NCBI GenBank assembly: GCA_951406725.2
Contig: OX597817.1
Coordinates: forward strand, 49,786,001-49,850,000
Direction: 5' to 3'
Source of the DNA: Octopus vulgaris
Taxonomy: Eukaryota
DNA length: 64,000 bases
Part shown: piece by piece, positions 1 to 64,000 of the stretch
How positions within the stretch are numbered: position 1 is the stretch's first letter
Layout of the letters: each line of letters begins with the position of its first letter
The notes under the pieces: model-generated
What the model was told of the DNA's origin: nothing
Seen by the model: only the letters and a program-made list of their open reading frames with translations
Database searches by the model: none
Program-made: the position numbers and the translations under genes

Positions 1-395
1 GCGTTGCTGAGCCGTTAATGCAAGGGAAATAACTATTCTTTCACAGCATAAAGCGGGATATGAATCTGCATTGGAAAATTAAGGAGTGTGGGGAAGAAGA
101 TATATAGAGTCCCCATATTTATTCTTTCATCTATGACGAAACCCTTTCTAGTTAGTGGTAATCATGCATAGGACTATTTCATTCTTTTTAGAAATCTTAA
201 TTATCCAAGAAATACAAAATAATCAAGAGTGACGCCGTGGATGATACTATACTCTCTTCACTTCTATTTCAGTAAGTAAACTAAAGATACAGACGAAAGA
301 ATCGACATAACAATTCTGAATAAAAGAATGCTGAGTAAAAGTTTATAATCCAGCTCCTGATCTATTTAGCTACTACGCTCCAATAGAAACCGAAT

Positions 396-926
396 TTTTC
401 TTTCTTTCTGCCGTTAACCCTCCAACGCGGAGTATAGGCCACTTATAACTGAATTCCATGTCGCATAATTTTTCGCTTCTGTACTTATACTCTGCCGTGA
501 ATGTCCCCCTTTCTCTAGTTCCTTTTGTGTTGATCTCTGCCACGAGTTCTTAGGCCTACCTCTCCTTCTATATCCATCCGGTTTCCACCGTAAAGCACTT
601 TTTGCTACATTTGGTGTGTCTTTTCTAATTGTGATACCAATCCGCTTCCACTTTTTCTTAAATATTTGTTCCCTAATCGAAACTTTATTTGTTCTTTGCC
701 ATAACTCCATATTGCTTATGTGTTCGGGCCATCTAATTTTAAGTATACTACGCAAACATCTGTTGATGAATGATTGTATTTGCTTATTTGACTTAACTGT
801 CGTTCGCCATGTCTCAGCCCCATACAATAACACTGCTTTTACGCTAGTGTTAAAAATTCTTATTTTGTTCTTTATTGAAATTACATTTGCGCTCCATACT
901 TTCTTGCCTCGTCTTAATATCTTCGT
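396..926 (-). mobile_element. 5'-truncated RTE-clade LINE (RT C-terminal/3' end)
   Basis: ORF 414-1004(-) carries RTE motifs LLYGAETW, RCLRSILKIRW, ISNxELW and GxRRRGRPKNSW. A 15-bp TSD CAATAGAAACCGAAT sits at 381-395 and 927-941. Confidence 0.88.
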
Positions 927-1254
927 CAATAGAAACCGAATAGAAACTTTATAATTTGGACACAAGGCCAGCAATTTTTCAGGGGAAGAAGAAGTCGACC
1001 TCAATGTTCACAGTGGAATTTGAACTTGTCTAGAGCCGGAAGAAATGCCGCTAAGCATTTTGTCCGATTCTGCCAGCTCACTGACTTGAGGTCTTTTATA
1101 GTAGCTGCAACATCGTGAGTTATATGACAATGAGGATTTTTCTTGTAAGTCTGTTCTTTGCAAAGGTTAACTAAAACCAACGCTGCATTTACCATTATGT
1201 AAAATAAATACATGCTCAGGCCATCAAGGGGAGGAGGGCACCACAGAAATAGTA

Positions 1255-1670
1255 ACGCGGCGAGCTGGCTGAAACGTTAGCACGCCGGACGAAATGCTAA
1301 ACGGTATTTCGTCTGTCGCTGCTTTCTGAGTTCAAATTCCACCGAGGTCGACTTTGCCTTTCATCCTTTCGGGGTCGATAAATTAAGTACCAGTTACGCA
1401 CTGGGGTCGATATAATCGACTTAATCCGTCTGTCTGTCCTTGTTTGTCTCCTCTGTGTTTAGCCCCTTGTGGGTAGTAAAGAAATAAGTATTTCGTCTGC
1501 CGTTACGTTCTGAGTTCAAATTCCACCGAGGTCGACTTTGCCTTTCATCCTTTCGGGGTCGATAATTTAAGTACCAGTTACTTACTGGTGTCGATGTAAT
1601 CGACTTCATCCCTTTGTCTGACCTTGTTTTTCCCTTCTATTCTTAGCCCCTTGTGGGCAATAAAGAAATA
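1255..1670 (+). mobile_element. tRNA-derived SINE family B (dimeric copy). Further copies near 3355-3752(-), 3951-4178, 8160-8670, 13727-13935, 19575-19770, 24325-24560, 25980-26410, 27900-28300(-), 37235-37400, 39225-39450, 50290-50590(-), 51060-51240(-), 61310-62150
   Basis: Recurrent sequence GGCGAGCTGGCAGAAACGTTAGCACG...GAGTTCAAATTCC (A/B-box-like), followed by GAGGTCGACTTTGCCTTTCATCCTTTCGGGGTCGATAAATTAAGTACCAG. Confidence 0.85.
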
Positions 1671-1888
1671 AGAAATAGTAAATGGTTTACGACACAAAGA
1701 AAATAACTTTAACCTTGCAAAAATAAAATTCGAAGTGGTTTATATGATCGGAAATATAATTTCGAAGTGATGATGGTGTCATAGGGAGGATCTGATCAAA
1801 GACTTTGCAATTATAAAAAATAAAATAAATAAATATAAAACGCAAGAGAAGACTTTTCAAATATAAATAAAGTAGAAATATAGAAGGC

Positions 1889-2320
1889 GTAGGAGTGGCT
1901 GTGTGGTAAGTAGCTTGCTTACCAGCCACAGGGTTTCGGGTTCCGGGTTCATTCCCACTGCGTGACACTTTGGGCAAGTGTCTTCTACTATAGCCTCGGG
2001 CCGACCAAAGCCTTGTGAGTGGATTTGCTAGACGGAAACTGAAAGAAGCCCGTCGTATATATGTATATGTATATATATGTATATATATGTATGTGTGTGT
2101 GTGTGTTTATGTGTTTCTATTTGTCACCCACCCCCAACATCGCTTGACAACCGATGCTGGTGCGTTTACGTCCCCGTAACTTAGCGGTTCGGCAAAAGAT
2201 ACCGATAGAATAAGTACTAGGCTTACAAAGAATAAGTCCTGGGGTCGATTTGCTCGAATAAAGGCGGTGCTCCAGCATGACTGCAGGCAAATGACTGAAA
2301 CAATTAAAAGAGTAAAAATA
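1889..2320 (+). mobile_element. tRNA-derived SINE family A with a central (TA/TG)n tract. Further copies near 7450-7885(-), 11450-11880, 14180-14568(-), 28448-28878(-), 30350-31232, 39470-39755(-), 43479-43880, 46958-47308(-), 51410-51760, 54237-54660
   Basis: Recurrent GGAGTGGCTGTGTGGTAAG...GGTTCAGTCCC head, ACCTTGGGCAAGT core-like segment, internal microsatellite, and tail GGTGCTCCAGCATGGCCGCAGTCAAATGACTGAAACAAGTAAAAGAG. Confidence 0.85.
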
Positions 2321-4179
2321 AACATTATTTTCCATCTTATTTTTAGTTTTCTTTCATTTTGAGAAATTGAAATTTATTTTAAGATTTTTTATTGCTTATA
2401 TTTTTATTTACAAAATTACCCAAAAATGGGGTGACTAAAATCTTTTGGATGTTAGGGCCTCTGAGGCTCTTAATCCGGCCCCTATATAAAAGGGTACTTA
2501 GAAAAAGGGAAATATGTCTGGACATTATATAACCAGATCTATTTCTCAGGCAGGAAAAGCGAAAAACCGACATTATTAGAGATGGAGAGCTAAAAAGTTG
2601 TATGTAGGTGTTCGCAAGTTAATGTCACATGACCTAAACATCAACGTCATAATTTTTTTGTTGTTTTGTTTTTGGCGCTCGTCTCGTAATTGGCTCTTTG
2701 ACGGTTATTATATAGTCAAGTATCACGAGATGTTTATCAAACATTAACTTATATCTACATACTTATAATACTGCCTATGACACCACGACCTCTGCTTCTA
2801 ATGAACCAAACTGATGTCTAAAGCTGGAATTTCGAAATGACAGTACGTAATTATATTTACAGAAAGTTACAATCCCCGTATACTATTATTATTTTCTAAA
2901 ACTAACGAATGTCAATGATTAATGTAGATTTAAAAAACATTTTCAAACGACTTCCTTGTGGTATTTTGATAGAATATATTATCAGTCTATCCTTTCGTCA
3001 TCAACATTATAGTTGGCTTTTTTTATATTTTATATTCTTTTTATTTACTTCTTCTTTCTTCCTCCTCCTCTTTTTCCTCCTTCACCTTCACCTCTCCTCC
3101 TCTTTTTTCAATATTACTACCATCGTCATAAGCCTGGAGAACCGCCATGTTTTGGTTTTACGCCTTGAGTTTACTGATAAAAGATGTTTTTAATCAACAA
3201 AAAAATTATGATATTAACAGGAACACAATGGCGTAGCGAGCGTGTATACCGTCTGGAAAACCCCTTGAGTTTGCCGTTGTCACCACCACCACCACCGCCG
3301 CCGCCGCCACCACTACACATGCTTATATAGCAAACTCAAAAGGGCCACTCCATAAAAATACCTATTTCTTTACTACCCACAAGGAGCTAAACACAGAGAG
3401 GACAAACAAGGACAAACAAACGGATTAAGTCGATTATATCGACTCCAGTGCGTCACTGGTATTTATTTAATCGACTCCGAAAGGATGAAAGGCAAAGTCG
3501 ACCTCAGCGGAATTTGAACTCAGAACGTAAAGACAGGCGAAATACCTATTTCTTTACTACCCACAACGGGCTAAACACAGAGAGGACAAACAAGGACAGA
3601 CAAACGGATTAAGTCGATTATATCGACCGCAGTGCGTAACTGGCACTTATTTAATCGACCCCGGCGGAATTTGAACTCAGAACTTAGGGGCAGACGAAAT
3701 ACCGCCTAGCATTTCGCCCGGCGTGCTAACGTTTCTGTCAGCTCACCGCCTTAACTCCATAAAAATACCGTCCTCGTAAAAAGTGGAAACTGTGTAGAAA
3801 ACCCGTCGCATATGTGCGCACACGTGCTTGTGGGGAGCTTATGTATATAAGTGTGTTAGTCCCCCGCTTCACAGCCGATCTTGGGTTCTTTACGGCCTCA
3901 TAACTTAGCAATTCAGCAAAGCAGACCGTTGACAGGAGCCTCAGGATACAGGCGGCGAGCTGGCAGAAACGTTAGCACGCCGGGCGAAATGCTTAGCAGT
4001 ATTTCGTCTGCCGTTACGTTCTGAGTTCAAATTCCGCCGAGGTCGACTCTGCCTTTCATCTTTTCGGGGTCGATAAATTAAGTTAAACACTGGAGTCGAT
4101 GTAATTGACTTAATCCTTTTGTTTGTCCTTGTTTGTCCTCTCTGTGTTTAGCCCCTTGTGGACAATAAAGAAATAAGAA

Positions 4180-4689
4180 GCTCCAGGATACACTATTCAT
4201 ATCAACAAGTTCGTCAGTTGTTCGGCAATGGTTCTTCACGGCCAGTTCATGAATTTTCATGATGCTTTCATTCGTTCGGGAGGTCGACGGTCGGCCTGAA
4301 CGAGGTTGGCCTTCAAGCGACGAGTGGCCATTCCAAAAGCGCGAAAACCACTCGTAAACTTGTGTTGTGCTCATGGTAGCGTCCTCGTGAGTTGTTTGAA
4401 GCATGACAACTGCTTCGGCCGCTGTCTCCCCCCACCACCAGCAGAAAACAGAACTTCACAGAAGCACACAGTTCCTTCGTTTCAGCCATCGCAAAAATCG
4501 ACGGACAAGGGAGAAGCATTGCAAAACTTATACGCACCAGCACCAAGTGACAGTACGACTTTAGACGACGCTGCCGGTCGGTAGACTGATACCTGAAGGC
4601 CGCATCAAGTGGCTTCTAGCGGCGAAAGCCTGAACTGCGACGGGCTTGTCCCATAGTGAACGTTTCCGGTTACTTTTGGGCACCTCCTC

Positions 4690-4690
<1 letters not shown>
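4180..4690 (-). mobile_element. Mariner 5' fragment (TIR plus frameshifted transposase N-terminus)
   Basis: TIR CGAGGAGGTGCCCAAAAGTAACCGG next to (TA)n at 4690. Translation KFCFLL...TQVYEWFSRF...PRSGRPSTS (ORFs 4313-4546 and 4078-4404). Truncated at a SINE. Confidence 0.8.
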
Positions 4691-4753
<63 letters not shown>

Positions 4754-4762
4754 ATGTATATA

Positions 4763-6056
4763 CGAGGGGCGTTCAATAAGTAATGCCCCTGACCCAATTG
4801 CATTTGTTTGATCTAGCTGAAATTTTGCATGTGCAATTATTTATATCTCTATAGATTAAGTGGGAAATTACAGCTCTGAACTAATTGTGGTTTCTGATTT
4901 ACAGGTGTTTGAACTGAGTCAGGTGTGAAATGGAGCCTGTTGAGTGTCGAGCAGTGATCCGGTTTTTGTATTTGAAAGGACGCACACCACGGGAAACTTT
5001 TGATGAAATGAAAGTAACTTATGGTGATGATGCCCCATCATATGACCTTGTAAAACGCTGGCATCGTGAATTCAAACTTGGTCGGAACTCTGTGGAAACA
5101 GCTCCCAGATCTGGTCGCCCCCCCCTTCTGCCATTGATGAGGCATCTGTCCGTCAAGTTGAGGCTGCCATTTTGGAAGATCGACGCATAACTATTCGCCA
5201 AATAGCCCATGAGGTCAAGATTAGTACCGGGTTTGTGGAAACTATCATTCATGACCATTTACGTATGCAAAAGGTGTCTGCCAGATGGATTCCCAGGTTG
5301 CTCACACCTTTCCAGAAGCAAGAACGCGTCGAATGCTCGAGGATAAATTTGGAGATGTGCCAAGAAGATGAGTCAAAATATTTCAAAAGACTGATTACAC
5401 AGGATGAAACCTGGGTCCATCACTATGATCCAGAGACCAAAGCCCAGTCAATGCAGTGGAAGCGCCGTGACTCACCTCCTCCAAAGAAGGCAAGGGTGCA
5501 GCCCTCCGCTGGCAAGATCACGCTCACAATATTCTGGGACCAAGACGGAGTAGTGATGACAGATTTTCTGGCAAAGGGTACCACAATTACAGGAGCCTAT
5601 TATGCTTCACTTTTGAGGAAATTAAGAGAAGCTATCAAAATCAAGAGGCGGGGCAAGATCAGCAAAGGCATCCTCCTCCTGCAGGACAACGCTCCGGTCC
5701 ACAACTCGCATGTCGCCAGATCAAAAGCACAGGCGTGCGGCTATGAACTTCTCCCCCATCCCCCTACTCTCCTGATCTTGCACCTTCTGATTTTCACCTC
5801 TTCCCACCCATGAAGTTGTTTTTGAAAGGAAAGCGTTTACCAGATGATGCACCCTTGATTTCTGAAGTCACGTCGTGGTTGGAGGACCAGGCTGGGGTCT
5901 TCTACAAAAACGGTATCCAGAGCTGCATCAAACGATGGGAGAAATGCGTAACTCCGGGTGGTTCCTATGTAGAAAAAGACTAATACCTGTGCCGAGTTTT
6001 GTTGCTCTACTACTATGGGAAGTGGGTCAGGGACATTACTTATTGAACGCCCCTTG
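4763..6056 (+). mobile_element. Full-length mariner (DD34D) element, 1294 bp
   Basis: ~34-bp TIRs CGAGGGGCGTTCAATAAGTAATGCCCCTGACCCA / TGGGTCAGGGACATTACTTATTGAACGCCCCTTG with a TA TSD on both sides. Confidence 0.95.
4930..5983 (+). pseudogene. Mariner transposase with two frameshifts, both in poly-C runs
   Basis: Motifs WIPRLL, QDETW, LQDNAPVH, HPPYSPDLAPSDFHLF and terminal YVEKD*. Frameshifts at ~5118-5125 (C8) and ~5760-5764 (C5). No internal stops once these are corrected. Confidence 0.9.
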
Positions 6057-6108
6057 TATATATATATATATATATATGTATTATATGTGTATATATATAT
6101 ATATACAT

Positions 6109-6169
<61 letters not shown>

Positions 6170-6209
6170 GTGTGCGTGTGTGTGTGTATGTATATATATA
6201 TGTGTGTAT

Positions 6210-6248
<39 letters not shown>

Positions 6249-6300
6249 ATCTATCTATCTCTCTCTCTATAAATATATATATTATATGTGTGTGTGTGTA

Positions 6301-6381
<81 letters not shown>

Positions 6382-6411
6382 TATATGTGTATATATATAT
6401 ATATATACATA

Positions 6412-6454
<43 letters not shown>

Positions 6455-6506
6455 TATGTGTGTGTGTATATATATATATACTTATCTCTCTCTCTCTATA
6501 TATATA

Positions 6507-6537
<31 letters not shown>

Positions 6538-6892
6538 GTATGTATGTATATATATTGAGAGGGGGGTTAGTTACAGGATTCATTAGAATCTAGGCGCATT
6601 AATTAATACGCAGAACTCCAGAACTGGTTACGTACAATAATATAGAGTTCATAGTGAGTTAAAACAACCACGAGGTATCATGTGAGGGTACTCTGTTGCA
6701 GATATGTAGATATATCCAATTTAAACCGTAGATCCAACTCAGCGTAGATATAAAGAGAAAATTTACAAATGGGGTTTCAAACTTACGATAGCTGTTTCGG
6801 TAGAATTTTATTGATGAATTCATAAATGGCATCATAATGTAAATGATGCCATCATCAAGGTTTTACGTTGCCCATTTATACGTAATAAATTT

Positions 6893-6960
6893 TTTTTCTG
6901 AAGATGGTGGATTTATATTATGAAGTAGTGTATGAATGCTTCCGAAACAGCTGTCGCAAA
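6893..6960 (+). ncRNA. Type I hammerhead ribozyme-like motif (Penelope-like repeat)
   Basis: CTGAAGA-TGG...TCC-GAAAC-AGCT-GTC: core boxes, palindromic stem III and a GUC cleavage triplet. Stem I is imperfect. Confidence 0.55.
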
Positions 6961-7645
6961 TTTTAAACCTCACGCCTGTTTTTATGTGTGTTTATGCATG
7001 TGCCTCAGCGGGATAATAATTTCTCAATGTAATTAGCTGGCATTAGTTGTTGTTGTCGATGTTGTTGCTGTCACTGTTTAAGAAACAATAGTTGAAATGG
7101 TAGTTTTTTTTTTGTGTGTGTGTTTATGCATGTGCAAAATCCAGATTTTGCTCTCCGGTGTCGTCAGACGATATTTATAACTTTTATTCATGGACTCCAG
7201 ACGTTACTGAAAAGGACTTCGGTGTGTTATCATTGAGTATACTTTCAATAGCATTTTCATATCTTTCGTAGATATAGACAAAGATATGACTTGTAAGAAA
7301 CTACGATGATAATAATAATCTAAAAATTAGAGGTTATTTCATCAGGAGATTCTGTTTGATCATCCATATAAAGACTATTATACCTTGACTAACACTCAAG
7401 CGTTCATACATATGCACACGCTTTTTTTTTAGTAGTTTTATATATCAACTTTTACTTGTTTCAGTCATTGGACTGTGGCCATGCTGGGGCATTGCCTTGA
7501 AAGCTTAGCCGAACAAACCTACTGCCAGGACTCAGTTTTAAGCTTGTTATTTATTCTGTCGGTGCCTTTTGCCGAGCCGCTATGTTACGGGGATGCAAAC
7601 AAAGCAATACCGGTGTCAAGCTGTGATGAGGAATAAACTCAAATA

Positions 7646-7726
<81 letters not shown>

Positions 7727-8662
7727 GACGGGCTTCCACACAGTTTCCGATTACGGAATTCACTTATAAGGTATTGGTCGGTCTGGGGCTATAATAGAAA
7801 GACATTTGCTCAAGGTGTCGCGCTGTAGAAGTGAACTGGAAACCACGGGGTCGCAAAGCGAGCTTCCTAACCCCAAAGCCATGCTTGTGTTTATGAAATA
7901 AACTATGCATAAAAGTTAAGACTGACCTGGGGCCAAACAGCAAGAGCCACAACTCATTTGTTCACTAGACCTCTAGAATGGACGGAATGTGAAGGTTTTC
8001 TGATCACGAATCTGAAATTATGTAATTTCCAGTTGACCACTGTCCCAAGCAATTTCTCCAATGGCTAAAACAATTTCTTGTATAACAAATCTCTCAGAAA
8101 GATAACCTCTGATTTGAGGTAATTCCACTGGGTGCATTATCAGAACCCTTTCCCAAAGCGGCCAGCTGGCTGAATCGTTACCACGCCGGACAATATAGTC
8201 GGTGACATTTCTTCCGGTTTTACATTATAAATTCAAATGATGCCAAGTCGACTCTGCCTTTCATCCTTTTGACGCCGGTCAAGGAAATTGACAAGACCCC
8301 TACCCCCAAAATTCAAGGCCTTGTGTCTATTGTAGAAAGTATTATCAAAGCGGTCAACGGGCAGAATCGTTAGCACGGCGGACAAGATGCTTAGGGGCTT
8401 TTCTTCCAGTTTTACATTCCAAGTTCAAATGATGCCAAGGTCGGCTCTACCTTTTCTTTGCCGATAAAATAAAATACCAATGAACTCGAGGGTCGTGTAA
8501 ATCGACCTCCCCACTGGTCCTATAATTTCAGGCTTTGCGCCTATAGTATTATTATTTATAAATAAAAGGTGATGAGCTGGCAGAATTGTTAGCAAGCCGG
8601 ACAAAATACTTAACGATATTTCTTCTGGTTTTAACATCTAAGTTCAAATTCCTCTGAGGTCG

Positions 8663-8694
<32 letters not shown>

Positions 8695-8775
8695 AGAGTG
8701 CGTGTGTGTGTCGCCATGATAGATCGTTAACTCCTACACGCATTTTTTTCTCTCCTTGTTTTTTTTTCCTGTGTA

Positions 8776-8813
8776 TCTTTCTGTCGAAGAGCGTAGGCTC
8801 GAAACGTAAAAGA
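8776..8813 (+). ncRNA. Minimal type I hammerhead ribozyme-like motif
   Basis: TCTTT-CTGTCGA-A-GAGC(GTAG)GCTC-GAAA-CG-TA-AAAGA. Stems I and II pair perfectly; the core deviates from CUGANGA at one position. Same repeat family as 63440-63630. Confidence 0.55.
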
Positions 8814-9585
8814 CTTGTTCTATTTCTATTCCTGAGCGCCATACTAATACATTTGTTTGTTTGTACTCCACCTGCCTTCGTCTTTTGTTTATTTTCGTAA
8901 ACCTTCCCGTTATATATATATATATATATACATACATACGACGTGCTTCTTTCAGTTTCCGTCTACCAAATTCACTCAGTAGGTTTTGGTCTGCCCGTGG
9001 CTATAGTAGAAGACACTTGCCAAAGGTGCCATGAAGTGGGATTGAACCCGGAAATATGTGGTTGGTAAGCAAGCTACTTACCACACAGCCACATGAATGT
9101 ATATATGCATACATATGTACAGTGTACGCATCACCATATTCATATATACATGTGTGAGTCGCACGCGTGTGCGTCTGTGTATGTGTGTGAGTGTGTGTGA
9201 GTATGTGTGTGCGTGTGTGTATGTGTGTGTCTTCTGTAAATCTGTGTGATGGTGGACTGTTACCGTGAATTTAATTACTGCTTTAATCTGTTAGGTTGCC
9301 CTGAGGTGAGTTCTAACCTTAAATGAATTACTTTTGTAAAGACCTTCCCAATTATATCCAGCATCGCTAGTGGTTCCTTATAAGATCGCTGCCTTGTTGA
9401 CCACCAACTTACAGCCTTACAAAGACATTCATACTATACAAATAGAAAGCTGTGTATCTACACGCAGAGGTAGACACGCATTCGTGTATTGTCTCTGTGC
9501 TCATACGTGTGAGTGCGTGTTCGTCAGTATATTTGTATATGTATGCATGTATGTATGTATGTATGTAAGTATGTATGTATGTATT

Positions 9586-9619
<34 letters not shown>

Positions 9620-9703
9620 TGTATGTATGTATGTATGTATGTATGTATGTATGTATGTATATATGCATGCATGCATGTAAGGTATGTACATACATACACG
9701 CAT

Positions 9704-9822
<119 letters not shown>

Positions 9823-10167
9823 CGTGTGAATGTACGCATATATTTATAATATATATTCTATCTCTCTCAAGGTATACGTATATTTGTGTGAATGTGTGTA
9901 TACATAAATAAATACATACGCACACACATATATTTATACACACACACACACACATATATATATAACCAAATAAGTATACACATATGTATACAGACATATA
10001 TATGCATATATATATCTACACATATACACATGTATGCATATATGTTTACATGTGTACAGATATATATATGTATGTATGTTTCTACTGGTAATATATATTG
10101 TACGTTTGTATGCGTGTGTATGTTCATATATATAAAGATACCTGCCTAACCTATCTACTTACATACT

Positions 10168-10210
<43 letters not shown>

Positions 10211-11269
10211 CTACGCATTCATACGTACTTACATTCATATTTATGAATACATAATGGAAAAAAAGAAAAGAAAAGAAAAGAAAAGAATACTACGTGTAGC
10301 ACACATATAATTGGATTAATCAGATTTCATTTTCTTAGTGATAAATGATAAATACGGGGATCAAAGTTATCTTCCCTATAATTGTGACAGTTGTTCACAC
10401 CTGAAGAGGGCAGAAACTCCAAAATGACAGCAGCGAGACGTTTCGTTCCCTTCTTGAGACAGATTAGCTATTTGATATTTAATAAGGCGTCTGTTTGTCT
10501 ACCAAGTGAAATTGCCAACCTCTTATGCAGTACGCTGCATAAGATTATCAGGTTCAGTAAATTTCGAAATTAGAAACAGTGTAAGAAATATGAACAGTAA
10601 TTTAGAGATATGGATGAAACAGAAGGTAAACTAATAACAAAAGTAGGAAGGGTTTCCGTGCAGAAGAAAACGAAAAACGAAAAAGAAAAAAGAAGTACAA
10701 TATGTGCAGAAAATGCTACTGTGTGTGTGTGTGTGTATGTGTGTGTGTGAGCGTGTGAGCGTATGTATGCATGTATGTATGTATGTATGTATGTATGTAT
10801 GTATGTATGTATGTATGTATGTATGTATGTATGTATGTATGTATGTATGTATGTATGTATGTATGTATGTATGTATGTCATTATTCAGTTTATTTCAAGA
10901 TTTCTTGTCAATAGAGAAAGAACCGGTTTCTAACCTAAGATCCAAGGCTCCTTCATTGGAATTTCAACATCAACAAAGTATTTTTGTGTATGTATGTATG
11001 TATGTATGTATGCATGCATGCATGAATGTATGTATGTATGGATGGATGTATGTATGCATGCATGTATATTTGTATTTATGTATGTATGTATGTATGTATG
11101 TATGCATGTATGCATGTATTTTTGTATGTATGTATGTATGTATGTATGCATGCATTCATGCATGTATGTATGCATGTATGCATGTATGCATGTATTTTTG
11201 TATGTATGTTTGTATGTATGTATGCATGTATGTATGCATGTATGTATGTATGTATGTATGTATGTATGT

Positions 11270-11307
<38 letters not shown>

Positions 11308-11412
11308 ATACATGCAGACATGTATGTATGTGGGTGTGAATATATGTATGTGTGTGCGTGTGTATATATATATATGTGTGTGTGTGTCTGTGTGTGTATG
11401 CATATATGCATA

Positions 11413-11452
<40 letters not shown>

Positions 11453-11594
11453 AGTGGCTGTGTGGTAAATAGTCCCGGGTACCGGGTTCAGTCCCACTGC
11501 GTGGCACCTTGGGCATGTGTGTCTTATAGCATAGCCTCGGGCCGACCAAAGCCTTGTGAGTGGATTTGGTAGACGGAAATTGAATGAAGCCCGT

Positions 11595-11660
<66 letters not shown>

Positions 11661-11882
11661 AGCGTGTGTGTGTGTGTGTGTGTGTGCGCGTATGTTTGTA
11701 ACCCCCTTGCCATCGCTTGACAACCGCTGCTGGGTGTCTAGGTCCCCGTAACTTAGCGGTTCGGCAAAAGAGACTGACAGAATAAGTACTAGGCTTACAA
11801 AGAATAAGTCCTGAGTAGATTTGTTCAACTAAAGGCGGTGCTCTAGCATGGCCGCAGTCAAATGACTGAAACAAATAAAAGT

Positions 11883-11922
<40 letters not shown>

Positions 11923-11925
<3 letters not shown>

Positions 11926-12245
11926 GGAGCACTCCGTCGGTTTCGACAACGAGGGTCCCAGCTGATACGATCAACGGAACAGCTTGTTCGTGAAATTAAC
12001 GTGCAAGTGACTGAGCACTTCACAGACACGTGTACCCTTAACGTAGTTCTCAGGGAGATTCAGTGTGAGACAGGATGTGAAAAGGTCGGCCCTTTGAAAT
12101 ACAGATACTACTCATTCTTGGCAGCTGAGTGGACTTGAGCAACGTGAAATAAAGTGTCTTGCTTAAGCACACAACGCGTCGCCGGGAATTGAACTCACGA
12201 CCTTACGATCGTGAGCCGAATACCCTAACCACTAAGCCACGCACC
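11923..12245 (-). mobile_element. tRNA-derived SINE family E. Copies near 49640-49933, with partials at 24745-24930, 59178-59322 and 60262-60360
   Basis: Minus-strand head GTGGCTTAGTGGTTAGGG...GAGTTCAATTCCC (A/B boxes), followed by a body shared between the copies. Confidence 0.8.
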
Positions 12246-12269
12246 TTCACACACACACGCACACACACA

Positions 12270-13666
12270 TAGTTGCATTCAAAAGTATCCGATCTTTGGG
12301 CATAAAATGCCAATTTTGTACATTTTACAAATTTGATTGAATCACCTTCAAAATGCGCCCCTCAGGAGTTCATACGCTTCTTCCCGTGGTTCTGCCACCG
12401 CTGGAATATCTCTGCAATGCTATGGAGCTCCTACCGTTGCTTTTCTCAAAATTTCCTCTCGCGACTCAAATCACTTCCCTTTCAGCATAGTTTTCAGTTA
12501 GGGGAAGAGCCAGAAGTCACATGGTGCCAAGTCGGGAGAGTAAGGAGACTGTCGAACAAGTGGTGTGTTGTTCTTTGACCAGGAAGGATTGGATTACAAG
12601 GTCCGTTCAAAAACTATCCGACTTTATTTGGATCAAACAGAAGGTAAACTTATAACAAAAGTAGGAAGGATTTCCGTGGAGAAAAAAAAAGCGCACAATA
12701 TGTGTGGAAAATACTAATGTATGTATGTATGTATGGATGTATGTATGTATGGATGTATGTATGTATAGTTACATGCCGGTGACACGTAAAAGGCACCCAC
12801 TACACACTTGGAGTGGTTGGCGTTAGGAAGGGGATCGAGCCGTAGAACTCATGCCAGATCTTTTTTACAGACACTCACCTTCATGCACAATTCCTCTATT
12901 AAAATCGAATGCACCGATACTGAGTTTATTCCCACTTCACGAGTAATTTCCTGGATTGTTACACGACGGTCTACTGTAACTATTCGCAAAATCTTCTCAA
13001 CCGGTTCCTCGTTCCGGCTTGTGGGTGGCCTGCCTGAATGTGCCTCGCTCTCCACTGAGGTGCGGCCGTGTTTGAAGTTGTTGTACCACTCACTGATCTG
13101 CGTTTTGCCAATGACATCTTGGGCAAAAGGCCTGCTGCATCTTCTGGATGGATACTTGAGTATCACCAAGAATCAGCAAAGCCAGAGATGCCTTCAGAAA
13201 GATGGAAAAACGCTCGTGGTCTCAACATGGCATCCGTACTGATAGTAAAGTAAAGATTTATATCGCATGCGTGTTATCCTCCCTGGTTGTACGTTTGTGA
13301 CACGTGGGCAACCTCCGAAAGCATTTGAAACAGTAGGAGCGCTTCTTCTACACGCTCTTGGCCAGTGCCCGAGCATTGCCAACTTGTGGGTTTATGTCTA
13401 TCGGCCGAGACCAACGTGAACATCACCCCGCCGCCTTCCTTTGGCCGGGATGGGCAGGCAGTGCTTCTTAGCGAAAGAGGTTGTGTGGTAGACCAGACTG
13501 AAAGAGCTGAGGAAGGACACTTTCCTCTTTGGCCAAGCCCTCATCAACATTTTCACTTGAAAAGGAAAGAGTGGGTAGAGAGGGAAGTGCTTGTTAAAAG
13601 GTGGTTGAGTGTAACTCGAATAGCCCGAGTGAACGGGTCTACTCTAATCATGCACCTGTTGATCGA

Positions 13667-13701
<35 letters not shown>

Positions 13702-14155
13702 AACACAATATGTCTCCTCTATGGAAGGCGGCGAGCTGGCAGACATGTTAGCACGCCGGGCTTAGCGGTATCTCCTCTGTCTTTACATTCTGAGTTCAAA
13801 CTCCGCCGAGGTCGACTTTGCCTTTTATCCTTTCGGAGTCGATAAATTAAATACCAGTTGCGTACTGGGTCAGTCTAATCGACTGCCCCTCCCTCCCCAA
13901 AATTTCAGGCCTTCTGCCTAGAGTAGAAAAGAATATCTCTCCTCTATGCGTTCGGGTGAAAACAAAAATTCCACGAGCGCACACTACATGGCTGTGCCCT
14001 TGGCGTGACGGCCGAGAACTGACGCAACCTACAGGCGCAAAAAGTTTCACGCATGAGCAGGACGGGTGGTGCCACATCCCACCCAAAGGATTTTGCTCAC
14101 GCGGCATTAGTTTTTGCAGGAAAAATAAAGTTGGATATCTTTTGAACGTACCTCG
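12270..14155 (-). mobile_element. Fragmented mariner element(s) with nested insertions
   Basis: TIR-like ends at ~12272 (GCATTCAAAAGTATCCGATCTTT), ~12598 and ~14128-14155 (AAAGTTGGATATCTTTTGAACGTACCTCG-TA). Minus-strand transposase pieces include a YSPDLAPCDFWLF-like segment at ~12500-12550 and EWYNNFKHGRTSV...SGRPPTS in ORF 12849-13169. Confidence 0.7.
13165..13360 (+). mobile_element. Degenerate RTE-like LINE fragment
   Basis: Conceptual translation RISKARDAFRKMEK..WSQHGIRTDSKVKIY.ACVL resembles the RTE RT C-terminal region. Frameshifted. Confidence 0.45.
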
Positions 14156-14366
14156 TATAAATGTATATATCTTTTATATTTTACTTTGTTTCAGTCATTA
14201 GACTGCGGCCATACTGGGGCAATGCTTTGAAGAATCTTTAGTTTTAAGCCAGGTACTTATTCTCTAGATCTCTTTTGCCGAACCGCTAGGTTACGGGGAC
14301 GTAAACACACCAACACCTCCACCTCAAGTGATGATTGGGGAAAACACAGACACTCAAACAGACACT

Positions 14367-14407
<41 letters not shown>

Positions 14408-14679
14408 CAGACGTCTTTCAGTTCCCATCTACTAAATCAATTTACAAGACTTTGGTCAGTCCGAGGCGATAGTAAAAGTCACTTTACCCACGGTGCCATG
14501 CAGTGGGACTGAACCCGGAGTCTTGTAGTTGGGCTGCAAGCTTCTTACCAGGCGGCCATGCCTGCGCCTATGTATTGATATACATATGCATGCGATTGTG
14601 TGTATGTGTGTGTGTGTATTTATATATATGAATGTATATATGGATGTGCGAATGTTTGTATGTGTACCTGTCTGACTGA

Positions 14680-14742
<63 letters not shown>

Positions 14743-14743
14743 C

Positions 14744-14810
<67 letters not shown>

Positions 14811-14862
14811 GCTAGCTAGCTAGCTAGCTAGCTAGCTAGCTATCCGTCTCTCGCTCTCTATC

Positions 14863-14986
<124 letters not shown>

Positions 14987-15148
14987 TGCATACTCAGTTA
15001 CACAAACTGATGATAGACGGAAAGGTATGATCAGAGGATAATTGACACAAATCTAACAGGTTTGTATGAAGATATGTTTCAAGCAATTCACTCAGAACAT
15101 AGGATATTATTATCATTATTATCATTATTATTATCATTATCATCATCA

Positions 15149-15195
<47 letters not shown>

Positions 15196-15864
15196 GATGG
15201 TATACAGGATTAGCTTATACTCGAAAGTCCACTTGACTGCCTTACGTTCATGCTTGGCGAGAAGAGGCGGAGAAACATGGCCGTCTTTCTTCTGAAACCA
15301 CCTTCTTGCATTGTTTAGTTTAGCTAGCATGACAGCGATGCATATAAAACTAACCAAGTGAATAATTGCAGGACAGAGTCTCTAATGCTAGACTTTTCTT
15401 GAACAATTGTAAACGTTCTGACCCAAGGAAGTGCGTCAAAGTTTGATACTTTTGTATAACGTTCAAGGATGAATACCCTCATCAAAAGAACTGTCCGTTG
15501 GAAACCCAGGGGTGACTGGTATATGGTGCCCAACGGTGGTGCGGTCTGGTAAAAGTGATACAGAATGTATCATTACAGGAGGCTGCCCTGATAATTGGTT
15601 GAAGCTAATAGAACGTGCTAACAGGTTCATTTAGTTCGACAGCTATAATGTAGATGCATGTGTATTATAGGTATTTTGTATGTACACATATGCTCACTCG
15701 TGTGTGTGTGTATGTTATATGTATGTGTACGTACGTACATATATATTTATATATATACATGTATATATGTGTGTATATATGTATGTATGGATGCATGCAT
15801 ACATATACATATACCTACCTTTATACATACATAAATATATATAATATAAGTATATATATATATG

Positions 15865-15898
<34 letters not shown>

Positions 15899-15986
15899 TA
15901 TATACCTTTATATATATACAAACACACACACACACACATATATACTTCCATATATATATGTATGATATATACATATATATAAAATT

Positions 15987-16034
<48 letters not shown>

Positions 16035-16123
16035 ATATATATATAATGTATGTGTGTATATATATGTAATGTATGAGTGTATATACATATATATGTAATG
16101 TATATACATATATATATGAAATG

Positions 16124-16171
<48 letters not shown>

Positions 16172-16237
16172 TATAACATATGTGTATACATATATAATAT
16201 ATATACATATATATATATAAAATGTATGTGTATAAAA

Positions 16238-16272
<35 letters not shown>

Positions 16273-16293
16273 ATACATATATAATATATATAC

Positions 16294-16335
<42 letters not shown>

Positions 16336-16469
16336 CTACATATGTCAATAAAATAGGTTCATAAGGCCGTTTTCCCGGATTATGTGGCATATACACACAC
16401 ACACACACACATTTTTAAGAGTATGAATACACAAAATATGTTGAAATGTATTGAAATAAAGTCAAACTA

Positions 16470-17151
16470 CGATGCTAACTCAAAAATTATCCGCACTCTC
16501 GCCATAACATCTTTATTATAGTCATACTACCTTCTGCGCATGCGTGCTCATACTTGGTGCTATTGTGGTCATGTGATCGAAGTTTGAGCCTGATCGCGCC
16601 ATTTTTATTTTATTTATATATTTTTTTTTTTTTGTCTGGTTTTACAGTGTAAGCATGGCCGCTCCTTTAGCAATGTGCACCAAAGATCAGTGGTCCGATT
16701 TCTCTGGTCGGAAGGTGTGTCGGGTGCTGGAATTCATCGGAGGCTTTTAGCACAATACAGGGACAGTGCACTACCGCGTAGCAGTGTGTATGAGTGGATC
16801 GAGAAGTTTAAAAGTGGCCGGACAAGCGTGATGCACGTAGAGAATGTAGGACGCCCGTCAATCTTCACCAGTGACGCGAAGATTCAGCAAGCTCGAGTGA
16901 TGGTAATGGTGAACCGGTTTCCCCATAACCATCTCTCGGATCGCTGCTCTTTGCTCTTGTTTGGTGCACATTGCTAGTGTAGCGGCCATGCTTACATAGT
17001 AAAGCCAGAAAGAAAAATGGCGTGATGAAGCTCAAACTTCGATCACGTGACCACAATAGTACCAACTATAAGCACGCATGCGCAGAAGGCAATGCGACGG
17101 TAACAAAGATATGTTATGGTGAAAGTGCGAATAATTTTTGACTCCCCCTCG
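16470..17151. mobile_element. Fold-back non-autonomous mariner derivative (two 5' ends)
   Basis: ~200-bp inverted arms (16470-16684 and ~16960-17151) that include the TIR, 5' UTR and transposase start (ATGGCCGCT). A transposase N-terminal remnant (ORF 16675-16977) lies between them. Flanked by TA. Confidence 0.8.
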
Positions 17152-18258
17152 TAATAATCGGGAGATTTCAAAGAAGTACTTTATATGAATCTGTTTTGTT
17201 TGTTCCTTCTCGATCCACGCCTGGCTCATAAGGGCCTGTTTCCCGGTTTCCTTGGCGTATAGGTTCCCCACCTGGACGGGACGACGGTCCGTCGCAGGTG
17301 CGCTGCAAGATGCAGGAGGAAAGAGTGAGAGAAAGTTGTGGCGAAAGGATCAGCAGAAGTTTGCCATTACCTTCTGCCAGAGCCGCGTTGAGCTTACGTG
17401 TTTCGCTCATAAACACACACATCGCCCGGTCTGAGAGTCGAACCCGCGATAGCTCGACCGCGAGTCCGCTACTTAGGGCGATCGGGGTTTTTGTTGGAGT
17501 TTCACGAACAGCTCTTGGAAGTCTCCCTCTTTTGGGGATTTATTTGTTATAATTGTTATTATTTCTTTTTTACACGATTCAGTCCCTCTCAATATTGTAT
17601 GGTCCTGTACCGTCCTCAGTCTTTTATATAACCCGCCCAATTGTTAATAAAGAAAGGATTATTATTATTGTTGTTGTTGTTGTTGTTTGCTGTTATTATT
17701 TTTGCTCACTCATACTTGAAATGCATATATACAGATTACACTTTTGTACCGAGTGCAACATATTTGTTGATACCGTTATCAGAACTTACATACGCGCACA
17801 CATAGAGACACACACACACACTCACACAAACACACACACACACATACACACACACACAAACACAAACACACACACAGATATACGTACACAAACACACACT
17901 CAGTCAGACATGTTGTATTGTGAGAACTTCGTTTTTGAAGAATATGAATAAATGAAGACACCTTGTAATGTGAATACAATACATACATGCATACATACAT
18001 ACATGCATACATACATACATACATACATACATACATACATACATACATACATACATGCATACAAACATTCATACATACATACATACATACATACATACAA
18101 GTTTCGGCTCTTATTGCTAATCTCAGTCCACTCCCACCGTTGTGTGATCCCGCAAGGTTCTCTGTGGTGTGAAGAAGGGTCTAACATAATATAAAGCACA
18201 CACCAACAAATGAAGAAAAGTAGAGGGGCATGAACTTGGTATTCCTTCATTTCATCTA

Positions 18259-18816
18259 TCGGGTTATCCGGAAAGTTCGTGCCGATTTTTAAAGGAAAGA
18301 AAAAGGTCAATAAATACTTGCCATTACATTTTTCATCAACCAAATATGAACCATTTTGTTGTGTAATGCGTCTCCATATTTCCTTTAACTTGAAAATACC
18401 CCCTTCCCAGAACTGAGGTGGTTTCATGACAAAGAATTCCTCAAAGTATCTTTTTACGGCATCCAAAGAATTGAAATTTTTACCATTAAGACTATTCTGC
18501 AGAGACCTGAATAAGTGGAAATCCGAAGAAGCAATATCTGGTGAATATGGAGGGTGAGGTAACACATCCCAGCCGAGTTGCAGCAATTTTCGTCTGGTTC
18601 CCAAAGCATCAAATGCCGAAAATGAACTTTCCATTTTACAGGGTTACAGAATTAATACAGGTTATAGGAACATAAATCTTCTTCCACAAAAAGATAGCTT
18701 AAACTGTATTCTAAATGGAGGTGTAGTCAAATCCTATTTTATGGACTCAACCATGTTCTAAAATAAGTCGAAACGTAAGCTACTATAAATCGGCATGAAC
18801 TTTCTGGACAATCCAA
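18259..18816 (-). mobile_element. Internally deleted mariner (558 bp)
   Basis: TIRs TCGGGTTATCCGGAAAGTTCGTGCCGATTT / AAATCGGCATGAACTTTCTGGACAATCCAA, TA-flanked. Encodes the C-terminus HPPYSPDIASSDFHLFRSL...NGSY. Confidence 0.88.
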
Positions 18817-18825
18817 TATTACATA

Positions 18826-19311
18826 CTATAAATCCTCGAGTATAGTCCACCCTTGAGTATAATACGCAGGGGATTTTTAGGGGGCTGTACCTCTGAAAAA
18901 CCCAAACCTTGTGTATAATACGCACCCCTTCTCTAACTTGAGTCAAGGAGGTCTATATAACGTCCTTGGTTTGTAAAACTGTATACGGTAACGTCCTTTA
19001 TTATTATTGTATATATAATGTAGTGCAAACGTGTACCTTGTTTGTGCATTTTGTTTGCAGAAAATAAAGAAATAACAGTAATAATAGAAATAACGTTTAA
19101 TAAATGTTGCTTACTGCAAGTTATGGATGATTCTTTTATGACTTCATTGCTTTCAGGTTTAGCTTAAGATATTTTCGCGCCCGACATCACAAAATGCGCC
19201 TGAATAAACATTGCCGGACAGCAAATAGAGACTCGGACATTGCTCATTTTTAACTAGGGATTTTAACCTTTAAATTTTGGGGGGAAATGCGGATTAAACT
19301 CGGATTTACGG
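18826..19311. mobile_element. Tc2/pogo-type MITE. Second copy at ~30660-31168, inserted into a SINE A
   Basis: Termini resembling TA-CCGTAAATCCTCGAGTATA and ...TATACTCGAGGATTTACGG-TA. The two copies share internal sequence. Confidence 0.7.
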
Positions 19312-20039
19312 TATGTTTCAGCGTTCAACGATATATAATGCCATGCGATAAATGTAATCCGTAGATGCACTTCATAAGTGCAGCGTTCACAATCAAGACG
19401 AGACACTTCACTAGTCACACAGGAAACACTACACTTATGAGGTGCATTGATGGATTGCTTTTATAGTGTGACATCATTCACAGCCCAACACTGAAACATA
19501 TGTAACAGTTGTAATACAGGAATTCCAAGTTCAAGCCCATGTTTTTTTTCTCTCGTTATATGTGTGAGAGAAGGTTAGCACGCCGGGTGAAATGCTTAGC
19601 AGTATTTCGTCTGCCTTTACGTTCTGAGTTTAAAATTCCGCCGAGGTCGACTTTGCCTTTTATCCTTTCGGGGTCGATAAATTAAGTAGCAGTTGCGTAC
19701 TGGGGTCGATCTAATCGACTGGCTACCTCCCCACAAAATTTCGGGCCTTGTGCCTTGAGTAGAAAAGATTATATGTGTGAAGGAAACAGAGAGAGAGGTA
19801 GATAGGTAGAGAGTGTGTGTGTGTGTGTGTTAGATATTTGCGTGTGTTAGATATAGCCCCCACCCCGCCCAGATCATCACAGACCTCTTCCATGTTTAAC
19901 AGTTGGAAGAAGGCAGTATGGATCAAATGCCTCTTTTGGCTGTCTCCACACGTATACTCGGCTGGTGGTCGGAAATGAGGAACCAATTCTGTAGGTTTTT
20001 ACTCCACTCTAAATGCTTTGCAACGTTTGTTTTTGAAAT

Positions 20040-20590
20040 TTAGTGGTTTTCTGATTGCAGCCCTCCCGTGAAATCCGGCTTTGTGTAGCTCATGGCGATT
20101 TGTTTTTGTGGAAACTGGCTTCTCGAGGTGGTCATTAAGATCTGCAGTAATTTTGGGAGCTGTAATTTTGTGATCCTTTCTAACAATTCACGTAAGCGTC
20201 CGACGGTCCCTATCTGAAAGTTTTGGTTTTCTTCCGAAGTTTTGTTTCGACTAGGTTTTTTTCCCTCTTTTTCAAAGGCTATCATTACTTTCGAGGCAGT
20301 ACTTTTTGTTACGCCAAACATTTCGGCTGTTTTCGTTACGCTAGCGCCTGCCATACGAGCACCGACAATTTGACCTCTTTGAAAGTCCGATAGATCTGTC
20401 ATTTTAATGAATTTTAATTACTTTTTTTCTCATGATATCTGAAAAGAAACAGCAATTTTAGCAAAGCATATTAAGTAACACTAATAATAAATCAAAAAAC
20501 AAAAATAAACAAGCTTTTGACGGTTTTATAAATATTTCAAAATTATGATGCCATGGTGCTAGGTGTTTCCATTATTTTGTCCAACATCTG
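20040..20590 (-). mobile_element. Tc1-like element, 5' part
   Basis: ORF 20040-20402 MTDLSDFQRGQIVGARMAGASVTKTAEMFGV is a Tc1 paired-like HTH. TIR CAGATGTTGGACAAAATAATGGAAACACC at 20590. Confidence 0.82.
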
Positions 20591-20993
20591 GATGTACGTA
20601 TGTATGTATGTATGTATGTATGTATGTATGTATGTATGTATGTATGTATGTATGTATGTATGTATGTATGTGTGTGTATGTGTGTGTGTGTGTGTGTGTT
20701 TAAAGCATAACATAACAATCATATTTGTGATAGTTGAAATTAATTATTCATTATCAAACAGAAATAGGCACTTAAAGTAGACTTGAAAGCTTTTAGAATT
20801 GTCCCGTACGAAGTTCAAAGGACAAATTTACGGACATTTTCGATAACCGCTGTCACATATCCGGGAAGAAATTCCATCGTAAATTACCGAGTGTTTATTT
20901 TTAAATATACACTTTTCTGCTTTGACAGTTAAATATTGCTTGTTTGTTTGTTTGTTTGTTTGTTTATTTCTTTCTTACTTTCTTTATTCCTTC

Positions 20994-21039
<46 letters not shown>

Positions 21040-21385
21040 CTCTTTCTCCGAATGTGCACTATGTATGTATGTATGTATGTATGTATGTATGTATGTATGT
21101 ATGTATGTATGTATGTATGTATGTATTTATGTATGTATGTATGTCATTATTCAGTTTATTTCAAGAGTTCTTGCGAACAGAGAAAGAACCGGTTTCTAAC
21201 CTCGATCGAAGGCTCCTTTATTGGAACTTCAACGTCAAGAGGGTATTTTCAGATTTTAATATGCTAGACCACTGGTTTTAAATTGATGTTAATCAGATTA
21301 ATATTCAATTTTTCACCCTTATTATTTTAAATTTAAATTTATATATGTATATATATATATACATATACATATGCATGTATGCATG

Positions 21386-21431
<46 letters not shown>

Positions 21432-21463
21432 CATACATACATATATATATATATGTATATATG

Positions 21464-21494
<31 letters not shown>

Positions 21495-22227
21495 GTATGT
21501 GTTTCTTTATTACCCACAAGGGGCTAAACATAGAGGGGACAAACAAGGACAGATGAACGGATTAAGACGATTACATCGACCCCAGTGCTTAACTGGTACT
21601 TATATATATATATATATAGTCTTTGTCTAACTACCTGTAGTTTTCTTAGCATCTTCTCTTAGTCTTTGGTTTGAGTACAGACAGAAATATTAAATTAACA
21701 CGCCTTTACATGCCCCCCACCACCATCACATAATATTAGAGGGATGGGCAGAAAGTAACAGTGAAAAAAAAAGAAACAAAACTGAATATATTATAGTTCA
21801 GTCAATTTATAACGCAAACTTGTACAGTATAAAACGTAGCGTCTTATCATCCTTTGTTACTCGGCTGACCTTATTTCCCAGGAAAGTTAGATTTAATTGT
21901 TTCAAGTTTGTTGATTGGTGGGCAAATCCATCGGGTCGAGTAAAGACTAAGTCCTCGGGTCCCAATATTGAGTGAGCCCTAGTTACGGTTTATTCGGTCA
22001 ACGAAGGGGTCATTAAATATAATTACAGACAATCTCAAAATAATAATAATAATGATGATGATAATACTACTACTACTAATAATGAAATGTTGATCGGTGC
22101 AGGTTTTTTGTCGATGTCATTAGTTGGATGACGGAAAATATTTTAAAAAACCGCAAACCGCCCTAGAAAGCAGAACCCGCCATAAATACACAAAACAATG
22201 GCGCTACAACTACTACTGCTGCTGATA

Positions 22228-22265
<38 letters not shown>

Positions 22266-23757
22266 GACGACGATAGTGGTAGCGGTGGTACTGATGATAT
22301 AGTTATGAAGGGCATGGTGATATAATAACATAGTAGACGACTCAATTATGGCCTTCCCCACCCAAGACTTAGAGTACCATTATGTTTACAAGCGCTTTTT
22401 ATTTTTTAGTGTCCTCCTCCTCCTCCTCATCCGCCTCCTTTTTTGACGTAGGAAACTTTCTTCACATGCAATAAATTCCTTGATTATGTTTCGCTTTATA
22501 GTTACACCAACATATTTGCCTCTACACAAACATTTCAAAACCTGAAAATCGAGAGAGAAGGGGTCAGTCAATTAAATGAACCCCAGTACTTGACTAGTGC
22601 TCAATAACGTAGTTAGAGGTGGGAGACGAAGGAGGGCGGTGTGTCCCAGGTGACGCATTTATAGAAGTATTACTTTTGGGCCAGCTATATAAAATTGTAT
22701 AGGTTTAGGGACACGGTGAACGGTGAGGAGGGCGGACTCAAGGGTTACCTCGGTTGGCAGACACTTTAGCTTCAACGCTGTTGTATGTTTCTTCATTTTA
22801 TCGACTTCGGTGGGACAAACGAAAAGTTGACCTTGTCAGGATTTGAACTCATAATAACGTAAGAGCCAGAACAAATACCACAAGGCATTTTCTCGAGGCT
22901 CTACTGATTCTATCAATTTAAAACCACCCGCCTTGTAATTTCTGATTTAAGCATGAAGCAAGCAATTTGATGGAAAGATCGGTCCATTAAACCGACTGCA
23001 GTATTTAACTCGTAGTTTGTTTTATCGATCCAAGAAGACAGCAATCCGACTGAGTCAACCCCAGTTCATGACTGGTGTTTTATCAAGACAGGAAGTATTT
23101 AAATTCTATTATATAAAAATAGTTAACACGAGTGTCTAACTAGAAACAATGAAGTTCCAAAAGCGGTACAACATCGATTTTCCGGAGCCTTTAGTTTCAA
23201 AGCCATCCATCATTTTTCGATATTTGCTCAGGTCGTTTCGAGCAACCCTCCAAGCAGTGTATCGATCGCAGAACTGATTTTGAAGTTTGGTACGTATTCT
23301 ATCGAATTCTTTTGCCAAATCGGTAATTGCGGCGCGTAAACAAACCAACACAGTATGACTTGAACCCGAAATCACGTAGGCGCAAACCGAGCTTCTTCAC
23401 GACTCGGCCACTCGAAACGTATTCAGAAATAAATAAATAACAAAACCCAATCAATCCAGACATGGTGACTGATTTGGAGCAGCGAGGGTGCTTCGTTAAT
23501 GAGGTCACGGACGGTGACGTAAGGACACTAACAGCGTAACTGATTGATTGATTGATTGATTAAACGATTAATCAAGCAATTGATAATTTATTGATTAATT
23601 AGTTAACTAGTTGACTCATAGTAATAAACAAGTGTAAGAGAACCACTGTGTTTTTATAGACAAGGCACCGCACCCAAGACACAACATCTGTTGCGACACA
23701 CGGTTTCACACCTGTATTTATGTATGTATGTATGTAGTGCATATGTGCGTGTGTAGG

Positions 23758-23816
<59 letters not shown>

Positions 23817-24036
23817 GGGTAAATGAACTCAGGAAAGTCAATGACCCTCCGGTTATAAAGGCATGACTGAGTGAGCGCTGCAAGCTTGCTTCTCATCCCC
23901 ATGGTTCTGAGTTCAGCCCTATTGCGTGACACCGCAGATAAATGTCTTCTAGAAACTGCAGTGGCTAAAACTCTAAGCTGTTCCAAAAGCTTTTTCGAGG
24001 AAAAAGTTGAAAGGAGGAAATATGTACTTATATATA

Positions 24037-24059
24037 TCTATATATAAAGCTGAAGTTGT

Positions 24060-24095
<36 letters not shown>

Positions 24096-24325
24096 CAGGT
24101 TTGGTAGCCTTCAACTAACACTATCTCCTCCGAGACCCTGCGGCGCAAGTTGACCAAAATTGAGAGTATGATAGAAGAAGGCTTGTTCTTCATTCTGTAG
24201 AAGAAAAAATTCAAATCGGACCATGTTAAGACCAAAAATTATTTACATCGAAACGGTGTTTTTTTCTATGAAAATCCCTATTTTTTACGATTTTTTGACT
24301 GCTGTGTCGCCATTTTTCGGTGTAC
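24037..24325 (+). mobile_element. Helitron-like 5' fragment
   Basis: A|TCTATATATAAAGCTGAAGTTGTC start followed by (TG)n, like the 42925 Helitron. Interrupted by SINE B; no 3' end found. Confidence 0.45.
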
Positions 24326-25502
24326 TTGTTTGTTCCTTCTGTGTTTAACCCCTTGTGGGTAGTAAAGAAATAGGTATTTCGTCTGCTGCTATGTTCTGAG
24401 TTCAAATTCCGCCGAGCTCGACTTTGCCTTTCATCCTTTCGGGGTCGATTAAACAAGTACCAGTTACGCAATGGGGTCGATGTAATCGACTTAATCCCTT
24501 TGTCTGTCCTTGTTTGTCCCCTCTATGTTTAATCCCTTGTGGGCAATAAATAAATAAGAACCATTAGCCAGTCTAGCAAAATGTCGAGGAGAATTTTGCC
24601 CGTTTTTTTACATTCTGAGCTCAAATCCCACTGAGATCAACTTTAACTGTCATCATTTCGAGAGTCAATAAAAAAAGTACCATACAAAGTACTCAACATC
24701 GTCACCAGTCCTTAACCATTACTGTCTCAAGTTCTAGGATTCTTAGGTCTGGTTACCCGGTTTCCATGGCGTACAAGCGACCCGAGATCCGAACATTCCC
24801 CCACTGAACAGGACGCTTGTCTGTTGCAGGGTTACACATTTGCGGCCGAGTGGATGGGAGTAATGTGAAGTGAAATATTTTGCTCAAGAACACAACGCAC
24901 AGCCCGGTCCGAGAATCGAAACTACGACCTTAAGGTTGGTGGCTGTGTGCCAAAATTTTGAAATGATTTTAAGCTTATTTAACTTTGCAGTAACAGACGC
25001 ATATGCTTAGTTTTTTCTTTTTAAGTCCAAAAAAATTCGCTTAATACCTCCAAGCTGGATATCTTTCCTTTTGACAAAATAGCTTGATATCAACTAGTCA
25101 AAATACTGTACGAGGGGCAAAACCTTTTGATCGTACATTTCGAAGGCCATTTCTTTGCTTGTTTAACCTTGCAGTGACACACGCATATGCGTTTGAAAAT
25201 CAAAAGCTGGTATATCTCATCCTGGACACAAGCATTAGGTCCTTGAATTACTGGTGGGACCTTTGTGCAGCTACAATATTTGAAGTAAGATTTTCTTAGA
25301 AATTATTAATTATGCATAAAATTCGCTTGAAACCTTCCAGCCGGATATCTTTCCTTTTGCTTGACATCAACCAATCAAAACAATGTACGAGAAGCAAAAC
25401 TTGTTAATCCCACTTTTCAAAGGCCGTTTCTCTGCTAGTATCGTTAGACAACTGATCCTGTTGCACTGTTTTCTTGTGGTTATTTTGATATTATCATTAT
25501 TG

Positions 25503-25962
25503 AGTGAAAGAGCAGTGCATGCAATCAAATTGACACTAGGGTAAAATATACGAAGCCCAGTATACCCATCATGACTACCCGTCTGATAAGGGTACACCAG
25601 GCACGTGCATCACAGCCATATTTGCGCGACATGGTGATCGCATATCAAGATAAACAGCACATGACCTTGCAGGTGGGGCCCAGTTAGAATTTCCTTCAGG
25701 TCGAGTAGCCCATCCCGCTCAAAAGGTCCCTGAATAAGAGTTGTTTAAGGATGTTGAACGAAACACCCATGTTTCCAGAGGTGAATTATCGAAACTCCAA
25801 AGAACCCCTCTCAACACATGGCTATGATGCTCCCCCACTATTTCTGCTTGTGATCAGAAATGTACAAATCGTCAGCCACTAAGGGACATACTCAACTGGT
25901 TATGATCAAACAACTGACAAGCAAATCTGTGGTATTGAGCAGAATATTTGCTATAGCCCATA
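25503..25962 (-). mobile_element. Repeat family D: probable 3' end of a (TAA)n-associated non-LTR element. Copies at 37457-38030 and 55250-55790; fragments at 30020-30115 and 56385-56525
   Basis: Copies share a fixed left boundary (GTGAGAGAGCAGTGCATG) next to TTA/TTG repeats, and have variable right boundaries, consistent with 5' truncation on the minus strand. Confidence 0.6.
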
Positions 25963-26878
25963 TTGTTGTTGTTGTTGTTAAGGCGGCGAGATGGGCGAAA
26001 TGCTTAGCGGTATTTCGTTTGTCATCACGTTCTGAGTTCAAATTCCACCGAGGTCGACTTTGCTTTTCATCCTTTCGGGGTCGATAAATTAAGTACCTGT
26101 TGCGTACTGGGGTCCATCTAATCGACTGCCCGCCCCCCTTCCCCTCAACAAAAATATGTGCCTAGTGTAGGGAAGATTATTCTCTTTCAAAAGCGGCGAG
26201 CTGGCAGAATCGTGAGCCGGAATGCTTAGCGGTATTTCGCCCGCCGCTACGTTCTGAGTTCAAATTCCGCCGAGGTCGACTTTGCATTTCATCCTTTCGG
26301 GGGTGGGGTCGATAAATTAAGTACCTGTTGCATACTGGGGTCCATCTAATCGACTGGCTCCCTCCCCCACCAAAAATTCAGGACTTGTGCCCATAATAGA
26401 AAGGATTATATTACTATTTCTATTGCTGTTGTCTATTTTTTTCTTTATAACGTGCCAAACTTCCAAAATACGCACCACCTGGGTGTCGATATAGATTTGG
26501 CTAATTATAATATTATATATTATTTATATTTTTTTCCTGTAAATCTTCGCCCCAACCCAACTTGTTTCTTTTTCTTGTTCAAACCTCTCCTTGCTCTTTT
26601 CCTCTTGCCGACGCCACTTTTCATTAACGCGACTTAACTATATTTCTTTCACATTTTAATATTATTGTTATTGTTGTTGTTGCTGTTATTGTTTGTCTTT
26701 ACATTTTACTTTCTTTCTTTTCTATATTTTCACCCTTAAGTAATTGTTCTCTATTTTAGTTGGGGCTTTGTTTCTGGCTCCTTTCAACCCTCCTTCCAAT
26801 TTGAAAGCAATGAAGTAGGAACCGTAGTAGTGGTGGTGGTGTTAGACATGGTGATGATGATGGCGGCGGCGGCGGTGA

Positions 26879-26932
<54 letters not shown>

Positions 26933-27142
26933 CAGGAGCAGCACCAGCAGCAGCAGCAGTAGTAGTGGTAGTAGTAGTAGTAGTAGTAGGAGGAGGAGGA
27001 GGAGGAGAAGAAGAAGAAGAAGAAACAGAACGATAGGAAGGAAGACAACAATATATATGATAGATAGATAGATAGATAGATCGATAGATAGATAGATAGA
27101 TAAGCAATTTAGACTTGCTATAAGTTGTGTCATCTTCGGCTT

Positions 27143-27207
<65 letters not shown>

Positions 27208-27226
27208 ATGTATGTATGTATGTATG

Positions 27227-27287
<61 letters not shown>

Positions 27288-28409
27288 TATATGAACGTTT
27301 GTGCATGTGTGTTTATGTGTGTACATACATACATAGATACAAACATATACACGCACTATTCACCAGTGTTGTCAACACCCAAGGCCGTAATTCCATCAGA
27401 AGTAATTATCAGATTTGTTTTTTTCTATAACAATAATCAGAGTATTGTCTGCAAGGCAACTGGGTTTAGGCCGATTTCCAGGTGAAACGGACAAACAGCA
27501 GAGTTAGAAGGGATTAAAACTGGGTGAATAACGTTGAATCGTGCTAAAAGGACGCCTGCGCCACCTAAGTTGTCTAAGTCATTCGGTACAGAAGAAGAGT
27601 TTTTGTTTTTTTTCTTCGACACCAGATTTTGTCTAATTCTATATTCACTTTCGTTCTACATTTTTTTCATTATTATTCTTTTGCCACTATCATCTGTACT
27701 GCTTGCTCTTTTATTAATGTCTCTCACTAACTTATACTACTTCGTCTCTTTTATTCTTTTTTTTTTTTTACCCGTCACATTGAAGAGAGAAAAAAACAAA
27801 ATGCTAAATGAAGGGCTTTCGCGAATACATTCTTACTCTTCCCGATCATTCATTATTTCATTTCGCCTTCGTTCATCTATCTTTTTCTACACAATTAACA
27901 CGAAATTTACCTATTTCTTTACTACCCACAAGGGGCTAAACACGATTAAGTCGATTATATCGACCCCAGTGCGTAATTGGTACTTAATTTATCGACACCG
28001 AAAGGATGAAAGGCAAGGTCGACCTCGGCGGAATTTGAACTAAGAACGTAAAGACAGACGAAATACCTATTTCTTTACTACCCACAAGGGGCTAAACACA
28101 GAAGGGACAGACAAGGACAGACACTCGGATTTAGTCGATTGCATCGACCCCAGTGCGTAACTGGTACTTATTTAATCGACCCCGAAAGGATGAAAGGCAA
28201 AGTCGACCTCGGCGGAATTTAAACTCAGAATGTAACGGCAGACGAAATACCGCTAAATATTTCGCCCGGCGTGCTAACGTTTCTGCCAGCTCATCGGCTT
28301 CACCATCGTAAAAATGCGGAAGTCTATTGTCCTAAGGAAACGAAAGCAATTTGCGATAGAACCCGGAAGTGACGACACAGGCTTAATTCATGCACAGAAC
28401 GTATTTATA

Positions 28410-30015
28410 CAGTACCGTGCTAAAGTTTTTGGTCACTTTAAACTCTCTCTTTACTTGTTTCAGTCATTTGACTGTGGCCAGGCTGGAGCACCGCATTTAG
28501 TCGAGCAAATCGACCCCATGACTTATTCTTTGGAAGTCTAGTACTTATTCTATCGGTTTCTCTTGCCGAACCGCTAAGTTACGGAGACGTAAACACACGG
28601 TTGTCAAGTGATGTTGGGGGGGACAAACACAGAAGCACAAACATACACACACACACGCACACACGCACACACACACACATACACATACGCACACACACAT
28701 ATATATACATATATACGACGGGCTTCTTTCAGTTTCCGTCTACCAGATCCACTCACAAGGCTTTGGTCGGCCCGAGGCTATAGTAGAAGACACTTGCCCA
28801 AGGTACCACGCAGTGGGACTGAACCCAGAACCATGTGCTTGGTAAGCAAGCTACTTACCACACAGCCACTCCTACGCCTACTATTGTAAATTTCTATTGA
28901 TTACCAACTTATAAGGGATGTTTCGCATTGCGTTTTTTACATATGAAGCATTGGCCCTGCTGGAGTCATTTTTATACCTAATCATTATATTTTGTAGTAG
29001 GGTTTCTGAATGAGAGAAGATGCGAGACGACCACCAAAATTGACCGTGCTAAAGTTTTCGGCCACCTCACATCAACCAATCAGGATATAGTATTTTAAAA
29101 CAGAAAAATGTCGATAAAGAAAATTTATTACAATGTTCATTTCAAGAAGTTATTGTATATTGTTAATATTTCGTGTGGCTTCCTTAGCTTGAATAATTGC
29201 TTCAATGCGCCTGGGAAGAGATGCGTACAATTCCTTCAATATTTTCACAGATATGAGATGCCATTCTCTGTTGCTAAGCTCCCACAACTCTTCAAGATTG
29301 GTGGAGGCACATGACCTAGTGGTTAGAGCAGCGGACTCGCGGTCGAGGGATCGCGGGTTCGAATCTCAGACTGGGTGATGTGTGTGTTTATGAGCGAAAC
29401 ACCTAAGCTCCATGCGGTTTCGGCAGAAGGTAATGGTGAACTTCTGCTGATTTTTTCGCCACAACTTTCTCTCACTCTTTCCTCCTGCATCTTGCAGCAC
29501 ACCTGCGACGGACCGGCGTCCCGTCCAGGTGGGGAACCTATACGCCAAGGAAACCGGGAAACCGGGAAACCGGCCCTAATGAGCCAGGTATGGCTTGAGA
29601 AGGAACAAACAACAACAACTCTTCAAGATTGCGTGGATTCTTCTGACGAACCCTTCTCTTTAGTTCTGTCCATATTTCCTCGATGATATTTAAGAGAGGG
29701 TTCTGAGCTGACCAGTCTTTCAATACGGTAACACCTTCATCAGCCAGACTCCGTTGTGCTGCATACGATCTGTAGCATGAAGCTCCGTCATGCGGAAAAA
29801 TCTCACCTTCGTCCAAGTCTCGTATGAAATTGTCCTTCAGCATGTATTTGGATGTATTTGGCACTATTCAAGTTACCGTCAATTTTCACCAACTTTCTAG
29901 AACCATCATTTTTTATGTGTCCCCAAAAAAACCAGACTCTTATCCCGAAATTTCACTATTTTCGTGTAACGTGGGTCATTTCGCTTTCTTGGAGGCCTTC
30001 TGAATATTCTCGCTT
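28410..30015 (-). mobile_element. Tc1-like (DD34E-type) element, 3' part, with two nested SINEs
   Basis: TA-CAGTACCGTGCTAAAGTTTT terminus with an inner direct repeat at ~29043. Minus-strand HDGASCYRS...DWSAQNPLLNIIEEIWTELKRRV. Confidence 0.75.
29301..29614 (+). mobile_element. tRNA-derived SINE family F with a 17-bp TSD. Second copy at ~17198-17472(-)
   Basis: A box TGACCTAGTGG, B box GGTTCGAATCT, (AAC)n tail. TSD ACAACTCTTCAAGATTG at 29284-29300 and 29615-29631. Confidence 0.9.
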
Positions 30016-30134
30016 ATTAGACAAGCAAATCTGTGGTATTGAGCAGAATATTTGCTGTAGCCCATCTTTTATACCAAGACAAAACAATGTACATGATAAC
30101 ACATCCAATCAGTTAATTTTGGTTAATAATAATA

Positions 30135-30221
<87 letters not shown>

Positions 30222-31636
30222 GTAATAATATTCTTCTTCTTCTTCTTCTTCTTCTTCTTCTTCTTCTTCTTCTTCTTCTTCTTCTTCTTCTTCTTCTACT
30301 TATTATTATTATTATTAACTTAGGTGTTACTGGAACTCCTGGAGTCTTGCGTGCGTAGCGGGCTTGCTGCCTGTTTCCCAGCTATATGGTTCCTGGATCA
30401 GTCCCATTGCGTATCACCTTGGGCAAGTATCTTCTACTATTGCCTGGGGCCGACCAAAGTCTTGTGAGTGGATTTGATAGACGAAAACTGAAAAAGAACC
30501 CTCATATATATCTAAATATATGTGTGTGTGTGTGTCCCACCACCGCTTGACAACTGGCGTTGGTAAGTCTACGTGCCCGTAACTTAGCAGTTCGGCAAAA
30601 GAGACCGATAGAATAATTAGCTAGCTTAACAAAAAATTAAGTACAGGGGTCGATTCATTCGAGTATAGTCCGCCCCTGAGTATAATACGCTGGGGATTTT
30701 TAGAGGGCTGTACTTTGAAAAACCTAAACCTTGTGTATAATACGCACCCCTTCTCTACTTGAGTCGTGCGTAATTAAGCCAGCAGCACCTAGTCGAACAA
30801 ACACTTCCGCGCATGCGTAACACAATAATAGTGATGTTCTTAACTGTTATATGGGAATGTAAATATGTTTGCAAATTGTTTTTGTTACATGTTATTCTGT
30901 GTTCTGAATGCTTTTATTTTAATAAATGCTGCTTACTGCAAGTTATGGATGATTATTTTATGACTTCATTGCTTTCAGGCTTAGCTTAAGGTATTTTCGC
31001 GCCCGACATCACAAAATGCGTCTGAATAAACATTGCCAGACAGCAAATAGAGGCTCGGACATTGCTTCGAAAATATTTTTCATTTTTAACCTCGTATATA
31101 GTACGCACTAGGGCTTTTGACCTTTAAATTTTGGGGGGAAAATGCAGATTATACTCGAGGATTTACGGTAAAACAAATACTTCAAGGCGGTGCCCCTGCA
31201 CGGCCGCAGTCTAATGACTGAAACAAGTAAATGTTATAGGATAAAAGATACGTATATATATATATACGATGGATTTCCACAGGGTTTCCGTGAACCAAGA
31301 TCACTCGCAAAGCTTTGGTCAGTGCAGGGATATAGTGGAAGACACTTGCCCGAGGTGCTACGCTGTAGGATTGAACCCGCAACCGTATTGTTACTGCAAA
31401 TTGAATTTTTAAATCACACAGCCATGCTCGTTCATATTTTGTGGTTTTTATTTTTTTATTGCACAACATGTTTACAAAGACGAACCATATTTCTTGGCGG
31501 CGAAGATGCTGTGATCTCGAAGACGCACCCTAAAATTTTGAAAGAAGATACGTGTGTGTGTGTGCTTTTATATGTATATATACATATGTGTATAAGTATA
31601 TATATACATATAAGTATATGGATATATATATGTATG

Positions 31637-31870
<234 letters not shown>

Positions 31871-32004
31871 ATATGTATGCATATGTATATGTATGTATGC
31901 ATACATATATGTATTTATATATATATATATGTATGCATATGTATATATGCATATGTATATATGCATATGTATATATGTATATATGTGTATATATATATGT
32001 ATAT

Positions 32005-32051
<47 letters not shown>

Positions 32052-33010
32052 TACATATATATTAATATATGTATATATGTATGCATCCATGTATGTATGC
32101 ACGTATGTATGCATGTATGTACGCATGTATGTATAAAAGCAATACCTCAGCACTTTCTCGTACTCTATCAGGATGTTTGTTTGTGATTTAGCGACATAGA
32201 GATCCTGTTTTTTCTCTTACAGTCCACAAAACAGCGCAATACAAAATAAATAAATGAATAAATAATGCAAGAATTGAATACTTTCACATATTTTACCAAG
32301 ATGTTTTGTTAGTGGCTTAGCAAAAGACAGATCCTGTTTATCACTTATTAGCCACATTTTCCTTTAGATTTTACACAAAGGAGAAACGATACGGCTGCAT
32401 CTATTACAGCTGAAGGGAATGTACCTCTAGGAGCGGCTTGCATCTAAATAAACAACCGTTTGGGTTTCACCTATATACTATATACTATAAATCGAAAAGC
32501 TTCGATTAAGAGGGATTATACGCGCAAACAGTAAATAAATAATTTTTTCTAGAGGTGTTTAAAAACGCCACGTTGACTGGAATTAAGAGACCGCAAAACT
32601 TAACTGTACAAAACAACAGAACACAAACAAAACAGAATATAGATGTTTGGTTACAATAATAGTCTTTATTATTAAAGAGATTTACTGGATAAAATTTTTT
32701 TAAGATACCCCAGTTTTACTTCTTTTCTCGTTTGATGATAATACTGTAATAAAAGCAGGGTTGTTTGGGGAGAGTCAAAATACCGGAAAATTGATATACA
32801 GCATGAAATTTATTCGTTGTCAATTAGTTCGTTTAGCTTATGTTATCAATAAGGAAGTGAATTTTAAGCGATTACTTATATGTATGCATACGTGGCGAAA
32901 TAACGGCACACAGACACACAAACAAACAAGCTTACTGTTAACAAAAGTCGGGATGCGTGGCGTTCAGTTACTCAATAAATGAAAGTACATTATATACTAC
33001 AAAACGTACA

Positions 33011-33138
33011 CGTAAGACGGACACAGAAGGACCCTGATTCTTCATCAGTTATCGACCAAAATACTCATGAATCTGAATATTAGTATTTTGGGGTCGATAA
33101 CTGATGAAGAATTAGGGTCCTTCTGTGTCTGTCCTACG
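33011..33138. repeat. Long near-perfect hairpin (~55-bp arms)
   Basis: CGTAAGACGGACACAGAAGGACCCTGATTCTTCATCAGTTATCGACC-AAAATACT is reverse-complementary to AGTATTTTGGGGTCGATAACTGATGAAGAATTAGGGTCCTTCTGTGTCTGTCCTACG. Confidence 0.9.
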
Positions 33139-33464
33139 CGGTTTACATCTCCTTGGTTGGTATTTAGATGCAAATGTTCGCTAGATCCAGTAAGTGGATT
33201 ATTGAACCTTTGCTGCATTTTGCTATTGTTTATGCGATGCATAAGCTGCTCTAAATTAGCAGAGTTGGCATAGGATAGTTTTACGGTGTGTCGATTAAAA
33301 ATAGCATAATCCTTGGTGTCCTATGGCTACCTGAGTTTCTTAGCAGCTTCTAGTCGCTTGGATTTTGCTCCTCTACGATGGAGCGGTCCGACTGACCTGC
33401 AGGATACTGAGGCCCATTTCCTCGCATTGTTTTAACTTTTTAGATGAAGCCAACCTGCTGGGGT

Positions 33465-33756
33465 GGAGCAGAGTGAATGATATGATCGCAGAGTACCGAA
33501 AACAAAAGTTCCGCCGGGCCAGACATGTCACAAGGCTTCACAGACAACAGGTGAACCTGCGCTGTTGCCGAGCTGTATCCAAGAGTTTGAAAAAGGCCAC
33601 TTGGAAGGCTGCCACGACGATGGAAAGACGATTTAATTAAGCAATTTTGGTCAAGGTAGAAAATAATGGCGCAATCAAGACAGAATTGGAAACGCATTGT
33701 GACCAGCCGTTTATAAAAGCATCTGATGGTCTGGTCGATACTGTGATACTGTGATA
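33465..33756 (+). mobile_element. RTE-clade LINE 3' fragment
   Basis: Frameshifted translation resembling KFRWAGHV.R.TDNRW....W.P...KRPLGRP..RWKDDL. Ends in a (GATACTGT)n tail. Confidence 0.65.
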
Positions 33757-34159
33757 TCCATAATATGCAACAGATGCAGTATTAGATTAAAATAGCCACC
33801 CTTGTATCTTATACTACTTCTGTTGCATCTAATGAATTTTTATTCAGCCGGGCGGTCAATTGCAGCATCAGTGATTGTTCAATCATTATTTTCTTGTCTC
33901 AGTAACGACGGATCTTTATTATCAGTTGACAGAGAGCCCATGCAACTGACAACGCCCAACGAGGCTGAAATGTACACCTGCTATTCTCACTGCTGCAGTA
34001 AGATTTTCGACTTTTGCGCTTTTAAACACGACAGGTCCGTGGGAAATATCTCCGGACGAATACCTCCGTAAATTTGCTTTTTCGTGACGTCTCTACATTG
34101 AGTATAATTCACTGAAAGTTCTCTTTCTCTCTCCTTGTCTCCGCGTGTCCGTCTGTATG

Positions 34160-34272
<113 letters not shown>

Positions 34273-35183
34273 TGCGCGCACGTGCGTGATTTTTCATGAT
34301 ACTTTTGGTTTATCCACTGAATATAATTTATACACTTCATTTTAATATGCGATAAAGGAGTTCAGATCACATTCTTTCTAACTTTTCTGGAAATGAAATT
34401 GGTTAATAAAAATGTAAGCTTTATCCTCTTGGATGCAAATTTTCGAGGATTATTTTATGCAAGAAAGTTTATTAGCTAACGTCATCGATAGTTGTTAAAT
34501 GTGTTGATTAAAGGAGGTACAAATGAAATGTAAAGCAAAAACAAAGCATAAAAATGCAACCTATCAATCTATCAACACATGAGTGAGATGCTGTTGAAGC
34601 AGGGATTCGAACCCTAACAGCTAGATACTCGATCTAACACCATGAGTGAACCACCAGAGTTTCATATGATCGGTCTATAAATTGGCCATTCAGCGTTAGG
34701 CTGCGGCGTGATATGGTTTTCTCGAATGTTCTAAAATTTAACTTCTTGTTCCTTATAAAAATTGGTTTTGGCGCTAAACTCGTCGCACAGAGTTGAAGAA
34801 AGCTTAACCGATTTGCGTGCCTCCTCTCTGGCCATGCAGATGGTTCTGGACATACATGCATACATACATACATACATACATACATACATACATACATACA
34901 TACATACATACATACACATACATACATACACACACACACACATACATACATATATACATACACACACACATAGTCGTTGAATGCTCGAAATGAGGAGTAG
35001 GTAGACAGCTGACAACTGATGAAGGGTCGTTCTTTGTGTTGTCTTGTTTTCAATTTTTTTCCTCTCGTTGTTTGCGTATTTAACTCGCTTGTTTTCGTAT
35101 TTCATGTTGTTTACGGTTGGTGACGTCCATATATGCATATATGTGTGTGCATGTATGTATGTATATATATATATATATATATA

Positions 35184-35306
<123 letters not shown>

Positions 35307-35558
35307 TATACATATACACACACACATAATATATACACACATACACACACCTATATATTAAACTAAAGCACACAAATAAAAATGTATCAATTTTACAAAC
35401 CATTATCAAATCGCTGTCGATGCCCGCGGCACAGGCAGCAAAAATACGATGCAAATCTTCAATAGGTAAACCTACAGAATGATGATAGTAGCAATCTAAG
35501 TACACATGTTCTAAGCAACGAACTGTTTTCTGAACAATACAAAAATATAATCATCCAC

Positions 35559-35606
<48 letters not shown>

Positions 35607-35789
35607 TGTGAGAGAGAGAGTGAGAGTAGACATACTGATAGCACGAACACACAAACACAACATACACACACACACACACACACTGATACACAAACACACA
35701 CATTTATGATTCCAAAGCGTTCAGAACCAGTGGAGACAGCACGAGTGTGATAAAAGTGTATTAAAAACGCACCATCATATCAACGATGA

Positions 35790-37020
35790 TGATGATGATG
35801 ATGATAATGATGAAGACGATGATGATGAAGATGATGATGATGATGAAGATGGTGTCTTCTCACTCTTCTCCTGCTTTCCCTCCTCCCCCTCTTTTCACTC
35901 TTTCCCCCTCTTCTCATTCCTCCCCCTCATCCTACATCCCCCTTCTTCGCCCTCTTCTCTTCTTCCTCTCTTCCTCCTAATCTTACTTCCCCTCTCTCTC
36001 TCTCTTTTCACTCTTCCCCTTTTTCCCTCTCTTCTCACTCTCTCCCCGCTTCTCCCGCCTCCGCCTCCGCCTCCTCCTCCGCTTCTTCTCCTTTTTCTCC
36101 TCCTCCCCTCTTCTCTTCTTTCCCCTTCTTCCTACCTCACCCCTCTTCGCATTCTTCCCCCTCTTCCCCTCCTGTCCCTCTTCTCACTTCCCCTTCATCA
36201 CCCTCTTCTCACTCCTCTTCCTCTTCCCCTCTTGGCATTCTTCCTCGCTTCCCCTTCTCCCCTCTCTAACTCTTCCCTCTTCCCCTCCTCTTTCCTTTCT
36301 CCGCTTCTCACTCTTTCCCATCTTCTCACTTCTCTTCCTCTTCCTACTTCCACTCCTTGCTCCTTCTCTTCCACCCCTTCCTCTATTTCTCCCATTCCTG
36401 TCATTCTTCCTCTCTCCTCTTCCTCCCTTTCCACCCTTTCCTCATCTTTTTCGTTTTCTTCATCTTTCTCTTCTCTTCCCTCTTTTTGCCCTTCCTTCCC
36501 TTCTATCTTTCTCTTTTACTTCTTCTCCGTCCTTTTCCTCCTCTCCCTTCCCTTTGCCTTCTTCCTCCCCCTGTTCATCTCTTTCCTCCCCTTTCACTCC
36601 CTCGTTCCTCCCACTCTTCCTCCCCCGGTGATGATAAAGATGATGATGAGGGGAAGAAGGTGGAAGGTGAGGAATAGGAGGAGGAGGAGGAGGAGGGGAG
36701 GAGGAAGGGTAGAGGAGGAAGACGAGGAGGAGCAAGAGGAGAATGAGGAGTAGAGGGAAGGAGAAGAGGGGGAAGAAGGGATAGAGGAGGAGGAAGAGTA
36801 GAAGAGGAGCAAGAAGGAGAGGAGGGAGAGGAGGATGAAGGGGAAGATGAAGGGGAGGAGCAGGAGGAGGAAGAGGAGAGGAGGAAGAAAAGGAAGAGGA
36901 GGAAGAAAAGGAAGAGGAGGATAATAATAATAATAATAATAATAATAAGAAGAAGAAGAACAAGAACAAGAAGAACAAGAAGAACAAGAAGATGAAGAAG
37001 AAGAAGAATAGGACGAGGAG
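35790..37020. repeat. Polypyrimidine tract followed by a polypurine tract (low complexity)
   Basis: About 760 bp almost only C/T (35860-36625), then about 370 bp almost only A/G (36650-37020), with the strand switch at a (GAT)n-like linker. Confidence 0.9.
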
Positions 37021-37401
37021 TATGGTCACATCAATTATCCACGATGGCAGTATTTACGTTATGAAGTAGCGAGGTACCAAATCTCAGGTTTCGACTGAGA
37101 AGTAATTGCTGAAACCTTTTGTAAAATCCGATGTCTATCAAGGGATTCGATCCTAACGACTGCGAGTTGGAAATCTACAAACCTGGGAGAAGGTACTTAC
37201 TTTTTAACAAAGTAATTGAGGATCAGTCGGGGCGCATTTCGCCCGTCTCATGCTCTGAGTTCAAATTTCGCCGTGGTCGACTTTGCCTTTCTTCCTTTCG
37301 GGGTCGATAAATTAAACACCAGTGAAACACTGGGGTCGATGTAATTGGCTAAATCCCTCTCACCAAAAAATTTCAGGCCTTGTGCCATTAGCATAAAAGA
37401 C

Positions 37402-37458
<57 letters not shown>

Positions 37459-38114
37459 GTGAGAGAGCAGTGCATGCCTTCAAAGTGACACTGGGGTAAA
37501 ATATACGAAGCCCTGTATACCCATCATGACTAACCGTCTGATAAGGGTACACTAGGCACATGCATCACAACCATATGAGCGCGACATGGTGATCTCATAT
37601 CAAGATAAACAGCGCATGAGCATGCAGGTGGGGCCCAGTTAGAATTTTCTTTTGGTCGAGTAGCCCATCTCGCTCAAAATGTCCCTGAATAAGGATTGTT
37701 TAAGGATGCTGAACGAACCACCCATGTTTCCAAAGTGAATTATCCAAACCTCTAAGAATTCCTTTCAACACACGGTTATGATGCTACCCTACTACTTCTG
37801 CTCGTGGTCAGAGATGCACATATCGTCAGCCACTAAGAGAAATGCTCAACTGGTTAAGGCCAAGCAACTGATAAGCAAATCTGTGGTATTGAGGAGAATA
37901 TTTACTGTAGGCCATATTTTATACCAAGACAAAACAATGTACATGATAACACTTTCCAATCACTTAAGACCAGAAGCCATGAGAGCCACTGTCTGGTACT
38001 GCATCAAGGCATTTATACTGCATCAGGGCATTTGTACTGTTGTTGTTGTTGTTGTTGTTGTTGTTGTCGTCGTCGTCGTCGACAGCATCATCATTATTAT
38101 CATTATCATTATTA

Positions 38115-38161
<47 letters not shown>

Positions 38162-38164
<3 letters not shown>

Positions 38165-38690
38165 ATTATATGTTTGACTTTTGCTTTACATTTGTACTAG
38201 TTGGCTCCAAGTCTCATCCAGAGACCTCAAGAGACAACAAGTTGGAAGTTCATGTTGGTGTTATGCCTAGTGTGCCATATATTTGGTTTTGTACTTAGTG
38301 TTGTACTAGTGAATGTCTAAAAAACCATACGAAAATTATGTTTGTTTTAAACCTTGAGATTACATAGAAAGTATTTTGCGTAGTATATTAGCACTATCTT
38401 TTGAATTTCTGCCATTTTGGGGTTTCCTGGTACCTGAGTTAGGTAGCAATCAGCCCCTTTTGCTATCATTCCCAGGGCACCTATGAGAACAGGTATTGTT
38501 TTAGTCTTAAGGTTCCACATTTTGCTGATTTCTATTTCAAGATCCTTATATTTGCTCAGTTTTTGGTAGGTCTTTACAGATACGTTTACATATGCTCTTT
38601 GTCTAAAGTCTTTCAATATGATGTCTGGCCTGTTTGCATCTATCTTTCTGTCAGTTTGAATGGCGAAGTTCCAGAGGAGTGAGATGTGGC
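38162..38690 (-). mobile_element. R4/Dong-like non-LTR retrotransposon 3' fragment (restriction-like endonuclease) embedded in (TAA)n
   Basis: Minus-strand RPDIILKDF...KLSKYKDLEIEISKMW....IPVLIGALG...EIQKIVL fits the PD..D..K..KY RLE signature. Flanked on both sides by (TTA)n arrays. Confidence 0.8.
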
Positions 38691-38772
<82 letters not shown>

Positions 38773-39184
38773 GTGTGTGTGTCTGTCTAGTAAAACAGTT
38801 GAGTATGAGGATGCCCGAGGGAAATATCTCTACAGTTGAAGTGTACTTCTAGTCACGAAATGCACACGTCAATCAAGTAGCTAATCTGATACTAACTCTA
38901 CATCTCTTTCTCTTCGGTAAGAGTATGTTTTGTGCGTAAAACGTAAGGGATTTGCCACTCCAGCTGTAGCTTTAAGTGCACAAACCTTCCTTAGATATGC
39001 GTGAGTGTATATTCGCTAACATTCTTCCATAGAAATAACGTGTGTTCAAGAAAAAGTATGAACCGTCATAGAAGTCAGCTGCCGCCTGCAGATGTGAATA
39101 TCTTTTCGAAAATCAAAGAGAAATAGGAAAACTAGAAACAATTGCGTCAATACCCAGATCATAAATTCACATTTATATTTATAA

Positions 39185-39222
39185 CTAGCAGAGTTACCCG
39201 GCCTTGCTCGGGATTAGAATGG
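39185..39222 (-). mobile_element. Helitron 3' terminus fragment
   Basis: Minus strand CCCGAGCAAGGCCGGG hairpin, then TAACTCTG-CTAG|T, matching the 3' end of the 42925-43456 Helitron. Confidence 0.6.
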
Positions 39223-39788
39223 TATAGCTGGCAGAGACGTTAGCACGCCGGGCGAAATGCTTAGCGGTATTTCGTCTGCCGCTACATTCTGAGTTCAAAT
39301 TCCGCCGAGGTTGACTTTGCCTTCCATCCTTTCGGGGTCGATAAATTAAGTACCAGTTACGCACTGGGATCGATGTAATCGACTTAATCCGTTCGTCTGT
39401 CCTTGTTTGTCTCCTCTGTGTTTAGCTCCTTGTGGGCAGTAAAGAAGTAGGTATAGTTTTTCTTATTATTTTACTTCACAGAGTCATATGACTGCGGCCA
39501 CGTTGGAGCACCGCCATTGGTTGAAAAAAATCGACCACAGGATTTATTCTTTGTAAGCCTAGTATTTATTCCATCATTGTCTTTTGTTGAACCGCTAAGT
39601 TATGGGAACGTAAACACAGTTACTTCGGTTGTCAAGCAATGGTGGGGGTACAAGCACCGACACAGACATACACACAAATATACACATATATACGAAAGTC
39701 TTCTTTCAGCTTCCGTGTACGAAATCCACTCACAAGGCTTAGGTCGGCTCGAGGCTGTGTGTGTGTATATATATATGCATATACGTGC

Positions 39789-39831
<43 letters not shown>

Positions 39832-39900
39832 AACACATATGCATATATATATATATATATACACATGTGTATATATACATGTACACACATGTATCACATG

Positions 39901-39974
<74 letters not shown>

Positions 39975-39983
39975 ATGGATATA

Positions 39984-40300
39984 TCTTAATATATAAAATC
40001 TGTTCTGTCTGTCTGTTTATGCGCTTATAACTCGAGTGTTGTTCATCCGATGGCGCTGAAATTTTAAACATGGATACACGTTAAAAAGATTTTCAAAATA
40101 GTTTCAAGGTGAGAATCGCTATTTTTGTAATCTTTTTGTCCTGTTTGTTCCGCCATTAAAATCAACCAGTGGCTCAGACAGCCGGCACATGCCATTTCGC
40201 TAGCAACAAGGGGAATACAGGATAACAGTCAGCCAAAACCGTCGCTATGCATTTCTCTCTTATGACGTCCAATTCCACTTTGAAGTTGTATATATATTGT
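39984..40300 (+). mobile_element. Probable Helitron 5' fragment
   Basis: A|TCTTAATATATAAAATCTGTTCTGTCTGTCTG start typical of animal non-autonomous Helitrons. Right boundary uncertain. Confidence 0.4.
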
Positions 40301-41601
40301 GTTAATATTCGTTATCAATCAGTTGTCCTTATTGAGAAGAAGCAGTCAAAAGTAACCACCACGTAGAATCACCAAACCTCTCCATTACTTAACACTGTCC
40401 AAGTTAACCCTTTTCACCTTTACAGCTGACATAAAAAGCTACACAAAAAAAGAGAAAAAAATTGATTGCTATTAAAACGCGTAAAATTTTGGGGTTAATA
40501 ATATTAATCTTTAGTTACAGTTTCTTATCCAAACTACATAATAGGCAGAATTATCGGATTAAGACAGTAGGGTGTTTTGTGGGAAGTTTGGCTGTTATTT
40601 CTACCAGGTCTAGCTACCATGTAGAGGTCTCTCTCATTGGCTCATACATACATGTATACATAAAATCGAAATAAAATACATACAGTAACAGTCGTCAAAT
40701 ACAAAAGCCAAGGTCCATGCAGTGTCATAGTCGAAAAAAATTTCCAGCTTCGTGCCTAATGCGAGCCCAGAGCAATCTTTTATATCTTACACTATTTCAG
40801 TATTACGTCTCTATTGTAATGTGAGATAATAATTTCAGTTTGAAAGAAGTTTGTCCTATATATATATATATATTATGCATTCCAAAACCGAGTTACAGAT
40901 TTTGACTATGGGGTATCAAGTGATTCAGTACTATTTCGGCTACAAATTAAACTTAAGTTCCGTTCACATATTTGCATTTCAAAAATTTAACGTAATCTTT
41001 TCCATAAATCAACTATCGTAAACATGGATATAGTTTGTCTGATGTAACTTGAATCGGATAGGTATGTTCAATTCTTTCAGTGCTCTCAAATTTAAAATCC
41101 TGAAATACTGTGCTGAAGAGCGAGAATGATTGCAATGAAAATGCGATTTTTGCATTTTTCATATCTATCTAACTCCGAAACGCGTCCACAGTTAATCAAA
41201 TGCCGGGTGAATTTCATTGTTTTTCCTCTCAGTCTACGTGAATTGTTTTTGAGTATATGTTATCTGGGAGTTTTTCTTATAGTAGAATGAAATAGCTAAT
41301 TTCTTTGGCTGCTATTTCTAAATTTCGGTATGTGGTGAAGCACATTTTTTTTTTTGTTGAACCGTAATTATAATTATACTCATAATTATAAAAAAAATAT
41401 TGTTTAAGTTTACCGATAATGGTCCTTTTAACATGCAGAATACTACTTGGTGGAATTATTAATTATTAATTAATTAATTTTACCTTTTATTATTATTGAT
41501 ACACACACACACACATATTATTCATATCATTATTTGATTGAACGCCATGCATCCATTTCCAAGTATGTATATATATTTATATATATATATACATTTATAT
41601 A

Positions 41602-42488
41602 TAGGGTGTTCCAGAAGTCTTGGACACATTTTGACATTGAATATCTCGAAAGCTATTAAGGACATAAAAACGCATCTGATATATTCTGAAAGCCTACAAT
41701 TTCAAGTTTTTTTTTATGGAATATTCAAAGATGTTCAATGTGAGCACCGTTGGTCACACGGCACACATCTAGCCAAACGCATTCCAGCATTGCGTTGTCA
41801 ATGGTTGCAACATCTTTCGTTATTCGGGCCTTCAGTTCATCCACGTCTTTTAGAAGGGGAGGCACATAGACCAGTCCTTTCACAGACCCCCACAAAAAGA
41901 AATTGCAGGGTGTGAAATCTGGAGACCTTGGGGACCAGGGCATGAGAACGCGATCATCTCACCCAGACCGTCCAGTCCATCTGTCTGGCAGTGTTGTGTT
42001 CAGATACTGTATAACCATGAGACTCCAGTGCGGTGGTGCCCCATCCTGTTGGAAAGCGAAGTCCCTACTGGCTCTTCTGATCGATTTACGGGTGTTCCGC
42101 TCGAAGGCAGTTCGAACTCGCTCAACCGTATCATCTGAAGTTGAAGGGCATCCCGTTCTCTTAGCTGGGCACAAACACCCATCCTTCATGAATTTACCAT
42201 GCCATCTTTATATGGACTTCCTTTCTGGTGCCTCTTCTTGGAATTTTGTGCGAAATGCACGTTGAAGAAGTGTCTATGATTCAGTTTTCGCAAATTCAAG
42301 GACGCAAAACGCCTTTTCTGGTTGAGTGAACACCATTACTGGATCTGAAAAATATGAAAAAAAATCATTAGCATTACAAAAAACTTAATGAATTTAGCTT
42401 TAAAATGGTATCAGTTTCATCTCACTACCAATCATAGTCTAGCAAATATGAGGACTTGAAATGTGCCCAAGACTTCTGGAACACCCTG
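41602..42488 (-). mobile_element. Internally deleted rosa/DD41D-like Tc1-mariner element
   Basis: TIRs (C/T)AGGGTGTTCCAGAAGTCTTGG, TA-flanked. Minus-strand HTH N-terminus (EKAFCVLEFAKTES...RKSIRRASR) is fused to FQQDGAPPH...RWTGR...WSPRSPDFTPCNFFLWG...NGAHIEHL. Confidence 0.88.
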
Positions 42489-42560
42489 TATATATATAGT
42501 ATATATATTGTTTCATTAGAAGAGATTAAGCGGAGCAGGAGCACACACGAGGGCAGAAAG

Positions 42561-42606
42561 TGTCCCTGAAGAGGTCACAGATGTGTGACGAAAGATTTCC
42601 GAATAA
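42561..42606 (+). ncRNA. Hammerhead-like motif with degenerate stem I
   Basis: CTGAAGA-G-GTCACA(GATG)TGTGAC-GAAA-GATT-TC, with a perfect 6-bp stem II. A related, more decayed copy lies at ~23496-23522. Confidence 0.45.
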
Positions 42607-42924
42607 TGGTCATGAGTTAAAATAGGAACAGTAATAAACGAGTAAATAACGTACATTATAGTGCGTTTGTTTATTTGGCAAAAAAAAAAAAATCCTCCCG
42701 AAAAATACAATATCTGATTGAAAATCTGTGAGCTAAATTGAACAGATCCGGTTGAGGTGGGGGTAAACATTTGAAAAGCATGAATTTACAAAAAAACAAA
42801 CAAAACAAAAAACAAAAACAAAAAGGAAAGAAAAAAGGAAAAGAAAATTTGAAAGTGTACCCCTAAGTGTTTTGGGTAATCCTTCAGAGATGGTTGCAAA
42901 ATGTGAAACTGTTTGTTCGGCAAA

Positions 42925-43456
42925 TCTATATATATAAAACTGTAGTTGTGTGAGTGTCTGTCCCCTTCGATTTAGATTCCTAACTCCTCCCACATTTTGC
43001 GGTGCAGTTTAACCAAATTCGGGTATCTTATAGTCGTAATTCATATCGAGCCCGTCTGGCTATTAGCGCGCGTCTACGATGAGTCTACGATTTTTTAAAT
43101 AATTTAACATCATTTTTTATTCCATTTTAATGCATAATTTTTCGTGTATCGATAGCGGCGGAGTTGGCGTCCACGGTCACACCTGCACCTGTTTGCTTCT
43201 CCCCCTTCTTCCCTCCCTCGTGAAGCTGTGGGGAAGGGAGTGTAAGGAAATCAACGTCGTAAAGCGTTGTCAAGGAGACCAGCGTTCTTTTAGAACAACG
43301 ACTTCATGGCTTGAAGACACTGAGTCAACGATTTAAAAAAAAAATTATCATAATTTTTTATTCCATTTTTAATGCATTTTTTTGCTATAACTCTCTAAAA
43401 ATGCTTATATAGTTATTTCCCTTACAAACACGAGCAACGCCGGGCGATACTGCTAG
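42925..43456 (+). mobile_element. Complete non-autonomous Helitron (532 bp)
   Basis: Inserted at A|T. 5' TCTATATATATAAAA; 3' GC-rich hairpin CGAGCAACGCCGGG followed by CTAG|T; no TSD. Confidence 0.85.
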
Positions 43457-43635
43457 TACTGTATAAAATTTTTATTTCTGAGTGGCTGTGTGGTAAGTAG
43501 CTTGCTTACGAACCACATGCTTCCAGGTTCAGTTCCACTGCATGGTACCTTGGGCAAATGTCTTCTACTATAGCCTCAGGCCGACCAAAGCCTTGAGAGT
43601 GGATATGGTAGACAGAAACTGAAAGAAGCCCGTCG

Positions 43636-43678
<43 letters not shown>

Positions 43679-44202
43679 GCATGTGTTTGTCCCCCTAGCA
43701 TTGCTTGACAACCGATGTTGGTGTGTTTATGCCACCGTAACTTAGAGGTTCGGCAAAAATAACCGATAGAATATGTACTATGCTTACAAAGAATAAGTCC
43801 TGGGGTCGATTTGTTCGACTAAATGCGGTGCTCCAGCATGACCACAGACACATGACTGAAACAAGTAAAAGAGTAAAAAGAGAGTTTAATTTTTGTAGTA
43901 AATGAGAAACACGGTCGTGGACACACACACACGCACGCACGAGCGCACAGACATACACACCACACGCGCACGCACATACACAAACCACACACACACACAC
44001 ACACAGTGTCCTTTCATTTGCAAGAACTACTTGAAGTGTGACACACACTCGAACGCACTCAGTAACATACACACACATGTAGATATACATACATATATCG
44101 ACATGTGTTATGTTTTCACGAATCGCTTATGTTTATGTATTTTGTGTCTGTATGTGTTTATGTGTATATATGTGTTTATGGGCATGTATGTGTATAAATA
44201 TG

Positions 44203-44447
44203 GGTACTATTTAAGAAGAGCGGTCCCGGTGCGCGCACTCGCGTACATGCGCATCCGCGCTAGCTAGTCATGATTAGTCGATCCTTTGTGTTTTTGTGTT
44301 TTATTTACTTTGTGTAAAAAATGATTTATTTTGTGTTTTATTTACTTTGCTAGGTAGTCGTTGTAGGATCGACTAGTCACGACTAGCTAGCGCGGATGCA
44401 CGAGTACGCGAGTGCGCACACCGGGACCACCCTTCTTAAATAGTACC
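44203..44447. mobile_element. Mutator-like MITE upstream of the GEX1-like gene
   Basis: ~83-bp GC-rich TIRs (GGTACTATTTAAGAAG...GATCCT). 9-bp TSD ATAAATATG / GTAAATATG (8 of 9 match). Confidence 0.8.
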
Positions 44448-44470
44448 GTAAATATGTATATATATATACA

Positions 44471-44541
<71 letters not shown>

Positions 44542-44999
44542 ATGTATGTATGTATGTATGTATGTATGTATGTATGTATGTATGTATTGCGCAAGCTGAA
44601 TAAGAAACTAAAGAAATAAAAATGTATTACGGAATTTGCCGAACAAATTAGTTTCACTTTTCTGAAACCGAAGGATTGCCGTGTTTTGAAATACCGGCTA
44701 TTATAAATTATAAAATGGATCCTTTAGAATTAACGAAAGGGATAAAAAAATTCCAAAGAAATTCCGTTTTATATGTGGCAGCAATTCCGAAATTTGCCGA
44801 ATCCAGAAAGATCAAAATTTAGACCAGAACATGTCTTGACATGCTTTTCTCATCTCGATACAGAAAATATGGGAAACATGGAGTTTCGTACAATTTCCTC
44901 GCCTTTTTAACGTGTTTCTTAATGTTTGGCATCAAGCAAATATATCTGATATAATAAATTTAAATTATAAATTGCAAAGACAATAAATTAACGTTATAA

Positions 45000-45175
45000 A
45001 TTCAAGTATTTTTAATTATATCGATCTTTAACTAAATTCACAAACCGGAAGAGGGATTCGTATCGTAGCATGTTTACGTTTTTCGTCTCCGACACGTAAC
45101 AATGGATCGGGCTTTGTTTTGTTGTATTTTAGTGTTTATATCTTAATTTATTGTTAATTAGCTTTAAGAATCATC
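45000..45175 (+). promoter_or_regulatory. Putative promoter/5' UTR of the GEX1-like gene
   Basis: Non-repetitive, CpG-retaining segment just upstream of the ATG. It contains an ETS-type ACCGGAAG at 45044-45051 and a short upstream ORF at 45102-45146. The TSS cannot be determined. Confidence 0.4.
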
Positions 45176-46063
45176 ATGTTTAATCTATATTTAATATTCA
45201 ACTGCCTTATATTGGTCCGCTGTTCTACTATCTTTGATAATGTCGATATATACCGTTTTAAAGAAGGCGAGCAGCATTATAATCTTCTCAATCAACGAAG
45301 TGCCCTCCCTGATTATGGTCGGTGTTGGACTAACACCATTGATTCGATTATTACCGGTTGTAAGAAAGTTACCGATAAGATCCAGACACGTCTATCACTT
45401 TTATACCTGAATTGTTTCCTCGAAGGGCAAAAACGCATGTATTACCCGTGTCCACCTGACCATCCCATCGATGTATGCACGCAGAACATGACCGAAGGGG
45501 ATCGAGCGAGCCTGGCCACTTTTTTCATTCATACTCAAAACATTTGTTATTTTCTGGAAATTAAATATTGGAACCAACACACGGAAAGGACGATCCGAAA
45601 ATTATCCGATACGTCTGAAGATATCGCTACCCAGTTAGAGCAATCGTTTAAACTCCAGAATGATATGGTAAAGAAACAGATCGAAACCGTAATCAATCAA
45701 AAAGAAATATTGGACCAGACAATCAATTTAAATGGGACAATATTTTCCACTTCTTCCAACATAGCTGAGACACTTCTGGAATTCCAACGTATAACGTTTG
45801 AACAGACCATTTCCACTAAAGATATCTTCTCACGGGTGGCCAAACTCAACAATGTATTTATCGAAGTAATATCCGATATTTATTCTGTCGTTTTCTACTT
45901 GTTCGTGTTTTTACTCTGTTATTTATCAACCTCCACGCCAAGAACTGCCAAAGCTCGGTTATCCTTGTTTGTCGTAATAATTTTTAATTTTGCCTCAGAA
46001 AAGCTTATGATTTATTACAAAAATTTACCCAACTCCGAAGGCATCATAAATGAAATCAATTTC
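45176..46063 (+). CDS. Exon 1 (codons 1-296) of a GEX1/Kar5/Brambleberry-family nuclear membrane fusion protein (471 aa in total)
   Basis: Non-repetitive ORF with a hydrophobic signal peptide (MFNLYLIFNCLILVRCS). It has a Cys-rich domain CW-x10-C-x17-C(NC)-x11-C-x8-C-x22-C (C50, C62, C80, C92, C101, C124) matching the GEX1/Kar5/Bmb CRD pattern, then a heptad-like lumenal region, TM1 (~235-251), a TSTPRTAKAR loop and TM2 (~262-281). Donor TTC|GTAAGT at 46063/46064, phase 0. Confidence 0.9.
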
Positions 46064-46164
46064 GTAAGTTAAAAATATATTTCAAAATAATATAAACTTC
46101 TTAAGCCATTTCACTTTCGTATTCAGATCTACTTCGTCTCCTCTTTCTCACTACATATCTATTG

Positions 46165-46196
<32 letters not shown>

Positions 46197-46265
46197 AGCT
46201 ATCTATCCATCTATCTAAAATAAAGGAATAGGGATTTTAAATCCGGGTAGGTACCTTACAAGTAC

Positions 46266-46535
46266 GGTACTCGCGCATCCGTGCTAGGTAGTCGATCCTA
46301 CAACGACTACCTAGCAAAGTTAATAAAACACAAAATAAAATAATTTTTTTTCCACGAAGTAAATCATTTTTTTAAAACAAAGTAGATAAAACAAAAACAC
46401 AAAGTAAATAATTTTTTTTAAACAAAGTAAAATAAAACAAAAATACAGAGTAAGGATCGACTAGTCACGACTAGCTAGCGCGGATGCGCGAGTACGCGAG
46501 TGCGCGCACCGGGACCACTCTTCTTAAGTAGTACC
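46266..46535. mobile_element. Mutator-like MITE (same family, opposite orientation) in intron 1
   Basis: Right TIR intact; left TIR deleted between GTACT microhomologies. 9-bp TSD TACAAGTAC / TACAAGTAG. Confidence 0.8.
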
Positions 46536-48409
46536 TACAAGTAGTCTAGTATAGTCCAGGTTCTGGCTAACCACATCGAATGATATGGAAAGACGAAAAA
46601 TTGTTTAAAGCAAACATTTACACGGTATTTCATTCCATAGGTAAATTATAAGTTCGCTTCCCAGGATTTTATACAATATATAGAGTGTATATTCAAGATA
46701 TTAAACATAAGAATTATACATCCTCGTTTTGACGGGGATTTTTCGAATTCATATTTTCACTGTACCTCTGGAAATGCTCAGGACAAAAAAATTTGCGCAA
46801 AATGAGGGACCATTTTTATTTCCACCCCCGCCCCATCTTCAGTAAAAAAAAAATAGAAAAAGTAAATATATTTAGATGAAAAGATATGATTTAAGGTAGA
46901 TTTGGCTGTTGTTTCTAGCATACCCATGACCAATATGGTTTAAGGTTACTCATTACTCTCTCTTTTACTTATTTCAGTCATTTGACTGTGGTCATGCTGG
47001 AGCACCGCCTTTAGTCTAGCAAATCGACCCCAGGACTTATTCTTTGTAAGCCGAGTACTTATTCTATCGGTCTCTTTTGCCGAACCGCTAAGTTACGGGG
47101 ACATAAACACACCAGCATCGGTTGTCAAGCAATGCTAGGGGAACAAACACTGACACACAAACATACACACACACACACATATATACATAAATATCATGGG
47201 CTTCTTTCAGTTTCCACTCACAAGGCTTTGATTGGCCCAAGGCTATAGTAGAAGACACTTGCCCCCAAGATGCCATGTAGTGGGACTGAACCCAGAACCA
47301 TGTGGTTGCGCCTTGATAAAAATTATAAATTTACAAAAAAGTTTTTTTTTTAATAGCATAAATGAGTTCATGCTATTAAAGGGGAGAAAATATTACAAAA
47401 CATTAATACTTGTCAGAATGATAAAGAAACAAGGAAGGTGGTCATGGGATATGCTAGAAACAACAGCCAAAGCTCCCTTTAATCACACACCTTTTCATCT
47501 GAAATATTTTTTTTCCTTACCGAAAAGGCTCCTATGGTTTTTAAGTCCGAAGTGTCCCCAAAAATCATCATACATAGTGCCCACAAAATTCGCAATTTTT
47601 TTTTTTTTTTGCTAAAACGATAGACCAGAGCATTTCCAAGAGCACCGTGAAATAAATCTGAAAAATCCCAGTCAAAACGGAGAAATTCCAACTTGTTAAT
47701 GCTTCCTAAGTCCGACACACACACCAAATTCTTTAATGAACTTAAACCACAGCCTCCTGGCTTGCCAGTTCACAGTCAAACCGTCCAACCCATGCCAGCA
47801 TGGAAAGCAGACGTTAAACGATTATGATGAGGATGGTGATGAAGTGACATTCAGCTGATGACCTTGCAACAAGCAAAGTAATTAGTTCTACAATCTCTAC
47901 AAGAGATGCAAATAGTAACTCAATTGAAACGTAACGGTTGTTACTACCTCAACGTGGTTGTCACATATGGAACAACGTTACTACTAATTTTTAACCTCCA
48001 GCTGGTTAATAACACAACCTTTGTCCAATATATTGCAAGCAGGTGAGTGAAACTCTCCCATCTAGTGGTTTGACAGGACCAGTAGACCAACTTGGTTTCA
48101 GGGGTTGCCCTAGCTGTGGTCTTCTTCCAATCACGACTCACACCATTAGCCACAGAGAATAATCTCTAATTCGAGCCTACTCTAAGCTACTAAGAATGCA
48201 TGCTGCAACTTGAAGATCCACCCACCACACGCGATAGACTGACGGTTTCACGGGTGCAAAAGCTATGCTGTTATCCTCACTCCGTAAACGGTGGCTTTTA
48301 ACGGGTGGAGAGCTGAACCATCCTGGCTTTAAGGGCATTGCAAAAGGCCTGGTTGGAGGCCCAACCTTCCAAGTTCTTTTGCAGGGCTTAGAAACACTGA
48401 AGGACTGTT

Positions 48410-49070
48410 TCAAGCAATGACAAGTGACCAAGACCTTTGTGCTTGAGAAGACCTGGCAAGCCAAGTGAGACCATAACTGTGGCCTATGCCAGTGCTGCAT
48501 AACCTGCCCATTTAAGAGTACCCTTCAATCATTGGACAATAAACTACGCTTGTGAAGATCTTTTGAGGCTAGTGAAATCGTTGTCGTGTAGCCATTGACA
48601 GTACTGCCTGATTGGCACATGTGCCAGTGGAACGTTAAAAGCACCATTTGAGCATGATTGTTGCCAGGTCTGCTGACTGGCTCCTGTGCCGGTGGCACGT
48701 AAAAAGCACCATTCAAGTGTGATCTTTGCCAGCGTTGCCTGACTGGCTCCTGTGCTGGTGGCATATAAAAAACACCATTTGAGCTTGATTGTTGCCAGTG
48801 CCGCTGGACTGGCTCCTGTGCAGTTGGCACATAAAAAGCACCATTTGAGTGTGGTTGATGCCAGTACTGCCTGACCGGCCCTCGTGCTGGTAGCATGTAA
48901 AAGAACCAAGTACGATCTCGGAGTGGTTGGTGTTAGGAAGGGCATCGAGCTGTAGAAACTTTGCCTGATCAGATTGGAGCTTGGTGCAGCCTTCTGGCTC
49001 GCCAACCCTCAGTCAAACCATCCAACCCATGCCAGCATGGAAAACAGATGTTAAATGATGATGATGATGG
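48410..49070 (+). mobile_element. Repeat family C with internal ~60-bp tandem units and a (GAT)n tail. Copies at 50585-50930, 53000-53610(-), 55850-56250, 57010-57300(-), 58730-59170(-)
   Basis: Repeated CTGGCTCCTGTGCCGGTGGCACGTAAAAAGCACCATT units, then GGAGTGGTTGGCGTTAGGAAGGGCATC...CCATGCCAGCATGGAAAGCGGACGTTAAACGATGATGAT. Confidence 0.75.
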
Positions 49071-51242
49071 GGTGGGATTATTTTGTGCTCATTGCAAATC
49101 TTGGCCCTTTTGGCATTACTGGGTGGGTTCTAGTAGTTCTTCACATGGTAGAAATAGCAGCTAAATCTCTCAAATTACACCTTACTTCTCCTGTATGTGT
49201 GAGCCATTGAAGGTGACCTCTATGTAGAAAATTGATATGTTAGAAATAGTTGGTAACTTAGCTTTTTATCACAACTTACTTCCTCTGTGTGTGTGTGTAT
49301 GTGTATTTATTTATGTGTATATATTTATTTATGTGTGTGTTTACTTATACGTTTATATGGGCCAATGCTGGAGTCACTATATGTTATCTCAATACTAGAT
49401 AAGCATATAAATCTCTTTCAAACTATATCCTGTTGACTTGCATATGCATATAGATGTATGCACACGCCAACAAAAGAGGTTGTAAATTGTTGCCAGATGT
49501 GGAAGAAGGAGTAACCGCTGAATTTCTGTCAAACTATAAGCTAGATCCTCCAAGACTTTATAATGGCCCAAAACTCATTATAAAAAGATATGAGCATCCA
49601 GCACATGGCTGCATGAACCATGAATGTTAAAAACCTGACACTTCAGTGGTTATGACGACAAGGGTCCCTGCTCATGAAATTCATGCACAAGTGGTTGAGA
49701 TCTCCACAGACATGTGTACTCTTAAAGTAGTTTTTAGGAAGTTTCAGCATGACACAGAAAGTGACAAAGCTGGTCCCTTTTGAATTACAGGTACCACTTA
49801 CATTTGCAAGCTGAGTGGACTAGAGCAACATGAAATAAAGTATCTTGCTCAAGGCCACAAGGCACTGCCAGAAATTGAACTCACAGCCTTATAATTGTGA
49901 TTTTGAGTACCCTAACCGCTAAGCTACATGCCTTCATAACTTGGACATCAAATAATGATGGTACCACTGCCTCCCCATCATCCATCCTATGTCCTGCATA
50001 CCACAATCAGGTCGGGAAAATTTTGCTAGGCATAATTGTTTCATGTTTATAACATCTCTGAAGTCAGTTGCTTTGCTGTTTGAGTTTAAACTATCATTCC
50101 TGACCATTAATACATCTCTGGTCACAATCAGGGGATTGCCGCATGACATCTTGATACGTTAACCGGGAAGCACCAAGTACATCTGTTAATTTTCCTGCTG
50201 GTGCCACATAAGAAGCACTGGTGCAGGTGCCACATAAGAAGCAACCAAAACACTCTGTGAAGTGGTTGGCATTACAAAGGACGTCGAACCCTAAAGGACA
50301 AAAGGCAAAGTTGACCTCAGTGAAATTTGAACTCAGAACATAGCAGCAGACGAAATACTTATTTCTTTACTACCCACAAGGGGCTAAACACAGAAGGGAC
50401 AAACAAGAACAGACAAATGAATTAAGTCGATTATATCGACCCCAGTGTGTAACTGGTACTTATTTAATTGACCCCGAAAGGATGAAAGGCAAAGTCGACA
50501 TTGGTGGAATTTGAACTCAGAACATGGCAGCAGACGAAATGCCACTAAAAATGTTACCCAGTGTGTTAACAATTCTGCCAGCTCGCCTGACTGGCTCCCT
50601 GTGCTGGTGGCATGTAAAAAGCATCATCCGAACATGGTTGATGCCAGCCTTCCTGCCCCGACTGGCTCCTGTACTGGAAGCACGTAAAAAGTACCATCCA
50701 AACGTGGTCGATGCCAGTGCCACTTGACTGGCTCTCATGCCGGTGGCACGTAAAAACCACTTACTATGCTCTCAGAGTGGTTGGCATTAGGAATGGCATC
50801 CAGCTGTAGAAACACTGCCAGATCAGATTGGAGCCTGGTGCGACCTCCTGGCTTGCCACTCCCCAGTCGAACCGTCCAACCCATGCCAGCATGGAAAACG
50901 GATATTATATGATGATGATGATGATGATGATGTCCAGCAGCAGTAGAAGCCATGCTAAAACAGACAGTGGACCCTGGTGCAGCTCTTGGCCTTGCCAACT
51001 CCTGTCCAAGTGTCCAGCATGGAAAACAGATGTCAAATAATAATCCTTCTACTAAAAGCCTGAAATTTTTTTTATTTGGGAGGTGGAGGGAGTAGTCGAT
51101 TACATCGACCCCAGTGTTTTACTGGTACTTAATTTATTGACCCTGAAAGGATGAAGGGCAAAGTCGAACATAGAGGCAGACGAAATACTGCTAAGCATTT
51201 TGCCCGGTGTGCTAACAATTCTGCCAGCTCACCATCTTAATA

Positions 51243-51301
<59 letters not shown>

Positions 51302-52083
51302 TGTTTCTACTGTTGGCACAAGGCCTTAAATTTTTGGGGAAGTGGGATAGTTGATTACATTGACCCCAGTGCGTAACTGGTACTTATTTACTCGCCCCCC
51401 CCCTCCCACCTCATGGTTCCAAGTTCAGTCCCACTGCGTGGCATCTTGGGCAGGTGTCTTCTACTATAGCCTCGGGCCGACCAAAGTCTTGTGAGTGGGT
51501 TTGGTAGACGGAAACTGAAAGAAGCCTGTCGCATATATGTATATGTATATATGTATGTGTGTGTATACCCCCCAACATCGCTTGACAACCGATGCTGGTG
51601 TGTTTATGTCCCCGTAATTTAGTGGTTCGGCAAAAGAGACTGATAGAATAAGTACTAGGCTTACAAAGAATTAACCCTGGGATCGATTTGCTTGACTAAA
51701 GGGTGATGCTCCAGCATGGCCACAGTCAAATGAATGAAACAAGTAAAAGAGAGTAAAAGATAAATATAGGTAAATCAGAACTGGAATTACATCTTTGCAA
51801 TATCAGGCTCTGACTTATTTCCTCTGAAGAATTCTCATTTTTATTGTTTTTTTAGGTCATTTACACAGCACAAAGATGTTGAGTAATGATTGGCTAAAAA
51901 TTTGCACAGCATATGACCTTGACTGAATTCTTAGGATTTTGACCCCTAAGCCTGCCAATTATCAGAATAGGCTTAAAATTCAAAACTGAGTACACGTACA
52001 TGATACATGATCGTATCAAAATGGCTGTCGTGTGCATGGCAACAAGAATCGCATAACAGAATGCATGGACACACTCACATATA

Positions 52084-52124
<41 letters not shown>

Positions 52125-53984
52125 GCGTTAATGTAGGCAAGATAAACTAATATTTGTGTGTCTGTGTGTTCGCCAGTGCTTACAGATGCAGCTTCTATTG
52201 CAGGCGAAAGCCTGTGTGTTTGTGTGTGCAATAGACGATGCATCTGCTAAATTATATATTTCACTTAAGATTTTCCTATTGGCTTCTAAGGTGCATGTTT
52301 TTCTTGTTCTGCACTGAGTGATCCCCGTGTCCTAAATTTCCTAGGTTTGTTTGTAAACATTACAATGAACGTTTTTTTTATACATCCTGTTATGATGGTG
52401 TGTCAAGCAAGACACCATCATACACATGGCTCCCCTCACACTTAACGGGTTAATGTTTCAAGATAAGCAAACTGCTTAACTGGCCATAATTTTATTTCGT
52501 ATTATTAGGTTACTGCCCGCTGGGGTGCAGGCATGGCTGTGTGGTTAAGAAGTTTGTTTCTCAACAGCAAGATTTCAGGTTCAGTCCCACTTATGAAACT
52601 TATGAAAACAAGCCATTTGTACTCAGAACCAGAGCTGGCTTCAGCAAGGTTGGTAATGAAAGGGTTAAACATAACAATAATGATGAAGATGATGGAGTGG
52701 CTGTGGGGTAAGTAGCTTGCTTACCAACCACATGGTTCCGGGTTCAGTCCCACTGCTTGTCACTTGGGCAAGTGTCTTCTGCTACAACCTCAGGCCGACC
52801 AAAGCAATCATCATCATCATCATCATCATCGTTTAACTCAAGAACACAACACACTACCTGGTCTGGGAATTGAAACCACAATCTCATGATAGTGATGGCA
52901 ACACCCTAACCACTAGTTCATATATTTATGATGGGATTCTTTCACTTTCCATCCACCAAATCCACTGACATTGAAATCGAAATCAGATTTGATGACAGCA
53001 CTGCATGACTGGCTTTCCATGCTGGCATGGGTTGGACAGTTTGACTGGGGACTGGTGAGCCAGATGGTTGTGCCAGGCTACGGTCTGATCTGGCAGTGTT
53101 TCTATAGTTGGGTACCCTTTCTAACACCAACCACTCTGAGAGTGTGGTGGGTGCTTTGCATGCCACCAGCACGAGGACCAGTCAAGCGGTACTGGCAACA
53201 GCCACACTGAAATGGTGTTTTTACATGTCACCTGCACAGGAGCCAGTCCAGCGGTGCTGGCAACGACATCGCTCAAATGTTGTTTCTTACGTATCACTGG
53301 CACAAGTGCCAGTAAGGCACTGCTGGTAACGATCACACTCGAATGGTGCTTTTTATGTGCCACCAGCACGGAAGCCAGTTTGTTGCTCTGGCAACGATCA
53401 CTCTTGGATGGTGCTCTTAGTGCTCCACTAGCACGGATGCTAGTCCTTCCAATATATATAGTATCTCATAAAAGATTTTATCACACAAGGTGATGCTGGT
53501 AACGATCATGCTCGAATGGTGCTTTTTACGTGCCACCAGCACAAGGGCCAGTCAGCGACCCTGGCAATGATCATGCTCAGATGGTGCTCTAAGTGTTCCA
53601 CTAGTACGGATGTCAGTCATGCGGTGCTGTCTTCAAACACCTGGTTTCTTTCTTCCCACAAAGCTTTGATTGGCACAGAGCTATAATCGAAGACACTTTC
53701 CCAGGGATCCACACAGTGAGACTGAACCCAGATCCATGTGGTTGGAAAACAAACATTTTACCACACAACCACAAACATACATATGCATGACACTGCATAA
53801 AAGTAATAAACAAAAGGCACTCTCACACAAGCTTTGTCATTCATTACCAATGTCTGATTGTGAGGAAAATATTGCCTGGCTTCGAAAAATGCGAGGGTTG
53901 GTGACAGGTAGGTCATCCAGCTGTAGAAAACTTACCTCAACAAATTTTACCTGGCCCATACAAGTGTGAAAAAGTGGACATTAA

Positions 53985-54207
53985 CCTTTTCATTACTGTA
54001 TTTATTTTGAGATGCTCTGTGTTTCTTTCAATTAATTTTAAATATAACAACGAATTTAGTAAAATAACTTAGTTATCATTAAGCTAGTGTTAGGAACATA
54101 AATTGTGACGAAGGTTTGGTGGAAAGTTTTAATTCAAAACTTATGAAAACAAGAATATTTGTACTACAGAACCAGAGCTGGCTTCAGCCAGGTTGGTAAC
54201 AAAAGGG
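53985..54207. mobile_element. piggyBac-like MITE
   Basis: TTAA on both sides. TIR CC(C)TTTC(G/A)TTAC / GTAACAAAAGGG. Reverse complement of 62328-62547. Confidence 0.8.
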
Positions 54208-54790
54208 TTAAAGATAACAATAATGATGAAGATGATGGAGTGGCTGTGTGGTAAGTAGCTTGCTTACCAACCACATGGTTCTTGGTTCAGTCCCACTGCA
54301 TGGCACCTTGGGCAAGTGTCTTCTCCTATAGGCTCGGGCCGACCAAAGCCTTGTGAGTGGATTTGGGAGACGGAAACTGAAAGAAGCCCGTCATATATAT
54401 GTATATATATATGTATGCATGTATGTTTGTGTGTGTTTATGTGTCTGTGTTTGTCCCCACCAACATCGCTTGACAACCGATGCTGGTGTGTCTACGTTCC
54501 CGTAACTTAGCAATTCGGCAAAAGAGACTGATAGAATAAGTACTAGGCTTAACAAAGAATAAGTCCTGGTGGTCGATTTGCTCGACTAAAGGCGGTGCTC
54601 CAGCATGGCCGCAGTCAAATGACTGAAACAAGTAAAAGAGAGAGAGTAAAGAGTAAGAGTAAAGATTCTTGTGTTTTATGAAAGAATTAAACCTAACTAT
54701 TGCAAGTACATGAATAACTTTGTCGATTCTGTTATCTCCAGAATCTTTCAGTCTTGTTCTTCATTTCTTTTTTGCTTCTGTTTCCTTTAG

Positions 54791-54956
54791 AATGAAATCT
54801 ATGAATTGCAATGGACCTATCGCAAAATCTACTGCCTTGTTGGTTTGTGCCTTTTCATACATTCGGTTTGGAGTTACACGGATGTGAACCAAGAGAATTA
54901 TAATATTTTAAATGAAATCAAATCTGAACTCGCAACTTTAAAAAAGTATTCGAAGA
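54791..54956 (+). CDS. Exon 2 of the GEX1/Brambleberry-like gene (TM3 and post-TM helix)
   Basis: Polypyrimidine tract and TTTAG acceptor at 54790. Reads NEIYELQWTYRKIYCLVGLCLFIHSVWSYTDVNQENYNILNEIKSELATLKKYSK in frame with exon 1. The Y-x-D-x4-N-x3-L after TM3 resembles GEX1-type proteins. Donor A|GTAAGT at 54957, phase 1. Confidence 0.87.
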
Positions 54957-56686
54957 GTAAGTACCATATGTATTATGTCATCAAATGAGGGTGGATAAAA
55001 ATTGGAAAAAAAAAAATTATTGCTGCTGTTGTTGTTGTTGTTAAGCAACAAGATGGGTAAGGGTGATTAGGTGATGGTCTAGGGCTTGGGGTGGGGGAGA
55101 CACCAGACCTTGGAAAAAAAAACTTTGGTCATTTTGTTGTAGTCGAGGGCTCTTCGTTGACACCTGACACCACTAGGAGGTGGCCCTCGAAGTTGCTGGA
55201 AATGGAGATCTCCAGGTCCAAATTCTTGGACAGCTGCTGCTGTTGTTCAGTGAGTGAGTGAGAGAGCGGCACATTCCATCAAAGTGATGCTGGGGTACAA
55301 ATGTATGAAGCTCAATATACCCATCATTGTTGCTTGTTTGATAAGGGTACACTATGTGCATGCATCACAGCCATATGTGTCCAACATGGTGACCTCGTAT
55401 CAAGATAAAACAGCACATGACTTTGTAAGTGGGGTCCCAGTTAGAATTTTCTTCAGGTTGAGTAGCCCATACAACTCAAAATGTCTGTGAATAAGGGTTG
55501 TTTAAGATGAACAAAACACCTATGTTTCCAAGGGTGAATTATCAAAAACTCCAAAGAACCTTCTCAAAACATGGCTATGAGGCTCCCCCACTAATTCTGC
55601 TCATGATCAGAGATGTACACATTGTCAGCCACTAAGAGACATGCTCAAGTGGTTATGGTCAAACAACTGACAAGCAAATCTGTGGTCTTGAACAGAATAT
55701 TTGCTACAGCCCATCATTTACATGATAACGCTTGCAATCTATTAAGACCAGAAGCCATGAGAACCACTGCCTGGTATTGCACCAGAGCATGGTCGTTATT
55801 ATTATTATTATTGTTGTTGTTAAGGCCATGAGCTGGCAAAATTGTTAGTGGCACTCGAGCCCCGTGCTAGTAGGGTAAGAGCACCATCCGAGTGTGATCG
55901 TTGCCAGAGTGACTATCTGGCCTCCGTGCCGGTGGCACGTAAAAGACACCATTGGAGCATGATTGTTACCAGCATCGCCTTACTGGCACCTGTGCCGGTG
56001 GCATGTGTAAAGATTTGAGCGAGGTCATTGCCAGTACCGCCTCACTGGCCCTGTGCCGGTGGCGCGTAAAAAGCACCCACTACACTCTCGGAGTGGTTGG
56101 CGTTAGGAAGGTCATCCAGGTGTAGAAACTCTGCCAGATCAAAATTGAAGCTTGGTGCAGCCATCTGGTTCACCAGCCCTCAGTCAAATCGTCCAACCCA
56201 TGCTAGTATGGAAAGCGGACGTTAAACGACGATGATGATGACGACGACGACGCAAAATGCTTACTGGCATTTCATCTGTCTGCACATTCTAAGTTCAAAT
56301 TCTGCCAGAGTCGACTTTGGTTCACATGGCTTTTAGTCTTAACAGATTGGCAGTGTTATCATGTAAATGTTTTGTTGTAAATGATGGACTATAGCAAATA
56401 TTCTGTTCAATACCTTAGATTTACTTGTCAGTTGCTTGACCTTAACCAGTTGAGCATGTCTCTTAGTGGCTGATGAAATGTGTATCTCTGATCACGAGCA
56501 GAATTAGTTGGGGATCGTCATAGCACTGGCAACAACCAGACTCGAATGGTGCTTTTTATCTGATATAGGCACTCACTGGTTGGTTGTTACTTATTGTTTG
56601 ACCCTGAGAGGATCATAATAATAATATTGATTTTAATGATAAATTAGTTCTAACTCTGTGTACCCTTTATCAAATTTGTTTTTCAG

Positions 56687-56902
56687 GATCTGGTTATGAG
56701 AGTGATGGTGAAGAAAGTTCCCACAGTACTACATCAGTAAACAGTGATACCACATATGTTCCCAGTTCACTCTCACAAAGTACATCTAGTCGCTCGAGTT
56801 TGGCATCACTCCTTGATGAACTGAATGAATTAAAAGAGGATGAACTTCATTATAGCAATCTCCAGCGTAGTCAATCTTTCCATGCCTGTCCTGTTAGAAC
56901 TT
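56687..56902 (+). CDS. Exon 3 of the GEX1/Brambleberry-like gene (Ser/acidic tail)
   Basis: TTTTTCAG acceptor at 56686. 216 bp open in phase 1: (R)SGYESDGEESSHSTTSVNSDTTYVPSS...HACPVRT. Donor T|GTAAGT at 56903. Confidence 0.8.
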
Positions 56903-58430
56903 GTAAGTTCATGATCTTGTCTGTATCTAGAAAATTTGCCGTGTAGGAAAATCCACCATAAGACAAATTTACTGTATTATACCAGCATTTTTCGAAATAT
57001 AAAAAGAGAATCATCATCATCATTTAACGTCCGCTTTCCATGCTAGCATGGGTTGGACGATTTGACTGAGGACTGGTGAACCAGCTGGCTGCTCCAGGCT
57101 CCAATCTCATCTGGCAGAGTTTCTACAGCTTGATGCCCTTCCTAATGCCAACCACTCTGAGAGTGTAGTGGGTGCTTTTACGTGCCACTGGCGGTACTGG
57201 CAATGGCCACACTCAAAGGGTGTTTTTTAAGTGCCATTTGCACAGGAGTCAGTCCAGTGGCACTGGCAACGACCTCCCTCGAATGTTTTGTTCACGTGCC
57301 ATGATAAAAGATTTTATTAAAGCATTAAATAGGCAATCTTTACTCAATGTCAAATATTAAAAAAAATGTGTTGGAGTAATTTAAAACAAATTTTATTATG
57401 GTTGACTTTTCCTATTGCAAAAACCATCATCATCATCATCTAGCATCCATTTCCCATGCTTGCATGGGCTCCAAGCTGGAGAGCTGTACCAAAATCCAGT
57501 CTGATTTTGGCTTGGTCCCTACAGCTGGATGTCCGTCCTAACACCATCACTCCAAGAATGTAGTCGGTGCCTTTTATGTGTCACCAGCACAGGTGCCTTT
57601 TATGTGTTATCATCATGGGTGCCTCTTACGTGTCACTGCAAAATGTACATGTGACACCACAAATGCTTACGGCAAAAGCGTTTACGGCAAAATTTCCTAT
57701 AGCTGATCTTATCAATTTATTGCTGACACATGTCTCACACACACATATTTATCCTTCATCATATTATTGTCATCATTTCATGTCCACTTTCCATGCTGGC
57801 AAGAGTTTGACAGTTTGACTGAAACTGGTAAACCGAAGAGCTGCACCAGAATCCAGACTGATTTTGGCCTGGTTTCTACGGCTGGATGCTGTTCTGTAAA
57901 ACAATTATCCACAGAAGTGGAGAAGATAGTCGTAATGTCATTCCTGCGACAGTGCTTCCTAGTCAGCTATTATACAAGGCTGGCTAAAACAGATTGTAGA
58001 GTACAGTGGTTTATTCACATCTCAATTTTATTCTCTTTTAAGCCTTTTAGAATTAATAGACTGGACATTGAACTCATTGTGCATAGTCTACAAGCAGTCT
58101 CACCTCCCCAATCTGGTCATTTGGTAAGAGTGCTTTACTAACCTATGAAATGTTACCCATCAGCTTTTGATCAAGAAGGCTTCTTACCACCACCTCTTAC
58201 ACATGTATTGTCAAAATTGCATCCCAAAGAGCAGGCATCTTTTTCAAAGCCAACTTATCTTTCAGCTTTAAACAGTTGCTGGTTGCAACAAATTTCAAAG
58301 CTTTGGAATAAGGTGCAGCTTTTTCGTAGCTGGCGTTTTGAGTTGGCCGACTGGACATCGGACCTGTCTTGGTAGTGATGCTTTTTGGCATTGAAAGCAA
58401 ACGTGCACACCCATGCAAGCGCACCCACAT

Positions 58431-58463
<33 letters not shown>

Positions 58464-58849
58464 TATACAAGTACAGAGAGAGAGTGTGTGTGTGTGAGAG
58501 ACAGAGAGAGAGAGAGACTGTGTATTTGTGTGTGTGTGTGTGTGTGTGAGAGAGAAAGAGCGAGTGTATTTGTGTGAGAGAGAGAAAGAGTGTGCATCTG
58601 TGTGTGTGAGAGAGAAAGGGGGTGAGAGAGAGTTAGAGGGAGATAAACATACATTACAATTAATTGACTACAACTGACATAAACACTTTTCCACACCTCA
58701 CACATAGGAAGAACACAAGAGTGTAATGGGTATTTTTACATACCATCGGCACGTGTGCCATTTGTGTGACACCAGTATCTGCCACGACTGTGATTTTGCT
58801 CAGCTTAATGGGTCTTCTCAAGCATGACATAATGCCAAAGGTCTTGGGC

Positions 58850-59170
58850 ATTGCCTCCGTGAGGCCCAACACTTGAAAGGAGCTCAGCCACTTTGCCTCC
58901 AACACTTGAAAGGAACTCAGCCGCCTCACCTCCATGAGGCCCATTCGAAAGGAACTTGGCCACCTTGCCTCTGTGAGGCCCAGCACTCGAAAGGAACTTG
59001 GCCACCTTGCCTCTGTGAGGTCCAGCACTTGAAAGGAACTCGGCTACTTCGTGTCTGTGAGGCCCAGCACTTGAAAAGAACTAGTCACTTTACCTCCATG
59101 AGGCCCAGGAGCTCAACCACTTTGCCTCCATAAGGCCCAATGCTTGAAAGGAACTCAGCCACCTTGTCAA
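58850..59170. repeat. ~39-bp minisatellite
   Basis: About 8 degenerate tandem units GCCTCCGTGAGGCCCAACACTTGAAAGGAACTCAGCCACCTT with no unique spacers. Confidence 0.85.
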
Positions 59171-59852
59171 CAAATCCAACCCTTTGAATTACAGTTTCAA
59201 CACGTTTTTTGCCAGCTCAGTGGACTGGAGCAACGTGAAAATAAAGTGTCAAAGCACCACTGGGAATCGAACTCATGACTTTACGATTGTGAACGAAATA
59301 CCCTAACCACTAAGCCATGCTCCTTCACACATGTAATGAAATAGATGACAAAGGAGAATGTGAATATAAACCAGCTTCTTTCCTTTCCAGTATGTATTGT
59401 TTAAAGTCACATGAGAAGTTGTTTTATATTTGTAGACTTTATAGACATAGGCATGGCTGTGTGGTAAAGGAATTTGCTTCGCAGCCTCTTGGTTTGGGGT
59501 TCAGTCTCAGTGTATGGCACTTTGAGCCAGTGATACATGTATGTATATATACATACATGTGTGTGTGTGAGTGTATATGGTCTTGAAATTGCATGACTGT
59601 TGTGAATGAATGTCATTCATTTGCGGTATTCTTCAAAAAGATGTCTGGCTTTGGGGAAAGTATTACCTTGCTTGTAAACAGGTGAGGGTTGGTGACAAGA
59701 AGGGCATATGATGGCAAAAAATCTACCTCATTAAACTCCATCCAACCCATGCAAGTATGGAAATGTGGACATTAAAATGATGATGATGATTTCTTTTAGA
59801 TTTAATTTTGTTATAATTTTTGTAAATTCGGTTCTTTTAATTTTCTTTTCAG

Positions 59853-59896
59853 GCCCACCTTTACAGAGACATTTCTCAGATATTTCACCACGTCAG
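59853..59896 (+). CDS. Exon 4 (44 bp) of the GEX1/Brambleberry-like gene
   Basis: Strong acceptor TTTTCTTTTCAG at 59852. Phase 1 to 0: (C)PPLQRHFSDISPRQ. Donor CAG|GTATGT at 59897. Confidence 0.72.
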
Positions 59897-60655
59897 GTAT
59901 GTCTCGTGTTTGTTCTTTAGTTAGAGTGGAGGCAATCATGAAATTAGCATATCTCTCTCTTTCTCGCGGAACCCTGGTTTAGAAACGCTGCCCTAGACTA
60001 TGCAGCTTAACCAGGGCTATTTAGTACTACATAAATCTGGTGGACTCTGGTGAACTCTTCTATTGTAAACAACAAATGTGGATTCTGCAACATCTAGCTG
60101 AACAACCTGTTCAGATGATTTATTACACTTGATCAAATGTTTTATGCCCTACATTAGTTCCCTCCCTTAACATTGCCTGTACAAGATCAAGGTACGTCAG
60201 ACATCTGATGTGTGACACACCATAGTCCTGTACACCACACATTAGATTGCAGAAAAGTATGAAATAAAGTGTTTTGCTCACAAACATAATGCAGTCTGGG
60301 AATCAAAACCACGATCTTGTGATCATAAGGGCAACACCGTAACCGATAAGCCACTTGCCTTAACTACATAAATCTACTGTTGTACTACATATTTATTTCT
60401 TTGAAGGATGCTCTTTTATCAGTTCTAGTGATTGATATTTGGGTGGTTTAGTGTTTACAGGGGTTGGGTTTACCTACCATTCATTTACTTGCTATTAAAT
60501 GATTTAAAAGTTCTGTCATAAGTCATTCTCATTCTGCACTGGGGTTGGAATTTTACATTTCACTCCATGTACTGGAAATTCTTTTAAGTAAGTTAAATTC
60601 TAATCTGCTATATTTGTCTCTACTTACAAAGTGAACCTTATGCTCAGTCAGAGGT

Positions 60656-60720
60656 AAATTGCCTTGTCTTAAAATTGCCTTGTCTTAAAATTGCCTCGTC
60701 TTAAAATTGCCGTGTCTTAT
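60656..60720. repeat. 17-bp tandem repeat x4 just upstream of the exon 5 acceptor
   Basis: AAATTGCCTTGTCTTA(A) repeated four times. Confidence 0.85.
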
Positions 60721-60762
60721 TTTGGCTTTATACTTTTATACCTTAAATTCGTTTCTTTTCAG

Positions 60763-60864
60763 AAATGCAATTACAATTTGCGACCACGGAACAGTCTAAA
60801 TGCAGTTAATCACAGAGAAATGAAAGAAATTCCAGAATTTTCTAGAAACGAGAAACAAATATAA
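60763..60864 (+). CDS. Terminal coding exon 5 of the GEX1/Brambleberry-like gene (contains YNLRPR)
   Basis: Acceptor TTTCTTTTCAG at 60762. Phase 0: KCNYNLRPRNSLNAVNHREMKEIPEFSRNEKQI then TAA at 60862-60864. Total CDS 1416 bp, a multiple of 3. Confidence 0.75.
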   Translation, partial: KCNYNLRPRNSLNAVNHREMKEIPEFSRNEKQI

Positions 60865-61436
60865 TTTTTAAATTATTTATATTTATAGTAAATTAGCATA
60901 ATTGTTAATATGCTGGATGATGTGCCTTGTTGTTATGAATTCCAGCTCTTTATATTCTAAGCTCAAATCTTGCTGAGATCAATTTTACCTTTCATACTTC
61001 CAGAGTTAATAAAGTACCAGTCAATTACTAAGCTCAATCTAATCGACTAACACACATTTTGATGCCTTGTGCCTATATATTTATTTTGATATTTATAACA
61101 CATTCTCCGCCATCAGTTCACCTAGAGAATGAATGTTCTCAGACCTACTATAAAATTTGAAAATAATTATCTACATATGAAACAAATGACGGGACATGCT
61201 ACTGTTCTCCATCATCAAGCATGAATGAAATTATGATGGAGTTATTTTCTCTTCCTTTATTGGCCATGACATGCATGATTAATTCACATTTTATGTATTT
61301 TCTATGTTTAAGGCAGCAAACTAGCAGAGTTGTTAGCATGCTGGGCAAAATGCTTAGTGGCTTTTAGCCTGTCTTTTCGTTTTGAGTTCAAATCCTGCCA
61401 AGATCAACTTTGCCTTTCATCCTTTCAGGGTCAGTA

Positions 61437-61937
61437 AAATTACAGCAACATTCATCCTAAATCAGGACTGCCATGTTATATTGGCGAGTAATCTTTACTA
61501 CAACGTACTGTTGCTGAATATTTCACATTGTGAGATTTAAAAATAGGTTAATAAAATTACAGCAACATACTGTTGCTGAATATCTCTTGTTGTGAGATTT
61601 AAATATAGTAATTTTCTAATTTATAAATCAGTGACTAGTTGTTACTTTGAAAACTATATCGAATGGGAATTTGGCAGCACCACCTGTACCTGAACAATTA
61701 TTCTGTGCTGATGAAGGGAAATAACCCAGAAATCGTGAAACACAGATATTGTTTTGAGCTGACTGGGGATGCTAGATTCCCTTGTTCGAAAATATAAGGA
61801 TATAAATCTTGTCGTATAGCCAGATGTCTCCTGGGGCTAAATTACAGCAACATTAGTCTTAAACCAGGACAGCAATGTTATGTTGCTAAACAATCTTTAC
61901 TCCAAAGTATTGTTGCTGAATATCTCACGTTGTGAGA
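61437..61937 (+). mobile_element. ~500-bp element with ~100-bp direct terminal repeats and an internal hammerhead-like motif (Penelope pLTR/retrozyme-like), inserted in a SINE
   Basis: AAATTACAGCAACA...TGTGAGA at 61437-61535 and 61839-61937, plus a partial copy at ~61554-61596. TCTGTG-CTGATGA-AGGG(AAATAA)CCCA-GAAA...CACAGA at 61702-61746. SINE B sequence is continuous across the insertion. Confidence 0.55.
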
Positions 61938-62327
61938 AGTACCAGTTGGACACTGAGGTCTTCCTTCAAATTGCTGGTCTTGTGCAGAAATTTGAAACAT
62001 TTATGTTCTGAGTTCAAATTCCACTGAGGTCGACTTTGCCTTTCATCCTTTCAGGGTCCATAAAATAAGTACTAGTTGGACACTGGGGCCAATGTAAGTA
62101 ACTTGCTTCCTGCCTCAAAATTGCTGGCTTTGTGCCAAAGCCTGAAACCAATATTTTCTATGTTTATTTCAATGGATCAACTAAATCTAATATTCATATT
62201 ATTTATAAAATATTTTTTAATCTCACTTCTGTTATAACAATCAGTTGTAATTATTGTATTGGATATTATGTAATTTTGTAAACTGATCACGCCTCGTGAT
62301 CATAAATATCTCTTTTATATTATTTAA

Positions 62328-62547
62328 CCCTTTCGTTACCAACCCGGCTGAAACCGGCTCTTGCTCTGAGTACAGATGTCTTGTTTTCATAAGTTTTGAA
62401 TTAAGATCTCCCACCAAAGCTTAGTCACAATTTATGCTCCTAACACTAGCTTAATGATAACTAAGTTATTTTACTAAATTCTTTGTTATATTTAAAGTAA
62501 TTGAAAGAAACACAGAGCATCTCAAGATAAATACAGTAACGAAAGGG
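62328..62547. mobile_element. piggyBac-like MITE (220 bp)
   Basis: TTAA-CCCTTTCGTTAC ... GTAACGAAAGGG-TTAA. Confidence 0.88.
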
Positions 62548-62685
62548 TTAAGGTTTGTTGTCATGTAATTTTGTTTTGATACAAGGTTTTTAAGTTATTA
62601 AACATTTTCATCAAGCATTTTCAGTTACTTATTTATTTATATTTTGAATTGAGACTGAGTTCAAATATTGAATTGTATGAATAAC

Positions 62686-63070
62686 TCTCCTCCCTCCCTG
62701 TCTGTCTCATTCACTCTCCTCCCTCCCTCTGTCTCATTCACTTTCCTCCCTCCTTGTCTGTTTCATTCACTCCCCTCCCTCCCTCTGTCTCATTCACTCT
62801 CCTCCCTCCCTCTGTCTCATTCACTCTCCTCCCTTCCTCTGTCTCATTCATGTTCCTACCCCCTCTGTCTCATTCACTCTCCTTCCTCCCTCTGTCTCAT
62901 TCACTCTCCTCCCCCCTCTGCCTCATTCACTCCCATTCCTCTGTCTCATTCACTTTCCTCCCTCCTTGTCTGTTTCATTCACTCCCCTCCCTCCCTCTGT
63001 CTCATTCACTCTCCTCCCTCCCTCTGTCTCATTCACTCTCCTCCCTCTCCCTGTGTTTTATCCCCTCCCC
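62686..63070. repeat. ~27-bp pyrimidine-rich minisatellite
   Basis: Tandem CCTCCCTCCCTCTGTCTCATTCACTCT units. These produce the spurious ORFs 62668-63144 and 62754-63212. Confidence 0.9.
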
Positions 63071-63490
63071 TCCCCCTCTCTCTCTGTTTCTTTCTGAGTA
63101 TGAGGAGAGGGAAAGTGCTTATGCTAATCATGTTCAATCAATAGATTGTAACGTTTTCTTCCCACCTCTCTCTCTCTCATACACTCACATCAGCATGCTT
63201 ACATGTGTGTGAGTGTGAGAGTGTGTATGTGTTTGCCTCTAGTGCCAAAAAGTATTACCACCAAAACAGATTTAGTATCCAATAAGTCGTGCTAAATCCT
63301 ACCAGTGTCCAAACAGCTTTCCCCAATCCTTCCATTCCTTCAAGCTGACCATCAGTTCTATCAATTTAATCAACCTAAGAGATTTTAGGAATGTCATGAT
63401 CACTATTGATTATCTTTTGATCATTCACCATATTGGACCACTGAACTCAACACGTTTTACTTCATTCTCTCCTTATTTATTTTCTCATTC

Positions 63491-63526
63491 CTTTCTGATG
63501 AAGAGCATATGCTCGAAATATAAAAG
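63491..63526 (+). ncRNA. Minimal type I hammerhead ribozyme
   Basis: CTTT-CTGATGA-A-GAGC(ATAT)GCTC-GAAA-TA-TA-AAAG: canonical core, paired stems I and II, and the short palindromic stem III typical of Penelope-associated minimal hammerheads. Confidence 0.7.
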
Positions 63527-64000
63527 ACTTTTCCATTTTTTTTTCCTGTGTGTCAAAATAATACACTTACTTGTTGTTCCTACACCTGTCTTCATCTTTT
63601 GTTTTTCTGTAAATTTGAACTATATATAAAGGTTTGAATAACCAGGATATTTAACATTGGCAAGCTCAGTCCACTCACCTGTAAAGAGGTTCTTGTAGAG
63701 GCAGCACTCAGTGATTAATATAGAAAACTTTATAGGCAATGATGATGACCATCATTGTTTGAGGTCCATGTTGCAAGCTGTCATTGATTGCATGGCTTTA
63801 CAAAATCCGATGGGTTCATGGGATGCATCATGTTTTTCTGTCTTCTTTGACATGGTTTCTGTGCTTGAATGCTCTTCTTCATGCCAACCACTTTACTGTA
63901 TGTACTGAGTGCTTTTTCCATGCCACATGAAGCCAACATGCTTTGCCGGATGGGTAATGTCAGTGTGCATGTATGACAGTGTAAATGATTTAAAATGATA

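Follow-up and report, generated by a model that had tools for sequence, protein, structure and literature searches.

The tail of a GEX1-type protein encoded in Octopus vulgaris carries a short linear motif, YNLRPR, which on comparative grounds is real and deeply conserved and which probably serves as an anchor on the H2A–H2B acidic patch; through this contact, which we have modelled, it would keep the protein on the inner nuclear membrane. The gene lies in a 64,000-nucleotide stretch of contig OX597817.1 (the window), and its best reading from sequence is a GEX1-type member, with three transmembrane (TM) segments, of the GEX1/Kar5/Brambleberry nuclear-envelope family. An initial annotation of the window had noticed the hexamer and proposed that it ties the nuclear envelope to nucleosomes, gated by a CDK site; conservation, predicted topology and modelled patch docking all speak for the tie, and the gate fell away because its site is not conserved in position.

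A five-exon GEX1-type gene in octopus

Five exons with AG/GT boundaries join into a 471-aa open reading frame (ORF; Table 1), and translation and exon structure agree with the initial annotation that the hexamer forms residues 442–447, in the last exon. The motif had been described as the end of the protein; 24 further residues follow it. The joined model is identical to the annotated O. vulgaris protein CAI9720974.1 (P0001; UniRef name 'brambleberry-like'), and the O. sinensis product XP_029635340.2 differs from it at five positions, none of them in exons 4 and 5. Exons 4 and 5 are joined in the same way in the O. vulgaris, O. sinensis and Argonauta gene models, with Argonauta exon 4 likewise ending at 59896, and full-length ORFs carrying the motif are present on Logan contigs of 2.3–2.8 kb (P0007, P0008) that look like spliced transcripts. 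The exon 4–5 junction is thus supported by gene models and homologous sequences. Both O. bimaculoides models run on past the exon 4 donor and do not contain the motif, and read-through of this donor in the window, from 59897 onward, would yield the same short motif-less C terminus.

Table 1 Features of the octopus gene, in window positions
Feature	Position	Strand	Content
Exon 1	45176–46063	+	aa 1–296: hydrophobic N terminus (putative signal peptide), six-Cys domain, long helices/coiled coil, TM1 and TM2
Exon 2	54791–54956	+	aa 297–352: TM3 and juxtamembrane helix, pattern D-x4-N-x2-L
Exon 3	56687–56902	+	Ser-rich disordered linker of the tail; low pLDDT; about 10% identity among homologues
Exon 4	59853–59896	+	ends in S435-P-R-Q
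Exon 5, coding part	60763–60864	+	aa 439–471 and stop; identical to P0001
Y442-N-L-R445-P-R447	60772–60789	+	conserved short linear motif; candidate H2A–H2B acidic-patch anchor with R445 as anchor arginine

Motif-less C termini are annotated both in octopus, by exon 4 read-through, and in a wrasse, through another last exon (P0003, P0013 and P0116), which may reflect either alternative splicing with loss of the motif or faulty annotation. A further O. vulgaris isoform model (P0012) leaves exon 5 at a weak donor, 60804–60805, five residues past the motif, and its last exon was not found within the 64-kb window. Upstream, an ORF of 14 codons at 45102–45146 (+) lies out of frame and ends 30 bases 5′ of the start codon. 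Among ORFs of at least 110 aa, positions 1–45000 of the window contain no other host gene, only microsatellites and element-like fragments that we take to be mariner and LINE elements.

The predicted protein opens with a hydrophobic helix at residues 2–17 (Kyte–Doolittle 1.64–1.68), a putative signal peptide recognized from hydropathy and the AlphaFold model. Six cysteines follow (C50, 62, 80, 92, 101 and 124), all kept in 93/94 homologues and spaced 11-17-11-8-22, against 11-19-12-8-22 in Arabidopsis GEX1 as counted by eye on a published alignment. The AlphaFold model places long helices at 107–180 and 194–251 after the Cys domain, which supply the coiled coil of the family, and three hydrophobic segments at about 233–251, 262–280 and 308–325 supply its C-terminal TMs. 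The best 17-residue stretch of TM3 scores 1.64 in octopus and at least 1.6 in 81/104 sequences (median 2.0). Three TMs and a tail facing the cytoplasm or nucleoplasm had been claimed from the start, and the predicted topology concurs: a basic loop 1, an acidic loop 2 and N-glycosylation sequons at 104 and 186 only all fit a lumenal N terminus and an extralumenal tail. The modelled tail is disordered past about residue 352 except for a short helix at 390–400; the motif region has pLDDT below 50, and the hydrophobic-x-Leu-Arg core within this disordered stretch is Y442-x-L444-R445. Across homologues, 68–233 residues separate TM3 from the motif. Outside the tail, a 95-row alignment shows at least 90% conservation at E275 (in TM2) and at R307 (before TM3), a possible intramembrane ion pair.

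Profile and structure searches added little to this assignment. None of the 95 family members matches the Pfam Tht1 model (PF04163) at E ≤ 0.01, which we read as limited reach of the model rather than as a missing family feature, because the model is fungal-based and UniRef names for members are 'brambleberry-like' and 'GAMETE EXPRESSED 1'. Pfam searches with the exons, 16 proteins and the 95 members gave nothing at the curated cut-off, Foldseek gave no match at E ≤ 0.001, and sequence searches of the PDB gave weak coiled-coil and TM noise with a profile and no match with exon 5. Neighbours in the ESM atlas include Tht1 and 'brambleberry' clusters with scores of 0.85–0.89, which serve as leads. 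Nuclear-envelope location and a requirement in nuclear fusion are described for yeast, plant and zebrafish members (PMC4291462, PMC4003239), and we infer from family membership that the octopus protein may act in pronuclear or karyomere fusion (for background, see PMC4003239, PMC7179931, PMC9324357 and PMC6263441).

Within the family, the octopus protein resembles plant GEX1 (Arabidopsis At5g55490, rice and maize) in its putative signal peptide, near-identical six-Cys spacing, coiled coil, three TMs, similar helix after TM3 (D-x4-N-x2-L) and Y-N-[LF]-R-x-R near the C terminus. The plant proteins differ in being larger (593–639 aa), in carrying the motif at their extreme C terminus or close to it, and in having a demonstrated role in nuclear fusion, which for the octopus gene is presumed. 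Zebrafish Brambleberry (Bmb) and yeast Kar5/Tht1 likewise have a Cys-rich domain, a coiled coil and C-terminal TMs (PMC10609895, PMC4291462); however, Kar5 and Bmb are described with two TMs, against three in octopus (PMC10609895). For zebrafish Bmb, PMC10120013 gives a size of about 64 kDa and a terminus resembling PTS1. The fish family members in our set are all named 'uncharacterized' and measure 466–511 aa when complete, the wrasse members (480–511 aa) ending just after the motif, and the 18 proteins obtained with a profile search aimed at named Brambleberry proteins included no zebrafish-type named orthologue. Compared with Bmb as published descriptions portray it, the octopus gene may be a GEX1-type paralogue rather than a Brambleberry orthologue, and these same descriptions would place a second, GEX1-type gene beside Brambleberry in animals. 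The original assignment to GEX1/Kar5/Brambleberry therefore stands for architecture, six cysteines and TMs, and is doubtful as regards orthology to zebrafish Brambleberry.

The motif is conserved from animals to plants

To follow the motif through the family, we used phmmer, which found 593 relatives; the best 150 of the 593 were seen. A set of 159 proteins yielded 112 with TM3 and a tail of at least 60 residues, the other 47 being fragments or without an aligned TM3, and removal of nine close cephalopod and mussel entries, query included, left 103 tails. Y-x-L-R occurs in 89/112 tails against 2.8 in shuffled sequences, YNLR in 75/112 against a shuffled mean of 0.16, Y-x-L-R-x-R in 71/112 against 0.19, and the exact word YNLRPR in 15/112 against 0.0; this background ignores relatedness, although carriers of the motif occur in every part of the tree. 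After close relatives were removed, Y-x-L-R remained in 82/103 tails, and an unbiased count over every gapped four-residue pattern ranked YNLR first (70/103). Identity to octopus is 70.1% in the motif, where the aligner itself favours lining up the motif, against 7.7% and 8.3% in the ten-residue flanks and 33.2% in the Cys domain. The phmmer query included the tail, yet most best-matching stretches stop near residue 350. In a leave-one-out count anchored on the other four positions, Tyr (54/55), Leu (54/54) and the anchor Arg (54/54) are nearly invariant, and Asn (54/65) and the last Arg (54/70) are looser. The residue after the anchor Arg is most often Ser (20/82 motifs), and the median local net charge around the motif is +3. 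The 21/103 tails without Y-x-L-R include several that are short or look truncated or alternatively spliced, and three with near-matches.

Sampling of the taxonomic range covered animals and the published angiosperm GEX1 tails. Species were looked up for 20 proteins, 19 of them chosen for having the motif, and 14 returned a species name. Motif carriers include the sponge Sycon, Notodromas, Anabrus, Amphibalanus, Artemia, Orchesella, Lingula, Branchiostoma and Ciona and, among vertebrates, two sharks, a bichir and a herring. In three wrasse proteins the C terminus is YSLRSR; a further five fish models, which look partial or differently spliced, have no tail motif. A protein of the lizard Phrynocephalus (P0062, in the same clade as P0100 and P0149) is a family member without the motif as annotated, and a 2014 paper notes no mammalian orthologue (PMC4291462). 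In plants, all three GEX1 tails shown in Supplementary Fig. 5 of PMC7586128 carry it: YNLRPR in rice, YNFRPR, terminal, in Arabidopsis and YNLRAR in maize. The gex1-1 allele, which lacks the cytoplasmic domain, is reported to fail in polar-nuclear fusion (PMC7586128). The motif is thus common to plants and animals and, since the gex1-1 lesion removes the tail, falls within a region whose importance was known before. The initial annotation had suggested looking in molluscs and other invertebrates for a motif kept while its flanks diverge, and this pattern extends far beyond molluscs, into plant GEX1.

Modelled docking on the H2A–H2B acidic patch

The positions fixed in GEX1-type tails, Tyr, Leu and the anchor Arg, are the three patch-contacting positions of foamy virus Gag and RNF169. 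R540 of Gag inserts into the H2A E61/D90/E92 pocket; Y537 and L539 lie packed against H2A Y57/A60 and H2B V41/V45, and Y537 also bonds H2B Q44 and H2A E56 (PMC9040877). Y537Q is reported to lower binding about fivefold and R540Q to abolish it nearly completely (PMC12125541). Y697, L699 and R700 of RNF169 matter likewise for binding (PMC5426901).

We modelled octopus residues 428–462 with invertebrate H2A/H2B cores (locus L034) using ESMFold2, a tool that here did not use family alignments. The complex scored 0.78, against 0.00 for the best of three controls. The mark applied to this score is reached by 51/78 solved and 2/108 mismatched pairs, and among eukaryotes by 39/65 and 2/126, in a calibration without peptides. 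Runs agree in at least 45% of contacts, with partner pLDDT of 47–50, and from the 35 residues offered the confident interface took only 440–445 and 447. Modelled R445 contacts H2A 61 and 92 and H2B 104/105/108, L444 contacts H2A 60/61/64 and H2B 47, and Y442 contacts H2A 56/57/60 and H2B 46/47. Y442, L444 and R445 are thus predicted to sit in the acidic patch in the register of Gag, in a model of H2A–H2B that does not tell free dimers from nucleosomes. The pass may be memory of solved complexes, and we take it as likeness rather than binding because similar peptide–nucleosome complexes have already been solved.

Several known systems frame this result. Prototype foamy virus Gag (PDB 5MLU) shares with the octopus tail the identical hexamer and, in the model, matching Y537/L539/R540 contacts; unlike it, Gag is a soluble viral protein that reaches H3 through downstream residues not shared. 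With homology seen over six residues only, we take convergence as the default explanation of the likeness between Gag and GEX1. LRM2 of RNF169/RNF168 (Y697-x-L699-R700-S701) and KSHV LANA (L8-R9-S10) use the same pocket (PMC5426901), but RNF169 and LANA are soluble chromatin readers, and RNF169 specificity needs ubiquitin binding. As a separate observation on histones, near-canonical H2A and H2B genes with acidic-patch residues intact lie next to each other on a 912-kb IMG/VR contig (L001:1862–3062), beside a P-loop ATPase gene; this giant-virus pair was passed over for the complex model in favour of the invertebrate histones.

Residues 104–109 of LAP1 (TOR1AIP1) also fit Y-x-L-R-x-R. Its 39-residue region 98–136 binds mononucleosomes and DNA and targets an ER protein to the envelope, and S108E/T124E weakens this chromatin-binding region (PMC7773337). 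LAP1 thereby offers what the octopus reading calls for: a short extralumenal region of an inner-membrane protein with nucleosome binding and envelope retention. It differs in being unrelated to the octopus protein, and the passages of PMC7773337 at hand do not mention use of the acidic patch.

Alternative explanations for the conserved motif

Binding to a different nuclear partner, such as an import receptor, DNA directly or a free H2A–H2B or chaperone complex, is unlikely. Some yeast inner-membrane proteins are imported by means of a long disordered linker and a basic signal, and the 68–233-residue linker and the local charge of the family's tails resemble such an arrangement; the LAP1 region, moreover, binds DNA as well as mononucleosomes (PMC7773337). 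However, the core has few Lys, unlike a classical nuclear localization signal, and no P-Y, its Tyr and Leu are as fixed as its Arg, and the model picked the acidic patch and only motif residues.

It is improbable that the motif is instead an Arg-based (RXR) signal, recognized by COPI, that retains the protein in the ER and nuclear envelope or retrieves it there with no chromatin contact, although such a signal has been proposed in print for the same residues and was missing from the initial annotation. The authors of PMC7586128 read the Arg residues of the plant GEX1 tail as a possible RXR signal, and C-terminal GFP fusions of Arabidopsis GEX1 were seen at the plasma membrane (PMC7586128). L-R-x-R is present in 65/103 tails. 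The di-Arg consensus is hydrophobic-R-x-R in a cytosolic tail, which octopus L444-R-P-R447 fits. RXR signals are not known to need a Tyr, and ER retention leaves the fixed Tyr and the Asn unexplained; the second Arg that RXR requires is the least fixed core position and is missing in 17/82 motifs. A generic di-Arg occurs in 90/112 tails against 62.6 in shuffled sequences; retention would therefore not depend on this particular word.

That the tail is lumenal, after an even number of passes, and that the motif binds a lumenal partner we regard as very improbable. In its favour, the literature gives Kar5 and Bmb two TMs (PMC10609895), octopus TM3 is only moderately hydrophobic and the conserved R307 precedes it; against this stand the stronger TM3 of most homologues, the loop charges, the clustering of S/T-P sites near the motif, and plant GEX1, which has three TMs and a tail called cytoplasmic (PMC10609895, PMC7586128). 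Scarcely credible is a chance six-residue match without function, or an unused exon 5: the O. bimaculoides models do omit this exon, but the excess of YNLR over shuffled tails and the plant copies already largely refute this reading, and the motif-bearing ORFs on Logan contigs argue that exon 5 is used.

A probable chromatin anchor for nuclear-envelope fusion

In the anchor reading, which we consider probable, the lumenal six-Cys domain and coiled coil would act in membrane coupling and fusion, by analogy with yeast and plant members, and the C-terminal tail is predicted to face the cytoplasm or nucleoplasm. A disordered linker of about 70–230 residues, apparent in the sequences, would present Y-N-L-R-x-R to the acidic patch of nucleosomes, where the model puts Arg445 in the H2A E61/E92 pocket and Tyr442 and Leu444 on H2A E56/Y57/A60 and H2B Q46/V47, as with Gag Y537/L539/R540 and RNF169 Y697/L699/R700. 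Capture by nucleosomes would then probably keep the protein in the inner nuclear membrane and in membrane apposed to chromatin, so that the fusion machinery stands at the site where inner membranes have to merge. Kar5 is described on both nuclear membranes, is needed after outer-membrane fusion, acts in inner-membrane fusion and is proposed to be anchored by Mps3 (PMC4291462). In three-TM members, a nucleosome anchor could take over such Mps3-type anchoring.

Several observations count against the anchor: 21/103 tails are without Y-x-L-R, lizard P0062 and both O. bimaculoides models do not show it as annotated, and in yeast Kar5 two TMs suffice for nuclear fusion in a protein that has no tail of this kind (PMC4291462, PMC10609895). 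In addition, the L-R-x-R part can be read as a di-Arg ER signal, C-terminal GFP fusions of Arabidopsis GEX1 reached the plasma membrane (PMC7586128), the conserved R307 would be on the lumenal side of TM3, and no family member matched Pfam Tht1.

A nucleosome-binding function of GEX1-type tails is apparently undescribed, and we offer it as a candidate function. Our literature search, conducted outside subscription journals and bioRxiv supplements, gave no link of the acidic patch with a nuclear-envelope membrane protein or with TOR1AIP1. Among the matches listed for GEX1 and nucleosome, no paper concerns such a link by title or abstract start, and the listed papers holding YNLRPR deal, by title, with foamy Gag, retroviral p12 or nucleosome structure. 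The available passages of the cotton and maize GEX1 papers (PMC13763932, PMC12205866) mention no chromatin link.

PMC4291462 calls it unknown by what route Kar5/GEX1 proteins arrive at the inner nuclear membrane and by what means they fuse it. A wider proposal, which we put forward tentatively, is that plant and animal GEX1-type karyogamy proteins have kept since their common ancestor an acidic-patch anchor identical to that of Gag, that envelope fusion depends on direct nucleosome contact, and that the animal gene, separate from Brambleberry and unstudied, persists in sharks, bony fish and at least one lizard. If true, a membrane protein would join the known acidic-patch binders, karyogamy would be tied to chromatin state, and envelope fusion could wait until sperm chromatin is histone-packed and open. 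A single conserved motif lends itself to a point-mutation test in an existing assay, the rescue of Arabidopsis gex1-1. GEX1 alleles induce haploids in maize and cotton (PMC12205866, PMC13763932), and tail-motif alleles could serve as a tunable breeding tool. The finding also points to an uncharacterized GEX1-type gene in animals.

Other sequence elements near the motif

Consensus patterns for tyrosine sorting (YxxPhi), the D-box (RxxL) and CDK phosphorylation (S/T-P-x-K/R) were compared with the tails. YxxPhi is ruled out by Arg at +3, and the D-box was rejected because Arg precedes Tyr in only 34/82 motifs and is absent in octopus. The CDK-like site claimed six residues upstream is S435, seven residues before Y442; S435-P-R-Q has no K/R at +3 and is a minimal S-P site only, replaced by L-P in O. 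bimaculoides. A conserved CDK gate was rejected on position, and what remains is mild upstream enrichment: S/T-P lies within 15 residues upstream of the motif in 47/82 tails, compared with 24.7% of windows elsewhere in the tails, and the full S/T-P-x-K/R in 15/82 against 8.4% of background windows. Phospho-regulation is plausible on this pattern.

Vertebrate members (P0064, P0065, P0077, P0153 and P0179–P0181) share V-Y-[SN]-[VI]-[LM]-V just upstream of the motif. The ends of 25/103 homologues read hydrophobic-S-S-D/E-D/E, for example FFSSDEE (carriers include P0022, P0023, P0032, P0048 and P0138), and are absent from the octopus protein; we presume a resemblance to the CK2-phosphorylated FFAT (VAP-binding) motif, making this end FFAT-like or an acidic decoy for the basic motif. 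About 15–30 residues past the motif, 42/82 tails carry an N-P-hydrophobic ... E-[ST]-x3-F element, of which the octopus tail has only a degenerate copy and which might add to the nucleosome contact or fold into a short helix.
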